Position numbers and translations under genes: made by a program
In this document: one piece after another, positions 1 to 41,211 of the stretch
Numbering within the stretch: position 1 is the stretch's first letter
Layout: each line of letters begins with the position of its first letter
Assembly (NCBI GenBank): GCA_018304385.1
Contig: JAGVWJ010000013.1
Span: 1-41,211, forward strand
Length of the DNA stretch: 41,211 bases
Reading direction: 5' to 3'
From: Candidatus Micrarchaeota archaeon
GTDB taxonomy: Archaea > Micrarchaeota > Micrarchaeia > Anstonellales > Bilamarchaeaceae
Notes under the pieces: generated by a model
Told to the model about the DNA's origin: nothing
The model's database searches: none
The model's input: the letters and a program-made list of their open reading frames with translations, nothing else

Positions 1-1
1 A

Positions 2-475
2 TACACTGCAACAGAAACAGCGCGCCTTACAAACTGTATTAAGAGTGAACAAAATTATGCTAATCAGCCATCAGAGACATATGATATATTAGCTAATGAT
101 AGCGGAAATGTTGGCGATCAACTAGCTGCTACAGCATATAGAAATGGTGAGCCAATGTCATTTGCAAATGTAAGTATAATCAGTCCGAAAGGTGAAGAGC
201 AGATGTTAACTGCTGATGAACACGGCGCAGTTGTTATACCACTTGAATTCATTGGAGATTACAAGCTTTCATTAATTAAAGAACCAGGCGTAGTTGTGAA
301 GAGCAAGACAGTTAAGGCAGTTTTAACCCTTGAAGATGTTAATGTAAAAGAAACAAAGGCTGGTTTTTCATTATCTCCATTGCATGTGTTATTTATTCCG
401 CTATTTCTAATAGTTGCATTATTGATTTATGGTTACTACAGAAATAGGAAAGAAGGCGAATTTTATAGATTATGA
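2..475 (+). CDS. 5'-truncated surface/membrane protein with C-terminal TM anchor
   Basis: The frame is open from the window edge (position 2) into ORF 155..475. It ends in a hydrophobic helix (LHVLFIPLFLIVALLIYGYY) followed by a basic tail. Confidence 0.7.
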   Translation, partial: YTATETARLTNCIKSEQNYANQPSETYDILANDSGNVGDQLAATAYRNGEPMSFANVSIISPKGEEQMLTADEHGAVVIPLEFIGDYKLSLIKEPGVVVKSKTVKAVLTLEDVNVKETKAGFSLSPLHVLFIPLFLIVALLIYGYYRNRKEGEFYRL

Positions 476-698
476 TTGTTAAAAAGAGAAAAGTATGTAA
501 GAAGTATTTTTATAAATTACAGACTATATTATTACTACTTTTGGTATAAAAAAAAGCTTTTCATAATCATCTATTTAAATAAAATAAAATAAAGTAAAGA
601 TTGGTGATTTAATGGTGGGCAAGCAGTTTGCATTACAAGTGGAAAGAAATGGTCAAGGTTTAAAAACCTTTCTAACCAAATTTAACAACGTGATAAAT

Positions 699-2283
699 AT
701 GAAATATTTTGTATTGTTCGTTTTGGCAGTATCTTTTTTAGCTAGTTTTGCTTTTGCAGCAGCACCTGCAGCTTCAAGCTGTGGAGGCAATGTTTTAACT
801 AAAGGTCAAACTGTTTCTCAAGGAGATTATAGCGTAAAACTAGTTGATGTTTATTCTGGGGATATGGGAAGTTTCCAGGTTCTTAAAAATGGACAACATC
901 TAACGTTTAAATCTGTTTATCCAGGACAAAGTGGAGTTTATAGCAGCAATGGTGAATCTGTTGCAATAGAGTTATGTAGTGCAAGCAATGCAGAGAACTG
1001 GGCTGATGTTAAACTAACATTTAGTATAGTTACAGCAGCACCAGCCCCAACTCCAGCACCACAACCAGCACCAAGCCCAGTACCTGCTCCTAGTCCAGCA
1101 CCAGAACCAACACCAGTTCCTGCTCCAGCACCAGCTCCAAGTCCAGCACCAACAGTTCCAGCATGTAGTGCACCTTCTTTAGATGGCGCAGGTTACAGCT
1201 CAAAATGGAAATCATGTTACATTTTTAACTGCTACATTAGGAACAACACATACAGTTTCTAACAATGGGAATAGCCTACAAGTAAATGTTTGTGAAGCAG
1301 ATTCAACTGCAAGAACAGCAAAAGGAACAGTAAGTGTAACCTTAGCAACTCCAGCACCAACTCCAGCTCCTATTCCAGTTCCAGCTTCAACATGTGGCGG
1401 TACAGTCTTAACCCCAAGTGCTTATGTTGATCTTGGTAATGATGTTAGATTATTATTAGTTAACGTATATTCTAACGATTATCTAAGTTTGCAATTGAAA
1501 TACAGAGGACAGCACGCAGGATTTTTATATCTAAAAGTAGGGCAATCAGCTGAAAAAACAATAGGCACAGATGCAGGTGATTTAAGAGTAAATGTAAATG
1601 TTTGCAGCGGTGGAACATCAGCACGTAATGCAGAGGTTTTGGTAAGCTTAAACTCAGTGACTCCAATTCCAGCACCACAACCAGCACCAGCTCCTAGTCC
1701 ACTTCCAAATGTAACAACGCCAACAACCCCAGCTCCAGGTCCATTAGGTGGCACAGTAAATGCTGATACAGTATTACCTACCAGTCCACTAGTAGAACCA
1801 TTACCACCATTATTTCCAGAGCCACAGCAACTTGTGTATACATTAAATATGCGCAGGGGATGGAATTTATTTTCAGTTCCATTTGGTTTAAATATAAACA
1901 GCGCAACAACAACTTGTGCATTCTATCCAAGCAATATATTTGCATATTTGCCAGCAGCTCTTAATACAACCCGAGGTAGCTATGAACATCCAAGCTCTTT
2001 AGGGGTTGGAAAAGGTTATTGGTTTAGAACATATAATGCATGTACAGTTACACTAAGCGGAGAGCCTGAAGAGGAATTCCAATTAAGTCTAAATGCAGGT
2101 TGGAATACAATAAGCGTTCCAAGAAGCGTTGCATTATCAGACTTAGAAAGCGATTGTAATATTGTAAGAGGACCTTATGAATACGATAACGCAGCAAGGA
2201 GATGGAATAAGGCAGAATCTCTAGAACCATTAAAAGGGTACTTTGTAAAGGTAAGCGGAGCTTGTACATTAAGCAATGAATAA
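699..2283 (+). pseudogene. Modular secreted surface protein, copy 1 (signal peptide, 3 Cys-bracketed beta modules, Pro/Ala linkers, C-terminal GWN-repeat domain), frameshifted
   Basis: ORFs 612..1262 and 1183..2283 are halves of one protein. The signal peptide starts at ATG 699 (MKYFVLFVLAVSFLASFAFA). There is a +1 frame change near 1183-1203. Modules have the form C-G-G-x-V-L...V-C-S. The C-terminus has LNMRRGWNLFSVP and LSLNAGWNTISVP repeats. Confidence 0.65.
1105..1203 (+). repeat. 99-bp exact direct repeat, copy 1 (partner 2722-2820)
   Basis: aaccaacaccagttcc...ggcgcaggttacagctcaa is identical at both positions by eye alignment. Confidence 0.85.
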
Positions 2284-2327
2284 TTTTTATTTTTTTTATT
2301 TTATACAAAGTTGGGGGGTTTGGTAAA

Positions 2328-4006
2328 ATGAATGCTATAAAACTTGGTTTATTTTTATTTCTTTTTTTAGCTAGTTTTGCTTTTGCAGCAGCACCTGCAG
2401 CATCTAGCTGTGGAGGCAGTGTATTAAGTGCAAGTCAAAGTACTTCACAAGGAGAATATTCTATACAATTATTTAAGGTTTATTCTGGTAATTTAGCTTC
2501 TTTTAATATTGTTAAGAATGGGCAGAGTGGATTGTTAGCTATTTCTCCAGGTCAAACAAAAACATCTACGGTTTACCCAGATGTAACTATCCAAGTATGC
2601 AGTGCAAGTAATATTGATAATCCAGCATGGGCAGATTTTAAAGTAACTGTGAATGCTCCAGCCCCAAGTCCTTCACCAGCTCCAGAGCCAGCTCCAGCCC
2701 CAAGTCCAGCACCAGAACCATAACCAACACCAGTTCCTGCTCCAGCACCAGCTCCAAGTCCAGCACCAACAGTTCCAGCATGTAGTGCACCTTCTTTAGA
2801 TGGCGCAGGTTACAGCTCAATGCAGGAAGCAGACCTGTTTTAAAAATATTAAAGAATGGTGTATTTGTTACATTTTTAACTGCTACATTAGGAACAACAT
2901 ATACAGTATCTAATGATAGAACAGGTGGAGATAGTCTACAAATAAATGTCTGTGAAGCAGATTCAACTGCAAGAACAGCAAAAGGAACAGTAAGTGTAAG
3001 CTTAGCAACTCCTCCAGCACCGATTCCAGAACCTCCAGTAGAAGTACCACCTACTCCAGAACCTGAACCAGTTCCAGAACCAACTCCAGTTCCAATACCA
3101 ACAGCATGTGGTGGCACAGTCTTAACACCAGGCGCTTATGTTGATCTTGGTAATAATGTTAGGCTAGTATTAGTTAACGTATATTCTAACGATTATGTTA
3201 GCCTACAGGTAAAGTACAATGGAGAACATAAAGAATTTTTATATCTAAAGGTAGGACAATCAGCTGAAAAAACAATAAGCACAGATGCAGGTGATTTAAG
3301 AGTAAGTGCAAATGTTTGCAGCGGTGGAACATCAGCACGCAATGCAGAAGTTTTGGCAAGTGTAAGCTTAATTCCTGTACCAGAACCAGCTCCAGAACCA
3401 GAGCCACCAGTTCTACCCGAGGAAGATGAACCAGAAGTTCCTGAAAATCCAGAGATTGAGCCAGAAGTCCCAGAACCAACCCCAGAGACATGTTCTGAGG
3501 TGCTTAATATAGGTGGCACTCCGTTAATCATCGAGGATATTGATATAACTGCACTAAATTTGCCTGATGTTATATTTGCAGATGGGCATATAGAAACTGG
3601 ATCAAAGGTTGAAATCTTAATACAAAGAAGTGGCTCAGGTTTTCATCTAATGCTTAGTGAAGGAGACGAGGAACAAAAAGGTTTTATAGTTGATAGTGAT
3701 GGCGATGGCAATAATGATCAAGTAATAAGAGTTAGGCTAAGAGTATGCGACATAAATGCTGAAGAAAACACAGTAAGTGTAGATGCAGAAGTTACGCACG
3801 TTGCGTATGCAGCGATAGTTAGAGCTCAAAATACAGAAAACATAGCTAAGGTTTTATTACGTTATAGTAGTAGCATACCTAGCTACTTGGGATTAGCAAG
3901 TGGCAATATCAATGAGCTATCTCCTTTGTTCAAAGGCAAACCAACTAACGTAACCAAAAAAATTCCAAAGCCATTAATGCCATTATGGTATTATGAACAG
4001 CAATAG
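2328..4006 (+). pseudogene. Modular secreted surface protein, copy 2 (paralog of 699..2283 with a different acidic C-terminal domain), in-frame stop plus frameshift
   Basis: The signal peptide and module 1 lie in 2328..2723, followed by TAA at 2721-2723. Another frame is open from 2786 to 4006. It has no start codon until TTG 3353 and encodes modules 2 and 3, homologous to copy 1, running into ORF 3353..4006. Confidence 0.65.
2722..2820 (+). repeat. 99-bp exact direct repeat, copy 2 (partner 1105-1203)
   Basis: Identical to 1105-1203. Confidence 0.85.
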
Positions 4007-4049
4007 GTTGAAGGCCAATCTATTTATTTCTTCTTTCTTTATTTAACTT

Positions 4050-5009
4050 ATGAACTATCCTATTTTACTCTATCGCGGCGAGCAGTTTAATGCTAATTTT
4101 TACTATTTTGCGAAATTAGATATTGACCACGCTTTTTTACTAATAGATAAGGATACAAGAACGCTTTTTGTTCCAAAACTTAACGAATCGCTAGCTCGCG
4201 AGCAATTTGATGGTAAAGTAATTGTTTATGAAAATGCAATTGAAACGCTTAAAAAAGAATTAAAAGGAAGGGTTTTTGTTGATGGCGCAGCAATAAGCAT
4301 GCGCTTATTTGAAAAATTAAGTAAATTTTGTAAACCGATTGATGCGAGTGAGAAGTTTGCAGCACAACGAGCAGTTAAAAATAAAGAAGAAATATCAAAG
4401 ATAGCTCGTGCGGCGAAAATAACAAAAGAAATATTCAATTCAATTGATTTTTCTAAAATGAGAACTGAGCTGGATGTAAAACGATTTTTGCTTAGGGAAA
4501 CTTTAGACCTAGATGTAGAGCCTGCATTTGAGCCAATAGTTGCAACTGATAGAAATGCTAGCTTTCCGCATTATCGAGCCAGCAATGTGAAGCTTGGCAA
4601 TATGGTACTTATTGATTATGCAGTTAAGTATCAGTATTATTGCGCTGATTTAACCAGGTGTTTTTTCCTGAAGAATTCAGAAGAGAATAAAGAACTAGAG
4701 GGAAATTACAATTCACTAATTGAAATAACAAACAAGATAGTTGCGAATTTAAGACGCTTTAAAACTGGAAAAGATGTTGCGCTTTACAGCGAGAAACTAA
4801 TCAAAGAATATAAATTTCCACCGATGATTCATAGTATAGGGCACGGTGTTGGTTTAGAAGTCCATGAAGCGCCGCGTTTAGGAAAAAAATCAAAGGATAA
4901 ACTAGCGAATGCAGCGCTTGCTATTGAGCCAGCAGTTTATTTTAAAGAATACGGACTACGTTACGAGGAAACTATCTATATCTCAAAGAACGAAGTAAAG
5001 ATCCTATAA
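4050..5009 (+). CDS. Xaa-Pro peptidase family protein (M24, aminopeptidase P/prolidase-like)
   Basis: Metal-ligand motifs IDYA...ADLTR, HSIGHGVGLEVHEAP, IEPAVY, GLRYEET. Confidence 0.92.
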   Translation: MNYPILLYRGEQFNANFYYFAKLDIDHAFLLIDKDTRTLFVPKLNESLAREQFDGKVIVYENAIETLKKELKGRVFVDGAAISMRLFEKLSKFCKPIDASEKFAAQRAVKNKEEISKIARAAKITKEIFNSIDFSKMRTELDVKRFLLRETLDLDVEPAFEPIVATDRNASFPHYRASNVKLGNMVLIDYAVKYQYYCADLTRCFFLKNSEENKELEGNYNSLIEITNKIVANLRRFKTGKDVALYSEKLIKEYKFPPMIHSIGHGVGLEVHEAPRLGKKSKDKLANAALAIEPAVYFKEYGLRYEETIYISKNEVKIL

Positions 5010-6219
5010 GTGCAAGATTCTCAATCCCAAAAAATACAACTTCGCCAACCATAGATGTTCTAAAGCCATAGTCACTGTGTGCTATATCAAAATCTGCCCT
5101 ATAAGAAGAGAGATCAACAGTATCCAGATCTCTACCTTCTTGCTTTGCTAATTCAATCTCTGCTAGTAATGTTATTGCCCTTCTAAAATGGCAGACAAAA
5201 GAAAAATCAGATGTGTACATATATCTTAAAACATCTGCGAAATCACGGTTAAGTTCATTAGCAACATACCTAATTGTGTTTCTTTGCTCTAATGTAAGTT
5301 GATAGCCTAATAATTCTGCAAAAGCAGCTAACTCTAACAAATGCCCTGCAAGAAATATCAATTTTGCAGGATTGATAAGTCCTAGTTCTATTGCCATTTC
5401 AATATTTGGGCATCTGTTTTCATTAGAATCATGTATCATAGCGCCAATAAATTGAAGTAGTGCTAGTTGTCTATCTAATAATTCTTGTGCTTCATCTAGA
5501 AGATGTGTCATAGCCGGGATTTTAGCAGCTGCAGCACAAAGACCTTCTGTTAGATGAAATGCGCTGCATACACTGGGTTCTTCTGATGCATCGGAATGCG
5601 CTATTAAACCAAGTTCTATTAATTGCTTAACAGTCAGCTTATGCTCATTTACCATGAAAGTAAGATCCGGATCTAGTTGCAAATACGCAACAGCAAACAT
5701 AAAATGACCCAGATCCTGGTAGCCTATACGGTCTATATGAATTTTTCTGCTAGCCATTGCTAGATCTGTTAGTGTAGTTTCCCCATCAGATAATAATTGC
5801 TCAGGTCTGATTCCTCCCATAAGTGCATAAGTGAATGTTTGAAAAGGATGAAAATCAGTTGTATGGCCATCTTGTTGAGGTAAGCTAGTGCAACCATTTC
5901 TCTCTGTTCTACAATAACGAATTAATTCTCTTAACCCAGTACTAGAATCAGAAGTAAAATCCCCAAAACCATTGACAACATGACATGTTAATGAAAGATT
6001 CCGTTCACGTAGAAATCCTGCAACATGCCTTGATGTTGCATTAGTAACTAAACTTGCGCAATCAAATGCAGCAGGTACATCTAAACATATTTCTCCCTCT
6101 CTCATCTTATCCTTAAATCTACGTACGCCTCTTTGCATTTGCGGAGACATGCTATATTTTCTAGTTGGGTCAAATCTCTTTGCTAATAACATATGAATCA
6201 CACTAACCAGATAAAACAT
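4972..6219 (-). CDS. Hypothetical alpha-helical protein (415 aa; start uncertain)
   Basis: Long ORF with no recognised motif. It overlaps the 3' end of the convergent peptidase by 38 nt. Confidence 0.7.
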   Translation of the reverse strand: MFYLVSVIHMLLAKRFDPTRKYSMSPQMQRGVRRFKDKMREGEICLDVPAAFDCASLVTNATSRHVAGFLRERNLSLTCHVVNGFGDFTSDSSTGLRELIRYCRTERNGCTSLPQQDGHTTDFHPFQTFTYALMGGIRPEQLLSDGETTLTDLAMASRKIHIDRIGYQDLGHFMFAVAYLQLDPDLTFMVNEHKLTVKQLIELGLIAHSDASEEPSVCSAFHLTEGLCAAAAKIPAMTHLLDEAQELLDRQLALLQFIGAMIHDSNENRCPNIEMAIELGLINPAKLIFLAGHLLELAAFAELLGYQLTLEQRNTIRYVANELNRDFADVLRYMYTSDFSFVCHFRRAITLLAEIELAKQEGRDLDTVDLSSYRADFDIAHSDYGFRTSMVGEVVFFGIENLALIGSLLRSLRYR

Positions 6220-6296
6220 ATTATTTATGTGGGAGAAAGTATTTAAATAGATGTTTCAGTTAATACCTTTTTAAAGCTTGTTTTCTAAACCAATAT

Positions 6297-6941
6297 ATGA
6301 AAATATTAGTTTTGACATTAGCAATAATGATTTTGTTTTTTGGCTGTTTAGGTGGAGAACAGAAGAAAACAGAAAGTACTGTAGAACCACCAAAAAATGA
6401 TAGCGCTGTTGTGCCTTCGCCACCTCCTTCATACAAACCTAATGATACTCCTGCGCCTCAGCCTGTTGATAAAAATCCTTTTAAGTCTAAGTATGAGGGT
6501 TATAGCTATTATTCCTCTCCTATGTTTTTAATATACTTTCCTGAAGGTTGGGGAATAGATGATAGCCAAAGCGGTATATTTGAGTTTTTTGCTCCGCTGG
6601 AAGATGATAACGATAGAATATCTGAAGATTTTGTTGTAGAAATCTGGGAAGGAAATGAAACAACAGCAGAAGAGTTCGAATCATTTGAGAAACAATTGTT
6701 AAAGCCAGAGGATGTTATCAAGAAGAAAGAAAGTATTCAATACAAGGATAGAGACGCATTCACGATGGAAATAGAAGGTAAGATTCATGATGGCCCTGAG
6801 CCAATGTTCTTCAAAACAATTTTCTTCAGAAATGGGAAATTTATATATAGACTTCATTATGCAATTGAGAAAAGTAAATTAGATAAATACCAGCCAATTA
6901 TGGAAACAATTTTAGATAGATTTAAGATTGGATCAGGATGA
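6297..6941 (+). CDS. Lipoprotein-like secreted protein with PsbP/DcrB-like domain
   Basis: N-terminal hydrophobic segment ending FFGC, Pro-rich linker, and FLIYFPEGW motif typical of PsbP-like folds. Confidence 0.7.
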   Translation: MKILVLTLAIMILFFGCLGGEQKKTESTVEPPKNDSAVVPSPPPSYKPNDTPAPQPVDKNPFKSKYEGYSYYSSPMFLIYFPEGWGIDDSQSGIFEFFAPLEDDNDRISEDFVVEIWEGNETTAEEFESFEKQLLKPEDVIKKKESIQYKDRDAFTMEIEGKIHDGPEPMFFKTIFFRNGKFIYRLHYAIEKSKLDKYQPIMETILDRFKIGSG

Positions 6942-6970
6942 AGAATATCGATTTTAAGCAGTCCTATCTT

Positions 6971-7909
6971 TCATCCCAATTTTTTAAATGCCAAGGCAAA
7001 ACAAACTACCCCTCCCACATCTTCCCCTATTGCGTTTATTCCTATTCTATCAAATATCCTAAATCTTCTATCAACTAAAGCGATGACATCTTGTGGATCT
7101 CTTATCCTTTTTTCAAGTAAAGGTGCAGCAAATTCAACATGTTCTCTAAGGGCATCCCACGATTGACCGAAATAACCAAGTACCTGCCCCAAGCGATTTG
7201 GATTTTCATAACCTAAACGTAATGTAAGTATAGCATGAAGACCCATGGATAGTGGCGGAATCGATTCTCTCCAAAAAGTTCGATATCTAATAAGGGTTTG
7301 CTCATCGCATTCTGCAATAGGGCCAAAATCAGGAAACTCTAAAGATCCTTCTTCTAAAAATAGTTTTCTAATTTGCAGTTCAAATCCCCTACATCTCCAT
7401 AACCATTCCTCTCTGGAGGCGGTCGCAATATTTTGAAAAGCTAGATTAATAAGTTCAAATAACCTTTCATCAAATTTCATTTCAATGATTAATGGAGAAT
7501 CAGAATGATGGCATACAAAAATAAATACTTCATCTGGTTTTAGGATATCTGCTATATTATTAGTAGCAATAGTTATATCTCCATATTCCAATGAAAAGGC
7601 AGCAATGGCAGAAAGTTCCTTAGCTGACTTTCTTATGTTCGGAAAAGGTTGTTCAAAATCAGCAACTACAAGTGGGACGGCTGGATTTTCTACATTTGCA
7701 ATATCTAGAGTTACAAATGTTCTTTTCCTATTTGCTAATAAATGAACTAGGTGTCCCTTACCGCCACCAATAAGTGCAACATGCGAATCTTTTGGCAAAC
7801 ATTTTTCAAAAAATTCTAGTAATGGAGGGAAGCTCCTAAAGGGGAATATTGTTGTTTCCGCTCTTGGTAAACTCTTCCATGCCTTTTTAGCTTCTGCCCG
7901 CTGTCTCAT
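6971..7909 (-). CDS. Class I SAM-dependent methyltransferase-like protein
   Basis: Motifs VALIGGGKGHL (motif I), VTLDIA, VVADFEQPFP, ILKPDEVFIF. The start was moved from GTG 7987 to ATG 7909 because the first codons of the track ORF overlap the last tRNA exon. Confidence 0.65.
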   Translation of the reverse strand: MRQRAEAKKAWKSLPRAETTIFPFRSFPPLLEFFEKCLPKDSHVALIGGGKGHLVHLLANRKRTFVTLDIANVENPAVPLVVADFEQPFPNIRKSAKELSAIAAFSLEYGDITIATNNIADILKPDEVFIFVCHHSDSPLIIEMKFDERLFELINLAFQNIATASREEWLWRCRGFELQIRKLFLEEGSLEFPDFGPIAECDEQTLIRYRTFWRESIPPLSMGLHAILTLRLGYENPNRLGQVLGYFGQSWDALREHVEFAAPLLEKRIRDPQDVIALVDRRFRIFDRIGINAIGEDVGGVVCFALAFKKLG

Positions 7910-7963
7910 AGGTAATATATTTACACCATTAGACTTAAAAAGTAACCATTTCGTAAACAAAAT

Positions 7964-8305
7964 TGCAGGGGACAAGATCTGTTCCACTGAATCCTTTTTA
8001 GAATCTAATGATCCTCTTATGTTAAAAAGGATTCATCCAAAAACGATGTTAAAATAATTATCGTTTAAAACCCTCACCGTTTCTTTGGGGGTGAAGGCCT
8101 CAGCCCCTTTTTTCTAAAGAAAGGGGCTATGGCTTGAACTTGTGTAGGCACTAAGCCACGGGATATCTTATAACTGCACTTACTCGCAGTTTTTGGAGTT
8201 ACCTTTTTTCCTAAAAAGGTAACAACTTAAGTCCCGCGCATTTGAACCACGCTCCATCCGTAAATGTGTCGTCTGTCGCGTGTTTGACCGCTCTGCCACC
8301 CCTGC
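7964..8305 (-). tRNA. tRNA-Leu(UAA) with three introns (D-loop, 37/38, T-loop 58/59)
   Basis: Exons are 8305-8284, 8241-8226, 8164-8134 and 7978-7964. They splice to GCAGGGGTGGCAGAGCGGTCAAATGCGCGGGACTTAAGATCCCGTGGCTTAGTGCCTACACAAGTTCAAATCTTGTCCCCTGCA. Acceptor stem GCAGGGG/CCCCTGC, anticodon stem CGGGA/TCCCG, T stem ACAAG/CTTGT, long variable arm. Intron 2 has a canonical BHB (CTTA/TAAG central helix). Confidence 0.9.
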
Positions 8306-8439
8306 GTCCCGCCTTTTAGGTAAAAGGCGGCCCAAAACTGTTTCGTTAATAAATACTAACGACACAGTTAGAAATAAAATTAGAACCCAACTTTTTAAAA
8401 ATAGGAGGCCCATTGCCCAAGGCTCATTGTTCATGATAG

Positions 8440-9180
8440 CTAACCATACATTCCCGTATCACTAGAACCAGTTTTCTTCGGAGTCTTTGATTTTATCATT
8501 GTTTCCTTTAATGTTTCTGCTAGTTCTTTTGCATCTTTCTCCAAGCTAGTAGTGTTTATCTGAACACCTAAGAGACTAGATAATACTTTCAATGCATTAC
8601 CAGCTGCATGAGGGTCTAAATAATCCTGCGATGCCTCTGCCAATATAGAAAGCACTGGAAAACCTTCTAGCATGCCTTTTGAAAGTAGCAAACCAGTAAC
8701 GCCAGTTGTCGCTCCTTCGCGAATGGGTTTTGCAAGTTTTTTACTAACAATATTCTTCACTAATTTTTGATCGCTCGAAACTACATAAACTGCATCCTGT
8801 TCTTCTTTTAGTGAAATACCACCCAGTGATATAATTAAGCCTGCGTCTAATGTTTTTGAAAAATGAAAGAGCTTATCTGCCAGTTCCATAGAAGAATTAA
8901 TAGGAATAGACATCTCAGATAGAATAACTACTACATTGTACTTAGCGGAATAATGGATTCTTGCAGGTGGTAATGGTTTATAATCATGTATTGCTGCTAA
9001 TGGTGCAAACGCAGCGCTCGTAATATATCCTATAAATTCCAAACCAAGCACATCAACAAGCTGTGATGCTGCAACGCTACCTACTAGCCCAGTGCCAGGA
9101 AAGCCAATAACAACAGTTGGTTTTTTCCATTTAATCTCTGGTATCTCTGATAATTTATGTATTTCAATAGAATCTGCCAT
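8440..9180 (-). CDS. Proteasome assembly chaperone (PAC2 family)
   Basis: Motifs VVIGFPGTGLVGSVAASQLV, GATTGVTGLLL, DPHAA. Confidence 0.9.
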   Translation of the reverse strand: MADSIEIHKLSEIPEIKWKKPTVVIGFPGTGLVGSVAASQLVDVLGLEFIGYITSAAFAPLAAIHDYKPLPPARIHYSAKYNVVVILSEMSIPINSSMELADKLFHFSKTLDAGLIISLGGISLKEEQDAVYVVSSDQKLVKNIVSKKLAKPIREGATTGVTGLLLSKGMLEGFPVLSILAEASQDYLDPHAAGNALKVLSSLLGVQINTTSLEKDAKELAETLKETMIKSKTPKKTGSSDTGMYG

Positions 9181-9233
9181 AAAATAGTTGAGTAAAGAAA
9201 CATTTTTATAGGCATACTAGCTAATCTATATTT

Positions 9234-9401
9234 ATGTCGGCTCAAAGTGGAAGCGTAAGAATGCCAATGACAAGTGCAGGCATAATAGGCGTAGGTTCAG
9301 ATGTAGAAATAGAAGGGATTAAAGTAGACCCACGTGCCATAATAGTTGCAACGCTAATTGTTGTAGGTTTGGTAAAAGTAGCTGGCATTTTTGTTAAGTA
9401 A
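9234..9401 (+). CDS. secG: Preprotein translocase subunit Sec61-beta (55 aa, absent from ORF track)
   Basis: MSAQSGSVRMPMTSAGIIGVGSDVEIEGIKVDPRAIIVATLIVVGLVKVAGIFVK has the P-x-T-S-A-G-I and I-K-V-D-P signature plus one TM helix. Confidence 0.85.
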   Translation: MSAQSGSVRMPMTSAGIIGVGSDVEIEGIKVDPRAIIVATLIVVGLVKVAGIFVK

Positions 9402-9409
9402 TAATATTT

Positions 9410-10519
9410 TCAAATCAAATTTTCAAATTCAGATTTTACTTTATCCTTATTTTTGTTTCTAAATTCTTCTGGCGCAAGTATCAATACGCGCTTTCTTTTC
9501 TGTTCGCTTATTTCTAAAGAGCGCACGATCTCAGAAAGTTCGGTTATGGGTTTTAACCCATCTTTTGTTTTTACCTTAAAATTAACTGGTTTATAGAAAT
9601 ATGTTGGATAATCAACAATTATATCACACTTTAAGCGTTCGCATAGCTCGCTTTCAATCTTTTTAAAATTCTTCTTTATTTTTTCATTCGGTTCTAAAGA
9701 ATAAACCTCTTTATACAATTTTCTTTTCATTAACGCATCTGCGTATTTATTACTAGCACGCATTTTCAAAAGAATTTCCTCATCGCCAGCGCTTAGAAAA
9801 TCTTCCGGGGTTATTGCTTTGTTTTCTATTGCAAGAGAAATTGCCTTTCTTAGCATTACTGCTGCAATGCGCACTGCGCGATGGAGATAAACCGTTGTAA
9901 ACATCATGAACCTTGCAATAAGCAGGCTTTCAGCAGCAGTTAAACTACTTTCTTCAATGGTAAGTTCAGTTTTTTCAAGCGACAGTGTATGCGTTATTCT
10001 ATCTACATCTACTATTCCGTATGCAACACCTGTATTGCGTGCATCTCGCATAAGATAATCCATTCTATCTGCGCCAAGATCGCTTGTAATTATATTTCCT
10101 TCTGTCGTATGCTCAATATCTAGAATTTGTTTAGGAGAAAAGTTTTCTTTTAATAAATCTGCTAGCTCGCCGTTCATGATTTTTTTCTTTCCTATTTCTT
10201 CATGATTACCTAAATATTGTTTAAGTACGTATTCGCTCTCATGCGAAAAAGCAACATGGCCGACATCATGCAATAATGCGAATAATCTAATCTTTGCTAA
10301 TGCCTCGCCAACGTAGCATAATCTTTGTGCCATTGTAGAAGCAAGATGCATTGTGCCTAAGCTATGCTCAAATCTAGTATGTGTTGCGCTTGGGTAAACT
10401 AGATAAGTGAAAGCCATCTGCTTTATTCTATGCAAGCGTTGAAATTCTTGGCTGTCTATTACACGCCTCTCCAATTCGCTGCATTCTATTGTACCGTATA
10501 ATTCGTCTTTGATTATCAT
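9410..10519 (-). CDS. HD-domain phosphohydrolase (SAMHD1/dNTP triphosphohydrolase-like)
   Basis: Motifs FQRLHRIKQ, HTRFEHSLG, ALLHDVGH, GADRMDYLMRD. Confidence 0.92.
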   Translation of the reverse strand: MIIKDELYGTIECSELERRVIDSQEFQRLHRIKQMAFTYLVYPSATHTRFEHSLGTMHLASTMAQRLCYVGEALAKIRLFALLHDVGHVAFSHESEYVLKQYLGNHEEIGKKKIMNGELADLLKENFSPKQILDIEHTTEGNIITSDLGADRMDYLMRDARNTGVAYGIVDVDRITHTLSLEKTELTIEESSLTAAESLLIARFMMFTTVYLHRAVRIAAVMLRKAISLAIENKAITPEDFLSAGDEEILLKMRASNKYADALMKRKLYKEVYSLEPNEKIKKNFKKIESELCERLKCDIIVDYPTYFYKPVNFKVKTKDGLKPITELSEIVRSLEISEQKRKRVLILAPEEFRNKNKDKVKSEFENLI

Positions 10520-10560
10520 ATGGGAATATAAGAATAGAATAAATTTTAATGGTGGTAGTT

Positions 10561-10603
10561 GGGGTTGGAAGCCTCAAGGGGCGGAGCCCCTTATGGCTTT
10601 AAC
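10561..10603. repeat. GC-rich hairpin repeat family member (AAGGGGC-GGA-GCCCCTT)
   Basis: Perfect 7-bp stem at 10576-10592. Its flanks are shared with the tRNA T-loop intron element at 8087-8139. It abuts the stop codon of the NosD-like gene. Confidence 0.8.
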
Positions 10604-12928
10604 TTATTTCTTTCTCTTCCCTTTCTTGCGGCTTAAGTAATAATATATAATTAGTGCAACTATTACGATTAACAACGTTGCATATAAGTAAGTATTATCC
10701 ACTGTCGCCTCTCCTTTCTTTTCTACCTCGCCTGGTTCAACAGTTACATTATCGCCTGCTTTTTTCCCGCTTGGTGGCGGAGTAGGTTCAGGTGTTGGTT
10801 GCGGTTCTGGTGTTACATTTCCAGTTGGCTGAGGAGTAGGCACAGGCTGCGGAGTTGGTATCGGCACAGTTACATTTGTAATATTCGCAGCTACTGCTTC
10901 CTCACATAGTGTATAGTTAAATTCTTTAGCATCTGGTTTAGCATATCCGTTTTTCTGTGCATCCAGTTTATATGCACCGTTGCTTGTTAATAAAAATTCA
11001 ACATCTCCGCTTACATTTGTTTTTGTGCTTTGAATTTCCTCCCCACTTTTTAGTAATCGGACCAGAACATCATTAACGGGATCGCCAGTGCTTAATGCCT
11101 TTATTTTTATTTTATTTTCTGGGCATACAGCTGCTGTAGATAAATCAAAGTTAATTGAAAGCGACTTTGCAGTACCAATATCGCTAGTAGGTTTAGATTC
11201 AAACCCAACTGCCCCAAATATGCTAAATGTTCGAATATTATTATCAACAACAAATCCACTAGAACTTTCATCAGCATCCAAGCGGACCCAACCACCAGAG
11301 TATTTTGCAATATATGCGCCAAGGGTTCCTAAAGAAGCAGCATCATAATATACCCCAAGTGAAATAACTGCATTGCTACTTGTACTAGTTATATTTACAA
11401 CATTTTTAGCGCTACTATATGGAATTAGACTGCAAACGTTGAATGCATTTGAATCTGCACAACCATCACTTACACCCGCGCTAGTAGCAGTTAATGTCTT
11501 TAGATTAACATCTGTAGCAGCATCAAATGCAATTCTTAAATCGCTAGTAGTAAAATTATAAAAATTAGAACCAACCTTGGTAGTAACATTTGCGCTAGTG
11601 TTTACCTGTAAGTCCCATGCGCTCGCACCAGTTGTTAAAGCTGCATTACTGGTAAATGTTGCATTAGCCCCGCTTGCAAACACATATTGCACAAGCGTGC
11701 TGGAAGTTGCATTATTATTGTGCATAGAAACACTAGTGCTATCTATTACATGATAGCCATATTGTGTATTGCTTCCAGCATTGTTATTTGAAACATTATT
11801 ACTATTTGATGCTGATTCTAAAAAGAATCCGCGTAAATTGCTATTAGCTGTGCTAGCAGTTATATTGTTTGATGTTGCAGCAGTTAAATAGAACCCATAA
11901 ACCGTATTGCTGTTTGCAGTATTAGAAGTCAGATTATTCTGTTTTGAGCTAGACTGCAATCCAAAACCGCTTTGTGTGTTTTGATTTGCTGTATTTGAAT
12001 TCAGACTGTTGCCATCAGAGTTTGTTATAAGCAAGAATCCATAGGCAGTATTGTTATGTGCGACATTGCTGCTTACAGTATTACTATCTCCGTTGTTTAG
12101 CAAAAATCCATCCTGCACATTATTATGCGCAGTATTGCTATTAACAGTATTTGAAGAGCTATCTACTACTGAAATGCCAGCTTGTAAATTGAGGCGGGCA
12201 GTATTGCTTGTTAATGTATTTGCATTAGATGTGCTTTGAAGGCTTATACCATCAACGCTATTGTTTGATGCAAGATTGTCTCTTATTGTATTGCTGCTCG
12301 AACTTAGTACTAGGATACCATAAGTAGCGTTGGATGCATTATTGCTAGAAACAGTATTGCTATTTGAAGTGGCATCAAGAATAATGCCATATGTAATTTG
12401 TTGATTAACTAAATTATTATTTATTGTTCCAGAGCTTGCACCGTTAAAATATATTCCGTAGCGATTATTTTGCACAGTGTTATTATGGATATTTGCACTG
12501 TTTGCAATAACCTTAATACCTATTGCATTTGCACTAGAAGCGGAATTTGCGCCCTGTACTGTTAGATTTGTTATTTCAACACCAGTAGCAGAAACATTAA
12601 AAACTGCTAACGTATTTGTGCTAGCATTTACGATTACTCCAGCATTTTTACCAAATATTTTCAATGAAGCTTTATTTACCTCTGTGTTTGCAAAATGCGC
12701 GCCAGTTGAATTGTCGCAAATATAAATAGTATCTCCAGAGGCTGCAGCATCTATTGCTCCTTGTATTGTTGCGCGATCATTTGTATGCGGCTGCGCAGCA
12801 GCATTGCACGAGCTTGCTGCAGTAGCGTTTACATACCACTCTGCAGCAAAACTAACAGTTGAGAATGCAGTTATATAAAGAAATAAGTATATTAGAAACA
12901 ATGATCGCAATATATTTATAACGTGCAT
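10604..12928 (-). CDS. Surface protein with right-handed beta-helix (NosD/CASH-like) repeats and C-terminal TM anchor
   Basis: Signal peptide, about 12 repeats of roughly 22 aa (G-F-x-L-x-x-S-x-x-N-x-x-x-x-N-x-A-x-x-N), PTPQP linker, TM helix and basic tail. Confidence 0.88.
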   Translation of the reverse strand: MHVINILRSLFLIYLFLYITAFSTVSFAAEWYVNATAASSCNAAAQPHTNDRATIQGAIDAAASGDTIYICDNSTGAHFANTEVNKASLKIFGKNAGVIVNASTNTLAVFNVSATGVEITNLTVQGANSASSANAIGIKVIANSANIHNNTVQNNRYGIYFNGASSGTINNNLVNQQITYGIILDATSNSNTVSSNNASNATYGILVLSSSSNTIRDNLASNNSVDGISLQSTSNANTLTSNTARLNLQAGISVVDSSSNTVNSNTAHNNVQDGFLLNNGDSNTVSSNVAHNNTAYGFLLITNSDGNSLNSNTANQNTQSGFGLQSSSKQNNLTSNTANSNTVYGFYLTAATSNNITASTANSNLRGFFLESASNSNNVSNNNAGSNTQYGYHVIDSTSVSMHNNNATSSTLVQYVFASGANATFTSNAALTTGASAWDLQVNTSANVTTKVGSNFYNFTTSDLRIAFDAATDVNLKTLTATSAGVSDGCADSNAFNVCSLIPYSSAKNVVNITSTSSNAVISLGVYYDAASLGTLGAYIAKYSGGWVRLDADESSSGFVVDNNIRTFSIFGAVGFESKPTSDIGTAKSLSINFDLSTAAVCPENKIKIKALSTGDPVNDVLVRLLKSGEEIQSTKTNVSGDVEFLLTSNGAYKLDAQKNGYAKPDAKEFNYTLCEEAVAANITNVTVPIPTPQPVPTPQPTGNVTPEPQPTPEPTPPPSGKKAGDNVTVEPGEVEKKGEATVDNTYLYATLLIVIVALIIYYYLSRKKGKRKK

Positions 12929-12942
12929 AGATAAAAACCCCG

Positions 12943-12984
12943 TATAAGTATTTTAAACATTCACCTATAAGTATTTTAAACATT
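12943..12984. promoter_or_regulatory. Tandem 19-bp direct repeat containing a BRE/TATA-like motif in a divergent intergenic region
   Basis: tataagtattttaaacatt occurs at 12943-12961 and 12966-12984. Confidence 0.6.
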
Positions 12985-13019
12985 ATGAAGTATCTTAAGT
13001 ACGCGCGCGTGATGATCTT

Positions 13020-14705
13020 ATGAAAAATTTATTTGGGTTATTTGTTCTTCTGTCATTTTTATTAATTGCAGGATGCGCAACAAAAGAAAAACCCATGCCA
13101 ACCCCAGCACCAGCTCCTGAACCAGCCCCAGTACCGCAACCTGCTCCACAGCCCGCGCCGCAACCATTACCAGAACCAAAAGAAACAGGAAATTTGTTAA
13201 TTGCGGTTACAGATAACCCGCTAAAAATAGATAAGGCAAACTGTGATTTTGAACTTAAGAAATTTGAAATAGAGCTTGAAGGATTAGAATTAAAAGAGCT
13301 TAATGGTTCTTGGTTGGAAATTCCATTCTTAGGATTGAATGATACAAATATGACTAATGTAACAAATGTAACTATTGATCTGGTTGAATTAATTGGAATA
13401 GATAACTTGGTTGCGCAGCAAGTGATAGAAGTTGGACAATTTAACGAAGTGCGCTTTAAAGTACAGCGCGCAGTTATGACTCAAGTAATCAAGATACCTG
13501 CTAATCTAACGAACCTTACTGCTTTTGGAAACCTGACTGCTAATCTAACGATAAATGAAACTGAAGAACTAGAGGAGGATTTAAAGATTGCAGAAAAAAG
13601 GAAGAAAAAAGAATTTAAAGAACTTGAAAAACTATTAAAAGAGGAAGAAGAAGAGGAGGAAGAGCGTGAAGAGCTGCGAAAAAAACTAGAAGAGGAAGGT
13701 TTAGAGGTTGAACAAGAGGTAAAGATTCCAAGCAATGAAATTAAGCTAAAGCACGAATTAGAAATAGAAGATGATGATAATAAGTTGCTAGAGATTGATT
13801 TTGATTTACGCGGTAGTTTTAGATGTGCAGACGGGAAAATAATTTTCTTACCTGTAATTGATTTGGAATCATTAGAAGATTTAGAGTTTGATATTAAGTC
13901 TAAGCAGAAGTTCGAAGAAAGAGATGGTGAACGAAGAATAAGAATAAAGCGTGAATTAAAAATTGATGATGGTGAGATTGAACTAAAAACAAGGCACAGA
14001 ATGCGCGAGTTTGGCCTAACTGAATTAACCAATAGAATTGATGTTAAAGAAAGAACAAGACTGCGCAAGCAAAGAGGCTTAGAATCAGAAAAAGAAATTG
14101 ATATAGAGGTTGATGAAGGGGAGGCAAAAATAGAACTTGAGATAGCAGGTAAAAAACAGAAGTTCAAACTAGATACTGATAATTTAGAAGAAGCAATAGC
14201 AGAAGTAGCAGAATTAACTGGCTTAGATGAGACAGAAGTGCTAAAACTAGCTGAAATAGAAATAGAAGGCAAAAAACAAGAAGAGAGAGAAGCAGAGATT
14301 GAAATAGAAAATGGAAAGGCTGAAGTAAAGGTTAAGATAAAAGGTGTTGAGACAAAGTTTGAGCTTGATGATACTAATCTGGATAAAACTATTGCGGAGA
14401 TTACCGAGAGAACAGGTTTAACTAAGGAAGAAGTTCTAGAGATTGCAAAGATCAAGGTAGAAAAAGAGGATGAAATAGAAAAAGAAGAGGGTGAAGATAG
14501 CTCAGGCAACGGAAACGGCGGAAAGAAAGATGATGGTAAAACTGATAAAAAAGACGGGAAATCAAAGGATAAAGATGACGATGATGACAGCGATGACAAT
14601 GGCTCTAGTGGTTCCTCTGGTTCGAGTGGCTCTGGTAGCGGAAGTTCAGGCTCATCAGGTAGGGGTTCCTCGGGATCTGGGGGAGGAAATGATGACGATG
14701 ATTAA
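13020..14705 (+). CDS. DUF4382-like lipoprotein with acidic internal repeats and Ser/Gly/Asp tail
   Basis: Lipoprotein-like N-terminus (LLIAGC), PAP linker, GNLLIAVTDNP and LEIDFDL motifs typical of DUF4382, two repeats of about 60 aa, low-complexity tail. Confidence 0.72.
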   Translation: MKNLFGLFVLLSFLLIAGCATKEKPMPTPAPAPEPAPVPQPAPQPAPQPLPEPKETGNLLIAVTDNPLKIDKANCDFELKKFEIELEGLELKELNGSWLEIPFLGLNDTNMTNVTNVTIDLVELIGIDNLVAQQVIEVGQFNEVRFKVQRAVMTQVIKIPANLTNLTAFGNLTANLTINETEELEEDLKIAEKRKKKEFKELEKLLKEEEEEEEEREELRKKLEEEGLEVEQEVKIPSNEIKLKHELEIEDDDNKLLEIDFDLRGSFRCADGKIIFLPVIDLESLEDLEFDIKSKQKFEERDGERRIRIKRELKIDDGEIELKTRHRMREFGLTELTNRIDVKERTRLRKQRGLESEKEIDIEVDEGEAKIELEIAGKKQKFKLDTDNLEEAIAEVAELTGLDETEVLKLAEIEIEGKKQEEREAEIEIENGKAEVKVKIKGVETKFELDDTNLDKTIAEITERTGLTKEEVLEIAKIKVEKEDEIEKEEGEDSSGNGNGGKKDDGKTDKKDGKSKDKDDDDDSDDNGSSGSSGSSGSGSGSSGSSGRGSSGSGGGNDDDD

Positions 14706-15499
14706 ACCAGTACGAACGTATCCTTTCTTTTTTCTATAACATCGCCACGGTCTGATAACACATTAAGCAGTGCTCTACATCCTTCTAATTCTATGTTGCA
14801 CAGCTTTGCAATAGCAGCAATATTACCCTCATTCTTAAGTGCATCCTTTACATTTTCAGAATTAGCTGTAAAATATCTTTTGCTTACTGCGTAAAAGCGG
14901 CCGTCAAAGCTGCGCAAACAAATAAAATCCCTATCTCTTCCGGATTTTTTTATTTCCTGAGAAAATAAGTACGCCTCCTGTGGATTAGATATTATCCTAT
15001 AATTAGAGTTTGATGTATTAGAAATTGTACTTGGTTTTATATTTTCTTTGGTTTTCGGTTCAACTTTTTGTTCAGTTGGCTTAGTAATTTGCTTGTTCTC
15101 TCTGAGCAGGGGGTAAACCTTATCACTAATATTGTATACGCCATCAGGATATTTCTTGCTTTTGAAAACATTTACAAATCCATTTTTTATTAAATTTGCA
15201 AGCAGCACCCGTTCATTATCTTCTAGCATTTTGTCAATGTTTTTAGGAGTACGCTTTTCAAATTTTATGGATAGTAGATTTTTTAAAAGGAGTTTTTCAT
15301 TTTCAGAAAGGTTATTAGTTATTGGTTTTTGGTTATTGGTTTTTAGTTCTGCATTATCTAATGGAACTGACAATAAATAATACCCATCACGTAATGCAAA
15401 CATCTCAAGCTCATCTAAGTTTTCAAATTCGCTTGGTAATGTTATATAATTCTGCCCATCTTTTTTTATGATCTTTATTTTACCCATGCTCTCCCTCAT
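14702..15499 (-). CDS. Hypothetical protein, possible AbrB-like N-terminus and winged-helix C-terminus
   Basis: IKIIKKDGQNYITLPSEF...LEMFALRDGYYLL is AbrB-like. RALLNVLSDRGDVIEKRKDTFVLV resembles a wHTH wing. Confidence 0.6.
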   Translation of the reverse strand: MRESMGKIKIIKKDGQNYITLPSEFENLDELEMFALRDGYYLLSVPLDNAELKTNNQKPITNNLSENEKLLLKNLLSIKFEKRTPKNIDKMLEDNERVLLANLIKNGFVNVFKSKKYPDGVYNISDKVYPLLRENKQITKPTEQKVEPKTKENIKPSTISNTSNSNYRIISNPQEAYLFSQEIKKSGRDRDFICLRSFDGRFYAVSKRYFTANSENVKDALKNEGNIAAIAKLCNIELEGCRALLNVLSDRGDVIEKRKDTFVLV

Positions 15500-15742
15500 T
15501 TAATTAGAATTAGCAAGATGAAATATATAAATGATTACTTTTGCACAAGGTTTGGCCAGCAATTGTAGGGATTTTTATTACCCTGACCAAACCTTATGTG
15601 GCAATAAGCTGTTAGCTCGTGGCTACTTTTTCTTATTAAAGCTTCTTTTGATTAAGGTTATCATTTTTGATAATTATACTCATTTCAATATAAATTTACC
15701 CCGCAAATTTATTTCGATAGGTTTTTAAACATGATTAACTAT

Positions 15743-15762
15743 TTATATCAAATATGATATAA
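15743..15762. promoter_or_regulatory. Inverted repeat TTATATCA-n4-TGATATAA, candidate AbiEi operator
   Basis: Perfect 8-bp inverted repeat ending 13 nt upstream of the probable ATG of the antitoxin. Confidence 0.5.
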
Positions 15763-15774
15763 TTGGTAGATCAT

Positions 15775-16362
15775 ATGAATAGGCTTAATTTACTTGCTAA
15801 ACTACAGACTTACGTTTTGTTCACACCTGCCGATATTGAGAGAATACTAGGAAAGACGCGAGGCTATGCTTATTTATATTTGCAACGCTTGAAACAAACC
15901 AGTCTTATCTACGAAATTGAGAAAGGTCGTTATACTGTTTATGCTGATTCGTTTCTTATAGCATCAAGAATAGTATGGCCTTCTTATATAAGTGGTTGGG
16001 CAGCTCTTCAGTTCTACCACCTTACTGAGCAGTTGCCAAATGTTATAGAGGTTGTAACTACTAGATCTAGGAAAACAAGGAAAATTAAATTTATGAATAT
16101 TAAAATTGTATTTAGCAGATTACGAATTCCGCATTTTTTTGGTTATGAAAAAATACAATACAAAAAATTTCCAATATTTATCGCTGAAAAAGAGAAGGCC
16201 CTGCTTGATGCCTTCCTTCTAAGGCATATTTCACCTTCCGAGTTTATGGAAATCCTAAAAAATAACAAAAAAAGAGTGTCCATTAAAAAAATAAAAAGCT
16301 ACTCGAAAAAAATATCGAAAATGTTTTATTCTAAAATAAAAAAAATGGTGAATGACTTATGA
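15775..16362 (+). CDS. Type IV toxin-antitoxin antitoxin, AbiEi family
   Basis: N-terminal wHTH, then IEKGRY, PSYISGWAALQFYHLTEQLP, IAEKEKALLD. It overlaps the toxin start (ATGA). ATG 15775 is preferred over TTG 15763. Confidence 0.88.
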   Translation: MNRLNLLAKLQTYVLFTPADIERILGKTRGYAYLYLQRLKQTSLIYEIEKGRYTVYADSFLIASRIVWPSYISGWAALQFYHLTEQLPNVIEVVTTRSRKTRKIKFMNIKIVFSRLRIPHFFGYEKIQYKKFPIFIAEKEKALLDAFLLRHISPSEFMEILKNNKKRVSIKKIKSYSKKISKMFYSKIKKMVNDL

Positions 16363-17108
16363 TCAACGAAGAGCAAGTGACGGCAATTGCCAGTCTAAAA
16401 AGAATAACTCTGCAAAATGCAGAGAAGGAATATTTTCAGGAAATGATGCTATATTCCATTTATAGTTTAGTTGGCAAAGAATTGCTATTTAAGGGAGGCA
16501 CTTGTTTATATAAAATCTACAAATTAAACCGTTTCAGTGAAGATCTAGATTTCGATATTTCAAAAAGCTTAGATGTAGAGAAGCTGGTCAAAAAGGCTCT
16601 TTACGGAATCAAATTGCTAGGTATCAATTGTTCTGTTAAATATTTAGATGAGTATGAAAATGCAGTCAATGTGGGTATAAATTTCCACGGCCCTCTTTAC
16701 CATGGAACTAAAGAATCACTCTGTTTTCTGCTTATTAACTTCAGTTTGAGAAAAAAACCAGTGTTGCCGCCAAGATTAGAAAAACTTTCATCTATATATA
16801 AAGATTTCCCGGATTTCGATGTTTTTGTTATGGATTTGCAGGAGATACTTGCAGAAAAGATAGCAGCCATCCATAATCGCAACAAACCAAGGGATGTTTA
16901 TGATGTTTGGTTTTTACTAAAAAATCTCTCTGTTGAACCAAATAAGAATTTAATAAAAAGGAAACTGAAAAAGGAGTTCGATAAATCAGACTTTATTCTT
17001 AAGGTTTCGGAGAAAGAAGGTTATTGGACAGGTGAGCTCAGTATGCTTTTTATTGGTCAAATTCCTTCTTTTATTGAGATTAAGAAGGATATTGAAAGAT
17101 TGATTTAG
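16359..17108 (+). CDS. Type IV toxin-antitoxin toxin, AbiEii nucleotidyltransferase
   Basis: Motifs LLFKGGTCL, RFSEDLDF, EILAEKIAA, RNKPRDVYD. Confidence 0.92.
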   Translation: MINEEQVTAIASLKRITLQNAEKEYFQEMMLYSIYSLVGKELLFKGGTCLYKIYKLNRFSEDLDFDISKSLDVEKLVKKALYGIKLLGINCSVKYLDEYENAVNVGINFHGPLYHGTKESLCFLLINFSLRKKPVLPPRLEKLSSIYKDFPDFDVFVMDLQEILAEKIAAIHNRNKPRDVYDVWFLLKNLSVEPNKNLIKRKLKKEFDKSDFILKVSEKEGYWTGELSMLFIGQIPSFIEIKKDIERLI

Positions 17109-17162
17109 CTGGATTTTGGAATAGCTAGAATTATCTTTTTTTCATTAATTTTCACTATTCCA

Positions 17163-17939
17163 TCAGCCTATTTTCGTTTCTGGTGTTGTTGGCGTCGGAG
17201 CCTGCTCGACTGGCATTTCAGGTTTTACTTTCTCCCCCTTTCTTCTGAAATACAAATAAAGAAGTATTAAGACGATAGCGACTGCCCCAATGCCCAGATA
17301 AAGTATAGTATTATCCTTTTGTGTTGCTGCAAACAATGCTTTCTTTAATTCTAATTCATTATTTGCAGTATAAAACTTTCCACAGCCTGCGTTTGCAACT
17401 TTTCTTGCAGCTTCTGTCTGTGATGAGTTAAGTGTATATCCTATTACGTTAACAACAGAAATACCTTCGCTGCACGCTTGCTTTGCAATTTCTACAGGGT
17501 CACCATAGCAATTTTCTTCGCCATCTGTTATTAGTATTATTACCCCATTTTTCTTATTTACTGATTTAAAGTATGCAACTGCATCCCTTAATGCGCCTGC
17601 GATTGGCGTCCATCCGCCAGTTTCTATAGAATCAACAGCTTTATAGAGCGCGGTTTTATCGTTTGTGAATGTTTGTATTACTCTTATATCGCCACTATAT
17701 GGATCTGGTGGTTTTGTCTTAACCTCGTTGCTGCAACCATAGAATTTCATTACTCCAAGTTCATCACTGGCGCTAGACGCATTAATAAATTCCTTCGCAA
17801 CGTTTTTTGCAGCATCGATTCTGCTTACATACGTTCCTTCAAGATAATCATCCATGCTTGTACTGGCATCTATTACAATAAGAAAAGAATCAGCAAATAG
17901 AATTCCAATCAATAAAAGCGAGATTAGTAATTTGCGCAT
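17163..17939 (-). CDS. Membrane-anchored VWA-domain protein
   Basis: Signal peptide, MIDAS motif DASTS, TPIA, ILITDGEENC, C-terminal TM helix. Confidence 0.88.
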   Translation of the reverse strand: MRKLLISLLLIGILFADSFLIVIDASTSMDDYLEGTYVSRIDAAKNVAKEFINASSASDELGVMKFYGCSNEVKTKPPDPYSGDIRVIQTFTNDKTALYKAVDSIETGGWTPIAGALRDAVAYFKSVNKKNGVIILITDGEENCYGDPVEIAKQACSEGISVVNVIGYTLNSSQTEAARKVANAGCGKFYTANNELELKKALFAATQKDNTILYLGIGAVAIVLILLYLYFRRKGEKVKPEMPVEQAPTPTTPETKIG

Positions 17940-17971
17940 ATTTTAAAAAGGAAAGTAACATTTATAATCTT

Positions 17972-19291
17972 ATGGCAATTTCTCCTTTCGAAGAGCGTTA
18001 TGTAACTGAAATGAATGCAATTTTTGATGATAGAAATAAACTACGCAAGTGGCTAGAAGTAGAGGTTGCACTAGCAAAAACACATGCAGTACTAGGCAAT
18101 ATTCCAAAGGATGCAGCAAAAAAAATTGAATCTGCAGCAGTGCGAGTAAGTTTTGAGCGAGTAAAGCAAATCGAAGAAGAGATACATCATGATCTAATGG
18201 CAATGGTTAGAGCACTGAGCGAACAGGCAGGTGATGCAGGTGCCTATGTGCATCTAGGCGCAACAAGCTACGATATAGAAGATACTGCACTCGCACTTGT
18301 TTTCAGAGATGCAGTTGCAATTATAGAAAAACATTTAGGGCAAATAGCAAATACACTAAAAACCTTAGCAAAAAAACACAAGAAAACGGTTTGTATTGGA
18401 AGAACGCATGGTCAGCATGCAGTTCCAACAACATACGGCATGAAATTTGCATTATACTATCAAGAAGCGCTTCGCAATTCGCAGCGTTTGCAAGAATGTA
18501 AAAAACGCATTCTCGTTGGTAAGATGAGTGGTGCAGTTGGAACAATGGCTACATTTGGCAAAAACGCATTCGATATCGAAGATAAGGTAATGAAATTACT
18601 TGGTCTGGAGCCAGCATCAGTAACAAATCAGGTTATTCAACGTGATAGGCATGCAGAACTTATTAGCAACATTGCGTTTGTTGCAGCAATGCTTGAAAAG
18701 ATTGCAAAAGAAATTCGCAACCTACAGCGTACAGAAATTGCAGAAATAGCAGAATCATTTTCATCAAAGCAGGTTGGCAGCTCAACAATGCCGCATAAAA
18801 GAAATCCGCATAAAAGCGAGCGTGTTTGTAGCCTTGCGCGCGTTGTGCGAACTAACGTAACAGTTGCATTAGAAAATATCGCTTTGGAGCATGAGCGCGA
18901 TTTAACAAACAGCGCAAACGAACGTGTAATATTTGCAGAAAGCTTTATTGCTTGTGATTACATGCTTGTTGAAATGAGAAAAATATTAGATGGATTGGAA
19001 TTTTTTGAAGAAAATATCAAGCGTAACTTAGAATTAACAAATGGCTTAGTAATGGCAGAGCGTTTGATGATTGCATTGACAGAGATTTTAGAACCAGGGA
19101 TGCCTCGTCAAGAGGCGCATGAGCTTGTTCGTAAATTAGCAATAGAAGCAAAGCAAAGTGGCAGGCATCTAAAAGACTTAGTAAAAGAAAAAATAAAAGC
19201 GCTTCATCCAAAAACCATAGACCAAATTTTTGATGTAGCTAGTTATATTGGTGAAGCGGAAAGAATTGTTGAAAGGGCAGTATCTTTATAA
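17972..19291 (+). CDS. purB: Adenylosuccinate lyase
   Basis: Motifs HLGATSYD, GRTHGQHA, GSSTMPHKRNP, EHERDL. Confidence 0.97.
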   Translation: MAISPFEERYVTEMNAIFDDRNKLRKWLEVEVALAKTHAVLGNIPKDAAKKIESAAVRVSFERVKQIEEEIHHDLMAMVRALSEQAGDAGAYVHLGATSYDIEDTALALVFRDAVAIIEKHLGQIANTLKTLAKKHKKTVCIGRTHGQHAVPTTYGMKFALYYQEALRNSQRLQECKKRILVGKMSGAVGTMATFGKNAFDIEDKVMKLLGLEPASVTNQVIQRDRHAELISNIAFVAAMLEKIAKEIRNLQRTEIAEIAESFSSKQVGSSTMPHKRNPHKSERVCSLARVVRTNVTVALENIALEHERDLTNSANERVIFAESFIACDYMLVEMRKILDGLEFFEENIKRNLELTNGLVMAERLMIALTEILEPGMPRQEAHELVRKLAIEAKQSGRHLKDLVKEKIKALHPKTIDQIFDVASYIGEAERIVERAVSL

Positions 19292-19314
19292 ATATGATTT
19301 CAGCAACATAAATT

Positions 19315-20145
19315 ATGGCAGAGAGTTCAATATCAACTTATGCGTATATTTCATTTGGTTTAGGAGTTCTTGGGTTTATACTTACTATTAGTGGAAATGT
19401 ATTTAGTTTGATTGGTGGAATTCTTACTGGTATTGGCTCTGTTTTCGGTATTTTATTTATTAAGTATGATTATATCATGGTTCCACTGGTAACACAGAAA
19501 ACAAGAACAATAACATTAGCAGGATTCGGAGGTTATGAACTCCCTCCAGCGCAGGATGTTATTGTAAAACAGGTTGGTAATAATTATTATGCATCATCAT
19601 TTATGAGTATAGAGATTTTCAAATCTCCGACAGAAGAACCTCGTGAAGAAACAATGAAATACAATGAATTTTTCGAACGTGCAGTATCCAGTCTGAGGCA
19701 CGTAACAAAGATCGCATATCTAATACAGGTTGAAGATATCAGCAAAAAAAGACAAGAGTTAGAAGCAAAAAGGGCAGAGGCGCAGGCAAAACTAGCGCGC
19801 GAGCGTCAAAAACCAATGGATAAAGAAGGAAAGCAGAGGATGGTTGTAGATGCATATGAAAAAGAGTTTGAACTATGGGATAGACAATTGGCAAAGATTG
19901 CAAAAGGGAGAAAGCCAATGGGGATACTCGCATATGCAATGGCCACTGCTGTTGGCGTTAGTAGGGATGCAGCTATCTCAAATGTGCGTGCACATGCTGA
20001 GGAAGTAAAAATAGCAATAGCAAATTCACTAAATGTTGAAGTAAAGGTATTAAGTGGTGAAGAGCTGTTAAAATGTTTTGAATGGGAAATATTTTTCCCA
20101 ACTACTGTTCAGGATATAGAAGGAGAGGCATTAGCAAATGTTTAA
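19315..20145 (+). CDS. Membrane protein with two N-terminal TM helices and coiled coil (paralog 1)
   Basis: Gly-rich hydrophobic N-terminus. Shares PPAQDVIVK, YNEFFERAVS and NSLNVEVK..LKCFEWE motifs with the next gene. Confidence 0.85.
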   Translation: MAESSISTYAYISFGLGVLGFILTISGNVFSLIGGILTGIGSVFGILFIKYDYIMVPLVTQKTRTITLAGFGGYELPPAQDVIVKQVGNNYYASSFMSIEIFKSPTEEPREETMKYNEFFERAVSSLRHVTKIAYLIQVEDISKKRQELEAKRAEAQAKLARERQKPMDKEGKQRMVVDAYEKEFELWDRQLAKIAKGRKPMGILAYAMATAVGVSRDAAISNVRAHAEEVKIAIANSLNVEVKVLSGEELLKCFEWEIFFPTTVQDIEGEALANV

Positions 20146-20154
20146 GGTGTAAAT

Positions 20155-20943
20155 ATGCCAACACAAAAGAAAATGTTATCATATGCTTCTGTCGGCATAG
20201 GTGGCCTTGGCATAGTCTTGGCACTATCTGGGGGTCCGCTTGGCGTGTTTGGTGCTGTATTCTCTTTGGTTGGTACATTAATTGCTGCAGGTCTTCTTAG
20301 CTATGGGTTTATAACAAAAATGTTTAACATAAATATTGTAAGCAGCACCGAAGATTATGAGATACCACCCGCCCAGGATGTAATTGTAAAACACGTTGGT
20401 AGTATTTATTATGCTACTTCATTTTTGAATATCGAGATATATGAATCACCTACTTCTCAGATAGATGAAGGAACATATTACAATGAATTTTTCGAACGTG
20501 CAGTATCAAATCTAAGATATGTAAGTAAAATCGCATATATCATGTACGTAGAGGACATAAGCAAAAAAAGGCAGGACATAGATACAAAAAGAGCAGAACT
20601 GCAATTAAAACTACAGAGAGAGCGTGATAAGGGTGATCCTGATCCACTGAGAATGGATAAGCTTCAAGCTGAACTAAAAGAATTTGATTATCAGCTAGAA
20701 AAATTAATAAAGGGTATAAAACCAATGGGAGTACTTGCATATGCAATGACAACTGCAGCTGGTATTAGCAAGGATGCAGCGATGACAGCAGCTCGTGCCC
20801 AGGCTGAGCAGGTTCGAACAGCAGTATCTAACTCACTAAATGTTGAGGTTAAAAAACTAAGTGGAGATGAGATGCTAAAATGTTTTGAATGGGAAAGGTT
20901 TTTCCCAACTAGTATTCAAGAAATAGAAGATGCGGTAGGATGA
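20155..20943 (+). CDS. Membrane protein with two N-terminal TM helices and coiled coil (paralog 2)
   Basis: Colinear with 19315..20145. A 29-nt DNA patch is identical (19660-19688 = 20479-20507). Confidence 0.85.
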   Translation: MPTQKKMLSYASVGIGGLGIVLALSGGPLGVFGAVFSLVGTLIAAGLLSYGFITKMFNINIVSSTEDYEIPPAQDVIVKHVGSIYYATSFLNIEIYESPTSQIDEGTYYNEFFERAVSNLRYVSKIAYIMYVEDISKKRQDIDTKRAELQLKLQRERDKGDPDPLRMDKLQAELKEFDYQLEKLIKGIKPMGVLAYAMTTAAGISKDAAMTAARAQAEQVRTAVSNSLNVEVKKLSGDEMLKCFEWERFFPTSIQEIEDAVG

Positions 20944-20951
20944 TGCAGTGA

Positions 20952-20985
20952 GTGCCAGGGGGCTCCGCCCCCTAGCGTAACCCCC
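20952..20985. repeat. GC-rich hairpin repeat family member (5-G/5-C variant)
   Basis: gtgccagggggctccgccccctagcgtaaccccc differs from the 33379 and 39945 copies by one extra G, one extra C (stem preserved) and one substitution. Confidence 0.88.
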
Positions 20986-21025
20986 AGTTTCGGTTTCCAG
21001 TTTTGTTGGAAACCAAATTCATAAG

Positions 21026-21182
21026 TAAGGTCTCAAACTGCCGACGCAGCCTAAGTCGAACGAAGCGAGGTGTCGCAGCAGCGACGGAGTCTCGCTTCCA
21101 GAGCAAGAAGACTGCGTCTTTATAGAAACTATATGTATTACGACGGATTCATGAGAATGAAAAAATAGGAGAATGACATAGC
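21026..21182 (+). promoter_or_regulatory. Conserved structured leader, copy A (upstream of ATPase)
   Basis: Stem gacgcag 21043-21049 pairs with ctgcgtc 21112-21118. It ends ggagaatgacatagc-ATG and is homologous to the spacers at 22746-22904 and 24492-24706. Confidence 0.7.
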
Positions 21183-22745
21183 ATGCAATTCGGTAAATTG
21201 AAATTGGCAAAAATATCAAACAAAGAACTTGCAAGAAGGAACATATTAGTTAGACCGCCAGAACCACCGCTCGGTATTTTGATGAAGGATCCAACAAATT
21301 CAATTTATATTGGAAAAACAGCAGTTTTTCAAATTCCGTTCTATTGGACCTTTGATAACGTAAAAGCGCCACACATAGTAGTTGTAGGTATGACTGGAAG
21401 CGGGAAGAGTTATTTTATAAAAACATTCTTGCTGCGCGCAGCGTTTGTATGGGGCACGAATTCTTTAATATTTGATTGGGCTGGCGAATACAAGGATTGG
21501 GCACGTGAAAAAGGTAAGGTCATTGCATTAGGTAAAGGTTCTTATATAAACCTGCTTGATCTTGGTGGCATGAAACCATACGATCGTATAGATCAGATTA
21601 TGAAAACACTTCTCCTTGTATTTGGTAATGATTTAGATCAGTTTGACGAGCGAAAAAGGTTAATTGCAGGTGCACTTGTAAAAGCATATCAGGATGCGAA
21701 GTTTAGACTTGATTCCAGTGAGCATAAAGACGAGCTTGGAAAGCCGTTAACACCACCAACGCTTAAAGATGTTGTCAGGGTGCTCGAGGATTATCAGCAA
21801 ATGGGAAATTATCCTTACCCCACGGAACTTGCAGCATCTATTGACTTGCTAAAGAAATTCACAAGAAGTGGACAGGATTATTTTGCACAGCCTAGCACTG
21901 TTAGTTTGGATGAACTAGTTACTTCTGGTATTGTAGATCTAGATCTTTCTGGTCTGCCCTCAGAAGAGCAGCGCGTTTTAGGTGCGCTAACGATATTACA
22001 GTTTGTAAAAGAAAAAATGAGGCTAATGGGTTATTCAAAACAACGCGGGTTAAAGCTGCTTGTTGTTATAGATGAGGCATGGAAGATTGCTGGTGACGAT
22101 AACAGCGACGTCGTTTTAATAGTAAGAGAAGGTAGAAAATATAATTTTGGTGTGATAGTAGCAAGCCAGAGTCCAACAGATATTAGTCCAAACATATTCA
22201 GCAATGCAGGAACAATATTTATTCTTAATATATTCAAACCAGATGCCCTTAATTATTTGCAGGATGCATTGCAATTTAGTAATTACATAAGAGACCAGAT
22301 AATACAGTTTCCGCAAGGTCGCGCAGCAGTTAAAATGTTTTTACAGGAACAAACATCTAAATTCTCGGGTAAGATGTTTGTAGTTGATAAAATTGAAGGT
22401 GAAGAGGCCAGCAAGCAATACTTCCTGACATTGGACGAAGTATTAACTAAAAAGCAAAAGGCAGAAGGCATGGAGCCATTTACTGCACTTTCAACAGATG
22501 ACCTAAAAAGAAGGCTTGTGCAATTTGGTGTTAGTAATGATAGGGTGGATGCTATTCTTAAAAAATTCGAAAAGCAGCCAGGAAGAAGGCTCGATATAAT
22601 ATCCTATGTTATAATGCTTGAACAATTTGAATTAGATAGAAGAAGCATAACAGAGTTCTTAAAAGATGTAGGCATAGATGACATAACTATAATAAATATA
22701 TTTGGTAAAGTAGATTTAAAGAAAGCAGAATTGAAAGCAGCGTGA
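21183..22745 (+). CDS. P-loop ATPase of the VirB4/HerA/FtsK (DUF87-like) group with extra C-terminal helical domain
   Basis: Walker A GMTGSGKS, Walker B LLVVIDEAW, and REGRKYNFGVIVASQSPTD typical of HerA/VirB4. Confidence 0.88.
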   Translation: MQFGKLKLAKISNKELARRNILVRPPEPPLGILMKDPTNSIYIGKTAVFQIPFYWTFDNVKAPHIVVVGMTGSGKSYFIKTFLLRAAFVWGTNSLIFDWAGEYKDWAREKGKVIALGKGSYINLLDLGGMKPYDRIDQIMKTLLLVFGNDLDQFDERKRLIAGALVKAYQDAKFRLDSSEHKDELGKPLTPPTLKDVVRVLEDYQQMGNYPYPTELAASIDLLKKFTRSGQDYFAQPSTVSLDELVTSGIVDLDLSGLPSEEQRVLGALTILQFVKEKMRLMGYSKQRGLKLLVVIDEAWKIAGDDNSDVVLIVREGRKYNFGVIVASQSPTDISPNIFSNAGTIFILNIFKPDALNYLQDALQFSNYIRDQIIQFPQGRAAVKMFLQEQTSKFSGKMFVVDKIEGEEASKQYFLTLDEVLTKKQKAEGMEPFTALSTDDLKRRLVQFGVSNDRVDAILKKFEKQPGRRLDIISYVIMLEQFELDRRSITEFLKDVGIDDITIINIFGKVDLKKAELKAA

Positions 22746-22904
22746 CTACTGCAGTGGGCATTGAGCCAATTGATGGCTTCATTTATATGTGTGAGACACC
22801 AAATTGCCGACGTGGCATAAAGAATATATAAGACCACGTCTATATAGAGAACATAAGTAGTACGACGAATATGTAATAATGAGAAAATTGGAGAGAAACA
22901 TAGC
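22746..22904 (+). promoter_or_regulatory. Conserved structured leader, copy B
   Basis: Stem gacgtgg 22809-22815 pairs with ccacgtc 22834-22840. It ends ggagagaaacatagc-ATG. Confidence 0.7.
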
Positions 22905-23207
22905 ATGGTAAAAAGCATTGTTTTTTTAAAAGAAGAATTACGTCGAAAGATGAGACAATACGGTCTTTCAGAAGAAAAAATAGAAGACGTAAGCAGAACA
23001 TTTGAAAAAAATAATCATCATATTGATACAATTTCGTTCGTTATTCTATTAGAGCGTTTTGGTCTGGATAGAAGAAGCATAACAGAGTTCTTAAAAGATG
23101 TAGGCATAGATGACATAACTATAATAAATATATTTGGTAAGGTAGATTTAAAGAAAACCGAGATGAGTGGTTCTCGAGAGATATCTAATATAATACTGGA
23201 AGAATGA
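22905..23207 (+). CDS. Stand-alone paralog of the ATPase C-terminal domain (100 aa)
   Basis: Aligns to the last ~85 aa of the ATPase. DRRSITEFLKDVGIDDITIINIFGKVDLKK is identical in both. Confidence 0.82.
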   Translation: MVKSIVFLKEELRRKMRQYGLSEEKIEDVSRTFEKNNHHIDTISFVILLERFGLDRRSITEFLKDVGIDDITIINIFGKVDLKKTEMSGSREISNIILEE

Positions 23208-23216
23208 GGCGGTAAA

Positions 23217-23717
23217 ATGGCGATAAATGAAATTAAAAAAACACCAAGTGGTTCAAAGATATGCGTAATATGCCATAAGGAAGTTACTGGCAACGCGCTA
23301 AAGGTAAAAGATGATTTTATTATAAATTCAATAAGGGGGGTTAAAAGATTATTTAGAATTGCCCAGAATAATAAGCTCTTTGTTTGTGATAAAGATATAA
23401 ATGTGCATAAAGAAAAGAGAAAAAAATTTGAAAAGGAACTTCTTATCATCAGTGCAATTGTAGTTATAATAATTTTATTATTAAATGGTTTGCCTTTGCT
23501 GTCAGGGAGATTCCAGTTTAGTATGTTACTATCATCGCTTTTTATAGCAATACTTATTATTTTATTTGCCATTGTTTTTAAGTATGCGCCTGCCGTAGAA
23601 GAAACAAAAGATTTAATTTCTTCAAGAGTAAATACTTCAAAAGTGATAGGAGGCCTCAAGGGGCAGGGAGAAAAACATAAGCGCCCCCTGCAAAAAATAA
23701 AAAAGGGAGGGAGTTAG
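23217..23717 (+). CDS. Membrane protein with N-terminal Cys motif (CxxC...C) and two TM helices
   Basis: CVICHK and FVCDKD motifs, two hydrophobic helices, Shine-Dalgarno-like gaggcggt upstream. Confidence 0.8.
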   Translation: MAINEIKKTPSGSKICVICHKEVTGNALKVKDDFIINSIRGVKRLFRIAQNNKLFVCDKDINVHKEKRKKFEKELLIISAIVVIIILLLNGLPLLSGRFQFSMLLSSLFIAILIILFAIVFKYAPAVEETKDLISSRVNTSKVIGGLKGQGEKHKRPLQKIKKGGS

Positions 23718-24491
23718 ATGCCTAATACACCAACACCACCTTCGGTTGCTAAACAGCCACCGGCTCTGCTAAACGCCGAGGTTAATGTGCCTAGGGTAGA
23801 TGGTTTTAAAGTAAAAGGTTCTGTAAGAACAAGCTTAAAGGAAATAGCTGATTCTTTAAGATCATTATCATTTTTACAGGTCGCACAAGAAAGAGATGCC
23901 GTTAATGCGGTTTATGTTGAATCAAGGGATATTAGAAAGGCGCCATATCTTTTTTCTATAATAAAGATTCAAAGCGATGAAATGGAGGTAGTTTATTCAA
24001 TACCTAAAGAAATCGCACCAAAGAAGCGGAAAATGGACATTGTTCGTTATGTTTTAAACATACTAAGTCTGATAGAGCAATCGTATAAGATTGATAATAA
24101 AGTTTTATACCAGCTTATTGAGAATGCACTAAAAGAAATTACAGAGACAATGAGTTTAGAATATTCTAGGCTATATACCGAGTTTGACGGTATTAAAAAA
24201 GATATGGATGATCTAAAAAGAAAGGTATCTAGATTAACAGAAGAAAATCAAGTGTTACTGACTAAAAATTATGAAATAAAAGGCAAGAGTGATGAGTTGC
24301 TTTTAAGATTAAAAACATTGGAAAATATATCAGATGAGGCATTAAAGGTGAAGTTGCAGACATGGATCTCTGAGCATAATGGGGAGATCAATATGGCAGA
24401 ATTCTCTAAGATCCATAATGTAGTTGAGACAAAGGTGGAGGAAATATTGAATAGGCTTGTTAGCGAGGGCTATTTAACGAGTATACGATAG
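23718..24491 (+). CDS. Hypothetical protein with coiled coil and C-terminal winged helix
   Basis: Heptad region around residues 135-205. The C-terminus GEINMAEFSKIHNV...VEEILNRLVSEGYL is wHTH-like. It starts immediately after the previous stop. Confidence 0.78.
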   Translation: MPNTPTPPSVAKQPPALLNAEVNVPRVDGFKVKGSVRTSLKEIADSLRSLSFLQVAQERDAVNAVYVESRDIRKAPYLFSIIKIQSDEMEVVYSIPKEIAPKKRKMDIVRYVLNILSLIEQSYKIDNKVLYQLIENALKEITETMSLEYSRLYTEFDGIKKDMDDLKRKVSRLTEENQVLLTKNYEIKGKSDELLLRLKTLENISDEALKVKLQTWISEHNGEINMAEFSKIHNVVETKVEEILNRLVSEGYLTSIR

Positions 24492-24706
24492 ATTGGCTTT
24501 GGGCCTTGAGCAGTGAGCCAACTTATGCTTCATTTCCATAAGGTTTCATAGAACGGCTGACGGAGCCCAGGTTTATATAAGACGACGTCCCTATAAGAAC
24601 CATAAAGAAACCGACGGCTTCGTCATAATGAGACAAGCTTGTCACAAAGTGACAAGATGCCTATTGTTGCATCGCAACAATCAGGAAATAGGGGGAAAAC
24701 ATAGCC
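24492..24706 (+). promoter_or_regulatory. Conserved structured leader, copy C
   Basis: Shares tgagccaa..atg.cttcattt, taaggt.tca, gc.gacg, tatataagac.acgtc, cgacg and ataatgaga motifs with copies A/B. It ends gggggaaaacatagcc-ATG. Confidence 0.65.
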
Positions 24707-27232
24707 ATGGAAAGAAAAATAATAATTACAAAAAGGATATACAAATTTGAGACGAAAAAGAAGTACCAATATATTAAACAATATAAAATAAAAGAAAAGA
24801 CAGCAACAGAGAAACTAAAAGATGCTATAGGAGCTATTTTTAGATCAAAACCAAAAGAGGAAAAAAAGACAACTGAACAAAAGCCATCTCGTTTTAATAC
24901 GAAAGTAGCTATTGGGGCTATACTAATTGCATTATTATTGTTATTTGCAGGTTGGGCGTACATCCAAGGTCAATTAGTAAAGGTTGATGAGCTACCAAGG
25001 GCACCGGAAAAACCAAGTTTTGATTTAGAAATAAAGGATAAGGGAATAATAACTGCAGGTGATCGAAGAACTGATAATAGTGTTGCATATTTGAGAACTA
25101 AAATGTCTTTGCATGGCATTGAAAAATACGATTTAAAAATGACCACATATGAAGATGTGTTGCCAAGTGAGGTATATATATTACTAAGCGAAAGACATCA
25201 AGCAGAAAACTATGATGAGTTTTTATCTTCTTTGAAGAAGGAATTAAGCATATATAAGATTGCTGTTAATGAGATTGATTTTGAAAAACTTGAGACATTG
25301 CATGGTGGTTCTCTAGTAATTGTGCCGAGTGGGCTTATACCAGAGGAGTTATTAGGCATAAACAGTAAGGTTGATCTTAACAAGTTAGTTTCCAGAGGCG
25401 TTGTAATTGTATATATAGGTCAGAAATTTGATAAGATGATTACCAAAACTGGCTCAACACCGCCAGTTCCAGCTGGTTTTACTGGCGGCCTGTCAATAAA
25501 TTTTAATGAACCCAGCATTACCAGCACTGATGGTTTTAATCTTTATCAGGCGCTTTATAGAGCAACTGGTAATGGTGAGAATTCTCTTATGTATGGATCG
25601 GTTAGTGCTATTAAAAAAGGTAATGGTGCTCTATTATTGTTGCCTCAAACTATTGATGGAGGTTGGGTTGATGAGCAGATACAGCCAGCCCCAGAAAAGG
25701 CAGGAAAAGACATTGCCAGGATTATACTTGAAACAAGATGGTCACCCCCTAAAGGTGGTCCAAAAATTTATTCTGCTAATGTTACAAATCAAACGACAAT
25801 TGACTTTTTTACGAATACATTTACTAAAGATGTACATACTATAAAGTTAGAGTTCACTGCTTATGCTAAGAACAATATAAACATCTCCCAGATATTAAAT
25901 ATCCAAATAAAAAAGAAAACAAAAGGCGCTGTTTATATTGAGGGAGGGGCAGTTGTAACTCCAAGAGAGGTTACTGGTGAGTTTACAAGACTAACCGCAG
26001 TGCTTCAAGAGGATAGCACAGAGAAAAAACAGCTTTTTATTAAGATCACTAAAAATGGGGAAGAGGCAACAGAATTGCAAAGTCTTGGTCTCTTGAACCT
26101 ACAGATAGATCATCCTACAAGCAGTTCGATAGACCTAGATAGCGGAGAGTACATCATATCAATAGTAGATGATGAAGGCATGGTTTATGCAGAAGGTTAT
26201 CTTAATGTTGCTTTCATAGATATAAGACATAGGCCAGATTTAGGTCTTTATTCGTTTGGAATAGAACGGGAAGGAAAACCAAAAGCAATGAAAAGAGTTA
26301 ATGTGACGGTAGATAACAAATATGGTCCTTACTCATTTGAGAATGTGGATATTCTCTCTGTTGATCCAACAAAAGATGCAGGTGGGTTGTTACCTGCAGG
26401 TGATCATACATTTATATTCAGGATAGGAAAAATAAAGATAGATCGAACAGTAACAATTCCAAAGCAGACTAATATATTTACTGATCCATTATTCCTGGGA
26501 ACGATCGCTGCTGCAGTTATCATTACTGCAGGAGGAGTTTTTCTTGCTAAACAAGAAAAGGTAACATATCAATTGGATATACCAGATTTTCCACCAATAG
26601 CAAAGGTTAATGTACCACTTACAAAAGATGTAATATTAAGCATTTTTGATCGTATAAACGAAGATTATAAATGGAAGTATAGTACCCTAACAATAGCAGA
26701 AATAAGAAATGGTTTTAAGAAGATGTTTTACCAGGGAAAGCCCATTTACGTGACAGATTATAATGTAGAGTATATACTTAATCAGTTATCAGGAAAAGGT
26801 GATGTAAAAGAATTTCTTGGTTATTATGGTCCAGCTAAATGGGAGAAAGAAACTAATAAATCTATAAGATTATTGGCATTATTCCGTAAAATCAGGGATA
26901 TTTGTGTAAGCAATGCAGTGCCCTTTACCCAATACGGTGAAAGCGAAAAATGCGATAGCGAGATAACCGCAGTTGGTCAGGATATGTTTTTGCACATATA
27001 TGATAAGGATAGAAACTTAAGCGATTTAGTAAATCGGGTTTTAGGCACAATAAAAGATGGAATGAGTATCGTTATATTCAAAAATGATTTTGCAGAGCGC
27101 GAGTTTCAAAGCTATCTTGCAAGTTCGAGCAAGGCGTTACTTACACTTAAGCTAGAGGTTGAAGGCGGAAGCGTTGCGCTGTTTACTTTGGAAGAATTTG
27201 AAAGTAAAATAAAGGAATTGAAAGGTGTTTGA
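24707..27232 (+). CDS. Large bitopic membrane protein (841 aa): basic N-terminus, TM, ~500-aa probable extracellular region, TM, cytoplasmic domain
   Basis: Hydrophobic helices at VAIGAILIALLLLFAGWAYI and LFLGTIAAAVIITAGGVFLA. No recognised family. Confidence 0.85.
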   Translation: MERKIIITKRIYKFETKKKYQYIKQYKIKEKTATEKLKDAIGAIFRSKPKEEKKTTEQKPSRFNTKVAIGAILIALLLLFAGWAYIQGQLVKVDELPRAPEKPSFDLEIKDKGIITAGDRRTDNSVAYLRTKMSLHGIEKYDLKMTTYEDVLPSEVYILLSERHQAENYDEFLSSLKKELSIYKIAVNEIDFEKLETLHGGSLVIVPSGLIPEELLGINSKVDLNKLVSRGVVIVYIGQKFDKMITKTGSTPPVPAGFTGGLSINFNEPSITSTDGFNLYQALYRATGNGENSLMYGSVSAIKKGNGALLLLPQTIDGGWVDEQIQPAPEKAGKDIARIILETRWSPPKGGPKIYSANVTNQTTIDFFTNTFTKDVHTIKLEFTAYAKNNINISQILNIQIKKKTKGAVYIEGGAVVTPREVTGEFTRLTAVLQEDSTEKKQLFIKITKNGEEATELQSLGLLNLQIDHPTSSSIDLDSGEYIISIVDDEGMVYAEGYLNVAFIDIRHRPDLGLYSFGIEREGKPKAMKRVNVTVDNKYGPYSFENVDILSVDPTKDAGGLLPAGDHTFIFRIGKIKIDRTVTIPKQTNIFTDPLFLGTIAAAVIITAGGVFLAKQEKVTYQLDIPDFPPIAKVNVPLTKDVILSIFDRINEDYKWKYSTLTIAEIRNGFKKMFYQGKPIYVTDYNVEYILNQLSGKGDVKEFLGYYGPAKWEKETNKSIRLLALFRKIRDICVSNAVPFTQYGESEKCDSEITAVGQDMFLHIYDKDRNLSDLVNRVLGTIKDGMSIVIFKNDFAEREFQSYLASSSKALLTLKLEVEGGSVALFTLEEFESKIKELKGV

Positions 27233-27474
27233 TGGTTGACAATAAAAGATTCGGAGATCCAGTAACTTCTGAACTAGATTGGAAAGATAAGAAATATGGG
27301 AAGTTTACTTATGAAGAATATAGAAAACAAGTTCAAAAATGGTGTCATGAAACTGACTGGTATTCCCAAATAATTGATGAAAATCAAGAATGGAAAAAGT
27401 TCCTCGAAGGAAAAATAGGCGGTTCTCCTCCTCCTTCTCGTGGATGGGTAGATCGCGTTTGGCGTGGGGGTTAA
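27232..27474 (+). CDS. Small Trp-rich hypothetical protein
   Basis: ATG overlaps the upstream stop (TGATG). 80 aa. Confidence 0.55.
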   Translation: MVDNKRFGDPVTSELDWKDKKYGKFTYEEYRKQVQKWCHETDWYSQIIDENQEWKKFLEGKIGGSPPPSRGWVDRVWRGG

Positions 27475-28115
27475 TCACGCTTAAATGGAAAATTCTCACT
27501 TTTTGTACATGCAATAACAGCTGCGTTTATTGCCCAGTCAACTGGCATATCTCTTTCGAATAATTCGTTTAATCTATTCATATCAATTGCACGTGGATCA
27601 CGAACTGTTATTCCATTATCATCTAGGGCTTCTAGAACTATTGAAATTTGAGGCTTGCGTGGGTCTGTTTTTCCATAATGAATGCCTGCTGCAAGTATAA
27701 ACTGGTGCAATGCTCGCAATACCCTAACCTCTTCTAGCGCCAATTCTCCGTCTAATAGTGCTAATGGAGTATATGGCGCTGAGATATATCTATCTGGTTG
27801 TGTGCTACCGATTAAGCGATGCTCTTGATATGTAAGACATGTTGTTTCTAATCGTTCTCGTACACTTAACACTCTTAAAAGATCGCATTGCAATTGAACA
27901 TGATTATCGAATTCGTCATTTGGAACAACATCTCTTTGCGCTATAAGGGTTGCTCCTAGTTTTCTATAAGTTTCAATAGCAGGTTTTCTTATATCATAGA
28001 GTTGTTCTATTAGAACTTCAGCTTCACCAAAAGATTTATGACCACCAGATCTTGTTGCGATTCTTCTTAACTCAGATACTGCAGTAGGTTTGTTTATTAC
28101 TCTTTTAGTTGCCAT
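27471..28115 (-). CDS. Hypothetical protein
   Basis: 214-aa ORF with an AT-rich TATA-like upstream region. No recognised motif. Confidence 0.65.
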   Translation of the reverse strand: MATKRVINKPTAVSELRRIATRSGGHKSFGEAEVLIEQLYDIRKPAIETYRKLGATLIAQRDVVPNDEFDNHVQLQCDLLRVLSVRERLETTCLTYQEHRLIGSTQPDRYISAPYTPLALLDGELALEEVRVLRALHQFILAAGIHYGKTDPRKPQISIVLEALDDNGITVRDPRAIDMNRLNELFERDMPVDWAINAAVIACTKSENFPFKRD

Positions 28116-28148
28116 AGATATAGTTATCTGTATAAATAGGTTTAAATA

Positions 28149-28544
28149 TTATTGTAAAAACTCAAGCGCAGCTTCTGCGTTCAATGCGAGTTTTAGGAAC
28201 TTTAGCTCGTAAGCAGTAACCCATCGTGCCTCTTTATGCTCGCTAGATATAATTACGCGATCATTATCTACTGTCCCGCGATAAATTAAATAAATAGCAT
28301 GCTTCTCGTTACCCTCTTTTGGATAAACAGCTGAAGCAACACCGATAAGCGAAAGATCTTTTGCGATCAGGGAAGTTTCTTCTTTAAATTCGCGATAAGC
28401 AGCCTGTAGTGGTTGCTCGCCAAAATCAACGCTTCCGCCAGCAAATTCCCAAAGATCGTTTGGTCGCTTTAAAACTAGTATCTTATCGTTATGAAATACA
28501 ATAGCGTAAACATTAAGCTCCTGGATCTGCGTATTAATCACCAA
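28149..28544 (-). CDS. NUDIX hydrolase
   Basis: Nudix box GGSVDFGEQPLQAAYREFKEETSL. Confidence 0.92.
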   Translation of the reverse strand: MVINTQIQELNVYAIVFHNDKILVLKRPNDLWEFAGGSVDFGEQPLQAAYREFKEETSLIAKDLSLIGVASAVYPKEGNEKHAIYLIYRGTVDNDRVIISSEHKEARWVTAYELKFLKLALNAEAALEFLQ

Positions 28545-28546
28545 AA

Positions 28547-29257
28547 CTATCTTCTAAGCCTAACATCTGTAAGCTCAGCTATTCCATCCTCATCCAAAAA
28601 TTCCAGATTTTTATTACATTTTTGGCACTTAAAACTAGTATCCGTTGCGATCTCAAATCTTACAACACTTGTAGGTCCGCATGAAGAGCAGAAATAATGA
28701 TCACCCAAATTCCCATTAACAAGATCTATTTTTTCTCTTGTTCTAATCTCAACCCACTGCCTAATGCGATCACGGTTCAATGCCCAACTATACGAATACC
28801 AACCAGTTTCATTATCCTTATCGCGCATGTAATTAACCAATCCTTCGCTATGCAATTTATTCAATGTTGCGCGTACATCGCTAATCTTAAGCTTTAGTTT
28901 TTTGGCAAGATCCTCGTCGCTTAGATTGCCATAGAAATTCCTTACAATCTCCAAAGCATTCTCGCCAGCAAGATCAATAAGCAACTGCCTTGCGTATGGT
29001 TCGCTAAGGATTGTATATAGTCTTTGCATCTCTAGCTTTTCTTTTTCATCATAAATCTTCTTAATAACCTTTTCAACCTCTTCTTTTTTCTGCACCTTCA
29101 TTTTTGTATTCTTAAGAGGTAGCTTAGGCTTTTGCTTCTTGCTAAATGCCTTTAATTTTTTAGGTTTTGATTTATTTATTTTCTTCTTAATCTTCTTATT
29201 TTTAACAGTAATCTTATGTTTTCTTTTAGGAGCCAAATTATCACCTTGTTTACACAT
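28547..29257 (-). CDS. tfe: Transcription factor E (TFE-alpha) with Lys-rich N-terminal extension
   Basis: wHTH DEDLAKKLKLKISDVRATLNKLHSEGLV, GWYSYSW, zinc ribbon CSSC...CQKC. Start uncertain. Confidence 0.9.
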   Translation of the reverse strand: MCKQGDNLAPKRKHKITVKNKKIKKKINKSKPKKLKAFSKKQKPKLPLKNTKMKVQKKEEVEKVIKKIYDEKEKLEMQRLYTILSEPYARQLLIDLAGENALEIVRNFYGNLSDEDLAKKLKLKISDVRATLNKLHSEGLVNYMRDKDNETGWYSYSWALNRDRIRQWVEIRTREKIDLVNGNLGDHYFCSSCGPTSVVRFEIATDTSFKCQKCNKNLEFLDEDGIAELTDVRLRR

Positions 29258-29363
29258 TATTTACGAATTTCTAGTATTTAAACCTTTCGGTTGTTTTTAT
29301 TCGGCAATAGTCGTATTTATATACAGGCAAGCATTTTTAATGCTAAATCCGTATAAAAAGTCT

Positions 29364-30542
29364 ATGAAGATTGCCTTCTTTACTGATAGTTATCTGCCTA
29401 ATGTTGATGGCGTTGTTACGTCTATATGCAATTATAAGAAGGAGCTAGAAGCCAGAGGCCATAAAGTGTATGTTTTTTCTCCAGGAACCAAGCAACAGAA
29501 GGAGATTAACAAAGACCCTTATGTTTATTATTTTACCTCAACAGCATTCAAACCTTATCCAGACTATAGGATAGCGCTTTTCAATTTCCTAGCTCCAGTA
29601 AAGCTGATAAGAGAGCATGCTATTGATGTAATACATTCACATGGTATTGCAACTACCGGACTTGCAGCTATCCGCTCTTCACAAAAGCTAGGCATACCGG
29701 CAATAGCGACATTTCATACTATAGTGCCTAATGCTTCCCATTACATTACTAGCAATCAGCAGTTGCAAGGTATTGTTCATAGTATTGCTTGGAAGTATCT
29801 TACCTGGTATTACTCTCATTATAAAAAGGTTATAGCACCTAGCAATTTTGCAAAGAGATTGCTCGAAGAGCGTGGTTTAAAAAATGCAATAGTGCATCCA
29901 TCTGGCATCGATTTTTCTAGGTATAACGCGGTTTTTAATAGTGAAAGTACTAGTATAAGAAAGGCATTTAAAATAAAAAACAATGAGCGCGTAATTATAT
30001 TTGTAGGAAGAATCGCACTTGAGAAAAATCTTGAAGAAATTATTGAATGTGCACCTACGTTGCTAAACACCGTGCCAAAAATAAAAATATTAATTATTGG
30101 TAAAGGTCCTGCTTCAGAGCACTATAAGCAGTTAGTAAAGAACAAAGGGCTTGATCAATATTTTTTATTTACTGGTTATCTTGATGATGATGTTTTAATC
30201 AAGGTTTATTCAATGGCAGATGCATTTGTTTTCCCCTCTAAGTTTGATACACAAGGTTTAGCTGTTACTGAGTCTTTGGCAGCAGGTGTTCCAGCAATAG
30301 TTAAAGAAAATTCTGCAGTAGCAGAATATATAGAAGATGGTAAAAACGGTTTTATATATTCAAATAATTTTGACCTAGTAGAAAAAATAGTTAAGATAAT
30401 TAAAAATAAAAAGATTATGGGGCCAAATGCAAATGTTTCTGCTAGGAGATTTGACATAAAGAAAAATACAGATGAGTTATTGACAGTATATGAAATGTTG
30501 ATAAAAGAAGAAAAGATAAAAAGCGCTTATTCTTCTTCGTAA
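29364..30542 (+). CDS. GT4 family glycosyltransferase
   Basis: Motifs MKIAFFTDSYLPNVDGV, FVGRIALEKN, FVFPSKFDTQGLAVTESLAAG. The start was moved from 29139, which is antisense overlap with tfe. Confidence 0.92.
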   Translation: MKIAFFTDSYLPNVDGVVTSICNYKKELEARGHKVYVFSPGTKQQKEINKDPYVYYFTSTAFKPYPDYRIALFNFLAPVKLIREHAIDVIHSHGIATTGLAAIRSSQKLGIPAIATFHTIVPNASHYITSNQQLQGIVHSIAWKYLTWYYSHYKKVIAPSNFAKRLLEERGLKNAIVHPSGIDFSRYNAVFNSESTSIRKAFKIKNNERVIIFVGRIALEKNLEEIIECAPTLLNTVPKIKILIIGKGPASEHYKQLVKNKGLDQYFLFTGYLDDDVLIKVYSMADAFVFPSKFDTQGLAVTESLAAGVPAIVKENSAVAEYIEDGKNGFIYSNNFDLVEKIVKIIKNKKIMGPNANVSARRFDIKKNTDELLTVYEMLIKEEKIKSAYSSS

Positions 30543-31771
30543 ATCAACTTATCAACGAGTTTTTCTTTTTCTTCCCTTTCCTTTGTTTCATTGTAATTAG
30601 CTATCCCTATTACATCACTATCAACATATCTTGTTGTTGGTGTTTTAACCTCGCCAGTTGATGTAGCAACCTCATTACATTTATCTATCTTCTCCTGATT
30701 TGCTATAGCGCTGCAGAGTGTTTGATTTTTTGTTAATCCTGCAACTTCTATGTAGCAATCATCTTTATAATCTGCAGATGTTATCCTGGGGCATATATCT
30801 GCATCCTTCTTTACAACAGCTACATTCAAGAAACACAGATCAGTTTTTGATCCAGCATATTTACATGCATCTACTTCCTTATTGTATATTGCATGCGTGT
30901 ATATGCACGATTCTCTTTCTTTCACATCAATCTTTTTATAGCATCTTAAAAATTCAGAGACTTGTTCCTCCTCCTCTACTATAAGTGTAGATGCCAATCT
31001 AGTAGATATATTTGATGGCAGGTTAATCTCTGGTTCAGTTTCAAAATCAGATGAAATTAACTTAAAGTGCGTATAAACAGGTAGCCCTCTAAATGTATAA
31101 TTGAAATATTTTTCATATGGTTCTTTTTTGTTTTTGTCTACGCAGTAATATCCAGAGAAGAAGATTGGAGAGCCAGCACCTATCCCAAATTTATTAGCCT
31201 CTTCTATTGTTAGCTTAGAATAATCGATGTTAAAATTAATCTTAGTGCATTTTCCTAGTGGATTATCTGCCTCTTCTATACCCTTGAATGTTAAAAATCC
31301 TCTTTCAACCAAGAAGCTCGAATCCTCAACACTCTCTAGCATCTTTTTATCATCAAATAGTAAACCCTTTAGTCTATTCGTATAATCTTGAACATATGTG
31401 TCATTTTCTGCATACGCGCAGACGTCATCTGATTCCCTTATTTTAATACATAAAACAGTTGCATTGTTGGTAAAATAAGCAGTTCTTCTACTTAAAGGAA
31501 TTTCCTCAACTATCTTGCTGTTTTCTTTGTTTTTTAGCAGTGTTACTCTTACAGTATACCCGTTTCTATCTTCCCCGTATAAGTAGCTATAACTATCCTT
31601 TCCTTTACCCGTTAGTAGCGCGGATAGGTAAAGATCTTTTGCCTCTGAATTTACATTAGCAGTTGCATTCGCTTCTACCACAGGTTTCGTTGTCGATGTT
31701 TTTGAAAACACGAATATCAGGAATATAGCAACTAAAAATATTCCGATAATAGTAATACCTTTATTAGTCAT
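30527..31771 (-). CDS. N-terminally anchored extracellular protein with C-terminal Cys-rich repeats
   Basis: Single N-terminal TM helix. About three repeats of roughly 26 aa with pattern C-x4-A-x4-D/N-x3-C. Confidence 0.75.
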   Translation of the reverse strand: MTNKGITIIGIFLVAIFLIFVFSKTSTTKPVVEANATANVNSEAKDLYLSALLTGKGKDSYSYLYGEDRNGYTVRVTLLKNKENSKIVEEIPLSRRTAYFTNNATVLCIKIRESDDVCAYAENDTYVQDYTNRLKGLLFDDKKMLESVEDSSFLVERGFLTFKGIEEADNPLGKCTKINFNIDYSKLTIEEANKFGIGAGSPIFFSGYYCVDKNKKEPYEKYFNYTFRGLPVYTHFKLISSDFETEPEINLPSNISTRLASTLIVEEEEQVSEFLRCYKKIDVKERESCIYTHAIYNKEVDACKYAGSKTDLCFLNVAVVKKDADICPRITSADYKDDCYIEVAGLTKNQTLCSAIANQEKIDKCNEVATSTGEVKTPTTRYVDSDVIGIANYNETKEREEKEKLVDKLIYEEE

Positions 31772-31854
31772 GAGATCACCTACTCTAATATATTGTAATA
31801 AACAATATTAACAAAATATTAAAAAACCTTTTCTTTATGTTAATTTTGATATTA

Positions 31855-32403
31855 ATGGATTTTGTACCAAAAAAAATATTTTTTACTAAAGGAGTAGGGA
31901 AAAGTAAGGACCAATTGATGTCATTTGAACTTGCTTTACGCGATGCAGATATAGAACCATATAATTTGGTTCATGTATCTAGTATTTTCCCTCCTGACGT
32001 TAAAATAGTTTCAAAAGAAGAGGGCTTAAAACATTTAAAACCAGGTCAAATAGTTTTTGTTGTAATGGCACGCATTGCGTCAAATGAACCAAATCGTTTG
32101 TTAGCAGCTTCCATAGGATGTGCAATTCCTGCTGATAAAAAAATGTACGGTTATTTAAGCGAGCTGCATGAATTTGGCCTAACTGAAAGAAAGGCAGCGG
32201 ATAAATCAGAAGACCTAGCAGCTAGTATGCTTGCGTCAACATTAGGCGTTCAGTTTGATCCAGAAACTGCCTGGGATGAAAGGGAGAAATACTTTAAAAT
32301 GAGCGGTAAAGTCGTTCGAACAATTAATGTAACGCAAACATGTGAAGCAGATAAAAATGGTAAATGGACAAGTGTTGTTGCCGCAGCAGTGTTAATCTTT
32401 TGA
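31855..32403 (+). CDS. pdaD: Pyruvoyl-dependent arginine decarboxylase
   Basis: Motifs [32 protein letters not shown] (Ser-Ser self-cleavage site), GYLSELH. Confidence 0.92.
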
Positions 32404-32472
32404 TGGTAGTATATTTTTAATTTAATATGTAATAATTATTAATCGCTTTTGTAAAAGCAGAAGGTGATTTTG

Positions 32473-32895
32473 ATGGGATTTCTTGAAAGTTTGATGAAGG
32501 GCGAAGAAGAAAAACCTTCTGAGCCAAGTGGTACACCTTTTAAAGTGAGTTTGGGGTTTTCACCACTTAGACTAGGTGCAATGAAAGATAATAAGGTTAA
32601 TCTAGTTGTGCGCATAACTAATATTAGCGGTGATGAGCAGTTGGTTTCTATCGATGCTGCATTACCAAGAAATCATCTTATTGGTTTTGATCCAACATGC
32701 ATTAATAAAAACATTGAGAAAAAACTCGGTAAGCTTCAGGCTAATGATACAACTGAGATAGTGTTATCAATATGGGGCAATAACCAATCAAAGGAAGGAA
32801 ACTATCCAATACAAGTTACTGTTTATGCACATTATCTTGATTATAGCAAGGTATTGGGTTCAGTTAGAAAGAATGTTTCGTTAAGAGTTGTGTGA
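32473..32895 (+). CDS. Hypothetical Ig-like beta-sandwich protein
   Basis: Alternating beta pattern (LVVRITNISG, GNYPIQVTVY), SD-like ggtga upstream, no signal peptide. Confidence 0.7.
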   Translation: MGFLESLMKGEEEKPSEPSGTPFKVSLGFSPLRLGAMKDNKVNLVVRITNISGDEQLVSIDAALPRNHLIGFDPTCINKNIEKKLGKLQANDTTEIVLSIWGNNQSKEGNYPIQVTVYAHYLDYSKVLGSVRKNVSLRVV

Positions 32896-32899
32896 CCTA

Positions 32900-33634
32900 T
32901 TATTTTAATTTAAAATAAATTCTTCTATTATTTTTTCCTTTGTTTTCTAATTTTATTAGTTCTATTTTGCCAACCTCGTTAGTATTCTTAACATGCGGTC
33001 CACCATCTGCCTGAATATCTATCCCTGGAATTTCCAGTATGCGAAGTTCTTTTATTTCTGGTGGCAACGCGCCAGCAAGCTTGACTACACCTGGAATCTT
33101 AAGTGCTTCTTCTCTTGGAAGAAAGTAGATTTTAATTTCTACGTTTGTCTTGAGTGCTTCATTAGTTTTTCTTACATATTCTTCAATTAGTTCGCGTGTT
33201 GGATTTTCCAAGTTAAAATCTATTCTGCTCTGATCGGTATCAATTTGATTGCCAGTTATAAGTACGCTTGCCTCTTTGTTCATTATACCTACGAGTGCAT
33301 GCGCTGCAGTATGCATGCGCATTAGCTTATATCTGCGCTCCCAATCTATAATACATTTGACGTGGTCACCAGTTTTCAGTGCCAGGGGCTCCGCCCCTAG
33401 CGCAACCCCCTTTTGATTTAGTTCGTGTACTATCTGACCCTCGGATTTCACAACACCCACAACCCCGAACTCACTACCCGTAACAATTATTTTTCCTGTA
33501 TCGCTCGGCAGCCCACCACCACGCGGATAAAAACAAGTTTTATCCAATACAACTTTTCCATCATTTACACTAACTACTTGCGCATCGCATTCTTTTATGT
33601 AACTGTCTTCTAAGTAAAGCGCTGATTCTTTCAT
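32900..33634 (-). CDS. alaX: Alanyl-tRNA editing protein AlaX (AlaX-M type)
   Basis: Motifs LYLEDSY, LDKTCFYPRGGGLPSDTG, RMHTAAH (HxxxH), QADGGPHV. Confidence 0.92.
   Translation of the reverse strand: MKESALYLEDSYIKECDAQVVSVNDGKVVLDKTCFYPRGGGLPSDTGKIIVTGSEFGVVGVVKSEGQIVHELNQKGVALGAEPLALKTGDHVKCIIDWERRYKLMRMHTAAHALVGIMNKEASVLITGNQIDTDQSRIDFNLENPTRELIEEYVRKTNEALKTNVEIKIYFLPREEALKIPGVVKLAGALPPEIKELRILEIPGIDIQADGGPHVKNTNEVGKIELIKLENKGKNNRRIYFKLK
33378..33411. repeat. GC-rich hairpin repeat family member inside alaX coding sequence
   Basis: Exact reverse complement of 39944-39977. It is translated as (K)GVALGAEPLA(L). Confidence 0.9.
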
Positions 33635-33656
33635 AAAATTTTTACTCCTTTAATTA

Positions 33657-34157
33657 TTATAATTCTATGCTAGCGCACCAGCGATAATTTATCTTACACA
33701 TTGCTCCGATCGCTTTTTCTCTTAGTTGCACGTCTTCGTTTTCGTCAAATGCTATTTTTGAGAATACATTGATCATGTATGAAGCGATTGGAGGAAAAGG
33801 AATAAATGGTTCTGGTGGTCGCCAACGATATTTTTCCCGTGGTTCTAGTTTGAAAAACTGGCGTATTGCTTCTATTCTTTTGTGTATTGGCTGTGTTTTG
33901 TCAGTTATTATGGATACTATCTCCTTTACATTTGGATCTTCTACGATATCCATTTTTTCTTCTTTTAATCGCTCAAAGACCGCTCTCCAGTTGCCAACAG
34001 CTTCAACAAAAGATTCATAGGAAGGTGAAAAATCATTAGCACTGCCATGTTTTTTTATACATCGTTCTATGAAAGCTTGACCAGATAACAGATTCTTAAA
34101 ATGGTTAAAATCTATTACTGTTGCTTTGTTGTTATCTGATCTTTCAAGTTTCTGCAT
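33657..34157 (-). CDS. Hypothetical protein
   Basis: 166-aa ORF co-oriented with alaX, with a ggtga SD-like motif upstream. Confidence 0.65.
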   Translation of the reverse strand: MQKLERSDNNKATVIDFNHFKNLLSGQAFIERCIKKHGSANDFSPSYESFVEAVGNWRAVFERLKEEKMDIVEDPNVKEIVSIITDKTQPIHKRIEAIRQFFKLEPREKYRWRPPEPFIPFPPIASYMINVFSKIAFDENEDVQLREKAIGAMCKINYRWCASIEL

Positions 34158-34249
34158 TTTATCACCAGCTAAATCAGGATCATGTAATGCCTTAAATTTT
34201 GTGACATAAGTGATTCATTTAAATATATTTTGATCCAAAAAAGCCAATT

Positions 34250-34897
34250 ATGACTAATATACGAAATGAGGTTTGGCAATTGATTGAGCGAGACCCATCA
34301 ATAAAATTAGATTTGGAACGTGGTCTGATCAATATGCGTGCCCTTGCACGATTTTGCAGAGATAGTGGAATAGAAGGCAGTGAAGATGCGATATTATCCG
34401 CAATTCGCAGATATCCGAAAGGCCAAAAATCAAGGAAGCAATACGAAAAGGCGATTAAAATAGTTGAAGGTTCAGCTATTACAATTCGTAGCCACGTTGC
34501 TAGTATTGCTCTTAGCAAAAGTAAAGAAACGCACGAACTGCTCTCTGCTGTTTTTAAAATTATACGATATGAAAAAAGTGAGATTTGTAGGGTTGTAGAA
34601 GCAGAAGAATCTATCCACCTAATGGTTGACAAGAAAAATCTAGATAAGATTATTACTATATTTCCTTCTCGTTTAGTATTAGAAACACGAAAGCATCTTG
34701 CTGAGATAAATCTCCACCTGAATCCAAAGACACTAGAGACTCCAGGTGTGCTTTCAATTATTGCTAACGAATTGACAAGGAATGAAATTAATTTATATGA
34801 AGTTATGAGTTGTGTACCAGAACTATTACTTTTTGTTGATGAAGAGAATGCTGTAAAAGCACACCAGGTGCTTTTTGATTTGGCGAAGTCAAAGTAA
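34250..34897 (+). CDS. Archaeal ACT-domain-containing protein
   Basis: GLINMRALAR N-terminal helix motif. C-terminal ACT-like TPGVLSIIANELTRNEINLYEVMSCVPELLLFV. Confidence 0.8.
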   Translation: MTNIRNEVWQLIERDPSIKLDLERGLINMRALARFCRDSGIEGSEDAILSAIRRYPKGQKSRKQYEKAIKIVEGSAITIRSHVASIALSKSKETHELLSAVFKIIRYEKSEICRVVEAEESIHLMVDKKNLDKIITIFPSRLVLETRKHLAEINLHLNPKTLETPGVLSIIANELTRNEINLYEVMSCVPELLLFVDEENAVKAHQVLFDLAKSK

Positions 34898-34930
34898 GCG
34901 CTTAAAAATAGATCGCTTTGAAATATAATT

Positions 34931-35095
34931 ATGGCATTGGCTTATAAGAAAGAAGAGGATTTACTAGCTGGAAAAGTATACGCAAAAGTTGATAACTTAA
35001 TAGGGCAAGCGCACGAAAGGGTAGCAGGATTGCTCGTAGGTTTTGACAGAGCAGTACCAGCGAATTCTGAGTTTAATCGCATTTTTGGGAAGTAG
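34931..35095 (+). CDS. Small hypothetical protein (54 aa, absent from ORF track)
   Basis: MALAYKKEEDLLAGKVYAKVDNLIGQAHERVAGLLVGFDRAVPANSEFNRIFGK fills the gap exactly. Its stop overlaps the SD-like ggtg of the next gene. Confidence 0.5.
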   Translation: MALAYKKEEDLLAGKVYAKVDNLIGQAHERVAGLLVGFDRAVPANSEFNRIFGK

Positions 35096-35103
35096 GTGCA
35101 TAA

Positions 35104-35337
35104 ATGGACAAAGAAAAAATTCTAAAAATCCTAAAAAACTCCAAGACCCAATATGCGTATGATAACAAAAGCCGTATTTACAGCGCTAAATTTTTTATAA
35201 ATGGTAAGCCACGTGTACTTACAATGCGCTTAGGTTCTGATTTTGTAGAATTCTCTTTAGCAGACGAAAAAGGTAATGTCTTAGAAGTATTAGAGCAAAA
35301 AGGCGGTAATGTAAGTTTTAACCAAGTAAAAAAATAA
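35104..35337 (+). CDS. Small hypothetical protein (77 aa)
   Basis: SD-like aggtg upstream and plausible composition. Confidence 0.6.
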   Translation: MDKEKILKILKNSKTQYAYDNKSRIYSAKFFINGKPRVLTMRLGSDFVEFSLADEKGNVLEVLEQKGGNVSFNQVKK

Positions 35338-35359
35338 CATTTTTTGTAAATGATTCTAG

Positions 35360-36316
35360 TTAGAATAACGCCACGCCTAATTTGGGGCTGGTTACCCAGA
35401 ATATATTCATACCTAAATTAGCTCTAGTGAGTGCGCTAACTAGGTAGGAACCTGATAAAGCATCAGCGCCGCGAATTATAGGACCAATATTGGTGCCTTC
35501 TTTTAAATGATTACACTCAAGACCAAGTATGCGAAGATCGCTCTCTCTTGCAGCTATTCTTATTGTTTTAAAGTATCTTAATATACTAGCTTCTAATAAA
35601 AATGGCATTCCGTATGGAAGAATACGCAATTTACGGATGAAATCAATAATTCTTTTATCTGCTATTTTCATACCGCTTGGGATGCAATGAATCGGATCTT
35701 TTCTATAATAACCATTTGTTTTTGGAAACCTTTCGATTATATAAATATCTTCTTCTTGAGCCCTTATTTCATAATTATTGTTTCCTAGATTTATTAACTC
35801 AAAATCAGGGTGATTAACTACTAACGCACAGTTTTTCTTTCCTCTAAATCTTTTTGGAACAAATAAAGAAATAGTAGCGTATCTGCCATCCTCGTCTATA
35901 AATTTAAAAACAACTTTTTCTTCAAACGGCTTACCTGGTTTTTCATAAATAATTAGAGTTCCTGTCCATACTCCAACATTCGGGTACATTCTGTCAGGTA
36001 GTGTATGGCCTATGTTTTCTGTTAAAATCTTATCATGAATATCATTCGGAACGATTAGTTTCCCTTCTTTTCTTGCTAAGGCTAGTATTTCAAAAAACGT
36101 TAACTCTGTATGAAATTCTATTGTTTGTAATGCTCGTTCTGGTGTCATGCTTCTTAGCATTTCTCTTCTTGCTCGTAAGCGTTCTAGTTCAGTTCCTTGA
36201 ACATCTACTTGTCTTATTTCTCGCTTAGGTTCTGGTTTATATTTTCCGAATATATCACTCGCGCGTAAGGCGTGTCTCACTGCCCAAGATTCGACGCCTA
36301 TTGCCAGTTTTCTCAT
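35360..36316 (-). CDS. Hypothetical protein
   Basis: 318-aa ORF with no recognised catalytic motif. Confidence 0.7.
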   Translation of the reverse strand: MRKLAIGVESWAVRHALRASDIFGKYKPEPKREIRQVDVQGTELERLRARREMLRSMTPERALQTIEFHTELTFFEILALARKEGKLIVPNDIHDKILTENIGHTLPDRMYPNVGVWTGTLIIYEKPGKPFEEKVVFKFIDEDGRYATISLFVPKRFRGKKNCALVVNHPDFELINLGNNNYEIRAQEEDIYIIERFPKTNGYYRKDPIHCIPSGMKIADKRIIDFIRKLRILPYGMPFLLEASILRYFKTIRIAARESDLRILGLECNHLKEGTNIGPIIRGADALSGSYLVSALTRANLGMNIFWVTSPKLGVALF

Positions 36317-36402
36317 GTTACTATAATAGTAGAAGAGTGTTTATAAACCTGTTTATTATTGTATAGCGTTTATTTATAAAATCATTTTTTCCAATTGTTA
36401 TC

Positions 36403-37068
36403 ATGTCTTACAAGCTAGAAAAAATAAATGCAGCTCGAGCTGCGCTCGAATTTATAAAAAGTGGAATGGTTGTTGGCTTAGGAAGCGGAAGCACTGCCAA
36501 AGAATTTATTGAGCTGCTTGCAGAGCGCATAAAAAAGGAAAATCTCCATATTGTTGGTGTACCTACCTCTTTTGATACGAGAATTTTCGCTCATAAGCTA
36601 GGAATAAGAATTGCAGAACCAGATGAAGTTAAAAGAATAGATATAGCAGTAGATGGTGCAGATGTTGCAACAAAAACAGCATTGCTAAAAGGCGGAGGCG
36701 GAGCACTGCTTCGTGAGAAGGTTATTGCGTACGCTGCCAAGAGATTTATTGTGATTGCTGATGAAACAAAGATCAAGCAACAATTGCAAGGTAAAGTCGT
36801 AGTAGAAACAGTGCCATTTGCACATCAAAATGTTATCCAAGCATTGCACAGATATACAAAAAAAGTCGATTATCGCTCTGCAGATGTTAAGCTCGGACCA
36901 ATAATAACAGATAATGGTAATTTCTTACTAGATGCAGAAATGCTCGTGAGCGATCCGAAAAAAATGGAAGTTGAGTTAAATACCATTCCGGGCGTAGTTG
37001 AGAATGGAATATTTACGAAATTTGATAGGATAATTGTTGGGAGCAAGGAAGGTAGCAGGGTTTTATAA
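36403..37068 (+). CDS. rpiA: Ribose-5-phosphate isomerase A
   Basis: Motifs GLGSGST, DIAVDGAD, KGGGGALLREK, ITDNGNF, IPGVVENGIF. Confidence 0.97.
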   Translation: MSYKLEKINAARAALEFIKSGMVVGLGSGSTAKEFIELLAERIKKENLHIVGVPTSFDTRIFAHKLGIRIAEPDEVKRIDIAVDGADVATKTALLKGGGGALLREKVIAYAAKRFIVIADETKIKQQLQGKVVVETVPFAHQNVIQALHRYTKKVDYRSADVKLGPIITDNGNFLLDAEMLVSDPKKMEVELNTIPGVVENGIFTKFDRIIVGSKEGSRVL

Positions 37069-37689
37069 TTTTCTTATTATATTCCCTCTCCCTCGTTTGA
37101 ATTTCTTTATTTTTCCCATTTGCTCAAGCTCGCTTAAAATTAAACTTAATTTAGCATCTGAAAAATTCAATGTATCTTTAAGTTCTTTTTGTGTTGTGCG
37201 GCCTTCAAGGCTTTCAAGTGTTTGTAATACCTTCTTAGCATCTTCATCTAATTCTTGCTTTTTAGCTGGAGTGAGTTCTTTTTGAGATATACCTTTTTTT
37301 GCCATAACTATATTATATAATAAAAACAGCCCTATAATTACCAAACCAGCTGCAAAAACATAATCAAAGGTATTGCCTTTTGGCGAAAGGGCTAGGTCAA
37401 TCCTTTGATCGCCCTCTCCAATTCTGACTTCTTCTTTTGCTGAAAAAGTAATATCATTGTTATCCTGATGTTCAGCAGAAATAGTGTAATCTCCTTCAGG
37501 TAAGTCTATAGAATAATTAGATTTTGTTATTACCAATTGATATGAAAATCTACCGTCTATTTTTACAACTGTATTATTGAGTTTTTCCAGACTATGTGCT
37601 TTGTAGATGTCACCATAAACAAAAGCAGTATAGCCTAAGCTGACAAAAAGCATAAAAAGAGCTAAAAATACCACTAAACGCATAGTCAT
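37063..37689 (-). CDS. Membrane-spanning protein with extracellular beta domain and cytoplasmic winged-helix DNA-binding domain
   Basis: Signal peptide, beta-sandwich, TM helix, then GRTTQKELKDTLNFSDAKLSLILSELEQMGKIKKFKRGRGNII. Confidence 0.85.
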   Translation of the reverse strand: MTMRLVVFLALFMLFVSLGYTAFVYGDIYKAHSLEKLNNTVVKIDGRFSYQLVITKSNYSIDLPEGDYTISAEHQDNNDITFSAKEEVRIGEGDQRIDLALSPKGNTFDYVFAAGLVIIGLFLLYNIVMAKKGISQKELTPAKKQELDEDAKKVLQTLESLEGRTTQKELKDTLNFSDAKLSLILSELEQMGKIKKFKRGRGNIIRKL

Positions 37690-37793
37690 TTATCGCTTTT
37701 TTTATTTATAAACATATTTTATTTCAGCGTCGAAAACGTTTTTCTAAAAAATGCTTATAAATAAGCGAAATTAAGATATCTTTGGTGAGCTGT

Positions 37794-39437
37794 ATGAAAA
37801 AATTGATTTTAATAAGTTTTATTATACTCGCGCTGTTCGGATGTACCAAAACAGCAGAGAAATCGTTAATAGAAAATCAGATGGCATTAAACCAAACAAT
37901 TCAAGCAAATAATCTAAGTGTTGAAAATCTAATAACAGTAAGCGGTGATGAAAACATTGCAAAAATCGAGATAAAGGCTAGTAACCTGCAATTTCCATTA
38001 AAGAAATATGAAAAACAGTTCGTAAACGTAGGTCTGCATAGTGAAGCATTTCTTAAATTAGATAAAAGCCACATATCATTTTTAGATGATGGCGAGGCCA
38101 TTTGGCTGACACCGATGATAAAAAATAATAGTGGTGTTTTATTTAATGTGATTTATTCCAATGAGCTAAGTTGTGACGTAGAAGAAGCCAATATTCTAGG
38201 AAAAACATATTCGCTAGCCAATTTAAAAAATGGTTCGAGCTTTAGAGGAGACGACAAATGGAAGATAAAATTAGATTATTATAGTGGTTGCTTAAAACGA
38301 GTCATAATTTACATGGACGGATATTTCTATAATTTAAAAGATAATGAACAAATTAATCTATTTAGGAATGACAATACATTGGTTCTAAGTTTTGAATTAG
38401 ACAAAGAACCTAGAATTAAGATAACTGGGGTTAAGCCAGTAAAAGATATAAAGAAGGAAGAGACGAAAGGCCCTGCAAATGATATAATTCAAGATGAATA
38501 TGCTGGAAAAACTTACAATAAGAAGGAATTAGTTAACGAATCTGGCCTCTTCTTAGAGTTTGATCCAGTTATGCCAATATGTACCGATAAAAATTGTTCT
38601 AGAGAAGAATATCTAACAGAACGTCATCATGTAACTCTAGGTATTAACGGTAAAGACTTATTAATTACAAAGTTAGAGAAGAACAACGTGGTACTTGCTA
38701 AAGAAGAAAGCTTTGCATTTCTAAATAGATATAGTTGCGCTGTAGAACATGATAATACAATTAAGGTAGGAAATAAAACATTTGCAGTAGACGAGTTTTA
38801 TAATAGACATGAACCTAATGCTATCGCTGTTTTTTATAGCTTGGATAGCTCTACTAGAGTAGAGTTGGGTCCTGCGCAAACTAAAGAAATAGGCAGCGCT
38901 TACTTACATGTTTGGTATTTTGGATTTGATTATACATTCTGCGCAGATTGGGTAGGCGTGTCTTCCCTTTCAGAAATTATTAATTTAACAGATGAAAACA
39001 TTGTATTAACCTGGGAAAATGAAAACTCTTCTAATCCAGCATTAAAATCATTATATGTGCCACGCAATAGTGCGGCATTTGAAAAACTTTTTCAACCAAT
39101 TAAGTTCAAGCAAGACGAAATTGAAGGGTTTGATAACTGTGATTATTTTAGTCTTGGGGAGAACCTAACTCTAGATAATGGTTATTCTATTTATTTAAAG
39201 CATACATCTGAATGGAACCACAAAAAAGATATACAGCACAATAATCCAACAACATTAAAGCTTATCGATCCAACTGGTTTATCAAAAGAAATAAAATTTT
39301 ACCCAAAATATAGGGATCAATATATGATTATAAATGAAACAATCTACGCTGGTAAAGAGCTAATCTATATAAAGCAGGTTAATCCATCATATCTTTTTGC
39401 CGGAAAATGGGTTGAGATATGTTTAAAACAAAGTTGA
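37794..39437 (+). CDS. Large lipoprotein-like secreted protein, possibly S-layer related
   Basis: MKKLILISFIILALFGC lipoprotein-like start and beta-rich body. The family assignment is uncertain. Confidence 0.65.
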   Translation: MKKLILISFIILALFGCTKTAEKSLIENQMALNQTIQANNLSVENLITVSGDENIAKIEIKASNLQFPLKKYEKQFVNVGLHSEAFLKLDKSHISFLDDGEAIWLTPMIKNNSGVLFNVIYSNELSCDVEEANILGKTYSLANLKNGSSFRGDDKWKIKLDYYSGCLKRVIIYMDGYFYNLKDNEQINLFRNDNTLVLSFELDKEPRIKITGVKPVKDIKKEETKGPANDIIQDEYAGKTYNKKELVNESGLFLEFDPVMPICTDKNCSREEYLTERHHVTLGINGKDLLITKLEKNNVVLAKEESFAFLNRYSCAVEHDNTIKVGNKTFAVDEFYNRHEPNAIAVFYSLDSSTRVELGPAQTKEIGSAYLHVWYFGFDYTFCADWVGVSSLSEIINLTDENIVLTWENENSSNPALKSLYVPRNSAAFEKLFQPIKFKQDEIEGFDNCDYFSLGENLTLDNGYSIYLKHTSEWNHKKDIQHNNPTTLKLIDPTGLSKEIKFYPKYRDQYMIINETIYAGKELIYIKQVNPSYLFAGKWVEICLKQS

Positions 39438-39441
39438 TAAA

Positions 39442-39945
39442 ATGCGCCTCATATTATTTACAGTTCTCTTAACCTTCCTTTTCGGTTGCTCATTGCTGCA
39501 GCAAACGCAAGAGGAGAAAAAACAAGACGTTACGAATGTAAAAAATAGATCGCTAGACTTATGGAAAAAAAGTGAACCAAAGATAGAAAATAAAACACCT
39601 GTTGAAATACCTCCTCCACCAGTAATAGAAAATAAAACCGAGAACACATCCGTTCAAGGCTCACTGCCCAATGCTCAAAGCTACAAGCTGAATCTAGGTG
39701 AATCAATAGTCATAGATGGAAACGTATATACGTTCTGCGATTACGCTCATCGCGTAGCCACAACAACCAAGATATCATTTTGCCTAGGAAATAGTCCAGC
39801 ACTTGGTTTTCATGCATTAGTTAATCAAGAGGTGCCAGTTGGTAATTATACAGTATTAGTTACAAAGTTTGTTCCAAAGGATAATGTAATTGGATTGCCA
39901 GAGATTCCCTATTTGGAACTTACTTTATCACCAAAGGTTAATTAG
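39442..39945 (+). CDS. Lipoprotein-like secreted hypothetical protein
   Basis: MRLILFTVLLTFLFGC start and Pro-rich linker. Confidence 0.7.
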   Translation: MRLILFTVLLTFLFGCSLLQQTQEEKKQDVTNVKNRSLDLWKKSEPKIENKTPVEIPPPPVIENKTENTSVQGSLPNAQSYKLNLGESIVIDGNVYTFCDYAHRVATTTKISFCLGNSPALGFHALVNQEVPVGNYTVLVTKFVPKDNVIGLPEIPYLELTLSPKVN

Positions 39946-39977
39946 GGGGTTGCGCTAGGGGCGGAGCCCCTGGCACT
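39944..39977. repeat. GC-rich hairpin repeat family member forming the whole spacer between two convergent stops
   Basis: agggggttgcgctaggggcggagcccctggcact is the exact reverse complement of 33378-33411. Confidence 0.9.
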
Positions 39978-41131
39978 TATTCTTTCACCAAAAAATTAAG
40001 CGCAATAATTGCGATTACTGTTGTTGCAATTGGAAATGCGAAAACAGTAGTTGGTCCATAGCTCCATAATAAACTTGCAATGAGATTCGCTGGTAAGACA
40101 GCCAAGCTAATTATTCCTTGATATAAACCAGTAGCGCTCGCATACTGCTCCTTTGGAATTACTTTGCTTAGATAAACAGAAGGCGCTACCTTGTACATAG
40201 CAGTGAACAGTCCTAGTACTGCGAATAAAATAAATACTGATTGGAAACTTGCGAAGAATGCAAAGCCAATAGCAGCTAGCATGAAGATTATCCAGGAAAT
40301 AATAAGCGATTTTTTAGCACCAATTCTATCTGTTAAATGGCCTGCCGGAACAGAAAACATTGCGTAAAATATATTAAAGATCATGCCGAGCAAAGGAATA
40401 TACAAAATATTTACAAATTCTCCAGCACGCAATAAAAATAATGCAATAGTAAACTCTCCAATTGCGAATATTAATGATACAAATATAAAATTTTTATAGT
40501 TTTTTGCATTCAGAACACTCATTATTATTTTCTTCTCATCCTGCATTTTTGCGCTTTCTTCTTTTATAAAAAATAAAATTAAGACTGCGAGTACTGCAGG
40601 AATTAACGCAACAGTAAAGATAAACCTATATGTGTTTTCTACATTTATATTAAGCATAAATGCAAGGATTATCATGGCAATGAGTGGTCCAATTATAGCG
40701 CCAAAAGTATCAAACATCCTTCTAAATCCAAATGCTTTACCGAGGTTTTCTTTTTTCTCAGAAATCACTATCATTGCATCGCGTGGCGCATCGCGTATGC
40801 CCTTGCCAAAGCGCTCAAAGAATATTACTACTAAAACATGCATCCAACTTGTTGCAATAATTAAGAATGCTTTAATTGCCGCAGATAAAGAATATCCAAA
40901 TATTATTAGTTTTTTTCTCTTGCCTGTTTTATCTGCATAAACGCCAGCAAATATACCAACAAGCTTGCCAACAGATTCCCTTAGTGCATCTATCAATCCA
41001 ATAACAAAAATAGGTGCAGCTAGAACTGTGCTAAGAAAGAATGGTAATATCCAAATAATCATCTCGCTGCTTATATCTACGAAAAAACTGGCGAGACTGA
41101 AAATTTTTGTATTTTTACTTAAAGACTGCAT
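39977..41131 (-). CDS. MFS transporter
   Basis: About 12 TM helices, MFS motif A (GVYADKTGKRK; GHLTDRIGAKK), ERFGKGIRDAPRDA. Confidence 0.93.
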   Translation of the reverse strand: MQSLSKNTKIFSLASFFVDISSEMIIWILPFFLSTVLAAPIFVIGLIDALRESVGKLVGIFAGVYADKTGKRKKLIIFGYSLSAAIKAFLIIATSWMHVLVVIFFERFGKGIRDAPRDAMIVISEKKENLGKAFGFRRMFDTFGAIIGPLIAMIILAFMLNINVENTYRFIFTVALIPAVLAVLILFFIKEESAKMQDEKKIIMSVLNAKNYKNFIFVSLIFAIGEFTIALFLLRAGEFVNILYIPLLGMIFNIFYAMFSVPAGHLTDRIGAKKSLIISWIIFMLAAIGFAFFASFQSVFILFAVLGLFTAMYKVAPSVYLSKVIPKEQYASATGLYQGIISLAVLPANLIASLLWSYGPTTVFAFPIATTVIAIIALNFLVKE

Positions 41132-41179
41132 GAGAAAATTTATGCGAGTGCTTTTAAAAATTAGTGCAGTATTAAATTT

Positions 41180-41211
41180 ATGAAGATTTCAGAGGAAGCT
41201 AGGCAAAAACT
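41180..41211 (+). CDS. Possible start of a 3'-truncated CDS
   Basis: ATG 41180 (MKISEEARQK...) is open to the window end, divergent from the MFS gene. Confidence 0.3.
   Translation, partial: MKISEEARQK

Follow-up and report, generated by a model that had tools for sequence, protein, structure and literature searches.

The T-loop intron of a tRNA-Leu(UAA) gene, at positions 8133 to 7979 on the minus strand of the window (the whole stretch of 41,211 nucleotides of Candidatus Micrarchaeota DNA that we analysed), is probably a protein-spliced archaeal tRNA intron that opens with a copy of a lineage-specific mobile hairpin cassette. An intergenic hairpin at 10561-10603 would be a truncated copy of a second sub-type (type B) of the same cassette. 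We favour this explanation, while leaving considerable room for doubt. The cassette would consist of a short stem, P1, followed by an A.A/U.G/A-U internal loop, a hairpin, P2, and a C-rich tail, and would occur in sub-types with interchangeable P2 cores. By analogy with MITEs or Rickettsia palindromic elements, the family may be small, non-autonomous mobile DNA. It would land in intergenic DNA, in tRNA genes and, now and then, in frame in protein genes. In a tRNA gene, a cassette would survive thanks to excision of the inserted RNA.

The tRNA-Leu(UAA) gene occupies 7964-8305 of the minus strand, with exons at 8305-8284, 8241-8226, 8164-8134 and 7978-7964. Direct reading of that strand shows a CUUAAG anticodon loop, a T-arm and the acceptor stem, in which 8305-8299 pair with 7971-7965. 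Neither ARAGORN nor Rfam calls the unspliced gene in the raw window DNA. When 8283-8242, 8225-8165 and 8133-7979 are taken out in silico, an 84-nt RNA remains that ARAGORN with default settings calls tRNA-Leu(taa). Its T-loop is UUCAAAU; a canonical tRNA is restored by removing the inserts. Both the tRNA and, to within one base, its intron boundaries are established. Sub-threshold Rfam matches in the window to snoR74, SmY and a CRISPR repeat, obtained at permissive E-values, were judged to be noise. In this genome (1.53 Mb, 36.5% G+C; the window is its contig C33) nearly every tRNA gene escapes the standard finders: ARAGORN reports 4-8 of them, and the Rfam tRNA model finds four above threshold.

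All three introns lie on the minus strand. The D-loop intron (8242-8283, 42 nt) has the direct repeat GGTCAA / GGTTCAA on its flanks and a related copy at 67748-67788 of contig C12 of the same genome. The canonical 37/38 intron (8165-8225, 61 nt) is a hairpin with a CCAAAAACUGCG tail; it is a member of a second intron-cassette family, with related copies at 13329-13364 of contig C40 and in relatives. The T-loop intron (7979-8133, 155 nt) is placed at position 58/59, or 59/60 with a one-base shift. An earlier note on this DNA had taken 7979-8139 as the intron. Position 7979 is indeed the last intron base, but 8134-8139 are exon and belong to the T-loop. A leader hairpin of another family, members of which are also found inside introns, stands at 8309-8332 (minus strand), 3 nt upstream of tRNA-Leu G1. 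It is absent upstream of the syntenic tRNA-Leu(UAA) ortholog in a congener, G002.

Homologues of the entire 155-nt intron are found in the T-loops of the Leu(CAA) and Leu(UAG) genes of congeners and of the Ser and Tyr-like genes in the window's own genome. The 3' half of the intron (7989-8066) contains hairpin 3 (8066-8060 with 8047-8041) and hairpin 4 (8034-8023 with 8000-7989), and RNAalifold finds compensatory changes in both helices among five homologous introns. Folded as a consensus, the whole intron shows four hairpins, and 10 of its base pairs have compensatory changes.

What we call the type A cassette takes up the first 62 nt of the intron (8072-8133, minus strand) and is not of the GGGGC-core kind. 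It begins with three P1 bases (8133-8131, pairing with 8099-8097), then come AUA, the C/U-rich hairpin P2 (8127-8117 with 8113-8103), CUGA, the three P1 partners and UUCACCCCCAAAGAA. The conserved tail (8095-8081) carries CACCCCC, and a second small hairpin (8094-8090 with 8078-8074) completes the unit. The structure is supported by four alignments (A1-A4) and by a covariance model, R1, built from the cassette alone with exon bases excluded. Among 33 distinct copies, the outer P1 pair is formed in 31 and occurs in five pair types (G:C in 10, C:G in 14, A:U in 3, U.G in 3 and G.U in 1). In P2, changes from C to U are matched by changes from G to A.

Two other readings of the structure were dropped. 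The AUA/UGA loop resembles a K-turn of box C/D sRNAs in having CUGA, but the opposite strand is AUAGC or AUAAG and not NNNGA. The K-turn reading was rejected because the bulged strand has no GA dinucleotide; no Rfam family reaches threshold in the window. Pairing of the CCAU at the intron start with an AUGG near the 3' end can be drawn for some copies (Leu, as GUGG, Tyr-like, Arg, Ala and the Ile intron of G002). Since it is missing from other copies, it is not a family feature.

BLAST and model R1 together find eight type A copies in this genome, each forming the 5' edge of a tRNA intron. Six are in T-loops, at 58/59 to 59/60 (Leu, Arg, Ala, Ser, Pro and a Tyr-like shell), one is in a D-loop (Thr) and one at 37/38 (Cys). 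For the genes at C20:26k, C55 and C20:60k the isotypes were read by eye, ARAGORN having given none or spurious-looking ones on partly spliced forms. The best six matches to model R1 in the genome have E-values from 3e-24 to 1e-8, Pro has 2.5e-7 and Thr only 0.04. Similar introns across isotypes and at several tRNA positions make type A a transposed tRNA-intron family in the sense of Fujishima 2010. Within the taxonomic family, type A is present in 20 of 81 genomes and 9 of 23 genera, with 1-20 copies per carrying genome; one genus, represented in this survey by 22 genomes, had it in none of them. In other genera type A also stands directly after mature tRNA 3' ends. Copies outside tRNA genes in these genera lie between direct repeats of 22-70 nt, once as a flank-cassette-flank-cassette-flank tandem.

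The second element of the window, at 10561-10603 on the minus strand, sits in a gap of 84 nt between two genes of the same strand, one beta-helix/NosD-like (10604-12928) and one with an HD domain (9410-10519), and directly follows a stop codon. It follows the plan of the intron cassette, with GCC and AUA before the hairpin and UGA, GGC and a UUCCAACCCC tail after it; the core is GGGGC-UCC-GCCCC. In coordinates, P1 is 10597-10595 with 10573-10571, P2 is 10591-10586 with 10582-10577, the tail is 10570-10561, and T-loop-like GTTAAA precedes them at 10603-10598.

The earlier note had noticed that 8087-8139 and 10561-10603 share a left flank (12/15) and a right flank (11/12) with different self-complementary cores between them, and direct reading agrees. 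It had proposed a comparison with chance, and the resemblance survives it. Over the whole genome and both strands, 17 sites match the left flank at at least 12/15 and 10 sites match the right flank at at least 11/12; both flanks within 8-45 nt of each other are found solely in the Leu intron itself and at 10561-10603. There was no joint hit in 20 first-order Markov genomes; the rates for single flanks predict about 0.001. With the cassette-only covariance model, 10561-10597 scores just 10.2 bits, at E = 0.64 in the window. The score is low because six of the matching left-flank bases are exon (GTTCAA against GTTAAA) and because the swapped core is penalised. Taken alone, the window sequence is suggestive of kinship and no more. 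With E = 0.64, homology of 10561-10603 therefore rests mainly on the copies in congeners.

These copies were found by searching relatives with the DNA surrounding 10561-10603. Over about 47 nt, 10561-10603 matches the first part of the tRNA-Ile T-loop intron on contig C27 of G002 at 96% identity. Could the likeness of the two window elements still be due to chance? The E-value of the cassette-only model would allow it, but the joint flank match is about 1000-fold over expectation, and a 96% match to a real T-loop intron start would have to be accidental as well. We regard chance as refuted by these two results and give it next to no probability. Relative to the G002 intron, 10561-10603 lacks the last 12-19 nt, and we call it truncated because the second hairpin strand and the GAAC end are missing. 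No flanking direct repeats are seen around it. At the corresponding site in two other genomes, G001 and G005, the upstream DNA differs and there is no copy; the G002 contig begins at the downstream gene.

Type B is not confined to intergenic DNA. In G002 it starts the T-loop introns of tRNA-Ile(GAU) (59 nt) and of tRNA-Val, and a T-loop intron of G042, a genome of another genus, opens with it too, P1 (CCC/GGG) and P2 being compensated there. Because it starts T-loop introns in both, type B with its swapped core is itself an intron cassette. With the protein gene described below, it is known from three kinds of site: tRNA T-loop introns, intergenic DNA (in the window) and an in-frame position in a coding sequence. 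The Leu intron start and 10561-10603 thus belong to one cassette superfamily. They share P1, the AUA/UGA loop and a P2 that varies, as well as CCAUA at the start and a UGAGG..UUC.A.CCCC tail.

The core of 10561-10603 is common to three other hairpins of the window, at 20952-20985 (plus strand), 33378-33411 (plus) and 39944-39977 (minus), and to four elsewhere in the genome. These we call type C; they have GUGCCA, then the same GGGGC-UCC-GCCCC, then UAGCGYAACCCCC. Longer-looped relatives of 10561-10603 are found on contigs C42, C50 and C65.

That cassettes might offer a route to new tRNA introns was also a suggestion of the earlier note, and tRNA-Ile bears it out. After in-silico splicing, the mature tRNA-Ile of the window's genome (G000) and that of G002 are identical at 75 of 75 positions, and ARAGORN calls Ile(gat) for both. 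The G002 gene has introns of 47, 40 and 59 nt, the G000 gene introns of 15 and 50 nt with an uninterrupted T-loop. The T-loop site is cleanly empty in one congener and filled by type B in the other. At this site G001 has an unrelated 55-nt intron, and two other genera have none. The insertion in G002 is bounded exactly by the splice sites, with no target duplication beyond one ambiguous A.

A further type B copy of G002, on contig C105, lies inside an ORF of the PEBP family. It is in frame, antisense to the mRNA, and adds 13 amino acids relative to both homologues in the window's genome, so that by this comparison the insert is peculiar to G002. A type C copy in the N-terminus of a lipoprotein is a second candidate for in-frame insertion.

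For tRNA-Leu(UAA) itself, the earlier note had proposed that orthologs be compared for their T-loop introns. The syntenic G002 gene, on C31 and downstream of the HD gene as in the window's genome, has an intron at the same site with a homologous 3' half, but its 5' cassette differs, with an AT-rich hairpin instead of a GC-rich one. A kept 3' half joined to a different 5' cassette fits cassette-wise remodelling. The Leu(UAA) T-loops of other genera have an unrelated short intron or none. The element at 10561-10603 differs from the G002 intron by 4%, against 25% for the adjacent HD gene (75% identical between the genomes). All these genomes are metagenome assemblies, G000 being 89% complete and G002 75% complete with 5% contamination. 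Of the traits of MITEs and Rickettsia palindromic elements, empty and filled sites and in-frame ORF insertion are present; terminal inverted repeats were not seen, nor was short target-site duplication at the tRNA sites.

Insertions in tRNA genes that end exactly at splice sites and lack target duplication could suggest that mobility is at the RNA level. Excised (circular) introns would be reverse-spliced into BHB-like RNA sites, copied to DNA and recombined into the genome, and copies outside tRNA genes would be retro-insertions. The cassette is always in the sense orientation in tRNAs, as such a pathway would have it, the G.U and U.G pairs of P1 work on the sense strand only, and the genome has a gene for a reverse transcriptase. 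However, the motifs of this enzyme are those of diversity-generating retroelements (DGR), a template-specific type. Further, 10561-10603 keeps T-loop-like bases upstream of the splice site while its 3' end is truncated, the PEBP copy is antisense to its mRNA, and long direct repeats flank the non-tRNA copies of type A. All this is awkward for an excised intron as the travelling form, and we consider RNA-level mobility unlikely.

Another way to see the family is as something that does not move at all. The cassette could have a function in RNA or DNA, as a signal for processing or for protein binding, for example; selection would keep it, and gene conversion through the conserved T-arm would spread it among tRNA genes. 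Intergenic copies would have separate roles, e.g. in 3'-end formation. The CUGAG and UUCACCCCCAAAGAA blocks are indeed near-invariant across genera, and the cassette's 5' edge falls where RNA is processed, at 5' splice sites and at the 3' ends of tRNAs. Several copies with the GGGGC core stand just past stop codons, and T-loop sites dominate, as conversion driven by microhomology would predict. We have counted the strong conservation of these blocks against mobile cassettes ourselves, since it could mean RNA function rather than recent movement. Gene conversion, on the other hand, leaves the D-loop and 37/38 copies, the copy in PEBP coding sequence and the unrelated intergenic copies unexplained, and a range from 0 to 20 copies between sister genera is not explained by it either. 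As for 3'-end formation, 10561-10603 has neither a 3' hairpin nor a T run after its stem. A motif that stays in place is to our minds about as improbable as travel by RNA, and we continue with a mobile DNA cassette as the preferred explanation.

If the cassettes move as DNA, what moves them and where do they land? The earlier note had proposed AAGTTNAA as a target, which finds little backing. AAGTT.AA is not a general target; in the intron it is simply T-stem and T-loop sequence. The pentamers upstream of type B are TTCAA, TTCTA (twice), TTAAA, CACAA, ATCGA and TGGCT. Taken over nine sites, this would amount at most to a loose TT(C/A)(A/T)A insertion preference.

A transposase of the HUH/Y1 kind, which the earlier note had suggested looking for, was not found: PF01797 (Y1_Tnp) has no match in the 89%-complete G000, and neither has the TnpB zinc ribbon PF07282, while control genomes matched both. 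Because the genome is 89% complete, this does not prove their absence from it. There is one DDE transposase and one reverse transcriptase with the DGR motifs mentioned above; neither is near any cassette copy. REP/RAYT-like or IS200/IS605-type mobility, in which a Y1 HUH transposase mobilises hairpins in trans, would suit elements that are short, imperfectly palindromic and dispersed in both orientations with conserved flanks. REP elements and the hairpin ends of IS200/IS605 are likewise dispersed hairpins whose flanks are conserved. With the defining transposase not found, and TnpB neither, although the same searches were positive in controls, we give this explanation very little credence. 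The broader proposal, that the hairpin is mobile and that splicing makes it tolerable in tRNA, stands largely, on type B copies in tRNA introns, intergenic DNA and an ORF and on the empty and filled tRNA-Ile sites; the parts of it that fell are the target motif, which is weak, and the HUH enzyme.

Splicing of such inserts would require a suitable endonuclease, and the genome encodes one. Its EndA (399 aa) is a full-length match to PDB 4FZ2, the epsilon2 endonuclease of ARMAN-2 (E = 1e-129), and a gene for RtcB ligase is present too. The ARMAN-2 enzyme cuts strict and relaxed bulge-helix-bulge (BHB) motifs, including a relaxed one at 59/60 in vitro (PMC3239211).

In the Leu intron, GAAC near the 3' end (7981-7984, minus strand) can pair by direct reading with G53-C56 (GTTC, 8139-8136). 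The motif can be drawn with a 4-bp GUUC/GAAC central helix, a 3-nt 5' bulge AA|G and a 3' bulge AG|A. The 3' side then needs a 5-nt bulge or breaks G53:C61, and in the MFE fold as in the consensus fold the helix has 3 bp and its bulges differ in size. A strict 3-4-3 BHB was obtained in neither fold. We call the putative motif relaxed because its 3' side has no clean 3-nt bulge. The consensus fold does recover a covarying helix between T-loop and intron end, with a 2-nt linker before P1; in the folds the P1 partner strand is not contiguous with the central helix. The type B intron of tRNA-Ile in G002 has, by direct reading, a strict 3-4-3 upper half. The relaxed 3' side at Leu is one of the points we have counted against a mobile cassette, along with the weak cassette-only score, the failure to see terminal inverted repeats and the fact that no transposase accompanies the copies.

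These observations can be put together in the following way. The P1-P2 stem lies directly 3' of the 5' cut site and might supply the outer helix there. The 3'-terminal GAAC, CGAA or UGA of the intron would pair with the invariant T-loop and so recruit the T-loop strand. The two together would form a relaxed BHB substrate, which the broad-specificity epsilon2 endonuclease would cut and after which RtcB would rejoin the exons. A single cassette could in this way make a spliceable insert in any T-loop. It is possible, though we lean slightly against it, that the cassette is a vehicle of tRNA-intron gain: a DNA element that carries half of a splice motif and a T-loop-complementary 3' end and that the epsilon2 endonuclease could excise from any tRNA loop in which it lands. 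If so, a potentially lethal insertion would be turned into a new intron, and the co-occurrence of intron-rich tRNA sets with broad-specificity endonucleases would be explained.

These findings bear on how archaeal tRNA genes come by their introns. Members of one family are met here at the start of tRNA introns, as a hairpin between genes and as an in-frame insert in an ORF, and the orthologous tRNA of a sister genome lacks the element. These four states tie the gain of introns to a dispersed mini-element. Concrete substrates for endonuclease assays and for surveys of insertions in populations are the tRNA-Ile genes, filled and empty, and the pre-tRNA-Leu.

Several known systems are similar in part. 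ARMAN-2 (Ca. Micrarchaeum acidiphilum), with its disrupted tRNAs and epsilon2 EndA (PMC3239211; structure 4FZ2, PMC3488258), is of the same phylum and also has T-loop introns at 59/60 with relaxed motifs, and the EndA of the present genome is its full-length homologue. The introns described from ARMAN-2, however, measure 13-25 nt, and neither families of introns nor dispersed copies were described there, whereas introns here reach 155-200 nt and are built from reusable cassettes. Rickettsia palindromic elements (RPEs) are likewise short and palindromic, lack a transposase of their own and occur in intergenic DNA, in frame in ORFs and in a structured RNA gene; R. bellii has 526 of them, 53 in ORFs and one in the tmRNA gene (PMC1458961). 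Unlike the present cassettes, they are bacterial, about 100-150 bp long and not spliced out, while insertion into a tRNA gene here would become, or remodel, a spliced intron.

A parallel in tRNA genes comes from Thermoproteales, where tRNA intron families extend across isotypes and positions; their transposition was inferred by Fujishima in 2010 (Mol Biol Evol 27:2233, as cited in PMC4090602). No mechanism for that spread is known, and it is presumed to act at the DNA level (PMC4090602). Both hosts have a splicing endonuclease of broad specificity, but the lineage here is Micrarchaeota (DPANN), the enzyme is of the epsilon2 type, and the shared unit is a 5' cassette joined to varying 3' halves. 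Copies of the present cassette family also lie outside tRNA genes, in intergenic DNA, directly after the 3' ends of tRNAs and, in frame, within an ORF; the sources consulted report nothing of the kind for Thermoproteales. What is new is that a cassette which opens tRNA introns shares a family with hairpins outside tRNA genes, and that sister genomes have both the empty and the filled site.

The 62-nt type A hairpin cassette, which opens the T-loop intron of the window's tRNA-Leu(UAA) gene and also introns of other tRNAs, is found at complete tRNA 3' ends as well. At two loci of a further genome of the family (L068, G059:C106, and L069, G059:C27) it begins directly after the discriminator base, so that the 5' edge of the cassette coincides not only with 5' splice sites but also with the site of RNA 3' processing. 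Where type A lies outside tRNA genes, the target sequence is directly repeated on both sides of the copy over 22 to 70 nt (L070, G059:C63; L073, G015:C2; L074, G015:C3). In L070 an ORF on the opposite strand keeps its C-terminal coding end through the target duplication, and in L074 the order is flank, cassette, flank, cassette, flank.

The 37/38 intron of tRNA-Leu(UAA) (window 8165-8225, minus strand) belongs to a second cassette family, in which a hairpin with U/A runs precedes a C(C)AAAA(A)C tail. Genome G004 has 31 matches to a related hairpin, the one in the tRNA-Ile 37/38 intron. The D-loop intron (window 8242-8283, minus strand) has the direct repeat GGTCAA / GGTTCAA on either side, and its junction can therefore slide across five bases. 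A GC-clamped leader hairpin (window 8309-8332, minus strand) lies 3 nt 5' of G1 of the same gene. Hairpins of this type also occur upstream of tRNA-Ser (G000:C55) and within introns, namely those of a tRNA-like gene at C20:26k and the D-loop introns of the congener G002; none is present upstream of the syntenic tRNA-Leu ortholog of G002.

Since most tRNA genes of G000, the 1.5-Mb genome that holds the window, contain two to three long non-canonical introns, standard tools miss nearly all of them: ARAGORN calls four (eight with its intron option), and the Rfam tRNA model gives four matches above threshold. If the cassette boundary in tRNA-Ala(UGC) (G000:C20:87286-87530, plus strand) is as in other genes, splicing would yield the T-loop UGCGAGU with an unusual G at position 55, which may point to cleavage at another site or to an additional small intron. 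Besides its epsilon2-type splicing endonuclease, G000 carries a second endonuclease-like ORF, of 167 aa and with a tRNA_int_endo domain (C53:12962-13210, minus strand).

Type B and type C elements recur elsewhere in G000. At C19:15175 (plus strand) the start of a Pro-rich ORF carries a lipobox-like LLFGC, and shortly behind it stands an in-frame type C hairpin with a degenerate second copy after it; this may be another instance, the second, of a hairpin element that is read as protein. A 3' extension ending in TTTCTAATACATCAAG is common to a set of copies, one of type C and the others long-looped type B (C42:1-100, C50:3662-3790, C65:6480-6693, C37:2464-2540). Within the C65 copy there is a 31-nt tandem duplication, and contig C42 starts within the element, so the repeat breaks the assembly.

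Near a contig end of G000, a 242-aa open frame encodes a reverse-transcriptase fragment (C2:18553-18969, minus strand). Its LGNLTSQ and YVDD motifs are typical of diversity-generating retroelements.

Follow-up and report, generated by a model that had tools for sequence, protein, structure and literature searches.

A dispersed, hairpin-bearing cassette ahead of gene starts in a Micrarchaeota genome: a candidate portable promoter and 5' leader

Three similar noncoding spacers lie inside a single operon of the window (the whole 41,211-nt stretch of Candidatus Micrarchaeota DNA that was analyzed), which raises the question of what their shared sequence is and whether it belongs to that operon. 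The operon (19315..27232; all features of the window given here are on the forward strand) encodes two unknown proteins, an ATPase, and proteins of 100 aa, 166 aa (membrane), 257 aa (coiled-coil) and 841 aa. The ATPase (21183-22745) is HerA/VirB4/CedB-like, and its matches to ATPase families were all far below equivalog cut-offs.

Composition of the three spacers

Spacers A (20944-21182), B (22746-22904) and C (24492-24706) are the exact stop-to-ATG gaps between the open reading frames (ORFs) at 20155-20943, 21183-22745, 22905-23207, 23718-24491 and 24707-27232. They were aligned over shared blocks using MAFFT, and a repeat search recovered them as a 63-nt three-copy family with 70-71% identity, which bears out the homology proposed in a first-pass annotation. 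The N-termini of the three downstream proteins are unrelated, as had also been stated there, so that simple gene duplication does not explain the leaders. When the whole window was compared to Rfam, no matches at gathering score were obtained.

Each spacer is most likely composed of a heptamer array following the upstream stop codon and one copy of a cassette that fills the remainder up to the start codon. The GCAGTG(A/G)G starts that had been listed among the aligned blocks are indeed common to the spacers, and they belong to an independent heptamer repeat, (GRGCMNT)n, which is distinct from the cassette and whose arrays begin 4-20 nt past stop codons genome-wide. The genome is rich in further small hairpin and heptamer repeats.

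The 5' part of spacer A (20944..21017) consists of other repeat families outside the cassette, namely a short start of the heptamer type (GCAGTGAGTGCC), a hairpin repeat of high GC content (GGGGGCTCCGCCCCC) and a hairpin formed by GTTTCC and GGAAAC; positions 8-42 of the spacer have 12 or more further matches in the genome, with 86-95% identity, and the match to the cassette covariance model (CM R1) starts only at 21018. In spacer B, the 5' part (22746..22784) carries the array TGCAGTGGGCATTGAGCC (~22750-22767), which was assigned to the 3' end of the upstream gene, and then a T-rich stretch with TTTATATG (22782-22789). The corresponding part of spacer C (24492..24533) has the array GGGCCTTGAGCAGTGAGC (24501-24518), 9 nt past the stop codon, again followed by a T-rich stretch.

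Copy B (22784..22904; 123.6 bits on CM R1, also recovered in alignments) is the most complete. It has a TGG-type stem (GACGTGG, 22809-22815, with CCACGTC, 22834-22840), a CTATATAGAG box, ACGACG, the TATA-like TATGTAAT (22870-22877), AATGAGAAA and GGAG (22890-22893), after which come ACATAGC and the ATG at 22905. Copy A (21018..21182; 94.7 bits, with the nhmmer match in two halves) has a CAG-type stem (GACGCAG, 21043-21049, with CTGCGTC, 21112-21118), GGAG at ~21168-21171, ACATAGC and the ATG at 21183, and spacer A owes its greater length to a 49-nt double-hairpin insertion in the stem loop (~21057-21105). Copy C (24534..24706; CM R1 match 24534-24650, 72.7 bits) is of the GGAG type, and its stem (GACGGAG, 24559-24565, with CGACGTC, 24583-24589) forms 4+1 pairs only, in agreement with the weakening seen in the first pass. 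The extra length of spacer C comes from an insertion of ~51 nt, a perfect hairpin pair (~24635-24685), located ahead of the Shine-Dalgarno (SD)-like tract GGGGG (24691-24695), which is followed by ACATAGCC and the ATG at 24707. This insertion recurs at 88% identity in the copy ahead of PyrI (C44:2719-2822).

Dispersal, placement and relatives

Using nhmmer and CM R1, ~43 copies of the ~120-nt cassette were found on more than 25 contigs of the 1.5-Mb genome. Nearly all of them face a gene, and they end 1-4 nt ahead of an ATG or TTG or of the 5' end of a tRNA-Ala gene, two of which are among the genes so preceded. The genes behind the cassettes are unrelated and fall into different Pfam families (GlmS, Spt4, RpoN, L30, aIF2-gamma, FEN1, PyrI and others). 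Across the whole genome, ARAGORN and RF00005 gave 2 and 4 tRNAs, respectively. A comparison of six loci behind cassette copies to Rfam yielded one tRNA, one weak minus-strand SRP-like match and nothing else.

The copies are 70-90% alike. Copies A, B and C belong to three different subfamilies and share more identity with copies on other contigs (74-81%) than with one another (64-74%). In BLAST, the pairs of copies that are 80% or more identical across 50 nt or more include alignments of 99 nt (85.9%), 81 nt (91.4%) and 97 nt (85.6%). Examples are copy B against C24 (85.9% identity, 99 nt) and against C24:44669 (91%, 81 nt).

An SD-like motif is present in 20 of the 21 protein-preceding copies and in one of the nine copies without a following ORF (Fisher p = 1.3e-5). 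Of the original proposal that the spacers supply translation starts and coordinate the ATPase system, the first half is consistent with this tract and with the abutment on start codons; the second fails on the ~43 dispersed copies.

Two congeneric genomes contain 11 and 4 cassettes, whereas 38 further genomes from the family and order yielded none. Among public genome contigs, a first search pattern gave no matches and a second gave one Micrarchaeota MAG and one chance match; of 66 pattern matches in metagenomes, only three were true copies. Relatives have kept copies ahead of Spt4, PyrI and tRNA genes, with the 3' part from TATA to ACATAG best conserved. The orthologous ATPase operons of both congeners (L078 in G001, and L079) lack the cassette: the junctions in G001 are compact (gaps of -4, 1 and 11 nt), and those in G002 (53, 100 and 74 nt) are filled by sequence unrelated to it. 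Because of these empty sites, copies A, B and C are taken to be lineage-specific, independent arrivals.

The hairpin and the start signals

A single 7-bp hairpin was the sole helix that RNAalifold found in the cassette alignment. Across the family 99.1% of its cells are paired, with double changes in five of the seven pairs, a level reached by none of 500 shuffles (slid controls paired at 21-50%). The stem exists in at least six distinct paired versions, and orthologous copies differ in stem type (TGG in G000, CAG in G002). Of the mismatches that would tell pairing in RNA from pairing in DNA, two G-U and no A-C cases were seen. The change between GACGCAG/CTGCGTC in A and GACGTGG/CCACGTC in B is a real compensatory one, and the loss of covariation with more homologs, which had been named as evidence against a structured element, did not occur. 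The hairpin is under selection for pairing. It is not indispensable, since the stem of the GGAG-type subfamily (copy C and several copies in relatives) is just 4 bp long. Loops accept large insertions, as in copy A and in G002:C21.

No other pairing emerged. The second GACG had been taken for a switch-like partner of CGTC, but this helix is paired in 63.9% of cells vs 63.0% in shuffles and comprises four invariant pairs without covariation; two mutually exclusive conserved pairings, the trait of a riboswitch or attenuator, were not found in the cassette. A 10-bp long-range pairing in the predicted fold of copy C (UGACGGAGCC with GGCUUCGUCA) is absent from related copies. A conserved mini-ORF, ATGAGAAAATAG, was likewise rejected, as its ATG is missing in ~6 of 33 copies and its length varies.

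Start signals were compared to those of the genome at large, in which 381 of 524 unambiguous starts have no SD; these 381 carry TTTWTAAA at -30..-23 and a T at -1. The cassette has a proximal TATA-like 8-mer at a fixed -35, which predicts a transcription start inside ACATAG, 3-5 nt ahead of the ATG; such a start would explain why the cassette has to abut gene starts. On a position-weight model of the genome's own leaderless promoters, no cassette TATA candidate stood out from the others, and none reached typical promoter scores. The BRE position is occupied by GC-rich ACGACGG and is not A-rich, the proximal TATA is poor in copies A and C, and in C the 51-nt insertion separates it from the ATG. 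The TATA-only score did not differ between RNA and protein copies. A start at ACATAG would leave the SD tract untranscribed, so that selection on this tract would need a second, upstream start or read-through.

Interpretation and alternative readings

The cassette is probably a portable promoter and 5' leader, a module that sits at the front of genes. Its parts are TATA-like boxes, the 7-bp hairpin kept by selection, the ACGACG...AATGAGAAA block, which is likewise conserved, the SD-like GGAGG of protein-preceding copies, and the conserved ACATAG(C) set against the ATG or the tRNA 5' end. Three copies, from three subfamilies, have most likely landed in this lineage at three junctions of what had been a compact HerA-like ATPase operon, and there they probably supply the downstream genes with transcription and/or translation start signals of their own. 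Promoter activity, the position of the transcription start and the mode of spread are all inferred from sequence features, and the hairpin may act either in RNA or in single-stranded DNA.

Three known systems come closest to the cassette. Putative mobile promoters (PMPs) are highly similar upstream regions ahead of non-homologous genes in one genome, ascribed to promoter propagation or reuse (Matus-Garcia, Nijveen, van Passel 2012; PMC3575422); the cassette pairs listed above have the similarity and placement by which PMPs are defined (at least 80% over at least 50 nt, upstream of non-homologous genes), and PMPs, like the cassette, have no known mobilizing element and no Rfam match. PMP families are mostly pairs and mainly bacterial, whereas the cassette has ~43 copies in a 1.5-Mb DPANN archaeon, reaches the start codon, serves tRNA as well as protein genes and carries a covarying hairpin. 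In halovirus HF2, repeats between genes carry promoters whose activity was shown with reporters (Russ, Pfeiffer, Dyall-Smith 2021; PMC8707807). They are likewise archaeal, with AT-rich motifs ahead of genes, but they are viral, measure 29 and 58 bp and keep their positions across a virus genus. Their sequences are not similar to the cassette, they lack a hairpin with compensatory changes, and they do not stand ahead of cellular tRNA genes. Correia elements, ERIC and REPIN/REP are small bacterial repeats that bear promoters (PMC3575422). Like the cassette they are dispersed, intergenic, ~100-150 nt long and equipped with stem-loops, and some act as sources of promoters or change how neighboring genes are expressed; however, Correia and ERIC have terminal inverted repeats and target duplications, and REP/REPIN rely on RAYT (a Y1 enzyme) and lie mostly after genes, none of which was found for the cassette.

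A less likely reading is a selfish, non-autonomous mobile element (REP/PATE/MITE-like) whose hairpin is recognized in single-stranded DNA by a putative recombinase. The position at gene starts would then stem from a preference for such targets, or from survivorship because the genome is compact, and not from a role in expression. Uneven copy number among congeners (43 vs 11 vs 4), lineage-specific insertion into an otherwise compact operon, tolerance of large loop insertions and the abundance of other small hairpin and heptamer repeats in this genome would all fit such an element, and hairpins acting in DNA would covary too. Against it, the cassette ends (ATAAGAAA... and ...ACATAGC) are not complementary, the internal hairpin being the sole inverted repeat of the consensus, and no target-site duplication was seen when A, B and C were compared to the empty G001 sites, where the insert spans the stop codon to the ATG. 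The suggestion that ACATAG at both ends represents a target duplication was discarded, as within a copy the one hexamer does not vary along with the other. Y1_Tnp and TnpB zinc-ribbon families (PF01797, PF07282) gave no match in the cassette's own genome, which is 89% complete so that absence is not proof, while control genomes were matched. Copies lie ahead of gene starts in one orientation and not, as the short GC-rich palindromes of REP/BIME mainly do, after genes or between convergent genes. Near-identical copies were not found, copies ahead of Spt4, PyrI and tRNAs are kept across species with the promoter-proximal part best conserved, and the dependence of the SD tract on the type of downstream gene indicates selection on expression. 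The cassette is not an ordinary MITE; the randomly scattered copies with target duplications that the first-pass annotation had envisaged for one do not describe it, given its non-random placement.

Somewhat harder to credit is a shared cis-regulatory RNA leader, in which transcription of the whole cassette would begin at a promoter lying on or ahead of its 5' edge (TTTAYATAAG), and a 5'-terminal hairpin would bind a common factor or shield against 5' exonucleases, making a regulon of ~40 genes and tRNAs. Many copies have a TATA-like TTTATATA or TTTACATA ~28-30 nt ahead of the hairpin, which predicts a start at the stem; selection on the SD tract shows that protein copies are transcribed across this region, and the hairpin covaries. 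Long tRNA leaders could be trimmed with an RNase P RNA, for which the genome has a candidate (69 bits, below the family cut-off of 84 bits). About one copy in three lacks this upstream TATA, however, and the motif has a poor score on the genome promoter model. Outside the single hairpin, the folding of copies B and A does not surpass that of shuffles (z = -1.3 and -1.2), the data support neither a second structure nor an alternative pairing, and three species retain the subfamily with the weak stem. The three copies within 3.8 kb of one operon had suggested a cis-regulatory RNA, switch or processing signal confined to the ATPase cluster. This reading is already refuted by the forty other copies ahead of unrelated genes and tRNAs, the lack of any in the orthologous operons of G001 and G002, the different subfamilies of A, B and C, and the absence of covariation in the alternative pairing.

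In annotation, the A, B and C spacers should accordingly be labeled as repeat copies and not as a riboregulator of the ATPase system. A larger reading goes beyond the portable promoter and leader and seems to us unlikely: cassette and heptamer array together might form a complete intergenic unit able to propagate itself, made up of a 3'-end signal, a promoter, a 5' hairpin, a ribosome-binding site and a start context. Such a unit would be copied precisely onto gene starts independently of a transposase, would break operons into separate transcription units and would place ~3% of genes, including tRNAs, under one factor binding the hairpin or ACGACG. If true, it would be a mobile regulon-builder in a DPANN archaeon.

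If the cassette is an active promoter and leader, regulatory DNA would be spreading in a very small archaeal genome, turning tight operon junctions into separately controlled units and serving protein and tRNA genes alike. It would then be an archaeal case of promoter propagation, where few cases go past sequence similarity, and its ~60 natural variants may be used for the study of promoters, leaderless starts and 5' hairpins in Micrarchaeota.

Spacers and repeat modules of the ATPase operon

The spacers A (20944-21182), B (22746-22904) and C (24492-24706) are the exact stop-to-start gaps between co-directional ORFs (20155-20943, 21183-22745, 22905-23207, 23718-24491 and 24707-27232). They lie in a conserved seven-gene operon around a HerA/VirB4/CedB-like ATPase (19315-27232), also found in two congeneric genomes, G001 and G002 (L078, L079, G001:C4 and G002:C105). 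The 841-aa, 276-aa, 262-aa and 257-aa operon proteins were without a family match. These relatives carry, in addition, a second ATPase locus that is a paralogue (43-44% identity).

The spacers were aligned with MAFFT along the blocks listed in the first-pass annotation, and a repeat search recovered a shared core. The downstream proteins begin differently, as had been claimed, and the stems read as described: GACGCAG/CTGCGTC in A, GACGTGG/CCACGTC in B, and a weakened GACGGAG/CGACGTC in C with 4+1 pairs only. Rfam gave zero matches across the whole window, and no tRNA genes were called there by ARAGORN.

Each spacer is a mosaic of separate repeat modules, one of them a dispersed cassette. The shared GCAGTG(A/G)G start is present but is not part of this cassette; it belongs to heptamer arrays, (GRGCMNT)n, of which there are at least 76 genome-wide (in the window at 24501-24518 and 22750-22767 and, on the minus strand, at 39659-39676 and 8408-8425). 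These arrays typically start 4-20 nt past a stop codon. Many form inverted pairs where two convergent genes meet, and most have no adjoining cassette; they look like a 3'-end module and are independent of the cassette. Spacer A also holds a 49-nt double hairpin within the cassette loop and a GC-rich hairpin repeat (CCAGGGGGCTCCGCCCCCTAGCG; 20951-20985) that recurs at 33378-33410 and 39945-39977 and, on other contigs, at 12 or more additional sites (86-95% identity). In C, a double hairpin of about 51 nt (24635-24685) is common to the cassette copy at PyrI (G000:C44:2719-2822). Small perfect double-hairpin cassettes insert into leaders and loops (e.g., CTTGTCAC-AAA-GTGACAAG and ATTGTTGC-ATC-GCAACAAT; another site is L079 1892-1991), and like hairpins occupy the G002 spacer orthologous to B.

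One copy of a separate 142-nt direct repeat (85% identity; 22593-22734 and 23025-23166) lies at the 3' end of the HerA-like ATPase gene and the other midway along the following gene, whose 100-aa product duplicates the C-terminal domain of the ATPase. Since the two are only 52-54% identical as proteins in G001 and G002, the window repeat suggests recent gene conversion.

Spread, placement and hairpin of the cassette

The window is contig C33 of an archaeal assembly, G000 (1.53 Mb, 36.5% GC, 65 contigs, 89% complete). In iterated nhmmer searches of this genome, a cassette core of roughly 115 nt was matched 43 times, the matches being spread over more than 25 contigs, and a covariance model (R1) built from 33 copies (alignment A3) recovered the same 43. 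Nearly all face a gene, ending 1-4 nt short of an ATG/TTG or a tRNA-Ala 5' end; in protein copies the junction reads …ACATAGC-ATG. The protein genes behind them are mutually unrelated (GlmS, a KH protein, a FlaJ/TadC-like protein, Spt4, FEN-1, a PIN protein, aIF2-gamma, an FNR-like reductase, L30, RpoN, glutamate dehydrogenase, GT2 and PyrI), so the copies are not confined to the ATPase system.

In each of two species, a pair of tandem cassettes precedes one and the same non-coding gene, which starts with GGGC (G000:C12:67430-67700 and G001:C10:9173-9389), with a weak SRP-like Rfam match on the opposite strand nearby. Only two tRNA genes were called in G000 by ARAGORN and only four by Rfam RF00005; one tRNA-Ala has a 47-nt intron, and the tRNA genes seem heavily interrupted. 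Several cassette copies precede tRNA-like starts called by no tool.

A 7-bp hairpin was the sole helix predicted over the 33 copies (RNAalifold). It was paired in 99.1% of cells, with double changes in five pairs (CG 20/UA 11/AU 1 at one pair, AU 17/GC 14/UA 1 at another); these values were reached by 0 of 500 shuffles, and slid controls paired at 21-50%. Paired stem versions include CAG, TGG, CGG, GCGAC, GATGC and GCAAC; a relative also has TCG, and two orthologous RNA-gene sites carry TGG in G000 versus CAG in G002. The spacer homology is real, as is the compensatory change between A and B, and the hairpin covaries family-wide. The weak C-type stem was found again in G001 and G002, so the hairpin is favoured but dispensable. 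The hairpin aside, neither B (z = -1.3) nor A (z = -1.2) folded better than its shuffles, and the strong z-score of C is due to two inserted perfect hairpins. The proposed switch, in which CGTC would pair with a downstream GACG, is not supported: its four pairs are invariant and lack covariation, and the extended pairing reached 63.9% versus 63.0% in shuffles.

Distribution in relatives

With R1, the two genomes of the same genus gave copies, 11 in G002 and four in G001, and none turned up in 38 other searched genomes of the family and order; public scans added only the MAG 'Candidatus Micrarchaeota archaeon isolate nzgw32' and three metagenome contigs. Sites common to species lie at Spt4, PyrI, tRNA-Ala, tRNA-like RNAs and a membrane protein, and there the 3' part, from the TATA-like box to ACATAG, is best conserved. 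Both G001 and G002 retain the ATPase operon (identity 77% and 87% for the ATPase, 54% and 67% for the 841-aa protein), with the cassette absent from its orthologous junctions in both. These measure -4, 1 and 11 nt in G001 and 53, 100 and 74 nt in G002, where unrelated sequence that includes other small hairpins occupies them. The nearest copies of A, B and C lie on other contigs (81%, 80% and 74%; 64-74% among themselves). Empty orthologous sites and kin elsewhere together indicate three independent, lineage-specific arrivals, each filling the whole stop-to-ATG gap.

Putative start signals and kinship of the cassette

In G000, 381 of 524 unambiguous ATG starts (about 73%) lack a Shine-Dalgarno-like (SD) motif. 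In front of these stands a sharp TATA peak (TTTWTAAA at -30..-23), together with a BRE position rich in A and a T at -1; judged from these signals, the organism is predominantly leaderless. The proximal TATA-like 8-mer of the cassette (TTTATAAG, TATATAAG or TTTATAAT) is fixed at -35 from the ATG, 5 nt upstream of the genomic mode, so transcription is predicted to start within the conserved ACATAG, 3-5 nt ahead of the ATG or tRNA, and this would account for the cassette having to lie directly against gene starts. Of the protein copies, 20 of 21 carry an SD-like motif at -12..-8, versus 1 of 9 copies with no ORF behind (p=1.3e-5); copies of the latter sort are found among both stem types. This contrast indicates that the tract is under selection in protein copies, whose transcripts must then begin further upstream, possibly at a TTTAYATAAG box some 30 nt upstream of the hairpin, at a near-invariant CTATAGAG box, or by read-through. 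Longer tRNA leaders could be trimmed by a candidate RNase P RNA (69 bits, under the family cut-off of 84 bits). No cassette box scores as a typical promoter on G000's own model, and the proximal boxes are poor in A and C.

Among known kinds, the cassette fits the operational definition of putative mobile promoters (PMC3575422), and its likeness to the intergenic repeats of halovirus HF2, which bear promoters (PMC8707807), is one of function only, its own promoter role being predicted. The MITE alternative fails its defining tests: no TIRs were seen, nor any TSDs at A, B and C, and searches of the 89%-complete assembly gave neither Y1 transposase nor the TnpB family. Nor is it a REP/REPIN, with no RAYT found and the wrong position, or a switch-type leader by the defining tests. 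A riboregulator specific to the ATPase system, as first proposed, is wrong, since copies lie genome-wide before unrelated genes and are absent from the orthologous operons. No published description was found in the literature searched. The cassette belongs with propagated promoter/leader repeats, a known kind, and on balance we favour its action as a portable promoter/5'-leader cassette that probably offers more than one start point.
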